From Pelomyxa schiedti (lineage: Eukaryota > Protista > Evosea): DNA of 64,000 nucleotides. Position 1 is the first letter of the stretch. Every line of letters starts with the position of its first letter. The DNA is taken from positions 62,001 through 126,000 of the forward strand of contig JAHLWZ010000806.1 of the NCBI GenBank assembly GCA_020536535.1. Reading direction: 5' to 3'. Positions 1 through 64,000 of the stretch are shown here, piece by piece. A model generated the notes under the pieces. The model had not been told where the DNA came from, made no database searches, and was given only the letters and a program-made list of their open reading frames with translations. Position numbers and translations under genes: made by a program.

Positions 1-79
1 CTATCCACCACACCGAGAACAACCATCTGCATCGTCAAAATTATGTTTTTTGCAAAAGCCCAGACACCAGCAGGTTCCG

Positions 80-2299
80 TTACTCTTCACCAAGTTTGCC
101 ATTGTAATAGTTTGGTGTGAGTCCACTTTGGAAATGCCTCAAGTGGAGCTCAGCCCCTCGTGATACTGTTACCTGTGTTTGTTTGGTCAGGTGTGTTTAG
201 TTTGCCAACACAGTATACCTTGGGAATTTTTTCGCGGTGTTTGTAGAGTTGCGCGGAAGCAGCGATTGTATACTTCAAGTGATCATCGTTGTACATGTTT
301 CTCGGCACGGCAAATCGGACTAGGTTGAGAATACCCTGGCGCTGAACTGGTGTCTTTTGGTCCCTATTGCATTACATATTAAGAACATCTTTGAATCCCC
401 CAAGCCCGTAAGGTACCATTCGAAGGCAAAAGGTCCTAATTCACAAACCCTTATCCCGTAGAGTCTAATCATCTCGATAACGAATCTGAAAACACTTTAA
501 AAAACGTAGGGAGAAGAAGGAAAGCGTACCCCACACCGCCGAAGTCGTCAATCTTCATTGGAGTACCCTCAAAAAACTCCGTCATGTCCAAGTAGACTGC
601 ATGTCCACCAGGAGGTAAGACAACACCCTGGACACCAGCAGCCACAAGGCCCTCAGCTAAATATCTCACTTGAAGAACACGTCGGCGAAGGTAGTTGAGT
701 TTGACAACCTGGTATAGCCCCTCTGCCATGGCCATAATATCTCTCCCACTAAGGCCTCCGGTGCTTGGAGGTTGTTAGATTATGTACCTTTAGTGAGGGT
801 GATAATACCAAGGGTTTCCATAGGTTAAAATCTGTTTCTCCTTCAAAACGAGCCCCACGTCACGATCTGGTTTGGAAAATTGCTTATGGAATAAACCCTT
901 GTTCCTGAAGCACATTAGCCCTCCTATGTTGCATAGTGCATCCTTCTTTGCACTCATGAGGAAGCAGTCACAGTACGAGAACATTTCCTTCACAATCTCC
1001 TGTATGCTTTTACTGGAATAACCTTCTTCAAACTCCCGGATTAAGAAAGCATTCTCAGCAAATCTGGCCGCATCAAACACCACAGGGATGTTGAAAGAAT
1101 GCGCTATTCGTGCAGTTTCCCGAATATTTTGCATGGAAACAGGTTGCCCTGCAGCTGTGTTGTTTGTAACTGTAAGAAGAACGGCAGGGACGTGGTCCGC
1201 TCCCTCCCGGGTAATCAGTGCTGCTAATTCCTCAGTGTCAATGTTGCCCTTGAAGGGATTTCGTGTTGAACATTCTTCCACCTACAACACGAAAATGAGT
1301 TGCACCCCCCAATGAAGAAATCGCTTTACTGGGAAGGGTGTGTGAAGATGCTTTGCAAATAGATTGACTGGCCGGAATGAGTTTGTGTGAGCTTGCGCTT
1401 CAGTAGTATCAAAAAAACTAAGGAGAATAAGCTGGTGCTCCAACAAACCATATTTTTATACCCATTAGACGGGATGATGTAAGGTAAAGGACGGGCATCC
1501 TGTTTCCAAAGTTGCCTTACCACAGAGAAGAATAAGTTTTCAGCACAGCGTCCCTGAGGAACTAGGAAAAGATTGGGGTGCTTCATTCGGAAATTAGAAA
1601 ATAGTGATGAAGGAATATTCTTTCCCACCTCCAGGGCGTATTTTCCTTCATTGGCAAAAGTGTTGTCTGGGATAACAGGAACCACCAAAGATGACCTTGA
1701 CGGGTCACATATCATATTATTGATTACTGGCTGTGGGTTGTCACCACCTTCAAATATATCTCTCACGGACTACCGCAGGTTAGTTGGAAGAGATGAACGT
1801 TACCAACGTACTTGCTTTAAAGCGGTGTACCCGTAGTTCCCGGCATATGCACCATCACCACGAACAAGGGCAGACCATTGGAAGTCAGTCATGGCAGAAG
1901 TGCCCTGAGTTAAAGATCAGAACCGTGAAATTTGGAGAAGAACCCACCGAATCCGAGAGATAATCCACAACAAGCATTGACGCCTAGTAGAGGCATGAAA
2001 TAAGTCAAGGAAAAAGCCAAAACAGAGAGCATTACAGGGAAGGCGAAGCAGTTGTATTCCGTCTTCCTCTGTGTGTCCTCACGTTCCAAAGCGCTAAACC
2101 ACCGGCTCCTTCTCACCACGTACGTGAATTGGGTCGGAGGAGTAAGCATGGAAGGCACAGTGTGAGGAGGCGACACCGCACGTTTCGGCAATGGGGGGAA
2201 CCCTCGTACTACTTCCGTAGAATCCCCATCTCGCTCAGCCGGTACGGCCTCTGTCGCAACTGTAGCGGCTGTTGTGGTCAGATCCCCAGATCCAGACAT
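80..2299 (-). CDS. tnaA: Tryptophanase / tyrosine phenol-lyase family beta-eliminating lyase (PLP-dependent), multi-exon
   Basis: Spliced exons give DYLSDSGTSAMTDFQW, PQGRCAE, NPFKGNID, TVTNNTAAGQPVSM, DAARFAENA, the PLP-lysine motif MSAKKD, PPGGHAV, VRFAVPRNMY and LRHFQS; the introns checked are GT-AG; stop at 80-82. Confidence 0.92.
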
Positions 2300-2547
2300 G
2301 TCTAACGAGTCGGCTGTTTATTTTTTTTTTTGTTATTTTTTTGTTCCCGGCCTTTTCCTTCTTGTCCTGTCAAAAAGCATCAATAAAATGCCGAATCGAA
2401 TTCGGTCGAATTTTTCTCGGCGTGCACAGAAAGGTGCATGCCTTATGTACGTTCTTGCCGAATAAGAACTAACAACAGACGAAAACAATCTCTTAGAATT
2501 GCAAAAGTGACCCAATCTGGCCGAGATTGGCCGGGACCAACGACTCT

Positions 2548-5500
2548 TCAGGGGTTTTTCTGCAGCAGGGCGTTGACCTTGTTGACTAGTTCCGGTGTAA
2601 GTGACGTCAGTGCGGTTTGCAGGACTGGGCCGGGGAGAGTCGTTTGCATGCGCCGAAGAAGCAGTGCCACTCTGGGCGCACTTTCCGGGAACATCATCTC
2701 GGTTTCTACCACGTGCGCGAGAATAAGTATGATTCGCGGTGCGTTGGCAAAATTGGCCCCAATCACGGGGCTGCTCATGTCGGGGCTGTCAAATGCGTTA
2801 GTTTCCTTGTTGAGGGAGGAAAAACGGAGAGATACTTTTCGAGCATGAACAATAAATTCTCGTGGCACACTCTGCCCTCTTCGGAGTCTTCCTGCATGGG
2901 CATGTTTGCGAGCAGTAGTGGCATTGCTTCGGCTACATTTACTCTGTTATCTAGTGGCTATTGGTTTCTTGGGATGGGGTGGAAGGGCAACAGTTATATC
3001 TGCATATTTTCACAGCTGCAGAGACCGCATTCTCCGTTGCTCGCGTTTGGTCTTCAGTGGAGCGAGAATTTTTCATTTGTAATGATTTAAGTATCAATCT
3101 AAGTGCCTCTTTTTTTTTTTTCAATTAGGTAATTCAATCCACGGTTTCGTAAACATGTCAAACCTGCAGCAAGACCAGAAAAAACTTCACCCAAGTTCTG
3201 GGAGCATATTCCCAAGCCGAATGCTGCTGCCTGTCTCAGCTCAGGCATTTCATCTTGTGTGTACTGGAATAATGGGCTTAAGAAGTGAGGTAGAATTGGT
3301 ACAGCTGCTGCTCTGTCCAGTAACCGTTTTTTAAAATGTGTGGTAACAGAGAGGAATAAATACCCAGCGTATTCCACAATATCATCAAAGAAACAAAGGC
3401 CTTTTTGGCGTTCATTCCAAGATTTGTCAGGAGTCTAAGAGGGATTCAGGAAAAACAACTTCTGTTGTGTGACAACATACAAGCATATCAGCAACATCAC
3501 TGAGCAGATGTTCCAAAAACGCTGGGATGTAAACTTCCCTGTGGAGTTGGACAAGATGCGAAAAACATTCTACCAGCTGACAAAATACTTTAGCTACAAG
3601 AGGAGAAAATTCCATGTACCTGTGCCAAAATATCATCCTCCTCCACCTCCACTTCGCTCAATTTTTCGAGCTCTTCTTCATCGTACTCAATTTTCTTTTT
3701 TGTCTCTAGTGAAAGTTATCTTTTTTTACAAAAAAAAAGTATATAAACCTTCACGAATATCTCTTCGTTGTTTCCAATCTTGGATTATTTTGTGACCAAT
3801 TTTGATCAAGTTTTGCACATGTTCAGCAGTTAAACATGGTTTACTGATGACATCCATTGCCTACAAATGGACAATGAAAATAAATCAAATGTATAATGTT
3901 GGAGAGTGGTACTTCGGCAATGGAAGCTATTTGCACAGCCAACACCTCAATATCTGTTTCATCGATCATCGTTTTTAAGAGAGCTTCAAACAAGGAATGC
4001 CATAAATTTATGACTAGTTGTAAATCACTCACCCCTGGAGATTCCCAAGTGAGAAAAGTAACGAGAAGTACTTAAATACCACTTGCTTTCAAGTACTCCA
4101 TAAGACAAGAAATGAGTATTGGGGGACTCGCAGCTGCAGCTGTCCTTACACCTTGTATAATAATGGGCACATTGTGGAAGGCAGAAGGGCTAGGTACCCT
4201 CATGAAATGGAAAATTCATGTCTCTCACGAAGATTTTTGTCACCTCCTCGATATATGGGAAGAAATGCTGCTTGGAGTGTGTTGCATACAACAATATGTT
4301 GTGCGCTGCATTAGCTTTGTCATCGAGCTCTGAGGTATGTGTGTTGGAGTGTTTTTCGTCCTAAGTCCGTTATTGAAGATCGAAACACTTTGGAAGTACA
4401 TCATCTTCCTTTGCAAACATGTCTGGGATAATAGCTGCTCGGGCAATTGACGGTTGCATGACCAGAGGCAGAAATGGGGCGAAGTCCACTCCTAGGCACT
4501 CAGCAATTCGACCCAAAGCTGTCTCCATGTAGAATATCTGTGGGTCATCAGCATCAAGTACTAGAAGCTGTCAGGTGGTTAAGGAGTATCGACGGAAAAA
4601 CCTGTAGTTTTAAGCATTTCCTGCATTACTTCTTGAGCATCATTGAAAAATCTCTCTTTCCTTACAGCCAGCCCTGTTTCGTAATGAATCAAGATGCAAA
4701 AATATTAGAAATTGATTACCTATTACACTCAAGCAATCCATTGCACTTCCCCTAAGGGCCCGGTACTCCTTTGATTTAGCATTTGAGATAATACTTTTCA
4801 GGTAAGGTACGTAGGTGTCATAGTACTGCGTACGTTTTAAGTGTGAAATGAGTTAGAAGGGAAGTACTTTGCTGAATTTCTCCCCGACAGCGGAAACACA
4901 TGAGGACAGTGCTGCCAAGACAAGCTCTTGTTGTGGAACGTTTCTTGAAAGGTCACGAGGCTGGAAATACAATAAAAAGGAGAATACGATGTAGGCGCCT
5001 GCAACATAGCAGCGAGGCAAGGAAGAACAGTGTCCAACATGGGAAGGAGGTTAGTGCCACCAAGGTCCTTATCAGCGAAGTTGATCATGGCTGTACAGCA
5101 GTGTACTTGCACTCTAGGATGGCTTTAGTAGAGCGAAGAGGAGCTACGGGTACCTCGCACAAGAATCCTTCATGTGACCAAGGATCTGGGGGACAAGTTG
5201 CGATCCATACTGGTCCAGTATTTCCGGCTACATAATGTCACCATCCAACGGGAAAGAAGTGCAAACGTACCGCAAAGTCAGTGAACAGCTGCCCAACACA
5301 ATTAATGGCAGCCCATCTCACACGAGGATGGGCATCTTCCATGAGAGGCAACACAATCCTATACAAGATTGGTGAGCTGAGTTGGAAAGGGTTTAGATAC
5401 TTGAGCATGTCATTAATGTGATGTTTCAAAACGAATTTGCATCCTTCACCACAAGACGATATTGCCATTGCTGCTGCATAGCGATGGTTCCATTCAGTTG

Positions 5501-7103
5501 CATTTGAGACAAGCGCAGGAATATGGCCAAACAGAATGGGAACAATAACTTTTCCGCCTGTGGTATTTCAGTGCATTACAGTTAGAGGAGAAAAAGAATA
5601 CCAAAAATATCAGAAAGTCTATCCAAGGCATCTTCACCATACTGGGAAACTGTGAGCTCTGTTTCTTCAACAAACTGGTACCAGCTCTCATCGTCGGTAA
5701 TTTCCAGTAACCAGGTCAAAACAAGGGACATTAATTGCGAGATCAAATTCGGGACTTTCCTGCACTGAGGTCTCAGTTGGGTTAATCAAATTGAGTATTT
5801 TTGCTACTTAATAGCTCCTGGTCTCTCTTGACACAGAATCAACAGAACTTCCAAGGCAAATCGTCTTGTATCTTGTTATTTATTTGGTTATTGCAGTTTT
5901 AAAAGGGCAACTGTAACTCTCACCAAGTTCAAGGTGGGAGGCAGGGGAAGCTATGGTCATCATGGCACTGGTGACCTGAGTCATTGCTGGGCGAAAGAAG
6001 AGAGGAGCATTTTCAGCAAGATCGACAAAGACTTCCAGTGCTGTTCTTGCTTCGCCTTCCAATCCTTGGTTGAGAAGATAGCTGAGGCACTGTGTATTAA
6101 TTTAGTTAACAAAGGAGGAGCAAAGGGAGGGAAGATGTTACAGCAAGCATCTGCGGGATAAACTGTTGAAATTCCCTCGTTTCTTCAGGCTGCTCCAGTA
6201 CCTGCAAAAATGCCGTCGTTGCCATAAGGGCTTCCAGACGCACCTGAATGTTGGTAAATCGGAAATCAAAATGGAAGAAGAGTGAACGGACTTGTGTATC
6301 AGCATCAATCAGTCCAGCACCCAATATCGAAATTATATAACGAAAGTATTTCCTAAAAGCAGAATCGCCTTGAGAAAGGGCAAGTTGCGCCATAATTTGA
6401 AGGGCTGTGCACCGGTGTAGTGCTTTCTTTTGTTTTGTTGGGTGTGGAGAAAATGTCACAGTTGCAGACCTGTGAGTTGCTGCATTTGAACAAGAAGGGG
6501 AGAAGTTCAGGCCAAGTCCCTGAGCGTGGCATTAACGGTATAGAATAAAGGTTTCACGTTACCTGCCGCAAACAGACCGGCACCCAAATCAGATGCACAG
6601 TCACAGAGAAGGTTGTGTATTTTTTTATCTACCTCAGCATCCAGAGCTGATAGTATACCAGCCTGGTGAAGATGATGAATTACAGGGAAAAAAAGATGAT
6701 GTTTCACTGAGAATAAAAACCTTGACTGAATTCTTTACTGCATCAGGAAGACCATCCCACTTGCTTCGTGAATCCTTTTCATTGACTGCAATAAGAGGTC
6801 TCAACAATACGGCAGATTGTTGCCGCACCTAAACATGCAGTATGAGTGCCGCAGGCACTTTGCAGCAATTCCAAATTTACACACATCCTTGGCCAAACTG
6901 AAGTTCTGCGCGTCGTACAACAACGCCAGTACCACGTACGCCGGATCTCTCTCCACATAAGACGACAAATAAGCCTCTGCATTGACTCTGCCAGCACCAT
7001 CTTCACCCGCCGGCGAGGAAATCAACGACACTGTTACGTTCGCCAACGACGGCAGTTGTGTGCTGTTTGGTGGTGGTACATTGCCGGTGCCTTGCGAACT
7101 CAT
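2548..7103 (-). CDS. IPO5: Importin-5 / karyopherin beta-3 (HEAT repeats), many exons
   Basis: Motifs VRQQSAVLLR, WPELLPFL, GEGC, HPRVRWAAINCVGQLFTDF, LRQAAAFGLG and RATENAVSA are typical of IPO5/Pse1. Confidence 0.9.
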
Positions 7104-7560
7104 GGTTTTTGTTTGCTTTGTTTTGTGTTGTGTTGTGGGATGTTGGTCTGCTTGTGTTAAGGTCCAATCGAAGGATCTAATCTTTGGTTTGGCGGCGCCG
7201 GGTAATTAAGAAGGTGTCAGTAACGAACGACGTAGTACACGCTCGCTGAGGCGTATTATTGGGTAATAATGTTTATTCGCAATTGCACCAGTAGATTTTC
7301 TCCTACTGTTCTGATCAGACCATCAGGGCAGCAGGGGGAGGGACTCCAGAAAATGACTCCCATGACAACAATGCACGTATTCTGCATGGAGTCATCGAGT
7401 GGGACGTCTATATGCATTCGTTGGATCACTTTCTTGAGGTTTCATCACTGTGTTCTTCTTGCTGCCCTTTTTACCATTTCAGTGATTCGCGGAAAAAACC
7501 GCCAGCCGAGTCAAGAAAACGAAAAATCCAGGATTAAACAAATAAAAAACCTCAGAGGAA

Positions 7561-9875
7561 ATGCACAGTGCGCGTTTTTTTGTTATCGTCACGTTACTTC
7601 CCAACGTAATGTCTGTTGTTTTAAAGAGTACACGGTTATTGGCACCAAAGGGGAGGGCACTTTCTCTGAGGTCCTACACGCCAAGACGATGACTGGCCAG
7701 TTGAGCTTTTTTTTTTGTTTTTTTTTTCCCCTCGTTGTTGGGTTTTTGCGTTTTTTTCTGTTTGTTTTTTTTTCTCTCCCTAATTTGTTGTATGCTCTTT
7801 CAGGCATGTGGCAATTAAACAAATGAAAGCAAAATTCACGAGTTATGAGCACGCCAATAGCCTTCGTGAAATACAGGCCTTGAGGAGGCTATCACCCCAC
7901 CCACACATAATAAAGCTACACGAAGTGATATTGTATGTGTGACTTCATTTCTGAACTGGCCTTACAAATCAAACAAAAAGTGAGAAGACAACCGGCACTC
8001 TCTCACTTGTTTTCGAACTCATGGAGATGAACCTTTATGAACTGATTAAAGGAAGGAAAACGTACCTGCCAGAAAGAAAAGTAAAAATCCTAATGTGGCA
8101 GCTTTTAAAAGCTTTATCACATATGCATCAGTGTGTTCCATTTTTACCTTATTTGTTTAACTGTGTTTCACACAGAAAGGGGATATTTCATAGGTATTTA
8201 TTTTGCTTTCATCAAAATAGTTAATGACCTTTTACCCTCCCAGAGATATAAAGCCTGAAAACGCTGGTATAGTTTGTTTCCTCAGTTAAAAAAAAAAATA
8301 ATTCTTTCCTAGTTATCAAAGATGAACGGCTCAAGCTTATAGGTACCTTTCCATCAACATTTGACAATCTTTACCATTTTATACAGATTTTGGAAGGTAA
8401 TGGCAATTAACTTTTGTCTATCTCCATCTCACAACCCCAGTTGTCGAGGAATAAATTCGAAACAACCATTCACTGAATATATCTCAACTCGCTGGTAGAT
8501 CACCTTCCTATTTTTCAACACACCTATTTAACACTGTAAATAAGGTACCGAGCACCTGAGTGCTTATTGACCGATGGTTTTTACAATTACAAAATGGACA
8601 TATGGGGTGTTGCATGTGTATGGTTTGAAGTGTTGAGTCTTTTTCCGCTCTTTCCGGGTGTTGATGAACTAGACCAAATCCAAAAAATTCACAGTATTAT
8701 TGGTACCCCCTCAAGAGAAGTTCTTGCAAAAATGAGAAGGTATTTATCAAGTGCCACGGGCAGTTCACTTTACACTCTGCAGACTTGGTACTCATATGAA
8801 CTTCAACTTTCTCCATACTGAGGGTACGGGAATTGCTAGATTACTTCCCAATGCCACCCCTGAATGCCTTGACCTACTTACCAAAATGCTTATATACAAT
8901 CCTGAAGACAGGTCCTCTTCTTTAAGGCTTTTTAAAAAAGGGTGTGACTTTTTCTTTGTAGAATATCCGCACAGAATGCACTTTTGCACCCGTATTTCCA
9001 CGATTTGAGGGAAAGAACACCAATGAGAACATTGGGACCCACACTGTCTGTGTCACCACCCAACTCAAGAAGACATCATGTACTTCCTTTGTTTCATTTG
9101 ACACGACGGGAAATTCATTAAATCACGCGAAGTACGTTCCTCACTAATATGTTGACCACAGGATAGTATCCGGAGTAAGAATGAAGTCAATGTGCCAACA
9201 GTTATGATCAAAACCGATGCCACATATCTACTAGCTCCGCAACCCAAAGTCACAACCAACTCACTGTCAACTTCCAACTACCTGACAGCTTCCAATCAGT
9301 CACTAAACAACCCCCTCCTATCACCAATCACAGGCACAACCACAACCACCGCAACCACCACCACAACAACCACAACAACGCTGACACAAAGCGGCAACAA
9401 TCTCAACCTAAACATCAACAGCACCAACAGCAGCATGAACAACAACAGCAACAGCAACACCAACCCACAAGCTGCATCAACAAACAGCGGCGCTGCTGCC
9501 GCGGCTGCTGCTGTTGCTGCTGCTGCATCTGCAGCCCCTCCAACTAACCTGACAATTAACAACAACAACATCACAATCAACAACAACCTCAAGATAACAA
9601 CCAACATCAACGGCAGGAGCCTCCGCGGCAAGCTTCCTGCAATTGAACAGAGAAGGCATTGTATAACCAGCGCACCAACATCAGAAACCAACAACACCCT
9701 ACGTAAATCAGTCGATAAGCTGCCGGCCCTCAAACCAACAGGGTGTGTATATTATCACTCAGTTTTTGAAAAAATACAACACTATTCACTACATAAAACA
9801 GGTTGGCCAATAGACCAGCATGGCACTAAATCAAAAACAAAACCTTCAGTTGTAAAAACACCTTTGTACAAATAA
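7561..9875 (+). CDS. MOK: MOK/RAGE (RCK family) Ser/Thr kinase with low-complexity N/T/A-rich tail
   Basis: Spliced [82 protein letters not shown]; 3' end approximate. Confidence 0.9.
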
Positions 9876-10208
9876 AAAAGTGTTTTCAAACATTACAACA
9901 TCCAATTGTTTTTCTAGTCCGTGAAGGGTCTACTGCCATTTTCGAACACAGGCACTTCTCTGTTACAGTCTTGGTTTGACTCCCAACAGGATTGCTTGGT
10001 AAAATGTGAAGGGAGAGAGGACTCCCATAATTCAATTCCCTCTTTTCGCATTTTCTTGTTCACCCGTGGGAGGGAACAAAGACGGAAGAAAAAAAAGAAC
10101 AAAACCAAAGGTTCAGAAAATCATTTCTTTTTTTCTGTTGGCTTTTCGAAAGAGCAAAAAGCCTTTGTTTCGGTATTTTTTTTTTGTTTCTCAGGGACGA
10201 AAGAGACC

Positions 10209-13200
10209 TCACAGGATGAGCGGAAGGATATCAACAACTGATGGCTCCCAGTCGATTCCCTTTCCGTAGACCAACTTGCAAGCAAGAGCAGTGGAGATGA
10301 TTGCCTTCTTGTGCATGTCGGGTACACGCGCAAGGCACTGTTCAAGGTGTCCGTTCTTGATGCAGTCGGGAACGTAGTCAATGAAGACCTGAAGGATCTT
10401 CCTGTTCTCTGGAGCCTCGAGGTTGAGTGGCTTGAGGTATGCGGCGACATCGTCGGTGAACTTGTTGATGCGCTGGGAGACAAGCTCGGAGATGTGGGTC
10501 ATCTTGACGGTCTTGTTGTTCTTGAGCCAGTAGGCCATCATGGCGGCGGCCTCGTCGTTGGCAATCTTGGCAAGGCGGGCAAGAACGTTCTGAACGAGGG
10601 CGGGCTTGATGGCGACGAATTCGGCGTCCTTGAGCGAGAGACCGGCGAGAATTTCGTAGCTGCTGCTCACGACACCGCACTTGTTGGCGGAAGAATCCTT
10701 GTAGATGAGAACACCCTTGTCCTGAAAGGGATCAGTAAAGAGGAGAAATCAGGAAAGGAAAAAGACCTCAAGGAATTCTCGGGCATCCTGAGGGATGTAC
10801 AGGTTGGCACCCTCAACAATTGCCTTGGTTGTGGGCTTGTCGTGCTCATCGAAGAACTATATACATCAGATGATGTTAGAAGAAAAAAAGGGGAGCTTAC
10901 GTCTTTCATGTTGAGCATGTTAAGAGCACGTGGGCGACCACCAGATGGGATGAAAACATCCGCATACTTCTGGTGGGCATTGAGGCGGAAGATTTGCTGT
11001 GCTTGGTTGCCTGTGATCCACTCTTCGACGACCTTGCCACCCTCCTTCTTGACGAGAAGAGTTTCCTTCTGGAAGGAAGAGCGCTGCCTTGTCTGCCATA
11101 AGCAGAGAAGGAAGCCACCCTCATGGAGGAGTTCGCGTGGGTACTCGGCAATTGGCTTGACCTTGTGGAACATTTCAACAAGAGCAGGTAAATTCATGCC
11201 CTCGGGGTCGTACATGGTACCACTTGCGTCGGTTACAACAAGCAACTTGGCAAATGTTGGGAGATGCTGAGCAAGCAGACGGATCATGTTTCCGGCTACA
11301 TCACCATCGGGTCCACCAGTAATCTTGCAGGTGAAGGGCTTTCCCTCAAGGCCAAGGTACCGGAGGGTGTGGATCAGGTACTGGTACATGCCCCATGATG
11401 TTACTCCGTACTCCTTGTGGTTAATACCGACATCGTCTTTGCCAGAGATAAAGGCACCACCAGAGTAATAGCCCAAGCGGATTGATTCTCCAGCCAACCA
11501 GTGGATCATGCTATCGTGCATGTTCTCATCGGGGCCAAGATAGATGTACTCGGGGACCTTGAGATAATCAACGATGTACTCTCCGTACTTGAGAGCGTTC
11601 TTTGCGAAGTCCCAAATGAAGAGGCAAAGGAATGTGTTGAGGAAGCAGCGTTGATTATAGTACATGTACTCCAATGTCTGGGCCTTGACCCACTCGTCGA
11701 GCATTGGCTTGATCTTATCAGCTGGTGTTCCAGAAGCCTCGAGCTCACGGCGGACAATTTCTGTCTCGAACGAAAGCTCCTCGTTGGGGGCGACGAAGAC
11801 AATTGCCTTAGATCCACCCTCTGGGATATCCTTGTTCTTCTTCTGCTGAGTGTAAGCAAGGTTGTAGCACTCGGTGAACATGTTGGAGCGCTCGAATCTG
11901 GCGTGCTCTTGGTCGCGGGCGACAACTGTCCTCATTCCACCACGGGCAAGGTCGCGGAACCTGACTTGGAAGGAGGTGAAGTTCCAGCCCTTAATGTAGA
12001 AAACTGAGAATGGGAGCTCGGGGTACTTGGACTTCCTCTCAAAGCCGGGTACATTGTTCATGTACTCGGGATTAAGGCGGAAACCAATAGCCAACTTGTG
12101 GTAGTTGTAAGCATTGGTGCGGAGGCAGTGCTCAGTTATATTAAGGGCTTGAAGGAAAATGTTCCTCCTCCTGTCATCGTGCTTCTTTCGGCCAGTGTCG
12201 AGTTCAGAAAGAGCCTTCTCAAGCTCGGCTTTGAGCCTGGCGTACTCCTCAAGGTTGGCAGTGGCGGGATGGAACTTGGCAGCAAAGACCGAAAGAAGCT
12301 TAAGAGTAAGCTCTGGGTGGAATGCAAATGCTTCAAGGCACATCTCCTCAGTATAAACGGCAGCGTTAACATCGGAAAGAATTTGCTCGATAAATCCAGC
12401 AAATGCCCTCAAAAGGTTGGCTGTAAAAAAGTCACAAAGTATTATCTGTCAGGGTAAGTACACACCATGTGATCCAGTGAAGGTTCCAGAAAGAACCAAC
12501 TCGGTGAGAATGTCAACTTTGAGTCCCTTGAGAATCTCAAACTCGCGCATGAAGGCCTTGAGCTTGGTATCGTCGGTAACGATATCTCCAACGAGGCCAA
12601 TTGCTCCAAGGAGTACACACTTGACTGACAGAGGATCGACGTAAGTGAAGTGGAGATTGGAGATTGTCACAGAGTGGCGCTTGAACATTTGAGCGAGCTT
12701 GAACAAGAACATCCTCTTGGCAACATTTCTCCAAGCGAAGTACAAGATACCGTCTGTCGCAGGTTAACAGAAAAGCAAATTTTCCAATGACTTACTGTTG
12801 CCAGTTCCGGGTACGAGTTTATGTTGGACGGAGTCGCGCACAAGAGCCTCAGTGCAAAGAAGCGTCTTAATGGCAGCAGGCATAACTCGGTCAGCAGCGT
12901 CTGGGGCCGCCAGGAAGGAAACGCGGGTCATTCTGAGGGGCTAAAGAAAAATAAGATTCACGAAGATATAGTTCAGTGCCTACGAGATCGTAGCCTGGCA
13001 TGTTAACATCAGAAACATAGCTGAAGTATTCCTTGATGCTAGTTTCTCCATAGTGCTATGAAAAATAAGAAAAACTAAACTGTTCTCAACAAGATGGTAC
13101 CCTCAGGATCTCTGTGTCGGCATGCTCGCGGGCGAGGGAAATAACAAGAGATGTGTTCTTGAAGTTCAAGTAGACAAACTCCTCAAACTCCTCGCTAAAA

Positions 13201-13370
13201 AGCACGTGTGTAAGGCCAAAAAAAGGGGGAAAAAAAAAGACAGAGTAAAATAGACACCTGTAAACAAGGGTGTGGGCAACGACGGTGGACTCTTCAGCGG
13301 TGGCATCAGCAACAAACTTGGCCATGTGGGCGTTGAGCCATGCGAGAACTGCGGTGTCGTTCTTCTCCAT
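10209..13370 (-). CDS. gdh2: NAD-specific glutamate dehydrogenase (large GDH2 type)
   Basis: RFRDLARGGMR, QQKKNKDIPEGGSK, YLGPDEN, HKEYGVTS, TGGPDGDVAGN, PSGGRP, EGANLY, NKCGVVSSSYE. Confidence 0.93.
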
Positions 13371-13746
13371 TTCGTCGATTGTTAGATAAAGATCTTTCGC
13401 TTTTGCTTGGAGGCGGTTGTTGGGTTTTTTAGAATAAAAGACTAAAGAATTTGATCGGGTGTTTTAAAACTCGCAGTACGTCTAGAACGTGCATTTTGTG
13501 GAACCGAAGTACATGTTCAACTGGACTTTTCATCTTGATAAAAAGCCGACGTCACACCAACTTTGCCTTTTTTCATCTTGACCGTGTCCGAGACTGGAAC
13601 AGTTTCCAATTACAATGTAGTATAGACAAGCTTATAGTCCCATGTGCCCATTAATAAGAATACTCAAAGATTCTTTACCAATCAGAAAACAAAACATAAT
13701 CAGTGTAAATTCGCCTCATTCTTCTGTCGTTGACTTCGTAGCCAAA

Positions 13747-15872
13747 ATGGCAGACACCACAACACCCGTAGCGACTGTCTCGTCCCCAACAGAGCATACA
13801 ACCACCCCCGCCTCTGCTCCCGCTCCCACCCCCGAGGCCCCTTCCACAGCCACTCCTTCTCCCACCCCCGCCACATCCGCCTCGTCCTCCTCCGCCTCTG
13901 CTGCCGCCACCCCCGCGGAGACCCCTGCCTCCACTGGCGGCGCCCCCGCTCAGCCGCAGCAGCAGCCCAACAAGCGCAAAGGCGCCCCAGCCGCCCCCAA
14001 GACAGGAGGGACCGGCGGCGGCGCCAAGAAAAACGCTGGGAAACCCGCAGCCAAGCCCGCGGCTTCGGCCGCTTCCGCTTCCGCTTCGGCGTCGTCTGCG
14101 GCCGCCAGCGAGCCAGTGGAGATGGACGCCCCGTCGCCCTTCTCCAATTGGAAAGTGAAGGGGGGCGTGGACTACAACAGGCTGCTGGAGCTGTTCGGGT
14201 CGTCGCCGATAACCCCCGAGCTCGTGGCGAGGGTGGAGGCGGTGACAGGCAAAAGGGCTCACCCGTGGTTGAGGCGTGGTCTGTTCTTCTCCCACAGGTT
14301 CTTATATCTCCTCACTGCTCATCCTTGCTCTCAATCTTTTTTTTTTTTTTTTTTTTTTTTGGGTAGGATAAGTGTAGTGTTTAGAAAACGCACATACTAA
14401 GGTAACCTAGGGAACTGGACATGATATTGAATCACCACGAGAAGGGACTGCCTTTTTATCTGTACACTGGCAGGGGTCCTTCATCTGGTGCTCTGCACTT
14501 TGGACACTTGATTCCCTTTTTGTTCACCAAGTAGACACTTGGGTTATTCATGGAGGGTACTGATGTTTTTTTTTAGATACCTTCAGGATGTGTTCAATGT
14601 GCCTCTTGTAATTCAGATGACTGATGACGAAAAGTTCCTCTGGAAAAATATTACCCTGGAGGCAACTTCACCCTTTCACAATAATCCCTAAACCTAATTT
14701 AATAACAGGAGGGACGACACTACATGCGAGAGAACGTCAAAGACATCATTGGTAACTAACCACAACAAATTATCAAGTTTCTAATTTCCGTTCCAGCACT
14801 TGGCTTTGACGTAACAAAAACGTTCATCTTTTCTGATTTGGAGGTAAGTTTTTCGTTTCCTTAATTGGGGATCACCAAACATTTTGCAGTATATTGGGCA
14901 CATGTATCCCCTTGTTTTGCGGATTCAAAAAATGATCACAGCCAACCAAGTTAAAGGAATTTTTGGGTGTGCCAACTTTCACCGCTGGTTTGTTTTGTTT
15001 ATTAGTTGTTAGCTTCACTGATTCAGATCACATTGGCAAGTATGGGTTCCCAGCAGTGCAGGCAGCACCGTCATTCCCCTGCTGTTTCCCACACATCTTC
15101 CCACCAGAGAAAATTCCTATCACCAAATGTCTGATCCCTTGTGCCATAGATCAGGTAAGGATACAAATTATTATCTTTAAGGATTAATAATCTTCAGGAT
15201 CCATACTTCCGAATGACCCGAGATGTCGCTCCAAGAATGGGCTTGGAGAAGCCTGCTTTAATCCATTCGAAATTCTTCCCGGCACTGCAAGGTGAAGTAC
15301 TAAGACCAATAACTTACTAGTGTTGATGTTTATAACAGGGTTCTCAACGAAAATGAGTGCTTCTGATCCCAACTCCGCTATATACCTTACTGACACACCC
15401 AAGCAAATTCGTAACAAGGTCAGTCAACTCTCAAATTATTCTATCCACGCTCAAGATGACCTATCAAACAGATAAATAAATACGCATTCTCCGGCGGTAA
15501 AGACACAAAGGAGGAGCAAATGAAATATGGAGCTAATCTCCTCGTTGATGTTCCCTATGCATACCTCACCTTCTTCCTTGACGATGATGCTGAATTGCAG
15601 AGAATTCACGACGTACCTTTCTTTTCCCATCAGTTCCACTCTTTTATGTCTTTCTAACTCCACAAAAAGGACTATCAATCAGGGCGAATGTTAACAGGTG
15701 AGGTAAAGAAAATCCTAGCTGACAAATTAATAGCTCTTGTTGAAGAGGTAGAGCTTCCATTTAAGTTCCTTTAGGACTCTTGCTTATTCATTTACAGCAC
15801 CAACGACGTCGTGCCCTTGTCACTGAAGAAGTTGTAGACTCATTCATGAAAGTTTTCCCACACACCCCATAA
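13747..15872 (+). CDS. WARS: Tryptophanyl-tRNA synthetase (cytosolic type) with Ala/Pro/Ser-rich N-extension
   Basis: [69 protein letters not shown]. Confidence 0.95.
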
Positions 15873-15925
15873 GAGGAAAAATGCAAATAGGAAAAATTTA
15901 AAGAAAATTTCTATTTGCACAATAT

Positions 15926-17308
15926 TCACATGCTTTGTGTTGGTATAGAAACGGACTGTAGTGATGGGCTTATATCATATGTAGGTGGGCAGATAGATGT
16001 GAAACAGTTGTAAAAGAGACCCTTGGCCCAGGGATTTCCCCTGGACTTGTACAAGCCACGCATCTAAGAGTTTGTTAGTGGTTGGTATTGGGTTGGAAAA
16101 CACTAAAGACCTCCTCGTGTGATGTTTGGGCTGTAGCCATAAGATAGAAATGGAAGCACATAAACGGGCCCACCAAGCAGAGGAGCACCGCCGCTGGAAA
16201 AATGAATAGACAACTATGGATAGTCAAATATTGTAAAACAATAAGTAGGAACAACCAGAAAGGGCATTGGGAAAACACAGTTCTAATAGGGGTTGTTGCT
16301 GCATTTGTCCAAACATGTACAATTTGCCAGCCACATACAGCGATTGTATAAGAGGGCATGAATGTAGAGGCAGTCAGAAGTAGAACAAAGTAGTTGTAAT
16401 TTCTGGGAAAAACATGAATCAAGGGACAAAGATCGTGAGAGATACCTTTGCCCAATGCAATTATTTACCCAGACACCGATGATGGCAGTTAAAGAAAAAA
16501 AAAAGGATAAGTCCAAAATGAAAAGCACTAAAAGCATAAATGGATACAATGGTGATCATGCTTTCTGACACATCGCCTGCCAAAACGATAAGAAGGAGGG
16601 AAAAAAAAAAGATGAGGGATACTGGCAGTCGTGGCAGTGAAAGGCCCTTGGGGGACGATAGTGGTGACAATAAGCTTGATTGGGAGTCATAGAAGGTATG
16701 TATAGTAGATAGAGATACCACAGTAAGATATGTCAACAGAAACACCATTCACTTTCACTTGGTATTTGGGAGGATTTTCCATTTCTTCAATGTGAAGTTA
16801 ACATACCTGTGTTAAAAACATTTACCAAACGCAACCTTTACTGGGCTCCTTTTTGTCAACTTGTTTAATGTAACCAGGGTCACAAAATCGGCACAGCAGT
16901 AGCGAAATCAAAGACACAATGGCCCCAGTTACGAATATTGTGTCAATAATGAAACGGGGCACCAACAAGTCCAGACATGGCGACCTTTAACCCGTCAGGC
17001 ACCATAAGACCGCAGTGAAGAACAAACACGAATACGAGAAACAGAATCGAAGGGCAGGTGACAGCGGATAAAGCCAAGTAAAACAACCCCGCCTCGAGTT
17101 CGTAAAACGGAAGAGCGACACAGTCCCACACCACGCACATCTCCACAAACCCTCCCGCTCCACAAAAGTCTTCTGTCTTCGTATTAATTACTCAATTGGA
17201 AGAAAACCGAGAAATACCACGCGATCGATCTGTCACATTTTACACCCTTGCAGGGAACTTCTGACTCCAGGTCGTGATTCTTGCTTTCTTTCTTTTGCGT
17301 TCGGCATT
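15926..17308 (-). CDS. DHHC (zf-DHHC) palmitoyltransferase
   Basis: Spliced [38 protein letters not shown] plus TM segments and a TSHE...NPW tail; start codon uncertain. Confidence 0.88.
16477..16547 (-). other. U12-type (minor spliceosome) intron with GT...CG termini, inside the DHHC Cys codon
   Basis: 5' GTATCCAT; branch TTCTTTAAC about 12 nt from the 3' end; no AG at the junction that restores [10 protein letters not shown]. Confidence 0.7.
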
Positions 17309-17452
17309 TCTACAGACTGGGGGCTCAGGCTCCACGAGTCCCCAATTCCAACGATCAAAAATCTCGTTTCACGACCGAAGTGGTGAAGGGGCAGAAGTAC
17401 CAAGGAGCTCTCCCCTGGAGGCACTAGATTTTTTTCTTCTTTAGCAGCAGGG

Positions 17453-20400
17453 ATGTTTGCCTCTGATGCATTCAAGCACGTGAGGTGCCCGGACGACAGC
17501 GCGTGCCCCCGCGGCCGCTGCTGCCACTTCTTCCACCCCCCGGTGCTCCCTCCCCCGTCGGCACTCCCTCCTCCCCCCCTTCCCCCCGCTACAGCCACCC
17601 CCGCCTCCTTCGCCTACCCCACACAGCCCCCAGGCCCACCAATCACGAGCACCACCACCAGCACCAGCACCAGCACCACCGCCGCCACCACGAGCACTGC
17701 CTCTGGTGCCTCTGGTGGCTCTGGCTCTGCTCCCACCGCACCCGCGCCCTCCTTGCCGTCGCCGAGACTGGCGCCGGCGCCCACCGGGGCGGTGCCGCTG
17801 CCGCTGCCGCTGGCCCCCCGCGCCCCCTCCCCCTACACGTCGCTGCCCCCGCGGCTTGCGCCCTCCCCGCCCCTGCCGCAGCCGGGCGCCCCGTCCGACC
17901 CCCCTCAGGCTGCGCCCCCTATGGTCCCCATGCCGCCGGCTTCCCAGCAACAACAACAACAACAGCAACAGCAGCATCAGCAGCATCAGCAGCAATATCA
18001 GTATCAGTACCAACAGGGGCAGCAACAACCGGTGCATGCTGCTGTTACTACACCGCCTCCTTGTGTGCAATACATTAATCAGCAGCAGAATACTCAGAGT
18101 GCCTCGGCTATTCCAGGTGGTTATTGTTCTACCAGTAATGTGGTCAATCACGCTGCTGCCCCAGCTTCCCCCACTCTCATGCCTTCTGCTCCTGCCGCTT
18201 CTGCTGCGGTTGTTGCATCACCCCCGTTTTCTCCGTCTCTTTCTACTACTCCTCCTCAACACACAGGCATCATTCAGCAGCAACAGCAGCAATATCAGAG
18301 GCAACAACAAATAGTACATACACCTGGATCCTCACAGCTTCCTCAACGCCTCTCTGTTCAGTCTCATCCGCAGCAACAACCTGGCTTGGGTCCTGTTGCA
18401 CTCTCTGCAAAGCCTAATGTGGGTGCCATTCCAAACAGGCAACCTCAGTCTGCATCGCTGCGGCCGCTTCAGGCTCATCAGAATCAGCCAATTCCTGGTA
18501 AGGTTGTACCCCTACCGCCACAGTTGCAGCAACCGTCTACTACGCAAACGCAAGCTATGATGCAACCACAGCCAGTGCAAGTGCAGGCAATGCCAATGCA
18601 ATTGCCAAAACCTATACTCCATCCCCAGAATAGGAAAGTTGTACCTCAGCTCCCGCCAAAGACAGTACAACCTGTAAATCAGTTACAACAAGCGGTTCCC
18701 CGCACTGTGAGCCCAACGCCAAACCAGCAGATGCACCTATCACCTTCACCCCCACTTCGTCAGTCTCCTTCTCCAGCAGTTTTGCCTCCAAGTATCGCTT
18801 TGGCTCCTCAAAATTCTGTTGACACTCCGCTATCTCCCACACAACAAATTCCGACTACTACTGCACGGAAGAGACCAGCAACAACAGCTCCTCAACAGAA
18901 GCAGCCTACGGAACCCAAACAATCAAAGATAGCAACACAATTACCCAACTACCAAACAAACACAGTCCCACTTCCCAATGTTCATCAACTGACAGCTCCA
19001 CAAGGTATTCTAAAACAATCTGCGGCACCAATTCTGAAAGTTGGTGCACAACACCCACCCACTCCTCAACAACCGCAGACACCAAAATTACAACAACTTC
19101 CAGCAGTTCCCCTAAAAAAGGGAGTGCAAACAGTATTACCCAAACCCCAACCAAAGAAAGTGGCTCAATCGCCCAATTCTCCACAGCATGCTCCAGGTCA
19201 AGTCAAACCAGCTCAACTAACGCAGCCCCACCAGCAAATGCAACATACTACTGCACAACAGCAAGTAAAACCACAAACTCTTCAACAGAAACCACCACTA
19301 AAACCACAGCTACCCCAGCAGCAGGTGCAATCCCGGCAACAAATTCTGCAACGGCAACAAGCTCAACTGCCACCATCACAACAAATGCAGCAGCAACAAA
19401 TTCAGCAACAAATACAACAACAAATTCAACAGCAGCAAATACAACAGCAAATGCAGGCACAAATGCAACAACAGCAAATCCAGCAACCAACACAACATTC
19501 TCAATTCCAACAACACCACTTGCAGCAGCAAGCACCGCAAAATAAGTTACACTCAGCACAAACCATTCATCAAGACCAACCAACACACCAACCTACACAA
19601 TTATCAACATTCCAGTTGCAGCACCTCCAGCAAGTTTTGCAACCACTTGACAATTCCAGTCAGCACATGGATTCCACTGCCATGCAACCAATTTCTCATC
19701 CAACTACTGCCGCACCCCAAAGGCCTATGGTTCAGCCCAAGGCTTCACCCCAAAATACTGCTGTATTACTCAAATCAGCACTCAGGAAAAGGTATCTCCC
19801 TCATTCTCTTCACAACTGATCTCACACAAAAAAACCTAGCAGTCCTCCCCCGACTCTTCCCATCAATACACAAGGTGCCATGCCGGACACAGTAACTCTC
19901 ACCGCAACACAGCCGCAATCACCTCCACAACAACCACAGCAACAACCCACAGGGCTTGTATTCCACCGTGCACGGTTGCCCACCAACACAACAGCACCAC
20001 AACAAGCAAATAACATCAGTCCAGGAACAGTGGTTCCACAGATGAATTCCGGCATCGGCAGCCGGCAGTCACACTTGGTATTCACACCTCCCCCTGCATC
20101 ACCTCCGTCATCTGCAACTGCACCAGGAAGTGACTTCCCATTTGTAGAAATCGTTATGAATCCGCATGTTCCGAGAAGCACTAGGCAGGGGTGCGTGACT
20201 CTATGTTGATGTTTTGTTTACTCACTCTGCTTTTCCAGTGTGGCTGAGAAGTTTTTTAACCTGTACTGTGCTGCTGGATTGAATAGAACAGAGGCTACTA
20301 GATATGCTCAATCTGTGGTTAGCCCCTTTTTTTCTTCGTTTATGGCCCCTTGTGTATTTATGTGTAATAGGAGTCCCAAATCTACAACCAATGCTCCAAC

Positions 20401-20457
20401 AAAGCCGGTTACATGCACCTTGCAAGCCAAACTACACAAAAACTACCCTTTACTTAA
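17453..20457 (+). CDS. REXO1/EloA-BP1-like protein: N-terminal CCCH zinc finger, ~800-aa Q/P-rich region, C-terminal helical domain; no exonuclease domain
   Basis: N-terminus MFASDAFKHVRCPDDSACPRGRCCHFFH resembles the REXO1/Rex3 N-terminus; spliced C-terminus VPRSTRQ...ESQIYNQCSNKAGY...QKL resembles the EloA-BP1 region. Confidence 0.55.
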
Positions 20458-20854
20458 GTAAACGCTTTCAAATTTACCCAAAAAAGAACGGAAAAAGATT
20501 TGGCGTCACCCATAAGTAGGTGTCGAAAGTGTGTTGATAACGGAGAACATGGAAGGAAAAACGCGAGCTACAGAAGTGACAAGTAAAACTGTGCCCGGCC
20601 TAGGGGGACTCCCATCACTCTCTAGAGCGGTAAGTACCCTCTGGACCGGCTTGGTTACTTTAACTGGATTTAAGCCCTTCTTTTTATCAGCCACTGGGAA
20701 CGAGACAACGGTACGGTTTGTATTGCGCAGTATTTCAAACCCTTGCTTGATCTAAGTGTGGAAGAGAAGCTTTTTTTTTTTTTTTTTTTTTTATTTGTGT
20801 AGGCTACTCAAAGTCACATACAACACTTCGTTTCAAGGTATTTTTTCCTGATAC

Positions 20855-23800
20855 TCATGAGTAAATAAGCCTGCCCTTGGTTGGTCCCTTCTCATAGTGT
20901 AATTTTGCCAAACTGGTAATGCCCAATCCAGCAACAAGGTATAGTGCACTTCCAAATCCAAAGGCCACCCAGCAGCCGACTTTGTAGTGCGGAACCACAT
21001 CGAAGCAAGTGTTATCCCCATTCAGCAAATCACCAAAGTACAATTCAAGGAGAGAGTTAAAGGAAGAACAGGGATCGGCAACAATGGCTTGCACTTGCGG
21101 TTTTAGCTCCCATAGTGAGGCAAGGAGAGTAAACAAGAAAACCTGAGGGATTGTAAGACCACAGTGGAATGTGAGGAGGTGAGGCTGTTACCACTGTAGC
21201 GGATGAATAGAAGGTAATCTCAGTGATAAAAGTGAAAATATCAAGTGCAACATACTTCAGGGGGACAACCCACAGAATGCCCATGAGAACTGCTGCTATA
21301 AATGGGAGGCAAACAACAAATATCCATAAGGCCCATTGAAGTAGTCTTACAGAGAATTTGTAGTCCTCAGCGCCTGACATCCCGGAATACAGTGAGTCCA
21401 CAAAACCAGCAACCGAAAAATGAGCTGTAAGGTTTGCTTCACTTACACCTGATTTTGTACTCAGCCACGCGGCAGCTCCTGTCACTTCAAGAGAAAAGAG
21501 CTCTGAAAATAGGCCATAGGCTAGAAGTAATGTGCCAACTACAAGGGAAAACGACATGCCAGCGGAAAGTGCTACACGGAGCCTGCTTGATAGTGATATT
21601 TGTTGGCACATAAGCACAGGTGGCATCACTTTGCCGTTCACACCGAGACTATTGCTCGGCTTTCTCTTTGCAAGAACATGCTGGTGGCCTTGAAGCGCAA
21701 AAAGAGTGAGGATTATTGTTGCTACGCAGCCAAGAATATATGTTGGATGGCCATACAACGGAGCCATGCTGATATCAAAGGCAACAGGCGAGGTTATGGT
21801 AAAAGTAGAAGGGTCATACACAGGCGTTGTAAAGTGGTATCGCATTACAACAAACATTAAAGCTTCGATATATGTGTCCATGAAACACCAAGTGGAAGAA
21901 AATGCTGAATAGAATGGTTAAAAATTTCCGAACAACAGGGAAACTGGCATACCAAGGAAGTATAGGAGGTACCCCCGGCGATTTTCCGATAGTATTTTTG
22001 TAGGAAGCATCCACGCAGCAATATCTAACAAAAGTACAAGGTAGTTCCAAAAATGAGAGCATAAAATGATGAGCATGGACACAGCCCAGCCACCATCAAT
22101 CCACATACTCTGAGGGATATGAGTGGAGATGTCGCATGAGTTGGGAAAAGGGCACATTTTCGTCATTATACATTGGTGGAAAATGGACCCAGCGCCCAGT
22201 TCCTGTGATCACAGAAATGTGAACTGCGGCATCATGGGCAACAGTGAATATCAAATAAAATGTGACGTTGAGGCAAATCAAAAGGGGAAATACAACTCTC
22301 CACCAGAGTGGAATATGAGTACAGAAAAACAAACAAGGTTGCCTGTTCTCACCGTAGTCTGGCAGGTTGGGAGATGAAGGATGTTTGGCTGCTGATAGTG
22401 ATGAAGTTTGCGATTGACTTGAATGCTCTGACTGAATATGCAGATGCTCCGACTTGCGTTTGTTTACACAGTAGACTGTAATAACTCCAATACCAAAGAT
22501 TGCGTATAGAATCAGTGAAACGGCTGTGCACCATGCTATTTCAGGGATATCTACCACTTCACACTCGGGTGTTTCATCAGGAATGTACTCACATGAAGAA
22601 TTTAGGCCGAGTGCTGAAAGTATGTTGTTTGCCGCCTCCACAAGGGGCAAGGCGGATATACCGTGAATAAGGGAAGGCAAACTGTAACTAATTGCAGATG
22701 AAAACGCTGAAGCAATACAATTTGCAGCCTTCTGTAAATCTTCTTCCAGGGCTCCGTGAGATCCTGCACCAACACCAGCACGCAGTGAGGATAGAGTGAC
22801 ATTGATGGAAGATAATGCCGTGCTTGCCCATTCAACCAAGGATATGATACAACCAGTATTCAGGCATTGAGCATTTGTAAAATTATACGCGGTAGTTGTG
22901 TGCATATCTAATTGCAGAATGGATATAATTTGGGTGCCACTAGCTTCAAATCCAGCAACCCACTCCAGATACAACCACAGGGGGTCATATATCACCCCTA
23001 GCCCCTGAGCAGGGGTAGTGAAATTAGTGCTTATAGTGATGTTAGCACTAAGTAAGGAAGACCCGATTGAAGATAAAAGTGAATACACGTCACTTGGAAG
23101 AAAGACATCAAGCTGGCTCCAGTTGTCAAGTCCAGAGATTGTCACCGATTCCAGCCCAACTGATATTGTACCAAGGTTTGGTATTTCTAACATGGCAATT
23201 TCGGTGGTGTTTGTAAGGTCGATGTTGATAACTCCTTTTGACAACATGAGTGGTTTTCAAAGTCAGACTTACACACCTGACCCTCCTGTAACAGCAGAGA
23301 AACCATTATTAAGCCCAACTGGACCAATGAAGTCAGTTCCAAAGTAGGCCACAGCATTTACAAGAGCTACAGTTGAGACATCATCCGAACCAGCCAGCAC
23401 AGGTGGAACTGAGATAATGGGATCAACGACGTTGGCGTACTGTGAAATAAGAGCATCAGCAGCCAACAACACTTGGGTTATGTTGTCATTCACAAGTTGG
23501 GTTATGACGGAGCATAATACAGAGTCCAGTGCACTTGCTATGGCAACAGTAGTTTCATTTTCCATGCCATTAAGATCATCAACAAGAGTGGAGTTTCCAT
23601 AGAAAATCAAATGAGGGACCATGAAATTTGCACCACAAGCTGTTGTGTTGGCACTCACTGGAAGATAGACATTGTCATAATAAGACATCAGCAAAGATAT
23701 TTCGAAATTGAAGGACGAATTGGAGACTTCAAGGAGCAATGTCCCATTAGCAGTAGAATGCAGTATCCTGCTGTGAGCCGAAAAAGCTGAGGTGCAGTTT

Positions 23801-24210
23801 GTTCCAAAGCCAGACACAGATATGGACGCCGAGAACGAATCCGTCCCCACAGAACTCTACAATCACATTTAAAACAAAGGAATAACAAAAAAAAAAAAAA
23901 AAAAACCACAAAAAAAAAAAAAAAAAAAGAAAACCCCCAACCCCCGAGAGCAAAAATGTACCTCGGACAAAACGGGGTCGGGCAGCACCACGCCCGCGCA
24001 CATCAAGTCAGACAGAGTTATGGTTACGCCGCCGGTCACAGAGAACGACGCGTACTGCCCAGGCATCATCCCAATCTCCACCTTGCCAAGCCACTCCCGC
24101 GCTGTAACCACGCCCAGGGCACCCCACCCGTGTTCCCCATTGTGGGACGGCATACCACCAACTGCCCCTACCACCACCGCCGCCAGCAACAACAACACAA
24201 TGGGCCTCAT
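20855..24210 (-). CDS. Large signal-peptide membrane protein; beta-rich (possibly BPI/TULIP-like) ectodomain and multi-pass (possibly PqiA-like) C-terminal half
   Basis: Signal peptide MRPIVLLLLAAVVVGA; consecutive long exons 23269-23850, 22096-23247 and 21057-21881 with many TM helices; domain names are inference. Confidence 0.6.
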
Positions 24211-24497
24211 CTCCCACCCCTCAGTATTGTAACAACAAACCTGCAAGTGCAAATGTCCTTTTGTGTTCGTCTGCCCGTTTGTGTGGGGGTAGATGGAAAA
24301 TGATTTCGGTTAGGTGAACTTCTGCGTTTGACAGCTCAGTACAGTAGCACCGTGCCCCCGGTTGCACCGTGCCCCCAAAGGAACAATTGCTTTGATTGAT
24401 CTATAGCTCCCAACAGTGAATGAGAGCCAGACTGAGAACCTCTGAGATCCCGGTACAGTCGGGGTAACCCACAAAGGAAGGGGAGAAAAAAAAAAAG

Positions 24498-25587
24498 ATG
24501 CATCACACGGCGATTGTTCTTCTAGTTGCGGTCGCGGTTAGTGTCACGTGCGCTAAGAATGCCGTGATGCCGTGGATGTGTCTCGAACGTGAGTGACTCA
24601 TTCTCTCTTTTTTTTTTTCCCCTTCTTTACCCGTCACTTTGGAGTTTCTGGCGTACGTACTGGTTTTTCTCGGTTAATAAGTGCGTAGGTTGTGGAGAAG
24701 ATATAACCAGTGATATGGAGCAGATTTTTCAGTATAGAGACACATTGTCTGCCGTTTCTTTTGAGGATTGGTGAGTGCACCTTTTTTTTTCCCTTTACCT
24801 TGTGGCTTTTGGGTTTATTCATTAAAGGGACTTGGGATATGGAGGAACACTGGTCAATAATGGGTTCACTTCTGTTAATTCAAAAATTCAAGCTATGGTA
24901 AGATTTTCGCAATGTTGTCCACAACCATTAAATTCCCTCAGGGCTTGCAAGCTTTCCCAATGATAACTACGGCAAATCTCGAAAAACTCCGTGAGTTGTT
25001 CGTTGATACCAGTTCATTTATCAGTGATGCTGTGAAGTATGCTGTTGACTATGGGTACACTGGATATAATTTGGACTTTGAGCCAGAAGATACAGGTAGT
25101 TTTCCGCACTTCCCTTTTTTGTAACATTCCTAACTTACACTAGCGACAAATGACGATGCTATATCATATGCCAAATTCTTAACTGATTTCTCAAATGCTC
25201 TCCACGCCCAAGGGGTGCAAGTACAAGTGGACATTGCATCCTGGAATTTATTCTGGAATTTCACCCTTATCAACGAGGTACCAAACTCTCTCACTCCCCC
25301 TGTAACACCAATGTCTACAGACACCAGTTGATAAAATAATCACCATGGACACATATGCATCCAGCTACAATACCTTTGCCACACGCCTTCAGCAACAAGT
25401 TGCACTGTTTGGTGCACAGCGCCTGGGTGTTGGATTTGACAATGAGTACACTATGTCAGATACAGAATTCTCACAACGTGTGGCCCTTGTGGAAAGCTAT
25501 AAGTGCACCGAAATTGATATATGGCAAGCTCCTGTTGGTGATTCTTGGTGGGCAGGGTTGCAAGAATTTGTTGACCATGTGTACTGA
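24498..25587 (+). CDS. Secreted glycoside hydrolase family 18 (chitinase-like)
   Basis: Signal peptide, GYTGYNLDFEP (GH18 catalytic DxE), MDTY, IDIW. Confidence 0.85.
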
Positions 25588-25860
25588 AATTGGAACAGCC
25601 TTCCATTAATTATTAACTCATAAAAGAACAAACAAATCCACAATTATTATTATAACTGTACAAGTTAGTTAACTGCCCAATGTCTGTGTTTGTTTGGACG
25701 GTCTGCACGGTATTGGAGAAGTTGACCCAGAGATTCCAGAAACCGCCAAAGCAAAGTAAAATTGCTTTATTTACATTCTCCCCCATAGTTTGAGCCAAGC
25801 CAATAAATTACAGAGAACGTGAGTGAATTAGCCCTTGCCCATTGTGTCAATTCCATTCAG

Positions 25861-26562
<702 letters not shown>

Positions 26563-26871
26563 TTATTTGCTTTTTTAACTTTAGTCTGTTTCTTTTCGCC
26601 ATGTTAAAGACGCTGCCGTAAAAACGTAGTGCCAACGTTGGCATTTTTTCCCGTTATCATCAATCACCTTCCTCAGGAGAATTCTCAACGAGAAAGGGAG
26701 TTCCCCCCCTGATTGCCAACGCTCACACTATGATTCCTACTGCAGTTCTTCTCTTTGAGAGCTCCCCGACTGAGGGACTGTGTTTTTGAAGATCGATCCG
26801 GAGGGATTCTTCGAATCACAGATCTCGAGATCAACAACCGCCATCCGTTTCTGTTCTGGAACACGCAGACG

Positions 26872-29800
26872 ATGAGCACGGGGTCGTTTTGTTTTCTTGG
26901 GATCACCCATAATGTGGTGGGCGTGGTGATTGGATTGTTGTGGCTTATTGCACGGCCCGTGCCGGTATCTGCAGCGAATCTGTTCGACAATGGTGGATTT
27001 GAGAATGGGGTACAATCGTGGTCCGTGTGGTCCAACGATCTCCCGCACTTCTTTGTTTCAAATGAGACTGCTTCCCCGCGCAGTGGTTCGATATCTGCCA
27101 AGTTGGAATTCAATGGAACATCGGATTCTGCTTGGGAGTAAGTCTCAGTTTTTAAAAAACTTGTCAGTTGCATGCGTTAAGGTGTTGGTTGTGGGGTTTT
27201 TTTTTTGAAAAGCTTGCAAGGATAAGAACTAAACCTGGTTCTTCATAGAATTGCACCCAGTGTGGAGTTGCCTGTAACTCCTGGAGAAAAATATTTTGTA
27301 CAAGGGTGGTTCAAGGGCCACTCTGCCAATGCGTTCATTGGCTTTTCGTTTACAATTAAGTACTCAAATGGAACTTACAACTGGGGGTACAAGAACTTCT
27401 TTCCCAAGTAATTCTTTCTGCATTAATTGTATCTTTTTGCTAGATATACAAGGTATGATGCCCGGTCTTGGGCTGAAAATTGGACAATGGCCCAAACTTG
27501 GTTTATTGTCCCTGCCGATGTCACAGCGCTAAACGTTCTTGTAGCTGGTGCACTTTTACGTTAAACCAAGAGTTACTTACTCGATCACCAGGTGCCGGGC
27601 TTGGAATTTTTTGGGTTGATGACCTGTATCTTGCCTATAATGGCACTGTTCCTGTCAGTATCTCACTGAGCTCGACGGAGTTATCTCTGGTATTATCTGT
27701 ACCTGAGGCTATTTTCCGAGTTAAAGACAATCGAAATGGCATTCAATACATACAACCAGTGGATACTTTATTCAGCTTTCCCCGGTGTATAGGTGTATTT
27801 AGTTACACATCCACAGAGGCACATATCTTGGTTCAGGTCTCAGAATTGACTTGTTGAAGTTTTACTCCAACAATTCTTTAGACTTTTGATATCTTTGAGC
27901 CATTCAACCTCAGCATTGTGCTATTTCAGGATCAGTTGATTCTCAATATTTCTGGAAATCCCACAGACATTTTTAATGATGACTCGGCGGAGTACCCACC
28001 GACCTTTTCCCTAACATCTGACCAAAATCTGGTATTGGCTTATGGTGAGGTAGTCCATCTATCCCTAAGCGAAGAACTCAACTCGTATTTGTCTCTGACA
28101 ATATTTACAGGGTCTCACTTTCCATGCTGATGACCCAGATGCAACCCTGATATGGGACTCTTTGTCCCACCCAAAGTGCGCTTCAATGCCCTGGTGGTGC
28201 GTCCCAATAGAGGGAATTTGGAAATCACCAACATACCAAAAGGGCTGTTGTTGATAGCACTTCTCGAGGTCCTGGATACTTAGCAATTGTTGATACGCCA
28301 AACGATGCTGTTCTCTGGCCTATTACTGACACAAGTGGTCTGTCCTTTGTGGTCGTGAGTTGGGTTCCACAACTTGGAATGTGGGGATACTCAAGGAAAA
28401 TGAGATATATCTTCTTAGAAACTGGGGGATATGTTGAAGCGTGTAAGAGGTATTACCATCTGTGTCAAATGAGATACTCCCTTTCTCATCAGATATGCGG
28501 AACTGAGACCTGAGCTATTGGTTAATACACTCAAATCAAAGATCACCTCAAATGCTAATACCGAGCTCACAATTGGAACTCCTGAAGTGTGGCTTGAGTG
28601 CGACAATGCTACTGCTACCGCCATCGAAATACAGAGTGCTGGTATGACTACTTTTAAATGGAGCTGGGGAACGTGGTTAGATTCGGAAACTGTCAACCAA
28701 CTTGCTGGCCTCCATGGAGTTCTTCCATCGAAGTATGGAGGACAAAACTCAATAGCCCTCTAATCAGCGAAAAAAAAAAAAGATTTGATATGTACCATCA
28801 AGTGATGGATCCTGCTACCTGGGGGGTATTTTAAAATGCAAGTGAGAAAAGGCAAACCTTTTCTATTAGGTTTTGGAATGGACGAACCCATGCTGGATTG
28901 CTGAGGCTTACCCATATGACATAATTCTTGATAAAAATCAGAACCCAGTTCACCTCTGGAGTGTACCGGCAGCAAACGGAACACTCTATAACACCAGCCT
29001 TCTATGTGATTTGTATTCTCTAAATTTCTCGAAAGACAGGATAGCCCATGAACTCCCCCTGTACCCCTTCAAGTAGTCAAGTTCTGTTCGATGAAATATT
29101 GACATCAAAATAGAGGTAGATTGGATGGTGACCTAGCAGCAGAGTGGTTTGAGTGCTATAATGTGAGCCACACAACAACACGTACCCAGAGCAAGAAGGA
29201 AAGATTAGCAGTTCTCGAGAACATGAAAAATTCTGGTTATGTGGTACGCTGTCCATTAGTATTGTGCTCTTCCTTAGAGTTTGACAGACAGGATCTGAGG
29301 GAATGTTTGAAGATGCTGTGAGTCCAAAGAGGATCTATTTTTTTATTTAAATAAAAGAAAGGTGCCAGATGCTTCCTATTTCTTTGGTATGTCAATGGCC
29401 TTTCTTCTGGAAGACTACGATACCTTCATGGTTTGGCAGCCTCTATCCTCGCAATTCTCACTGTACAACAAGATTTTTCAAGATCCGCCTACAATTGTTG
29501 AGAAGTTCACCGTGGGTTTTGAGTACAGACTTCCTTTGTGGGAACTCGTATACCATAACACAGCAGCAAATCACTGGCACTTTAATGATGCCAATAACAG
29601 ATTTCTCTCGATTTGGCGGAAAAGAGATCTATTTAGTATAACCATTATCAACTATTTCAACATTAATCGGAATTCACATAGATATCCTGTATGGCACAGC
29701 ACCCACATATTCAATGAACGAAACTTTCTGGAAAGCGAACACTGAAAAGTTCTTAAGTAGTTATAATTCAATTGTAGATGTTACCAAGCTGGTAATTGTC

Positions 29801-31031
29801 GCTCTTCTCTTTTTATCTCATTATTGCGAATAGGTTGCCCATGCCCAAATGGTGGACCACTTGTACCTTAAAGTGGGTCGCGATGTGCAACAGACATTGT
29901 GGGAAGATGGAAATGTTACAATTTCTATCATAGTTAATTTCAATGAGACAGCAGTATATGGATTAGGTGGTTCGCCGGGAGTAATCATGCCTCCTCTATC
30001 TTCAGTTGTAACCTGTGACTATCCTCCTGTTTGCATAGGTAGTTGCATTCCTACTTTTTTCCTTATTAATCAGACCACAGTGGGGGTGATACAAGGTTCC
30101 GCGTGTGAGGAGTCACTTGCTCTAGGGTATTGTTTAATTGATAATGTGTGTTACGTAGAGGGACAGCTGAACCCCGTTTCTCAATGCAAGGTACATAATG
30201 CCCCTTTGTCATCCACTTTCCAAACATCTAAATACCTCTGAGGCGTGTGTCACTGCATCATCCACACAAGTATGGACTCCTATCTCATGTTCGGACCCAG
30301 TGCTGATATCTTCCATTCTCCTCTCAAACCCAGGTTAAATTAAACCCCCTACTTATAATAAATAAACAACCAACAGCCATAACTTAAGTGCGGGTTTCGT
30401 TTACCTTCGCCCCTCATCAATAATACGCCTTCCCTCAAAGTTGGAAATATGAATGGCACCAAAAAACCAATAACACACAGACTGGGATGTGCTACCGACA
30501 GATTTTGAGGCTATGTTCATATCGGATTTGGCCACAGCGATGGCTATACCACCTCATACAATCAATGTGACCAACATCACTACATCACACCCGGCTGTTC
30601 GTGAACTCTTGATTCAGACAGAGTTCTCAATCGAAGTGTGTACTTCATTGAGTTTTACAGCACTTGGAAGCACACTCACATAGACAAATTTCTTTGTAAG
30701 AATAACACCGCATGCACAGATTTTTGAAGCTGGGTTTGAGACTGAGGACGACTGTATTATTACACTGACAACGGTAGTGATGGATGAGGACTCTCAGTTG
30801 TACCAAGGGAATGTGACATGCTATACGGAGTCGGATTCTCTGGTTATAATCGGCGTCTATCAGGAGAGTGAAAGCATGACAATAATATCCATTGTTACGA
30901 GTTTGAGCAGCAGCGAAGTTGCACAGGATAGCGTGTCTGATGTTAGTTGTGCTTCTTTGGTGGAAAGCTTCTTCATTCTCGTTTTCCTACCATGTTTTGT
31001 CATGTACTTTTCTAAATCGTCTGCTTTATAA
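26872..31031 (+). CDS. Secreted/membrane-anchored CBM4/9-containing glycoside hydrolase-like protein (bacterial DUF5696/GH101/129-like)
   Basis: Signal peptide, NLFDNGGFE CBM motif, GGYVEACKRY, GSEG, RLPLWELVYH, WHFNDANN, Cys-rich region, hydrophobic C-terminus; family assignment is inference. Confidence 0.65.
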
Positions 31032-31066
31032 CAGAACTTTATTATGAAAATCTATCCAAGAAAACA

Positions 31067-33091
31067 TTATCTCTCGGCTCGTGACGGTAGTGGATATCTT
31101 TCTTCAAGCAACTCCTATTTTTCTATCAGAGTTAAAAATGCAAACATGTTACACACTGTGAGTCTCTCGGTTTGAACTAGCGATGCCGGAGTGTTATCCA
31201 AGCCATCGTTAATACAAATACAATACGGACTTTCTTTCCAAGTGTCAGCCCACCACTTTGAGTTCTGTTTTCATGTTAATTGGTTGACTTGTCTCAACGT
31301 TCATACCTCTTCAGCATCTGGTTTCCACGTTCCATACGTGTTTCTAGCTTTTCCGGTTATGGCAACATTTTCTGCCAACGCAACATTAGCTGCAAGGAAT
31401 GGCAGAGCGGTGTCTGTTCTTGCACGGAATTTCGTTTTGGAGGTGCGATCAAAGTCCTCTGACCAGCGGTGGTACATTACATCAAGTACCTTCGAAAAAT
31501 TAGTTACAAGTCCACTGGATAGCTAGTACATCTTGGCGCATGAAATAGCAGAAGTGTGAAACATAGTTGTGTTCTTTATCCTCTTCTTCTGGATTGTACC
31601 ATCTTGACACATCAGAAAAGTCACAATTATATAACACTTACTTGTTTAAGAGAGAGTTTGAGAACCCCACACTTGCGTGCCATAGGTTCTTTTGCATTTT
31701 TTCAGCGTTAGGGGCCATGGTTTTTGACATGAACAAATTGAGTTTCCCTGTGTCCGGATTAAAGTAACTGGTCAAGTTTGTGAGTAGCCTGTTAATTGAA
31801 ATTGGTTTTTACAAGTCTTGAGGAATGGGTCTGCCCAAAAACATATCGTCATTTAAGTATAACAAGCACGGTGCCAAACCAGGAATATTGTGCAAATTAG
31901 CCTCTATGGCATTGCTGTAGTTTACTGTTAAAAATGTTTGAATGGCAATTCTTTCTACCTACTAAAAGTGGGCAAGTCATCCTTATTCTTAAAAATCTGT
32001 TCAAGTTTAACGCAGTGAGGGAAAATGTGGTGTCTTTCAAGAACCTGCCTGATCGTGTGTCACAAGTCTAAATCCTATTTGGCAAGTGAATTGCAGAACG
32101 ACTGCATGATGGAGCTTACCAGGAGCGTTTGGGTCAGCCCATGTGGGAATTTGCCCATTGGTTACTAGTATTATGTCACGCACCCATGGCATAAACTTGT
32201 CAATTGATCTGAGGCAGTGGAGGAAAAAATCTCCCTGTGCAGAAAGGAACTAACCTCATAGAATATTTGAGAACACCGTATTCTCTGTAGCCACCATCCC
32301 AGTTTGAGCCATATTGTTTCCTGAGTTTCGTATGCTCTGGATCACTGGCATACTGAATGAGTAAGATATCAATACTGACTGACACTGAACCTTCCATTCA
32401 CCCAAGTATAAACTACATCAACAACGTCACACTTGATGGATGGATCAATGGCAGTATAATCCGGCTGGTTGAGAGTATTTGGTGTTGTTTCCTCCACATC
32501 ATTCTCAGGAGTATCTTCAGCAGGGGAACTTGGGGTTGTTTCGTGCTCAGTGCCTTCAGTATTCTTTGGGGGAGTAACTTCAGGTGCTTGTAGGCGTTCC
32601 CTTCGTGTGTTAAGGTTTGTTGGGCCATCAACAGGCAAAGCAGAAGCTTTGGCAGTTGCGAAAGTTTCCTGGGGCTTCTGCACCTCTTCTGCCTTTGGTC
32701 TGGGTTTTGGTGGGTCGGTGTGAGGAGGCTTCTGCTGAGCAGGATCGGGTGGAGGATATGCGGTAGGTTCAAACCTTGATATAGGCTTAATACGAAGAGG
32801 AGGACGAGGGGTCTCCACAGGTGTTTTCACCGTATCCGTATCCGTTGTTCTTAAACCAAGAGTTAAAATGACCCAAACAGGGAAAATTAGTTTTAAAAAA
32901 AGGATAGAAAGATAGGTGCATTTCCAAGGCATCACGTACGTGGTAGAGGGGCTGGAAGATTGAAGATAAATGAAAGCAACTGTGTAGAGCAACATGACGA
33001 CGCCCAAAACCACAGTAGCAACTGTGCATCTTGAATAACCCCTCCCCCTTTGTTGAACGATAGAACCGCCGCGTATGACTCGCCGCACCAT
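31067..33091 (-). CDS. Stealth family hexose-1-phosphate transferase (GNPTAB/Xpt1-like), type II membrane protein
   Basis: CR1 DVVYTWVNGSDP; CR2 LKYSMRSIDKFMPWVR...LPTFSSNAIEANLHNIPGL...YLNDD; N-terminal TM and Pro/Thr stem. Confidence 0.92.
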
Positions 33092-33339
33092 TAGGCAATC
33101 AGATAAATCAAACTAAAGAGAATGTTTGGAACGAGAAATGAAGCACAGACCCAGCACTTACTATTCGAAGGGAGTTGGCAGATATGTACTGGGTACGTTG
33201 GGAGAGAGCTGGCAATTCTCTGGGGGATTGAGTGGGTTGAGATTACCTGAAAGGAGATTTTTCGTCTTCACAAAACAACTAAAAAATTCAACAGCGCAGG
33301 GCACTGTTGTCGTGTATTTTGTTGTTAATTGGCGGTTAA

Positions 33340-34266
33340 ATGTTCCGCAACACATTTCAGTCTGGATTTCTCTCTATTTTGTACAGTGTCGGGTATTGAC
33401 ACCTTTTGAAACGCTCAGTTGGTTTTTTTTTTAATTTTTCTGTTTATTACCTCCACTGAGCTTGTTAGCTTACGCACACTCCAGGAGTAAACCATTGGAA
33501 TTGTGGGATAAGAAAGTTGTGAATGGACACATCAAGAGGATAACGGACAACGAGATTCATTCCAGTGTGATTGAGATGGTGGCTGCCAATGTGAGCACTT
33601 GTTATATAGTTTGCCCGGCTGATCCAAACAAAACACTTGGCGTGAAGCTCGGCTTCCTCCACTTCACCATCAAAAATGTAACTTCCTTTTTCGGTTTTTT
33701 TTTTCCCCTCTCCTTGCTGTTTTGTTGTTTCCTGTTGAATTTTTTTTCTTTGGTTTCAGATCAGTGTTCTAATCAAGTGATACCTTTTTCAGTTGAAACA
33801 CTACTTCACATTTGAAATTACTCTTCTTGATGATAAAAATATGAAGCGGCGCTTTCGTGCCTCCAATTATCAGGTAAAAACAATGATGGTTCTCTGGCCT
33901 TTTTTTTTAACCACTGAAAAAAACCCAGACCAAAGCCAAGAAAAACGAATTCATATGTACTCTACCCATGGTCTTAACTGATGGATGGAACCAAATACAC
34001 TTCAATTTAGCGGAGTACACACACAGGTTTCACCTTTTTTCCAACAGCACTTTCCCACAAAAAGCCAAAGGGTGTTTGGAACAAACTATGTCGAGACTTT
34101 GCGTGTTCAAGTTCATGCCAATTGTAGAATCCGACGTATCTACTTCAGTGACTCCCCCCACAAAGAGGAAGACCTACCTCCAGAATTCAAGATAATTATG
34201 CCTACCCCTCAGGTGTGTTCAAAGTCTACAATTACCCATTGCCCTAAGCCACACCAGAAATCCTGA
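33340..34266 (+). CDS. CFAP20: Cilia- and flagella-associated protein 20 (BUG22)
   Basis: [22 protein letters not shown]...RRFRASNYQ...GWNQI...[13 protein letters not shown]...LPPEFK. Confidence 0.96.
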
Positions 34267-34445
34267 TTTTTGTGAATATGTCTATCTGTTTATTATGACA
34301 GTAACAAACAACACAATTACACTTCTACAAGCCTTTCTCGGTGTTTCGGCATCAATTTTACGAATCGTTTTCTTCCGATTGATGCCGGAAAAGATACGTA
34401 TCTTCAAAAGCGAAGGAATAAAATAAAACAAAAGTGAAAAAATTG

Positions 34446-37400
34446 ATGGCGGGGGCACCGGAGACGGGGCGGCTCGAAGATCTTCTTGGATCTGTGGATC
34501 TCACGGGATTACCAGCCATTGTAATAGAGTCCTCTGCCCCGACACGTACTCCTACTGCAACAACCACAACTACCGCTACGACTAGTTCGAATTCAGCCTT
34601 GGGCGGTGGTGCTACGAGTATTGGTGGTGTTGGTGACGTCACGTCGTCAATAGCGGCTGGACTTGGGCAGTTCAGCTTCTTTGGGTATGATGACAACAAC
34701 ACCAAGGAGCTCTCTGCTAGCTCGGCTATGAATTTTGGCAAAAAGATTGCTTCCTCTGTGAGGGAGCGTAGGCAGGCGTTGGACAGGCACATAAAGCCCT
34801 TGTCCAGGTTGCCGCACCTTAAAACGAAGGGGCTGGATGATGATGAAGAGGGAGTGTTGACCCTACCTCCCAAGTCTACTTTCTATGGAGACCCAAAGGC
34901 TCTTGTGTGTGACAACTGCTATCTTTTTAGGCCCACTCATCCCTCTGGCAGGCTAAAGCCAAGGTGAAACTCCAAGAAAGATACCCTCCTGAAGACGTGC
35001 CAGTCCAAAAAGGGGGATACGGTTACGATTCTGATGAAGGTTCTGAGTCTGAACCTGACGCAGATGATGTAACAGAAAACGAGGAAGAGACTGAAGATTT
35101 GGCTCACTTTGACCCAGGTAGACTTATAACAATGTCATTGCATTGAATTTTCCCAGTTGAGTTAGAATCTGATTTAGAGGAAGAAATTGAAGGAAAAGAA
35201 GAACCCCAACTCAAATATAAGAGAATGGTAATCTAGCTATCAATTCGAATTGCACTCATTTTAGGGGAAAAAAGGAAGGAGCAGGAGCAATACCGACATT
35301 CCTACTTCAGCATCCTCATCCATCATGCCTGTCTTACAATGCGGAGTTTCTAGTATAACAAGTGTGGAGTCAACTTTTTTTTCTTAGAAATGGCAGGTTA
35401 TTGGTTGTACTGATGGAACAATAGCCCACATACACCCACTGAGTGGTGGTCTTTTGAAACTCTATAAGTATTTTCCCCTATTTATTGCTTGAATTCACAT
35501 TATGAAGTCCCAACCCACACCCAGTGAATTGTGTATGTGCTGAACACTCAGGTACTTGTGTTGCCAGTTGCTACAGTGACGGTTTTTTCCCACATGTCAT
35601 TTTTTGTACCCTCCAACCTTCAAACAGGAAAAATCATTGTATCAAGTGGTGAACCACCAGATATGAAAACTATCACTACTGATGTGCACAAGCCCGTATC
35701 TTTTGTTGCCATTAACCCGCAGTTTAGTGCTCATAAAGTGGGAACAAGTTCGAAACAGGCATGTAACTCTAATGAAACGATTGAGAGAAAGGGATAATGG
35801 TTCAAAGGTCTGCTTCGCTACTGCAACTTCTGTGGTTATCCGTGAAATTAGAAGGGTTGCTGGAATGAAAAGAACACGCGACAAAGTACTTTCAGAAAGT
35901 ACAGACCCTGTATTAGCTCTTAACTGGAGAGGGTTCTAGCTTCATTTTTCTACTGAAGTCTCACTTTTATCAGGAGGCATATTGTTTATGCTACCACAAA
36001 AAAGCTCATTGTTTTCAACTCGCAAGTAAACTTGACGATGTTCAGCCATTTTTTTCCTTCTCCCTGTACAACTTGTTGTGTTTCCTGGGAAAACGAATCA
36101 ACACTTGTTGTCAATCATGATAGAACAGTAATGAAAGTCAGACTGGTACACGAATTCATATTGTTTTCTTTTTCTCACGGAAAATTACAGGATAAAAATG
36201 GAAAAAACGAGGCTTCAATGTACTCCATTCCAAGAAATGACATTACATATCTTTAAACCTGAATTCTTCAAAGGTTTAAAACAAACAACATGGCGACCCG
36301 AGCAATAGCACCGTTTGGCAACTTCTTTATTAGTCTTAGAGCCATTGATTCTGAGAACCCATATCCTTTACTATGTGTTCTTAACACAAGAGGTGAAGAA
36401 CTCAACGCAGATGCCCTTCCTGTCTCGGCAATTGACACACTTAAGGTACACCATTTCTACAAAAAAGCAGAGAATTAAAATTACCTTATTTCAGCCTGAA
36501 CACATACTGTTTGACTTCACCTTGAATCCTGAGCCAACGTTCTATATTGTCACTCCTAATGAGATACTGATTGCCTCAAAATGTGATGACGACGACCATA
36601 TTGACTACCTATTAAGAGCACACAGGTCCCACCTTTTTTTTGAGAAACTTCAACATTAAATTCATCCAGATTCTATGAAGCTCTGAGAGATATTGACATC
36701 AACGAGACACAAGTCACCAAATGGAATCTAAAAGATGTTGGCGAGCTGTATATGTCCAAGCTTATTGGTTTTTAAAGTTCTTTATTTCCACTCGTTTAAT
36801 CGCACAAAGAGAAAAATAAATTAAAACGAGCTGCATCCATGTGTCCTCTAGTTCTTCGGCAAGATAAGAAGGACTGGGAAAAGTGGACTCAGCGTTTTGA
36901 AGAACTTGGAGCATTAAATGTAATAGACCGAAAAATTCTCCAACTTAAGGTTGCACCAAAAGGAACTTGCAAGGTATCTACCAACTGACAATCCTGTCTT
37001 GGATTCTGTGTACTACGAACTTGTTCTCAATTCTCTCATTTCCAGTATGCCTTTATTCTCTCCCAAACTTTCAATCAAATGAAACTTAGTATCATCGCAA
37101 GTCCCTTTGTAACCTTTAGCTTCACAGATGCGGATCTATCCAACTTCTTAAGTGCCATAAAGAAATGGCCCCCAACAGTATACAATATTAATAGCGTCAC
37201 AGAGCTCATTAATAGGTTGTCCTTTCTTGTACATTTTCCATGCTAATGATTTTTCCCTTTCTCCAGGGAGTTAGAACACGCAGCTGACTCCAAAATTCTT
37301 CTTCAAGCTTTGGCTGAGATGTATTTTTTCATCTGTGCGACTTTCTTCAATTAATATCTAATATTTCATCAAAAGATATTCCAAAACCAACGAGCATGAT

Positions 37401-39494
37401 AAAGCCCTGTTGGTTTTTCTCAAAGCAGGGCAAGGACCTATTTTTCAGCACATTGAAAAATACCAACTATTCAAATCCGTGGAGTCTCAGATTACTTCCT
37501 TATTTAGCATAAATTCGGATAAAACAATCCGCTTGCTTGTAAAACATGCCGACAAACTGAATGTGTGCTGCATTCATGTTCTTCAAGTTTAACGTGTATG
37601 AAAGGTTCGCCAAATTGCCCCTCAGTTGAGCAAGGAAGAATTCCACCCTTACCTCCTGAAGTACCTGCATCAACTCCATGTGCGGTATGGTACAACCTAT
37701 GATCCTGGTCCTGAAATTGCCAAATTGCAAGTGGAATTGTATGCTCAATACATTTCCAAGAATTACCCCCCGCAGGAAGCCCTGCCACCCACGCCTACTT
37801 CTGACCTGACGGGCTCTGCAGTTTCTAACCAACCTGAGGCACTTAAACAAGCTACTCCCACTGGAAACGACTTGACAGTAACCTCGTCCTCCTCACCCAA
37901 GAAGATTTCCAAAAAAACTTTGGCGCTAAGGGCTTTTTCCGATATCCTTGGTGGCTCCTCCGCCGAGACTATTGCTGCTGCAACATCAGTTCTTTCAGCC
38001 CCTTCAGTTAACACGTTCCAAAGCCCTTCTGTTGTTTCTGTTGAAGACATTCTTTCTGCCTCTGGAGGTGATGACTCTGTATCTGCCGCCTTAAAACCCA
38101 TTGATGACACCGAAGTCCCGCCGGGACAGAGAGACCTCAAACAAACAACAGGTGGTATTTCCGAGACCGAATCCGAAAATGCACAAGAACCGCCCAACGA
38201 AAACCAGCACGAAAATCCCTCAGCTTCAACACCTCGGGATCAATCTAAAGATTCCCTTCATACCCCACCAGATATGCTAGAGAAGTCTCCCAGTTCCTCG
38301 CAGCCTTCCGTTATCAACGAGACGGACTCGAATAATACTGCTTCAAGTGTTACTTCAAGCCCAGCAACCGCAACTGCACCAAAAAAGGAATATGGGAGAC
38401 ATTCACTGATAAGATTTCTGCGTGTAAATAACTTCTATCCCACAGATGCCTGTAATATTCTCCAAAAACTCTTGCACAAAACCAACCTCACTGATAGGTG
38501 CTGAAGTCTGCGGTGTTTATAAATTGCATAAAGAGCAGGCATTCATATATGCCAAGTCTGGTGCCCTGAATAAGGCCTTACACATCTATATGACTGCTCT
38601 GGCTGACATAAAACATGTATTCTTTTTGTGTGTGATTTACTATATATGTGACCTTCATTATTGTTAGGCAATGCGGTTTGTCAAGAAGCATAACGATGGT
38701 AAACTTTGGGATGACCTTGTCAAGCACGCCATCATGGCACCTCCACAGTACAACTACATCCATGTTCTACTTATGAACATGGGTGTGGCGTTTGTTAACC
38801 CCATTAGTCTAATTAGGAAGTATGCATTATCCCTTTCATTTTTTTCCCCTCAAAAACCCAAGCATTCCCAAAGGCATGAAAATTGATGGAATCCATCCCG
38901 CAATCATCAAACTTTTTAGTGACCATAGTACTGAGGTATGTTGTTTCTCTCTGTTATCTGCCTGTTGATCACATCCTGTAGGAATTTTTGAGACGCAGTG
39001 GCAACATGGTACTGAGAGATGACAGTGTAATCCTTTTCCGGCGACTCTTCACCCTCCTACGCAGAGGGCGTTGGATGAATATGACTGTCAAGTGCCTTGG
39101 TTGTGCCACTCAAATAATACAATCCAGAGGCAATGAAAACTTTGTATTCTTCTACTGTGGTCACGCCACTCACCTGAGATGTCTGGTACACCAATTCACA
39201 TCCTTCTGCCCTTCATTTAACATTTAACACCAGGCACAAGCAGCTAGCGCCGTTGCCAGAGGAGAAATACTACAGTTACGCGAATCAGAGCAGCAACAAC
39301 AAAGCAACGACACTCAGGCTGACCAACAGGAGGATGACTTCTCAACGGCACCTCAACAAAGCACAACGCGGCGTGAAGTGCGCAAGTGCTGGGTTCCACT
39401 TGTAGCCGGAACTAGGCGCCGGTTCAACTGCCCGCTTTGCACCAGTGTCACTCAACAAAAGAGAATGGAGGACCAGCTTGCCAGGAATGACTAA
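34446..39494 (+). CDS. VPS41: HOPS subunit Vps41 (WD40, clathrin-repeat, RING-H2)
   Basis: Acidic N-terminus then EPQLKYKR, DDDDHIDYLL, YYELVL, IKKWP..VYN, KLWDDLV, C-terminal CLGC...FYCGHATHLRCL...CPLC. Confidence 0.85.
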
Positions 39495-40209
39495 CTTCTC
39501 ATAGGCTCTTTGGGTACAGTAAAAAATTTTGAGTATTATTTTCCGCATTATTTTCCGTCGACAAACCTCCATTTCTGTTTTGGTTTTTTCTGGGGAGAAA
39601 CTTGTGTTCTTGGTAGCTAGTGAGATAGACTTTAGATCGCGGGATTAGAATGGCAAGAGATTCACCAAAGCTAAGCTTGACACCTTTGGCACCATTCCCC
39701 TGCGTAGCATTTATAAGATCTCCGTTTCCACGAGATCACAATGGTCGTTAAATTGGTTGAGTAATTGGGTGTTGAATAAAGTATTGCTGCGTTTCAGTTA
39801 TTTGGTCTTGTTTTGATTTGGGAGTCTGGATAAACAAGTGTGTAGTAGGGCCACCTGTACCAATACCACGGCTTCAGCAGAGGCTGACTGGGAACGTCAT
39901 AACCTTTCTGTTGTCAGTTTTTCCTCCCAAATCAAATTTACCTTCTTATCACTGCAAGTAACTTTTACAACTATCAGATATTCCATGCTGCGTGCTCTGT
40001 GCTGCTTCAACTGGGTCAGTGACAATGGAAGACTTCAGACACTGATATCTCAGGACTCGAGATACAATGATTTGTCACTATCAGTCAGCTTTTCAATAAT
40101 CAAGTGTATGTCTCCCTTCACTTCTCTCTTATGTATTTCCCTCCTGCATGATGATATGCTTTTACTTGTGTCTCTCAGCACATTAGGGTGCGCCTTGGCA
40201 TTCTTGAAC

Positions 40210-40323
40210 GATATCAAAGTGTTATACGAAAAGAATTGCCGATTTATCTACTCCCTAGAGGAACAGAAAATCCTCTAGGGAGTCGATAAATCTGCAATTC
40301 TTTACGTATAACACTTTGATATC
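40210..40323. repeat. Near-perfect palindrome: 53-bp arms, 8-nt loop, 3 mismatches
   Basis: 40210-40262 is the reverse complement of 40271-40323 at 50/53 positions. Confidence 0.95.
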
Positions 40324-40382
40324 CTTTTAGGCGGAGGGTAAAGTATTAGTGAGTTTCCCGTAAAAAGCGTACAAAATGGACG

Positions 40383-40420
40383 TTCTAATCGGTTTCTAAT
40401 TGTTTCTGATGATTTCTAAT
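40383..40420 (+). repeat. Short tandem TTCT(A/G)AT array (4 copies, ~10-nt period)
   Basis: ttctaatc ggtttctaat tgtttctgat gatttctaat. Confidence 0.7.
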
Positions 40421-41251
40421 CAATGCCCACCCCCCCAGACTCGCCTTGTTCTTGCCGAAACAACCGGCAGTGTTGTCCTCACCTCTATGGTTCTGGACGG
40501 TAGGTCGGGAACGTTCACCTTGGTTGGGAGCCTGATCTGTTAGCTGAACCACGGGTATTTTTTTTTCCTCTTTGAGGAGTGAGCACCGAACTGCGCAACC
40601 TGACGTGGCCTGTTATGACCGCAGATACATGTAGAGTCGTTAGCCCTCAAAACCGGCGGCACCGGATTTGCGACAGTCGAAGAGGGAAAAAAAAACCCTG
40701 CTTTCCGCCCCCCACCCATCAGCTGTACTCAGGAAGACCCTGCAGATTTGCAGGATGTCTTGAGGATTGTGGCCCGAGCCAAACTACACTGAGAGTTACC
40801 CAGCCTCCCAGATTCCAAGCGCCGCCTGATGACCCCCTTCGGCGAAAAAACCCCGAGACCGCGGAACGAACGCCAAACTGTGAGTCGTGACGTGGAGGGA
40901 TGTGTCCACCAACGTACGTAGTGTCGTTTGCGGCCAACGCTGCCAATGCCGGAATTGCGACAGCCCTCGTTCCGGCAAAGGAGGAAAAATAAAGGCATTC
41001 CTTTCGCCAATCCTGTGAATCTAATAGGACTGAGGTGGCCTCAACACTATTAGATTCACAGAACGTACAGCGTGTACGTTGTTTTTGGCCGAACATCATC
41101 AAATCATCCGTGACACTCCTGTGCCTCCTCCTTCCTGCGCTGCCGTGCCAGACATCCATCCAGATAGAGCTGCTGATCACCCTGCAGCTGATCCACACCG
41201 TGATGCTGCTGCTGCTCCACCACAGTCCCACATACAACCAGGACAGAGGCA

Positions 41252-42691
41252 ATGCAACCTCAAAAGGAGCCTATTGTGGCAGAGCTTGAAGCTCTTGGCT
41301 TCGTGGTGGAGCGCTGGGAAGAGATAAAATTCAGTGAGGAAGCCCCTGAGATGGGGGAGGGTGTGTACGGCAAGGTCCTGAGAGGTTTGTTGTCTTTATG
41401 ATGAGGGGAACCCAGTTATCTGAGGTATCAAGAATTCAACGAACCCAAACAACTTTTAATGGATGATTTATGTTTTTAGGCGTTGTGCAGGAAGTTGTAA
41501 TGTTGCAGCTTCTTGGTATGATGATGAAGAAACAAATTTTTCTTTCCCCATCAATAAACTCAGTGCACACAGGGGTTTGTGTTCATGGAGAGCAAAAGAT
41601 GTAATTCTGGAGTGGGTGAATACTGACCTTTGGCAATTCCTGCACTGCCCCAATAAAGCAGACAAGCTGCCAAGTTCACTTCTTGGTGTTTGGAACGGCT
41701 ATGGTTGGCCATGGTGATACAAGTTGAAGATTAGCTTGGGTCTGGTGCGTACTTTACTTAGTTGTTCTCAAATAACCTGACACCACCACCAACCAGGCCC
41801 GGGGTGTGAGGGTCCTATATGCGCACGGTATTGTTCATAGGTACTTAAAACCAAGCAATTGTTTGGTTGACAGAAGGTTTACTGGAAAGGTTACTGACAA
41901 TTAATAAACTATACTATCTTATATCTCCTCATAAAAAGATATGCGACCTTGGCACAGCTAGGTGCGCTCCATTTGCACTCACGGCACGAGATCTGCCTGG
42001 AACTTGTATGTTAAACAACTTGGCAAGTTCATTAGGCCCTCTAACGCATCCCACAGATCTATATTTGGGCCCGGAGGTAATGAAGCTCGGCGCTGAGGCA
42101 ACTACATTCAAGCTAGATATGCAAGTGCCACCTTCTTCAGTGTTTTGCACTCACTCCCCTGACAGTTATTCTCTCGGCTTGATACTATTTGAGTTAGTCA
42201 CAGAAAAGCAGCCCTTTGTGGAATATTTTCGTGGGGTCCAGGATGAGCGTGATCCGAAGTATAAGGCCGCGGTCGGTGCTTTGTACAAAGGCGTGATGAA
42301 GGGTGATCGACCCAAGGTACCAGAACGTTTTCCAATAGGACCGGACATTGGAGAACGTATTCCAGAGGCACTGGTATGTGACTGTGCGGTGCTTTTATTT
42401 ATATTATCTCTCTGTTACATTTTGGTTCTAACAATATCACAGAAAAGCCTAATAGAGAGTTGCTTGGAAGCCAATCCAGAGGGCTGTAAGGATCCCTGAG
42501 AAATAACTACTTAATTAATTAACGAATCGCAGAGACCTACGATTACGAGGGTCGTGCACGTTCTTGAAACTCTGTATGAGGAGTTCAAAGAAAATCTTGG
42601 GGATGCGGATGACGGCTACGATACTGATACCCATTCTGATGAGGAAGACATTCAGTACAAGGCTTGTGATGTATTGAGTGTCATGTTGTAA
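41252..42691 (+). pseudogene. Degenerate TKL-type protein kinase
   Basis: GEGVYGKV, HRYLKPSN (catalytic Asp replaced by Tyr), ICDLGTAR, YLGPE, YSLGLILFEL; in-frame TGA at 41715-41717; no recoverable VAxK. Confidence 0.8.
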
Positions 42692-43950
42692 AGGAATAGT
42701 AACCAACCAAAGCTAGCCCAACCAACCAAACGAAAAAAAAAACAATTTTGTCATTTGTGGATCATTCTCACTCTTTTTTTTGTTTTCCGGGGGTGTCAAG
42801 AAACAAGGACTCAACTTGTGTTAAGTATTACAGTCAACATAAATCTACTCGTTACCTGGCTGTATGGTGAGTTGGAATGAAGGTGGGAGAATTCTGTGTT
42901 TTTTAAATTACCCTGCGATCATTTTTGGAGGAGCTGAAACATCTTGTCAAAGCCACAAATGATGCTGGAGACCCGGAAACAGAATAACAGAATTCTAAAT
43001 TATTTCAAGGGGCCTTTGCAAAAAGTTGTTGGTTTTCTTTCTTGCAGCAAGAAAATTGGAATGCATACAAAAAGGAGTTGAAACCACGAACCTGGTATTC
43101 CCTGACGAAAAGGTGGCTCGTGCAAGTCCATAGCTCCAATTAATAGAGTCCAAGAACCACAAGTAAAAGTAGGTAGACGAGGGGGACAACATGGTCTCCA
43201 TGTCCTCCTGATAGTGCTTCTTGTGGTGGAGGAGTATATTACTTGTTGTGGTGATGAGGGAACCTGATTTCAGACAGAACAGTGAATACCGCGAGAGGGA
43301 TGAATAATTTTCCAAACCTTAAAGGTAACCCCCAACCAACCAAGTGCAAAATTGTGGGTTGCATGTCAATCAATGAAGGAACTCAAACCAGTTGGGCCTG
43401 ATACTCAGCAGTCCCAATTTTGATCATCAACTACGGGGAGAAATCACCTTCACCCCATCCAGGGCACGTCCCATAATCCATCCCTGTCACCACCACAACT
43501 GCACCTACAATGTTCTGGGTCTGTACAAAAAAAAATATTTTGATCACTCCTTCGAGGAAGCAGAAATGAGTGGGAAAGGTTTGTTGTGTGGTATTCAGTT
43601 TGTGGTGTGAGGTTGTGTGAGAGGGGTCAGGGTTGATACATATGTTTTCTGGACGACTCGGGGCATTGTTTGTTGTTGTTGCTGTTTTGTGGGGCTGCTG
43701 GGGAGGAGGGAATTGTGGGAGTGCGCTGTGTTTGTTTCTTCTGCTGCGTCGCGGACAGATTGGCGAGATCAATGTCCCAGTACAGTACACCTAGATCGAA
43801 TGGCGACGAGGTCGTGCTGTTGTTATCTCGCAAAACCATACACGAAAGTAAATATTTAATACAAATCATTTATTTACTCAGCCCTAATTGCGGAGTAATG
43901 TAGGATGTCCACAGCCACAAACTATTGTGGGAGGACAAAACCAATGACTT

Positions 43951-45219
43951 TTAGTCCAACACTGTACACTGGGTGATGGAAAATGTGGTTGAAGTGGGTC
44001 TCAAGAAGGTCATGTCTAGAGTCAGCACAATACGACCTGACATTGCAGTGAGGAGCAGGATCTTCCTCTCAGTCACTTGAACACCGCACAGAAGCCCACT
44101 CGGACAACCAACAACTTGATCAAAGCATTCGTCAATGTCCTCCCTGTGGGTACTATCCAGTGGTGCTGTCAGATTGTTGCAGTCCCACAGCTTGTATGAC
44201 CCTTCACTATCAGAACCTGTGCAGAACACACTTTCACTGACCTGTGACAGCTGTGAACAGATCCCAAGCAGTGTTACACACCCAGTAATGGAATCAACAG
44301 CAAATGCCACACAATCGCATTGATAATTCCCAGCCGGCCTCAGAATGAATACAATAGCCCCGCTGTTCCCCTTCCTCAATATCAGTGCCACGTCACATGT
44401 GAAGGCGCTGCCGCAGCTGTGGTGATAAGGGAGCCAATTTGAGATAGTTGAGCTCACCAATGAAGCACATTTGGACCGGTAAGTCTTCTCAACATCAAGC
44501 AAAGTGAACTCGACGCTGCTGTTGTCTCCTCGCATAATAACCAGAACCTGATCAGGAACCAACTGATTGAAAAACAGCCCACAGCAAACCGCGCCAATCT
44601 TGAGAGTCCCTTCCACAGTAACAGCCACAGGGGGCTCGAGTTTCCCATCGGACTTTGTCCCATGCCGGATGTCCCTGATTGTCAGATTGTAATGGCACCC
44701 TGTGCCAAAAGTCTGGCACGCGACGAGCCACTTTGCGTTGACGGCCGTGTTCCTGGACATTTTCCAACGGGCAACGGCAGAACCCTCGGCGGCTGTCGTC
44801 CCATAATCCCTCCTCACGAGCGTGAAAGACCCGCCAGTCATGGTGTACTTGCTTTCCAGCCACAGGCGCGGCGCCAGCCACGTCCTCACGCCGTTCTCGT
44901 CGGCCTCGGGGCCGCCGACCACGCCCAGCGTCGCGCGGGACACGCGCACCAGCACCCTCCACGAGTCCCACGGCCGGTTGTCGGGCTCCACGACCAGCGC
45001 GAGCGTGGCCGCGGGCGACAGCACCCACCGGCGCCACAGGCGGCGCATCAGGGCGGGCGCGGAGCCCGCGGCTCTGGCCGGGCTGCGGGCGCCGCAGCGC
45101 GGGTGCGACGAGGCCAGCAGGGCGGCGAACTGGCGCGCGGCCGCGAGTGTGGGCGCTGGCGCGGGCGTGGCCGTGGCGGACGTGGGCGACGGAGGGTGCG
45201 TGGTGCCGCCAGCGTGCAT
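43951..45219 (-). CDS. Intronless lineage-specific hypothetical protein (expanded 'ARQFAALLASSHPRCG..SPA' family)
   Basis: 422-aa uninterrupted ORF with a very GC-rich 5' third; the N-terminal motif is recalled from an expanded Pelomyxa hypothetical family (not verified). Confidence 0.7.
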   Translation of the reverse strand: MHAGGTTHPPSPTSATATPAPAPTLAAARQFAALLASSHPRCGARSPARAAGSAPALMRRLWRRWVLSPAATLALVVEPDNRPWDSWRVLVRVSRATLGVVGGPEADENGVRTWLAPRLWLESKYTMTGGSFTLVRRDYGTTAAEGSAVARWKMSRNTAVNAKWLVACQTFGTGCHYNLTIRDIRHGTKSDGKLEPPVAVTVEGTLKIGAVCCGLFFNQLVPDQVLVIMRGDNSSVEFTLLDVEKTYRSKCASLVSSTISNWLPYHHSCGSAFTCDVALILRKGNSGAIVFILRPAGNYQCDCVAFAVDSITGCVTLLGICSQLSQVSESVFCTGSDSEGSYKLWDCNNLTAPLDSTHREDIDECFDQVVGCPSGLLCGVQVTERKILLLTAMSGRIVLTLDMTFLRPTSTTFSITQCTVLD

Positions 45220-45341
45220 CGCACCGGTGTACTTGAATGTGTGGCACTCGTTCCTTGTGCCGGTCAGGTGGTTTTAAGGGCGTTAGACGTTTCGTTTGCT
45301 CCCTTTTAAAAAAGGATATCCCAGAAAAATCTCCAATACTG

Positions 45342-45634
45342 GGACCAAATGGCTGAATAGAATAATCAACGGACCGGAACGCTGTCATTTTCGTTATCGT
45401 AGACAGGATCGGCGGTCTGGAATTTTATTTTATTCAGCCAAATATCAAACAAACACCCAGAGAAATTTGTGATCTCACTCCAAATGCTGGGAGAGTGAGA
45501 CAGGTAGCTGGGATCGACACACAACATTCATCATTTGGCTGAACAAAAAAAACTCCATTCCGCCGATCCTGAGCGATGACAACGAAAATGAGAGCGTTCC
45601 GGTCTGTTGATTATTTTATTCAGCCATTTGGGCC
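45342..45634. mobile_element. Foldback / MITE-like element with ~102-bp terminal inverted repeats
   Basis: 45342-45443 matches the reverse complement of 45533-45634 at roughly 85%; the ORF track shows mirror peptides AFRSVDY.IQPFGP on both strands. Confidence 0.75.
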
Positions 45635-45681
45635 ACTATCTCCTGCGCTAGTAAAACTTTACCATAAGCAAAAGTTGGTTT

Positions 45682-48600
45682 TTACAAGTTGGAAGTGTCT
45701 GTTTTTGGTTCTGCATTTTCCGGGTTTGGTGGTGCTTCAGTGGTTGTTGGATTTGTTGGTTCCGTTGTTGTTGGGTTTGGTTCAGTGGCCGTTGAATTTG
45801 TTTGTTCCGTTGTTGTTGGGTTTGTTGGTTCTGTTGTTGCCGGGTCTGCGGTTATCGTTGGTGTTGTTTCAGGTGTTGCTGTGGAACTGGGAGGGATTTG
45901 AGTTGTAACGCCCCTTTTGCTTAAATGGTCTAGGAGTTCATTGACCCTGGCTTCTAGTACTTCGTTGGATTTCCTCTCGCGGCGGTAGTCTTGGTTCAGG
46001 AGGTCATTTTTGAGTTCAAGTTCCCTGAGCCGGGTCTGTAGGGCCTCGTGCTTCTCCTTGTTTTGCTCCAGTTGAGTTTGAAGCTGGTTTGACAGCTCTT
46101 GTTCGCTCTTAAGCCGAGATTCTGCCTGTGTTAAAGACGACTGTGTGAGGGTTTGTGCCGTTTTGGTCTCTGTGAGTTGTCGTTCCAAGGCTCGGAGCTC
46201 AGCACCGTGGGCTGATTGTTCTTGGGCTACAGTTTCTATTTTGTGCAGTGCCTTTTCGGCCTCGGCTTGCATTGCGACTAGTGACCTTTCACCTTCTTCC
46301 CTCTTGGACTTCTCTATTGACAGGTTCAGCTTCATTTCCGCTAATTGCCGGGTGCACGATTCCAACTCCAAAGCAGTTTGGTCGAGGTTATGGATTTGCT
46401 TCTTCAGTTCGTCGCGTTCTGCTTCTAGGAATGACTTGTCTCTGACCAAAGAAGTTCGCTCTGTTTCACCTTGCTCCAACGAGGCCTGAATTTCTGTTAA
46501 GGAGGTTTGCATTACGCCTCTTTCTCCTTCAACTCTAGCCCTGGCTCTCTTCTCCTGCTGAAGTTGCTCAGTAAGTTCCCTTACTGATTGCTCCGCCGCT
46601 TGGCGTGCCTTGGACTCGGCGTCTACTTTTCCATACAACTGGGTCACTTCTTCAGCCAGTTTTCCTTCTCTGGCTGAGGTTCCATTGTTGTTGGAAACTG
46701 CAACCGAACTTTGGCTCAACTCGTTTACAACTCGTCTAAACCTATAACTTCTTTCTGCCAATGGCGGTGATACTGCCGCTGGTGGTACGGTCTGTTGCTC
46801 TTCTTCTTTCCGCTTCATTTTATTCAACTCCTGCTTTACGCTGTGTAACTCATTTTCAGTAGTTTCGTGAAGTTTTTGAAGCTCCTGCAGCTCACGTTCT
46901 ACTTTGGAACGAGCATTATCTGCCCGTTGCCTTCCGTCAGATTCCCCTTGAACTTTCTTTCTAAGGTCCTTCAGATCGGCCTGTGTTTCCGCCAAAGACT
47001 CCTGTAAATGGGAAATACTGTCTTCAGCAGAGCTATATTTTAGACGCATCTCATTGAGAGAGGCTTCAGAGGCTCGCATGTCATTCACCAGCTTTTCTCG
47101 TGCAAGCTGAACATCCTTCAGTGTTACCTTAGAATTTTCGAGCTGCATCTTAATTGTTTTTAGTGTGCTCTCGGTTTCGGAGTGAGCCCTGCGCTCATCA
47201 TCAAGTTGTGAGAGGGCAGATGAAAGCTGGGATTGTATTCGTCTCTGTGAATAGTCAGGTACTGTTCCAGTTGAACTAAGGCTGGATGCAGAGGAAGACC
47301 TGAGACCAGTGCCATTGGCACTGGTTCCCAAAGTAGATAAACTCTTTTTAGTGTCTCGCAGTTCACTCTCCAGAGATTCACACCTGTCTTTCACGTTTGC
47401 AAGTTGTTCCTCGAGGTTTCTCTTCTCTGCTTCACAATTTTCCAGCTTGTGGGAATAATTTGTGGTTTCTTCTTTTAAGGCTGCCAGTTCTGTAGAGAGT
47501 GTTGAACAAGTTGTTTCAGTCTTTCTTTGCGCTTCCTGAGAGAGTCTGAGATCAGTTTGCAGGTAGTGTACTTCCGCGCTGCGTGATGCTACTTCTCGAT
47601 TGGCAGTAGCCACGCTCTGAACTTCATCACATTGATATTTCATAACAGAATGCTCTAGATCTGCAGCTTTTGTTTCTAGCTCTTGTGCTTTTTCACGAGA
47701 CTGCTGTAAAGCACCTTCGAGCTCAGAAATGCGCTCACGCATAAGACCATTTTCGGATTCGGCCTTCTTTCTTGCCAAAGCTTCACTGAGGGCAGAATTT
47801 TCCCCTTTTTTTGCAACATCACATTCCGCCTTGAGGCGCTCAACTTCATCTCCCCACTGGGACTTGAGATCATCATATTTTGCTCGTAAAGCTTTGTATT
47901 CACTTTCAAGGGTTTGCCTTGCTTCTGATGCAGTCTCTGATCGTTTTGTTGACATTTTTACTTCGATTTCCAGTGTTGATATGTCTCTTTTCAGTTCAGC
48001 ATTCATTAAACCTAATTTTGCAACTGCATCTCTTTGAACTTCCACTTCTTTTTTGGCTTCTTCACAGTTCCTTGTGAGCCAAGCAGTCTGTTCTTGAAGT
48101 CTTTCTTTGGCTGCTATTTCAGAAGACAGTTTAGACTTCATTTCAGCTAGATCTTTTTTTATGGTATCCTTTTCTGTAATGGTTCGAGATAACTCTGCTT
48201 GCTTTGAAGTCAGATCTGCTTTAGCGGTTTCAAGATCTGATTCAGTGGTACGCCTTCGGCGTTCTGCTGTCATGTGTGTACGTCTCTGTTCGTCAAATTC
48301 TGTCGTTCTGGTGACCAGTTCTTTCTCAGATGAGGCCAGCTTTCTTTCCAGCGTGGAATTTGCACGTTGCAACTGTTCTATTTGTTCCTTGTGCACAGAT
48401 ATAGAATTTTCACGTTGTTTGATAGTTTGTTCCGCCGTCTGAAGAAAATGTTATCACCCTTAACAAGGGATGGAAAGTGTACAGTTTTACTATCAGTGAG
48501 GTTTTTTATCGTTGTCTTATAAGAATCCATTTCTGCTTGCAGCTTCTTCAAAGCCTGAAGTGCTTGATTCTTCTCTCTTTCCGAGGCATCGAGCTTTCTT

Positions 48601-51600
48601 GTTAGGACTGCTGGGTTTTCAGAGAACGTGTCATTGTCATAAGTTCTTCTCCTCCGCACTCCATAGTCAAATGAGGAAGAATCTCGTTCAGCTGTCAGTC
48701 TCACACTTTCTTTTTGGCGTTCTTCTTCTCGCAACTTTTCAGCTTGGCGTTCCCTCTCCCTTTCTACTTCCATTTGTTTTTCTTTTTCCCTCTCAGCTTC
48801 TTTTTGTTCATTGTGCAAGTGTTCCTTCGCTAATTCTTTCAACATTTCTTCCTTCTCAAGTTCGAAGATATGCTTTTCTTTTTGCCACTCCGCTTCTTGG
48901 ACTTGGTATCGGGATATTTCCAGGAGTCTTTCTCTTTCTTTCTCTCCCATTTCTTTTAGTTGTGCTTGCATATCTTGAATTTGAACTTCAGCATCCTCAA
49001 GAGTTGTACGACCAAATGCTGGTTCTTTTAAGCTTGGTTCCACCGTGCTTGCATCAGGGAGTGCTGGTCTGATCAAATTACGCTTGCACAGTAATGCCCA
49101 TGCCACTAGGAAAGATTTGAACACGTTTTCTACAGTTTATTGTGGGAACCTGCTTGAAGTGGTGACACCAGTTCCATGAGTTTAGATTTGCATTTTTCTT
49201 CAAGTAAAGTCCAGGCAAAAGCTTTCAGGAAGATAGAACGGTGTCCTAATTTATAACCACCAGTAGGAATAGAATTTTGTGAGAGAAGTGAAGCAGCTGC
49301 ACGTTTGGGTTCGCTGGTTGCCTCTACACAGAGAAGACCGTACCTACGTGGTTTTGTCACTGTAACTGTGCCCGAGAAAGAAGAAAACCTTTTAAGCAAA
49401 TCATTGTAGGAGAACTTGAAGGGAAAGCCCTTGGCAGAGACCTTCACTTCTTCAATAATTCCATGTGACTTCAACCGAGAAAGAACGTAATGCTCACTAG
49501 TGAAAATACTATGTTAGAGGGAAACGTAAATAGGTGTGGGCTACTTGAAAGTCTCAGTGTTTACATTGCTGCATTTGATGCAATGAATGAAATGGGGGTT
49601 CGATTGAGAGAGGCGGGTAACTAAGGACTGAAGTTGTTGGGCAAGTTGGAACCCAATACCAGGGCAAGGCTGAATTGTTCCCAGGTTATCTGCGGTCAAA
49701 AGAGTGCACAGCAATGAATTAGTGCTTTCATGCAGGCACTGCACCAAGTTTGTGTGAAGAGTAGGGGGTCCAAGTTGTACTGGACAGTTTTGCGCCACCC
49801 AGCCACAGACATTATAACAAACTCTTCCAAAGGGATGCCAGAGATAAAATCCTTGATTTGGTGCCTCACGGCCCTTCTATTTTCTTTTTAAAAAAACCTG
49901 TGGAAGAAATGCCAAACCTCAGAGTTTAGAGGTTCCCTTGTATAATTCTTCTGTAGCTCATGGAGAACAGTTTCCGTACATTCCAGTTCAGCAGAGGAAT
50001 TCGCACAAATAGTGCACTGTGCAGAATTATCGGCTCCAGGATGGTTTTCCAGTACACTAAATATGCCTCGCGGGGGTTGATGGGTGGCATCATAAACAAG
50101 GTCCAGCGAACTTTCACTCTTCACAGCGTTGTGGGTCCAGTCTAGACCCTCTCGTTTATACTATTGGACCCAACTTTAATACAGAGGGTAACCGCATCAG
50201 GAAAGAACCTCCTCTGGCAAATCTTGGAAGGAAAACTTGTTGAAAAACTGCTGAATGACATCATTTGAATAATTAAAGAGCCTGACATGGGTATTATTAT
50301 CTGTGGTAGGTGTATTTCAATTACTTACAACTGATCGAAGCCATTGTGGTCCAAATTTTGAAAGCCACTCATATCCACAATGTTGATGGAATGGGCATGG
50401 ACCCGGTTGCTACAAATAGTAGAGTTGATCTTTTTGACTACCTTTTTCCCCACCCAACACGTGAGAAGAGTACAATCCATCCAGCCAGTAACATACCCAC
50501 AAAAGCAAGGCATTGTAGAGCAACTTAACGAGAGACTTAAGTTCTTGAAATGAATATGGAGCAGAAAGGGGGTGCTGTGATTCAATTTCTCTGGTCGGCT
50601 GTGTTGGTGGGGTGGAGGATGTTTGAATAGAAGAGATATGTGGTGATGTTAATGCTTTTTGCAAGCTGCTGCAATCAATACCAAGCAATGAAGCGGCAAC
50701 ACTCAGGTCACCCAACTTGGTAAATTCACCTTCCACGTTTAACATCTTCACGTTACCCAAATGAAGCAATCCAGCTAACACGCACCAAATGCCCAATTGT
50801 TCATCCTCAGAAAAACCAAGGACTGCAAGAGAATTCTAGGTTCGTTGGTGTGGACCGTATTAATGAAGAATACCTGTGTTCTTTCGAATCCAATAGCATC
50901 GTCCTTTGCCTGAATACCAACATTTCCCTGATTCAATAAAAGAAAGCGATCTGCTGTATCCAAATGTAATTTACCTGTTGTTGTTTAAGTTGCCTCTAGT
51001 TCATAAATGATGAGGTACTTGAAAGATCGGCATTTGCACCAGAGAGGAGCTGGTAAAAAATGTGGAAATTTCTTTCCCCGGGATGTTGTGAAACACATCT
51101 AGTTATTTCAAGAGAGACTGACAAAACAAATTAGGCGCCAGGAAAAGAAGAAAAGACAGAGGTCACACATGTTTCTATTTTGGCTCCGATAATCTCACCA
51201 GAGTAACTGTACTGGAATTCAAGAAGCTTCCCCTAAAAAGTACTTGAGCACCAAAGAGAAATCCGCCAAAAGACATTGAACTGGGGCAGCTACATACAAA
51301 GCGTGAGGAGTCAGAATTCAAAGTGGTAACTGCATTTCCAAATGCTTTGAGTACTTCATTACAGTGGTGTATTTTGGTGTGAAGGCTCGATGGGACAGAG
51401 GGAGTGGGCTGTGGTGCAAGGGCAGATGCGTGAACAAGATAATCTGTTAGCTTCTCAGCACTACGGGATTTCCCAGACCCAGATTCCCCCCTGAAGAATT
51501 CTTATTTAGGAACCAAAAAAGAATGAAATACAATAATAAAATTGACTGATTGCGGCTTTGTAGAAGCATTGAGGTGTATGCAGCATCCGCCACAGCATAA

Positions 51601-52248
51601 ATGTGAGGTGGGGCAGTGCGACTTCTCAGGTGGAATGCTTCAAATGAAGTGTGCACTTCATTGGGTGTTTCTGTACAATGCATATATATCAGAGAAGACC
51701 GCCCTGAATATGTCTTGGAAGGTTGACTCGAACATCAGTATACTGTCAAACGTAGCGCAACATACATATGGATGATTTTCCTTTAGCCTAGAATATAGGC
51801 AATGCAAAATGCTTGGCTCGTTGACGTGTGGCAGGCATGCAATATGTTCAACCCTATCGAATTCTGCAGGGTTTCTTGCAAATACGTTGGCTTTGGGAAA
51901 GATGACTTCCTATAACTTTAAGAATAACGATTGATTTTGTAATTCTCTAATTTAATGCACAGACCTGTTCCCCATCGGTGGTCACAGTAACTTCCTCAAA
52001 GGCCTCGCTTTTCACAGTGCATGGAATATATCGATTATCTACCAGGCACCAAGCCAGTCTTGCCTTCAATTATATAGTGACTCAGTATTCAAACCAAAAT
52101 AAACCAAAAACAAACTGGGGGATGGGGGGAAAAAAAACCAATTGTGTTTTTCAGTACAACAGCACACACAAAACACGAAAGCGACGGGGAAAAAAAAGAA
52201 AAACGATGGAAAAAGTTAGTTGGTCGCCACCTCTGCGTGTTGGGACAT
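45682..52248 (-). CDS. Myosin heavy chain, class II-like, divergent motor and >1000-aa coiled-coil tail
   Basis: SH3-like N-terminus, NEPSIL, PPHIYAVAD, GESGSGKS, AFGNA...NSDSSRFGK, ERNFHIFYQL, DMSGFQ, PHFIHCIK, long heptad tail. Confidence 0.9.
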
Positions 52249-52554
52249 GTTTTTTTTTCTTTTCTTTTTTTGTTCTTCCTGAAGATATCACACCACCGGC
52301 TTAGCCGTATGAACGGGAAAATGGACAAAAAAAGAAGGAACGTCTAAGAGAATCTGCTTCCGCGATCCAAGATTGATTCCATCAAGTATGATTCACACGA
52401 GGCAATGGCTTTGTGTTGTGAGATCATTCTCACACTGTTCTCTCAGAAAAAGCTAAGGGGTTGCTTGTGGGGGATAACTAACTTGTCAAGCAATCAGAAC
52501 AATTGTTGATACAAAAAATGAGAAAAAAGGTATTTCTCTGTTATATTCTCTCTT

Positions 52555-53227
52555 TTACTTCTTCTTCTTGGGTCCATCGTCATCTCCTCCTTTTTTAACC
52601 TTTGGCTTGGTTCCCCACTGTTTCTTGGCCCTATTCTTGCGCTCCTTGCGCTGTTTGCGGGCAACTTTGGCCTTCTTTGGCTTCTTGGCTCCATTCTTTA
52701 ACATAATTAAGCTAAGGGAAAATCATGGAGAAGCTTACTCGGCGGAGTCTGTATGGTGCCTCGAATTTCTTGGCTGCGGAGTATGTGTCGTAAATAATTC
52801 CGAATCCAGTGGTCTTACCGCCACCAAAGTGAGTCTTGAACCCACCAACAAAGATTGTCTTGGTTGTCTGGTGGAATTGTGGTAAATTGTGTGGTCCATT
52901 TAGAGCAAATATAAATAATCCTTTACTGAGTTCGGAAAAAGTACGCACTGGAACGTTGTACATTTTGCGGAGCATCTTCTTTATTTCAACTTTGGGTACG
53001 TTGGCCTTACCGGGGTGAACGACGTCGATAAGCTTTATTTAAAACACAAAGAGGAGAGAAAGGTCCGTTAGAGGGTATAAACGGAAAAGAACAGTAATTA
53101 AAAGGCGGCGAAAGTGGGAGTTGGGACTAACGAATTGTCTTCTTTGCAAGAGTCTGTTAAGCATAAACTTTCGGGTCCTGATGGTGGCAGTACCCATACC
53201 CGTTGTGGCCGGGGCCTCAGTGCTCAT
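52555..53227 (-). CDS. RPS24: 40S ribosomal protein S24 (eS24), 4 exons
   Basis: [18 protein letters not shown]|LIDVVHPG...[15 protein letters not shown]...[13 protein letters not shown]. Confidence 0.97.
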
Positions 53228-53673
53228 TTTTCCTTACTACTGCAAAAACAAGAAAAAAAAAAATTGGCATGGAAACGATGGCAGTGGCAGGAAGTAGTGC
53301 GAAACGAATGGCGAAAAAAAAATGAAGTGTAGTCGTCGCTGGTTCTGGTTGGTTTTTTCACTACGGACCGAGAGCACGTCACGTGCGTCAAAATGGAACG
53401 ATGCGGGACAAATTCTTAGTCGAAATCGCGCTCCGTGAAAAAAGTCTTATCTAGTGTCGTCATAGCTATAGCTGCAATTGCCACCCAAGTTCTAAATTTC
53501 TAATCTGCAGAAGTTGCACTGAACTTCCCATCCCAGTACTCCGGAGGATCCCACAAGGCAAGGGCGTTTTCTTCTTGTAGGGCCATACAGTTCGGTTTTA
53601 GTTTTGCATCTCCATTTTCAGCCTTTCTTTGCGGCGAACTAACAGATTCACTAATCTGTTGTAGTTTCGGCAA

Positions 53674-54753
53674 ATGACGTGGTGGGCCAAGGGTCTTGTG
53701 ATTGACGTTGACGGGACTTTGGTTAGAACGGAGGAACTTGGTCTCTCTTGCACCCGCGCAGTGTTGGTTAAACACGGTTACTCACCCAACTTGGTCAATG
53801 TGGATCTGTACAACGAGGGTTGGCTGCTGTGCACCGTGTGTTTGATTGATGTAACTTGCTTTTACTTTTTTTTTTTTTTTTTTTTTGTTTTCCCCCATTG
53901 GTTGCCATTTTGCTTTGCTTTGGTGCTCATTGTCTTCCCTTTAGAACCCTTTATTCCAATTGCTGTTGCTCATTTCATTAAAAATTTGCATTTCATGTGC
54001 CTAATAAAGCCTTGGGGAAATAGGTACCAAGTTTCCAACGAGGGTCCGGTTGGCGTGGCACACCGGACTGGATCCAAATTCCGCTGAAGCGAAGGCACTG
54101 GCTGATTCCTATGACGAAATAGAACTCACCCTTGTTTGCACTTGCATATTCTCTTTCTGTCTCTCCCCATTGCTTGCCTTTTTGTGGGGTCATCTTACCA
54201 TGATTCCATACTAGATATCACCGGATATGTGCCCCCTTTTTAATGGGATAAAAGCGTTCCTAGATGAGGTGGTCTCTATGAGAGGCGTGCCGGCAGTGGC
54301 TCTCTCCAATGCCACAACAAACAACACAGTGACAAAGCTGAAGGTTTGTCCACAATGCCTTTTTCTCACTTTTCACCGTTTTCCTCAAAGCAATTTTATC
54401 CACTCACTAGGCAGTTGGCATATTCAAGTACTTTGTTGCAGTGCTCGGCTCAGACACTGTTCCCGAGACGAAACCACTTCCGGGGGGTGTGATCAAAGCC
54501 TGTGGGTTGCTCAATCAACCCCCGAAAAACTGCATAATGATTGGAGGTAATTTATGATCCCACTTTCCTCAAGCAAACACTTATCTTCCCAACAGATTCT
54601 CCAAGTGATGGACAAGCCGGTTCAGCTGCCGGAATTGGCAGTAGTATTGGAGTCGTCTGGGGCCAGCACCAGATAGAGACCCTCAGGCCTCATTTTACGC
54701 ACATAGCCACTTCTCCTTCACAACTGCACCAATTATGCATGTCAGATTCTTGA
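53674..54753 (+). CDS. HAD-superfamily subfamily IA hydrolase (phosphoglycolate phosphatase-like)
   Basis: Motif I DVDGTL, ALSNA, KP.P, MIGDSPSDGQAG, GVVWG. Confidence 0.85.
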
Positions 54754-54779
54754 TACTATATGACCACTATGGATACAAG

Positions 54780-57700
54780 GAAAGCCCCACTCAGGAGTCA
54801 CGACCGTCGTTTGTTTTCCCAACGGAATAAAGACAATTCGCAATACAATGAGGAGATCTTTGTTGACTTTTGGTGTTACGTTGCTCCACAAGAGGGGCAA
54901 ACTGAAGAAACATACATTTTTTTTTTACAGTGGTTCATCCTTTTCTTTGCGGGCTTTGACTTCATAGGGCCGGTTGAGGAAGTAATGTGAAGGCTGAATG
55001 GCAACATCAAGTTTATCAGGGAACCCACGATGTCGGCCAACAAGCATGACCATAATCATGCTGTACATGCAGTGAGGGAGATAAAGAAACAAAAAATAGA
55101 AAGAAAGAAATCCAGGAATTGAGGTGAATGTAGAGAGTGGTGTTTGTTTACATACAATATTTTGGAAGCTGGGGATAAACAACCGGAAAAGCTGTAGGGT
55201 TTGCCGGCAACTCCAAGTGTGAGGCCCACTGTTCCATAGCTTGAGACAATTTCGAATAGAATTTTGAAGGGAGTATAAACAGGGTCGGTTTGTATGTTTT
55301 CAGCTTCTATGCAGCATATTATGAACCAGGGACCTATTACCCAAGTGATATCGAATAGCAGCAACCTAACAAGGTTGGAATCCAGGAGTATCCCGACATT
55401 TATGTGGTCTCGATAACCTTTTAAATTGGTGCAGCACCCTATTGGCTTTGGGAGATGAATCCGAATGGCTCCACATGTTTATCAACACGTTAGTATCGCG
55501 CAGTGAGACTGCAATTGGTAGAGCAGCTATGTACATCATGGTTATAAGCATCACATGCACTCCAGGATCCAGGGCACTCACGTCTATTGAGTTGAAACCA
55601 GCTGTTCTTGTGGAAACACATTGGAACATGCAGTTGACAATGCGATGGCCTGGTGACAGGTATGAAAGGGTCTGCCAATCTAAACCAGTCAAAATTGCAA
55701 ACTGTGCTAGTGTGGTGCCCTAGAAGTTTTTTTTTCCCCTTCATTTTGAGTGTTCAGATGAAACAATACTCTTTTCACACCATAACTATCAGCAGAATGT
55801 ATAAGGTATACTTCCAAGGGAAAAGAACTGTTAGATATTTGCGTGGATTTTTCTGGAGGTTCAATTAGGTGTGGCGCTAAGCTGGAAAGGAATCAACCAA
55901 CACATCTCGAAGAGTGGAGCCAAGTTTGGAGTTTGGCTTGATCCAAGAGATGGTCCTAACAGTAAAATACAACCCAACGGGATATCCAGTATTGCCCAGT
56001 AGGATTAGGAACATGGTAACAAACAGAGGAAATGTGTCAAGAGCGAGAGGAACACAGTTGTCACGAAGAAGAGATAGGCCAGCATTATTGAACGCAGCTA
56101 CCTGTTTGTTTGTTAACTTCTATAATTACAAGAGAGTCATACAGCGTGAAAAGCAGCAAAGAACCATGGCTGTGTGATAGCAGAATTTGGTTTACCGGTA
56201 AAGTAACTGCCAAAGGCAATAAAGGATAAGGTAAGTAAAGTCCAGTTATACAAATGTATAACGCCCAGCATTGTTTTTGCAGAGAAATCGCCAAGTTCTT
56301 TATAACGTCGGGAATATAGGGCCGTGACAGCTCTCTCTGTGCGCAGGGCTGATTCAACTTCCGGATTTGTTCGAGGTGGTGCCTTCTGTACTTCTCCATG
56401 CTGGGTGTCAGATGGAGAATTACTGCCATGCGTAGCATCAGAACTACTGGTTGAGACAGCTGAACTTTCACCTGTATTTGATCTTTCCCTTAGTCCCCCA
56501 CTTTGTGAGAGATCGTTCATTTCTATTATGTTTCTCTTTGCCAGACGTGCATCAATGATGGCCCCTTCTTGTGAGACATCAAAATCATCTGTGCGCGTTT
56601 TCAACCTTGGCCAAACAAGTAACCTCAGAAGCAGTGGAACAGTGGAATCCATAACAGCCCCGCCGACGAGCATGAGGAGCAGTAGAACAATTTTCGAGCC
56701 CGAATACCATTCGGAGAGGTCAACAGAACTCAACCCTGTAGCAGATATTGCCGACACGCACATGAACCAGGAATCAATAAATTTCAGAGCCGGGTGTGGC
56801 GAAGAGGCGGACGAAGATATCCCCGAGAAATTTGAAAGACTGGAAGCACTGGAGTTGGCAGTATCACTGTTCCACAGCCTCTCGATCGAGTAGCACACTG
56901 CTGCTCCTACCAGAGAGAGGAACGTAAACCAGACGAAATGAATAGGAGCATAATGGAAACTGTGCCTGTTCAACAGCGCAGCAGCCAATTTGCGTCGGGC
57001 TGAGCGAGGGGCACTGCCTGCCTTCTTCAACAACAATAGAGGGATATGGACTGATGAGGACTTGCCTTCCTTTTTTGCATGAGCCAGAGCTTCGATGGCC
57101 TCTACTGGCCGATTGTCATGTTGCTCCCGCCGTTTGATTATTGGCGAGTCCGATTCTCTGTGAATGATCCCTTCTTCACCATCATCGCTTGTGCGTTCCC
57201 TCTTGTGTCTGCTATGATCATCATGACGGTGGTGGTGTCCGTGTCTTGTATGGTGCTTATGGTACGAATGGAATTCGCCCTCGTCAGGCTCCGTTCCGTC
57301 AACCCAGCGGCCATCAACCTCGATCGAGCGGCTTCTCCGAATAGCCCGCTCTACAACTTCAGGGTGGCTGTCTGACAGTCTGAACGAGTGAGCCCTCTGA
57401 GACACGTCGCCATCATCTCCAGGAGCTTCGCCTGTACCTCCGGCCGGAGAAACAGTACGGCTGTCCACATCAGCCGCGGCACCGGATAATGGGACAACAG
57501 TGCCAGAACCGACCCGCCAAGTGACATCTGAATCGGGAGTCCTGGCCCTCCACCCGCCCGCCTCGGGCTGTATATCCTGCTGGTTCTTGGCCGCATTATG
57601 GGCGCGGTTCTGGCTGTCCGGGTGGGCCGGGGCTTCTATCTGTGGCTTCGTCCCGCCGCAAACATCAACGATGGCGAACTCCGTGCCCTGGAGCGTGGGG

Positions 57701-58098
57701 TCCATCGCGAATCCGCCCGATTCCAACACCTCCTCGTCGACGCCAGAGGAGTCCCCGCCTTCCTGTTCTGTCGTTGCATTCTTCGTCGTGGTAGTAGTGG
57801 TCGTAGTAGTCGCAGCAGTCGCAGCAGTCTTGTCGCTGCTGCTGGTGTTGTTGCTGTTGTTCGCCACTCTCGTTGCTCTCCTAGGCGACGGCGACCGCGA
57901 CGAAGACGACGAGGTAGATAGCCCCGACGTCAACCCCTCGTCCTCGGACCACCCTTGCTTGTGCCCTCGTTCGTCCTCGTCGTCGCCCTCGTAGTAGTCG
58001 TCCGCGCCTTGTTCGTTTCCCTCGGCGGGCGCGGCCGCTGGAGCGAAGCGCGTCGTCACTGCCGACTCGCGCAGCGCAGGCCTGGTACCTGACGACAT
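54780..58098 (-). CDS. Trk/HKT-family K+/Na+ transporter with long disordered N-terminus
   Basis: Pore motifs SAISATGL, AAFNNAG, STRTAGFN, FEIVSSYGTVGLTLG, MLVGRHRG; 3' end approximate. Confidence 0.92.
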
Positions 58099-58248
58099 GG
58101 ACTGCGACGGAATTCGGGGAGTCTGGAACGAAGTTCCCGCGTCCAAACGGGAAACCCGGAAGGTTCGAAGAAACACGAATGTTCACGAAAGAGCTGATGT
58201 TTTTTTTTTTTTTTTTTTTGTGAGGATTAGGTAGCCTAGTGGTGTTCT

Positions 58249-59391
58249 TTACAAACTTACTGTTTCACAAGGAAATACTAGTGGGGCGACAAGGAACGCC
58301 ACAATTGTCGATATGCATGTTGTGATTAAATTGACCTGATAGTTCATTAGTTGACTAAAGCTGGTGCATGGAAGATACCTGAGTATTTGAGAAAATGTCC
58401 ATGCCAGATATATGCTTCACCTTGGGCCCAGGTCCATTCACCACCTTATTACATGAGCTATCCCATCCGGAGTACTGTAGAGTTGCTCCCATCAAACTGT
58501 CAACCTAGATGTGTTGGTGTCACAAAGCAAAATGTGAAGGGAGTACAAGTGACCCAAGGAGTCCAACAACAGAGCCAAAGGTCAAAGCCGAGCAAATTGA
58601 CATTGGAAATAGGGTGGGCCCTGAGCTGATGTATTGTGCTCCCCAGAATGTGACTCCCATTAAAAATCCGCCAACGGGAGCCGAGAGTGTACCAAGAGTG
58701 GAAATTCCTCCATTGGTTCCTTGGGGAACCTAGGAAATGGTTGGAAATGAGCAGTTCGAGAGTGGATGGTGCCTTGCCTTGGTGAATCTTGTTATGAGCA
58801 CTGGAGGAGAGGGACTTAGCATTCCTACTTCTGAGGACCAAGTATCTGCGGCACAGCAGCAATACTTGTTTTAGTTAATACCATAGAGGTTGGAAGGTGA
58901 GAGTGCTTACGCATGCTAAGAAACCTGCTGACAGGCAACAAACAGATATTTCAATGCCGAAAATTCTGTTAATGACTCCACGGCAGAGGTAGATAAAGCA
59001 GCACACAGTGCCAGCACCACCAGTAGAAATGACCTGTACCCAGCTTCTCTTACCACCTGGCAGTGAAAACTTTTATTTAGGAAAGGAATGAATAATAATA
59101 AGGATACATCAAAGTAAGAATAACAATAGTGCTCAAAACAAAATGAAACGAAGACCTTCCCTTCTTGTACTCTTTATCCAGAGTTTTCTTCAACCGGGCC
59201 CCCACCCTCGTCATCACTGAGCAACTGATGAAAAACACCAACAATGTTGCAGTGAATGGACCCCCGGCTTCGAAAGTCACACACCCAACCAACCACGCTG
59301 CAATTGCACCCCCAAAGTCCAACGCACGTGCCCAATACGCACACACCCCAATGACCCCCGCCACCCCAAACGACACCCCCAGCGTCATCAA
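58249..59391 (-). CDS. TMEM19: TMEM19 / DUF92 membrane protein
   Basis: LLVFFI, KRSWVQV, AADTWSSEVG, VPRGTNGGIS, FSNTQVN. Confidence 0.88.
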
Positions 59392-59679
59392 CCCAAGCGG
59401 TTTTTTTTTCTAGTTGTGTTGTGTTGAAGGCTGCTGTTATGAAGACAGGTGGGAGGAATGACTTGTGGGATGGGAGCGGTAGGGAGGCGGTGGGAGGGGG
59501 GAAGGAGAGTTATGGGAAACAAGGTGTAGGGTATCTTGAATGACCAAGAATAGGGATTACCATTCCCCACCCACCTTCCTTGTTTGTTTGGAAAAAGAAA
59601 AACATCAAGCTTCGAGCCTCTCGTTTCGGGAAAAACTCTACAGAGAAAAAAAACCAGGAGCCGAACGCGAGGAGGTGCC

Positions 59680-62600
59680 ATGGCAGACGTGCGTTTTTTT
59701 TTTCCCCAGTGACACCACTCCCCTGCCACATGTCACAGCTGCGCACGTTAGATTCTTTTGTCATTTTTTAACATTAATTCCAGCACGACGACTCGGCACA
59801 CAAACGCAAAAGGGGACACACAAAGTCAGTGCACAAAGAGGATACGGAAAATGGTGACCCGGATTGCCCCTCCCCTACTACAGAGAAAGCACCAACACCT
59901 TCGTCATCTACTGCCACAAGCACAGCTCCTGCAGCGTCAATGGCGGCAGCAACTACTACCACCACAACATCAACTGCTACCGCTTCGGCGACTACAACTG
60001 CTGCGGCTCCTGTAGAACTTCCTGGCTCCCCCATAGAAAGTAGTGTTCCTGTTTCATTGTGTGACAATGCTGAGGAAGACTGCATTGAAGTGGATGCCCT
60101 GGATTCATCACAGATTGCACTTGTAAGTACCTCTGTCATTCTAAATATAATTCCTGTTCTGCCATCCTCTGGATTTGTCATTAATATTCCACTTTTTCAG
60201 TCCCATATTGTCTCCATGCGAGCTCTCCTTAGATCCAGCAGCAGGGTTCTTCCTGAAGACAGTGCAAGGGCTTCGTTCTCCACTATGCAGGTTCGTACAT
60301 ATAAACTAACAAAAAATATAACACAAACTAGACCATTGGTGGTTTCTTTACTCTGTGCAAAGTTAAAGGATCACTGCTTGCGAATATAAAACTTAGCTAT
60401 GACAAGCATTATCTAATGATCTCCCCTGTTGTAAAAGCGGGAAGTGACTATAAATTCACTGTCATGCCCAACTGTACAGTCTCTGTAAAAATATCCATTA
60501 AATTGACTCTACTGTCTTGAAAGATCCAAAACTGGTACTTCTTGCCCATGTAGTTGAAATCTTGCAAGGACAATTCAATCCCTCGTTCTTGAAATGCGGA
60601 CAAGAAGAAAAAGTGGACTGTTCCTTCAGTCTTATATGCAAAAAGTAACCGCCTTCCTTTTTCTTTTTTTTTTTGGGACTTAACAGTCGCCAGCGGGGAG
60701 ACATTCGATCTCGTTGCGGAAAACAAAGCAGCCAAAATGCAATGGGTCAATTCCCTCGAGAAGTTGATTGACTCTACCCTCACACCGATTCTGCGCTTCA
60801 TTGATAGTGCATGGCGTTCAGAAAGCTTCACCTGGATAAATTTTGAGCAAACATTGCAGTTACTGCAGAAATTGTATGAAACACTCTAACCTCAGACTCA
60901 AGTTGAACCCACTTTCCCTAGGAACTTCAAGCCAGCCAAGAATTCCCTCAAAACTCGTTTCAATGTTATCATTCTCCTTTCCTATGCAATTTCTGAAATT
61001 TGAAACAGGAGGTTGCTGTAGATAAGCCTGGGTTTATCAATTATGCAAATTTTCGGGTCTTGATTATATCCCTTCTTAATAGAAGGGAGATTGCTGAGTG
61101 TTTCAGTAAGCTCACCAATGCTGGGAAAAAGCCACTAGGAGCTGCTGAAATACTGGAATTTCACAAAACCTGCCAGAGTGAGGTTATTCACCTCGTTCTG
61201 ATTTCCTTATGAAGTAATATGGACCACCAGACTGAAGACTTCACACCTGAGGATGCTGCCGTTGTGATACGTCGTTTTGGTGAGAATCGGGATGACCACG
61301 GGGCACCCGTGATGCCTACGCAACTTTTACTTCATGAATTTGAAGCCTACCTTTTATCGAAGCATAATTCTATCTTCCATCCTGCTATGTCCCAAATTCA
61401 TCAGGTGTTGTCAACTCATCCAATTCTCTGGTAACTTACCCTTCATAGGACATGACAGCACCACTGACTTTCTATTATATCAATGGATTTACTTCCTTCG
61501 CCACACCCGAAGGTTACTTCCGCTTCCTGAAGAAGGGAAACGGTCGTTACCTTGAAAGTTCGTTTCCAACCACTATTGTCTTTTATTGATTTCTGTCAGT
61601 TGTAATACTTGATGGAAAGGAGGAATATGTAGATGAAATCCTGAGACTTGTTAAAGAATTTGCCTTCAAAATTAACCCGTAAGCAGAACCATCGTACTTG
61701 CAGTCAATTTATTTTTTCCAACAGGTTCCCTGTTATACTGTATCTCAGAATCAAATGTGGCGAAAAACAGCAAGTTAGTCCATTGTCAGAAATTCATTTT
61801 CTGTTAATTTGGCCTATTGTAGGAAAGACTTGTCTCCTCACTGAAAACCATTCTTGGGGATTCACTTGCAAAACCCCTGTGTGAGGCAAAACCTGATTTG
61901 AAATACCTGCCTTCCCCAGCTGCCCTAAAAAACCGTGTATTATTAATGGTGGATAGTGTATAGCGACCGATGTTTGTATTGATCGTCATTTTTAGGGTAA
62001 ACTGGATGACGTAACTGAAGATCTCGGAAACATGCTCTTCCTTCATGCATGCACGCCAGCCACTTTTCCAGAGGATTTAGGTAGTTCCCTGCTTTCAAGT
62101 TGAATTTTCCCAACATTTGTCGTATAGATGTTGCAAGGCCTTGGGATGTTTTACTCATTGCACAGAAGAATTTTGATAGATTTGAACCCTCGAAGTTGAT
62201 AGAATATCCTTTTTCCCCATTCCATTGCCTCACTATGCGGTCCCTTAACCTCTCACAAACATTCCAGACGATTTATCACGCAAGTTCGGCCATCAAAGAA
62301 ATGGCCTCCACTGGAGCCGTAGGCCTTATGTGTTCACTACTTTTTTTCTGACTTCGACAAAGTTGTTCTGCATGGGCCAGTGGCATACAACTGGCACCTG
62401 TGAGTCCCACTGACTTCACTGCATCTCTGGCCGAAGGCAAATTTATACTGAATGGAGGCTGCGGGTATCAAAGGAAACAGTGGTTTATGACACTGGACCC
62501 AATATCTTTTGAGGATGTTGTAAGCTACCCCAGTGCTGCGGCAATCAACACTGTGAACAGTTTAACCGTTGAGGTTAGTTACTTAATATTTTTTTTTTCT

Positions 62601-64000
62601 GCATTTAAACTTCAAAATTAGGTCCTAAGTGCCAGAGTGCTCCCAAAATCTGAAGGAGGAGAGGCACGAACAGTCAATCCACTTGTTGAATTGGAACTGT
62701 TTGGCGATGCAGATGACCACAGACAATTTAGAACAAAGCCAATTGGTATCTTATTTCCACTGAAAACATATTTGTCACCTCTAAAAAGTGAGCAATGGAT
62801 TTAACCCGGAATGGATGGGAAAATGTGAACCTTTTGTTTTTCCTTTGACTGCCAGTTCCCACGCAATGCTTCTCATAAGGTAAAAAAAAAGTACGGCTAC
62901 AACTAGCTAATCGGGAATCAGAATAATGGATGGAGCAGTGGGTCGTGAGCTTGCACACTATTCATTGCCCGTCAATTGCATTCGCCCTGGATTACGTGTA
63001 GTGCACCTCAAGAGCTTTAAAGGAAAGCTACCTCCTCCCTGCACACTATTTCTCAGGTTTGATGCTGGGGAAAAAGTATATTTCCTCACTTATCTCCAGA
63101 GTTGCCATTGATGTCAACAAGACTCCGAGGTACCCGTTGTGTGACCAACTGGAGCCACTCCCCAAGGTATCATCTACAAGTTCTTCGTTTAGAACGTAAC
63201 AACAAGAAAGAAACTATTAGCTTTTTCGAGCCGTGCCAGGTTATTGGGTAAAATTTTTGGCCCAGATGAATTCAGTGAACCTGGAAGGAAGATACCCGAT
63301 ACAGGTGTTTTTGCACGAGGAATCTCTACCTATCCCATTGATAGGAAAACAAAGGCCCAGGTTTATGCAAAAAGTTCCGTATGAAAACGCTTCTAACAAT
63401 GCATCAGTTGGGAAGTCCCATTTGCGATCAGTATGCAGTAGCCTGCTTCAGTGACAGGACAGCCTATTGCATTGCTGATGGGTGTATGTCTCCTCCCTTT
63501 CACAAAAATTGATTAATTAAACTTAGGCAACTGGGGGCCTGCTCCAAGAGAGGCCGCTCAAAAAGCAACAGCCACTTTTGTGCAAGTAATGGAAGAAAAT
63601 GTGTAGTATGTCTTGCCCCAATTTCAGCTTTTCAACTTACTTTCCATTGCAGTAAACAAAAGACTATCCGAGACATGGGACAATTACTTGCAAGGGCGTT
63701 AGTCTGTGCGAATAGGGCAATCTCTGATGGAATGTCAATAGGGTACAACATTGTGAAACCTTGGCAATGTTCACATTCAATAGTGAGAGTGCTGGAACAA
63801 CAACTTTCCTCGGAGGAGTTGTGATTCCCTATGGAGAGGCAGATGTGTCTTCGGGGCATAAACGAGCCAGCTGGTGCTGTTTGAATCTCTCTTTGGGTGA
63901 TTGCAAGGTTTGAGACCTGTCAAGAGCCATTCTGAACAACTCTTTACAGATATTCTGCTGGAGGGCCAAAGACAAAAAAGTCATTGACATAGGTGGGACA
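59680..64000 (+). CDS. PLC-like protein (PH-EF-degenerate X/Y-C2) fused to a C-terminal PP2C-like domain; runs off the window
   Basis: PH CSFSL...TFDLVAE...WVNSL; EF FEAYLLSKHNSI; QDMTAPL..YYIN; LPSPAALK; NGGCGY; C2 LTVEVLSAR...NPLVELELFG...IRPGLRVVHL; then ADGCNWG, GTTTFLGG, SLGDCK. Confidence 0.85.
62204..62260 (+). other. U12-type (AT-start) intron in the PLC Y domain
   Basis: ATATCCTTT at 62204 and TCCCTTAAC branch at 62241-62249; 55 nt must be removed to keep the frame and no GT-AG pair exists there. Confidence 0.85.

Follow-up and report, generated by a model that had tools for sequence, protein, structure and literature searches.

How is a reading frame kept when a U12-type 5' splice site and a U12-type branch site interrupt it, and neither of the AC dinucleotides downstream lies at the right distance? 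This question is raised by a PLC-like gene of Pelomyxa schiedti. It lies in the window (the whole stretch of DNA analysed, 64,000 nucleotides), in which an earlier note had proposed a minor-spliceosome intron with a non-canonical end. The assembly that we searched has 52,367,397 bases in 5337 contigs, and the published genome is given as 52.4 Mb in 5337 scaffolds (PMC8887013). Considering motifs, frames, homologues and paralogues, we propose that positions 62204..62258 of the plus strand are, with good probability, a 55-nt U12-type intron with AT..AA ends.

An interrupted reading frame with U12-type motifs

The host gene is an intact PLC-delta-like/PP2C-like gene, and 62204-62258 falls in its Y-domain region. 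The upstream exon (62128..62203, plus strand) closes with ..DVARPWDVLLIAQKNFDRFEPSKLI and the GA of a Glu codon, so that it ends in phase 2. It aligns to DDARPWDILCLSEKDFTKYDPEKFVE of the homologue P0002 with identical spacing. This exon is open in one frame only (..DVARPWDVLLIAQKNFDRFEPSKLIE). It reads ..FEPSKLIE, and the last codon, GAA, occupies 62202-62204.

Both motifs named in the earlier note are found where it placed them. The 5' splice site ATATCCTTT (62204..62212, plus strand) is a perfect match to the consensus [AG]TATCCTT. The branch-point sequence TCCCTTAAC (62241..62249, plus strand) is near-perfect against TTCCTTRAY, with 62248 as the presumed branch A. The spacing between the two motifs is also right. 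Thus, 62204-62258 has a U12 5' site at its first base and, near its 3' end, a branch-point sequence with no polypyrimidine tract. It does not have a canonical terminal pair (AT-AC or GT-AG), and the only end that matches the family is AA. The octamer RTATCCTT occurs 11 times in the 64-kb window, against 2.9 expected. The match at 62204 alone has a branch motif, and the other 10 are without one. The match at 36361 sits in coding text (..ENPYPLLCVLNTRGE..).

Downstream, the sequence SRRFITQVRP begins at 62263, one frame off the upstream exon. Therefore, the gap length must be 1 mod 3. An intron that starts at 62204 would be 53 nt long with the AC at 62255-56 and 57 nt long with the AC at 62259-60. 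Both lengths leave the frame broken, as the earlier note had stated. Its three frame-restoring junctions also agree with the arithmetic. They are AT..AA at 62204-62258 (55 nt), AT..CA at 62204-62261 (58 nt) and a shifted AT-AC at 62206-62260 (55 nt). This list missed an in-frame AT-AG at 62204-62267 (64 nt), which reads ..LIE-RFITQV... The further statement that no GT-AG solution exists did not hold. A GT at 62195-96 and an AG at 62266-67 give an in-frame GT-AG of 73 nt (62195-62267, ..EPSK-RFITQV..), yet it is a weaker solution, which deletes conserved residues.

The inferred 3' terminal dinucleotide, AA at 62257..62258 on the plus strand, comes from this frame arithmetic and from the homologue alignment. 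It is flanked by the two out-of-frame ACs. The placements 62203-62257, 62204-62258 and 62205-62259 give identical mRNA, because there is an A at 62203, 62204, 62258 and 62259. Among these equivalent placements, the register of the U12 5' splice site would pick 62204.

With this junction, the middle exon (62259..62318, plus strand) starts with the A that completes the GAA of Glu. It continues with HSRRFITQVRPSKKWPPLE and ends with the CC of a Pro codon. An ordinary GT-AG intron follows (GTAGGC..AAAG, 44 nt, phase 2, 62319..62362, plus strand). Its position is common to the paralogue on contig C755 (..KQNP/C.., a slash marking the junction here and below). The next exon (62363..62573, plus strand) contains the end of the PLC Y domain (CSAWASGIQLAP..GKFILNGGCGYQRKQ..) and is 55% identical to P0002. 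The Pfam PI-PLC-Y profile matches this exon weakly (E = 0.033, profile positions 74-111). On the remaining short exon pieces, Pfam did not discriminate between the frames.

The rest of the gene was compared with P0002 by tblastn against C806:121001-130000. Residues 212-1286 align exon by exon, with 35-56% identity per block, and introns are the sole defects. Since there is no other defect, the gene looks functional and needs an in-frame splice. We found no public gene model or transcript-derived protein of the locus in the protein collections.

Conservation of the protein across the junction

The relatives were gathered by an exhaustive HMMER search with the adjacent exon (62364-62573) as query, which returned P0002, P0004, P0006 and others. 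Exons served individually as queries. Two of the relatives, P0002 and P0017, are paralogues from P. schiedti. Two more, P0006 and P0016, are Mastigella eilhardi transcripts assembled with Trinity (EukProt), and are therefore mRNA-derived. A search for a nucleotide record encoding P0002 or P0006 found none. At the junction, all four proteins read VE-H[ST]R... More precisely, P0002 has ..PEKFVE-HSRKFMTQVHATKK.., P0017 has ..VRFVE-HTRKFMTQVHAQKK.. and Mastigella has ..SVVVE-HSRSCLTIVHG... Exactly 19 residues lie between the conserved PW and EH in P0002, P0017 and Mastigella. Once 62204-62258 is taken out, the window reads ..PSKLIE-HSRRFITQVRPSKK.., and the count from PW to EH is again 19 residues. 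E-H-S-R with the family spacing is reproduced only by this 55-nt AT..AA intron. Hence, the junction that the earlier note listed first, AT..AA giving E-H-S, is the one that the homologues support. The protein conservation that favours the AT-AA subclass includes a Mastigella transcript, which is not from the P. schiedti locus.

The frame of the middle exon cannot be chosen by eye, because a likeness to the PLC motif LSRIYP is seen in each of the three (QTIY, HSRRF and LSRKF). We scored the frames against P0002 as plain in-frame translations of genomic DNA, with no joining. Frame 1, the one of AT..AA, scores 53 (z about 10; shuffles 16.6 +/- 3.6). For the two frames that follow from the AC ends, the score is 20 (z about 1), which is background.

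These scores bear on the explanation in which a canonical AC (62259-60 or 62255-56) is used. The frame problem would then be due to an assembly indel near the 3' end, or splicing would be mostly unproductive. An intron that begins with AT prefers to end with AC. In animals, the best distance is 11-13 nt (PMC3584512), and the AC at 62259-60 lies 12 nt from the branch A. In addition, the assembly derives from whole-genome-amplified single cells, sequenced with Illumina and Nanopore (PMC8887013). A DNA search found no second (allelic) contig over the locus that could confirm the A-run 62257-62259. Nevertheless, the middle exon would be read in frames unlike the family, 20 against 53. To return to frame, a second intron of 33 or 31 nt would be needed, and the introns of this gene are about 37-49 nt. 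Both combinations, the AC at 62260 with a 33-nt second intron and the AC at 62256 with a 31-nt one, were rejected, as their frames do not resemble the family. With the AC at 62260, the following exon begins with ATTCC whatever the length of the A-run, so an indel there is no remedy. For the AC at 62256, two bases would have to be deleted or one inserted, and the remainder of the gene is intact. We consider the use of a canonical AC unlikely. The AC at 62260 implies the junction GAATTCC (longer form TTGATAGAATTCCAGA), and the AC at 62256 implies GAAAACATT (longer form TTGATAGAAAACATTCC). The AT-AA junction is GA/ACATTCC, with TTGATAGAACATTCCAGA as the sequence across the gap. Genomic CACAAACATTCC together with a GA/ACATTCC junction is incompatible with an AC end.

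The shifted AT-AC intron (62206-62260, E-Y-S) and the AT..CA intron (62204-61, D-S) are both in frame. The AT-AC ends speak for the shifted version, as does the variation (H, C or I) seen across the family at the residue that follows Glu. However, the shifted cut falls 2 nt inside the consensus. As a 5' site, ATCCTTTT has 4 mismatches to ATATCCTT, and the phase changes from the phase 2 of the family. Likewise, AT..CA leaves one residue fewer than in every homologue and turns Glu into Asp. A junction GAACATTCC is incompatible with either of them, and that one of these two is used seems highly improbable.

The same intron site in four paralogues

An intron at the position and phase of the window's intron, after the GA of a Glu codon, is present in all four paralogues compared (contigs C996, C97, C755 and C897). 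Thus, the intron position is conserved in the homologues. The window reads GA/ATATCCTTT...CTCACAA/A CAT TCC AGA, with 55 nt. C996 has GA/GTATCCTTT...CACCTTGAC, 9 nt and then ...CAG/G CAC TCT AGG, with 59 nt. The other three are GA/GTACGG...CCCAG/G CAT ACA AGA in C97 (46 nt), GA/GTATAT...CACAG/G TGT GCT AGG in C755 (43 nt) and GA/GTGAGT...CTCAG/G ATA AGC CGT in C897 (41 nt).

C996 and C755 encode KAH3743374.1 and KAH3758579.1, both labelled P. schiedti. The C996 intron (G000:C996:18260-18318, minus strand) has GT-AG ends and stands before a His codon. Its 5' site is GTATCCTTT, and CCTTGAC lies 9 nt before its 3' end (AG). Judging by these motifs, it looks U12-type with GT-AG ends, and the introns of C97, C755 and C897 look U2-type. 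The U12 status of the C996 intron rests on context, because the GT-type motif pair is not enriched genome-wide (13 pairs against 17 in the control). It shares position and phase with the window's intron and differs from it in its GT-AG ends and its 59 nt. As GT-AG ends are permitted, the C996 intron is spliced correctly in the public model.

The His, Ser and Arg codons after the junction differ between the window and C996 at synonymous third positions only (CAT/CAC, TCC/TCT and AGA/AGG). This suggests that these nine bases are coding and not intronic. This result bears on a U12-type AT-AG intron at 62204-62267 (64 nt), which would give ..LIE-RFITQV.. without HSR. Such an intron keeps the frame. 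Among non-canonical U12 introns, AT-AG is common in human and mouse (PMC1557818), and in Physarum it is the most frequent type, with 29% (bioRxiv 10.1101/2020.10.12.336362). However, it makes CAT TCC AGA intronic, although these codons encode the H-S-R of the family and are synonymous with those of C996. It also breaks the conserved spacing, and its AG lies 19 nt from the branch A, beyond the inferred range of 8-12 nt. An AT-AG intron is therefore very unlikely here. Its junction would be GAACGATTT, that is, GA/ACGATTT (longer form TTGATAGAACGATTT).

The paralogues also speak to a U2-type GT-AG intron at 62195-62267, inside which the U12 motifs would be unused. It keeps the frame (..EPSK-RFITQV..) with standard dinucleotides, and is the sole kind of solution that standard gene predictors accept. 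The public annotation has only GT-AG, GC-AG and one GT-GG (PMC8887013). On the other hand, it removes LIEHSR, six residues that are aligned and largely conserved across all relatives. It shifts the intron off the position and phase common to the four paralogues. With GTTGAT, it has a poor 5' site, its 73 nt are more than is usual in this host gene, and a perfect U12 5' splice site and a branch site would be left unexplained. We give this intron hardly any credence. It implies the junction AAACGATTT (longer form TCGAAACGATTT), and the presence of TTGATAGA upstream of the junction is incompatible with it.

The minor spliceosome and other U12-like introns

The earlier note had supposed that this organism retains a minor spliceosome, and the assembly supports this. 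Three of the four minor snRNAs that it named exceed the Rfam gathering scores: U12 with 58.2 bits (C475), U11 with 67.5 bits (C820) and U6atac with 62.7 bits (C841). The fourth, U4atac, was not found in the assembly by its Rfam model, and this blank is no proof of absence. The U12 snRNA keeps the canonical branch-binding box GAGTAAGGAAAA, and the branch site TCCCTTAAC can pair with the box GAGTAAGGAA of this RNA. In the U6atac candidate, the box for pairing with the 5' splice site is divergent and lacks the consensus sequence, which counts against the proposed intron. Besides, 90 minor introns have been reported for P. schiedti (Larue & Roy 2023, PMC10639083).

The pattern ATATCCTTN{10,40}CCTTAAC occurs 23 times genome-wide, against 4 for the reversed control (about 6-fold). 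The pairing of U12 5' and branch motifs is more than chance. Since the GT-type pair is not enriched, the minor introns of P. schiedti appear to be mostly AT-type.

We fetched 20 other ATATCCTT..CCTTAAC loci, and their ends were inferred by open-frame arithmetic only. In about 12 of these introns, the AC that keeps the frame is found 8-12 nt past the branch A, with 10 nt as the commonest distance. AC ends at 8 and 12 nt seem usable by the same arithmetic (L007 and L012). At L015, an OTU-domain gene (Pfam 26.2 bits), an AT end at 11 nt is required for the reading ..IIKLS-YHDDNHYASV. It means that at least one other locus needs a non-AC end. L006, L009 and L020 may have AT-AA ends, as open frames without homology support.

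In the window, the inferred AA end is 10 nt from the branch A at 62248. The idea that the 3' end is chosen by the distance to the branch point, advanced in the earlier note, fits this value, which is the modal inferred distance for AT-type introns. The idea itself is established U12 biology and is not new (PMC3584512, PMC1557818). What stands against AT-AA is the presence of two canonical ACs, one 2 nt before and one 2 nt after the AA, at 8 and 12 nt from the branch A. Such ACs seem to be used in frame in other P. schiedti introns. As both distances are apparently usable elsewhere, known U12 behaviour predicts competition from these ACs. Some use of them is possible, and it would give frameshifted, unproductive mRNA.

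Proposed splicing of the intron and its significance

Motifs, frames and snRNA genes are direct observations, and so are the conservation of the intron position and that of the protein text. Conservation suggests that the cell uses the AT-AA junction. U11, and later U6atac, would recognize ATATCCTTT, and the 5' cut would fall before A62204. U12 would pair with TCCCTTAAC, with the branch A bulged at about 62248. The second step would take an A-N dinucleotide about 10 nt downstream, here AA at 62257-58. At this position, we infer that the distance to the branch point overrides the dinucleotide. GA would thus be joined to A-CAT-TCC, and the protein would read ..LIE-HSRRF.., as in the relatives.

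The public annotation of P. schiedti comprises 98.41% GT-AG introns, 1.59% GC-AG and one GT-GG, and zero AT-type introns (PMC8887013). So, the intron 62204-62258 and its class are probably absent from the public gene models. Since the annotation is limited to GT/GC-AG, genes with AT-type minor introns are likely mis-modelled, including this PLC-like/PP2C-like gene. Likewise, the count of minor introns in P. schiedti is likely too low. The 90 reported introns share genome and machinery with the one described here. Their count rests on the AT-free public annotation, so the AT-AA intron is unlikely to be among them.

A broader reading can be stated, which we regard as unlikely. The minor introns of P. 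schiedti would be AT-dominated, with an unusually free last base: the end would be any A-N about 10 nt past the branch A. AA, AT and AG ends would make up perhaps 10-25% of the AT-type introns, against 4-5% in animals and plants. The minor spliceosome that removes them would have a U6atac that has lost its consensus box for 5' splice-site pairing. All AT-type introns would be missing from the annotation, and hence from the count of 90.

What is new is one probable AT-AA intron of a known type, in a species already reported to have minor introns. Its importance is practical more than conceptual, and what is known of 3'-end choice by the minor spliceosome is unchanged by the intron 62204-62258. 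The paralogue family is a small natural series at one intron site, with an apparent AT-AA U12 intron, a GT-AG U12-like intron and three that look U2-type. This series exemplifies, within a single genome, how introns switch subtype and convert from U12 to U2.

Comparison with known systems

Non-canonical introns make up about 4-5% of U12 introns, and introns with AT-AN and GT-AT ends can be spliced (Sheth 2006, PMC1557818). Splicing of AT-AN introns by the minor spliceosome was shown experimentally, according to work cited in PMC1557818. Thus, canonical termini are no defining requirement of the class. AT-AA is the commonest non-canonical type of minor intron in animals and plants (PMC10639083). 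The distance from branch to 3' end is a recognized determinant, with an optimum of 11-13 nt, and the choice of the 3' site by the U12 machinery is described as error-prone (PMC3584512).

The AT-AA U12 introns of animals and plants (human and mouse RASGRP4, human MSH3 and Arabidopsis; PMC1557818, PMC10639083) share the ATATCCTT 5' site with the window's intron. They also share a TCCTTAAC-type branch site near the 3' end and an AA that is one base from an AC. In contrast, the intron of the window belongs to an archamoeba and has only 55 nt. It is flanked by two ACs that would be unused, and its junction is homology-inferred.

An amoebozoan comparison is Physarum polycephalum, where paralogue conservation was also taken as support (Larue, Elias & Roy, bioRxiv 10.1101/2020.10.12.336362). 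In Physarum, 27% of all U12 introns with non-canonical ends are AT-AA, and the distance between branch motif and 3' end is 9-12 nt. However, Physarum has >20,000 U12 introns, its branch motif is altered (TTTGA) and its U12 snRNA has co-evolved. P. schiedti differs in its canonical branch motif and U12 box, and its ATATCCTT..CCTTAAC-type introns are in the tens.

Paralogues of the host gene

The host gene of the putative AT-AA U12-type intron (window 62204-62258) occupies window 59680-64000 and runs on to about 64700 (contig C806 of the Pelomyxa schiedti assembly, G000, 121680-126700). Its product is PLC-delta-like and intact, with PH, EF, X, Y and C2 domains, plus a PP2C-like C-terminal extension. 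P. schiedti has five or more paralogues in this family, and the host gene has a homologue in Mastigella. One paralogue, KAH3758579.1, bears the GenBank name 'ABC transporter, ATP-binding protein', which looks like a misnomer.

Five paralogues present different introns at one site. It is AT-AA U12 in the host gene and GT-AG U12-like in a second member (C996:18260-18318, minus strand). The other three carry U2-type introns: C97:3158-3203, minus strand (inspected stretch L031), C755:14327-14369 (L035) and C897:3593-3633 (L034). Branch-like remnants persist in two of these three (CACCTTGAAC in C755 and CTCCTTTTGAC in C97). Judged from sequence, the series suggests that introns have switched subtype, and changed from U12 to U2, inside one genome.

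Minor introns across the genome

An OTU-domain gene also contains a probable minor intron, ATATCCTTT...CCCTTAAC, on the plus strand of C690 at about 23975-24035 (stretch L015:401-461). It is probably an AT-AT intron, because only the AT 3' end yields the family text ..LS-YH...HY.SV. This end lies 11 nt past the branch A.

We counted pairs of 5' splice site and branch-point motifs over the whole assembly, with control patterns (reversed, for the AT type). The AT-type pair ATATCCTT..CCTTAAC is enriched (23 vs 4 in the control), whereas no enrichment is seen for GTATCCTT..CCTTRAC, the GT-type pair (13 vs 17). Thus, on these pattern counts, the minor introns of P. schiedti seem to be mostly AT-type. 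The published annotation holds zero AT-type introns (PMC8887013). Therefore, the reported count of 90 minor introns (PMC10639083) probably omits this class. One AT-type match is identical, at nearly equal offsets, in C842 (55874-55926) and C862 (55858-55910), which are probably duplicate or allelic contigs.

The window itself has 11 RTATCCTT sites, against 2.9 expected from shuffles, but only one of the 11, at 62204, is an intron site. The sole further site inspected, at 36361, falls within coding sequence. This excess may reflect codon or dipeptide usage.

Minor spliceosomal snRNAs

No Rfam model match for U4atac, the pairing partner of U6atac, appears in the assembly, a blank that is not proof of absence. 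For U6atac, the Rfam model gives a candidate of 62.7 bits at C841:53279-53397 (stretch L004:1501-1619). It is the sole one; the pattern GAGAGANGGTTAGCA, with at most one mismatch, finds no further copy. The candidate departs from the Rfam consensus exactly at the box pairing with the U12-type 5' splice site, where the consensus is GAAAGGAGAGAAGGUUAGCA and the P. schiedti gene has GAGCCGAGAGAUGGUUAGCA. Despite this altered box, P. schiedti minor introns retain ATATCCTT.
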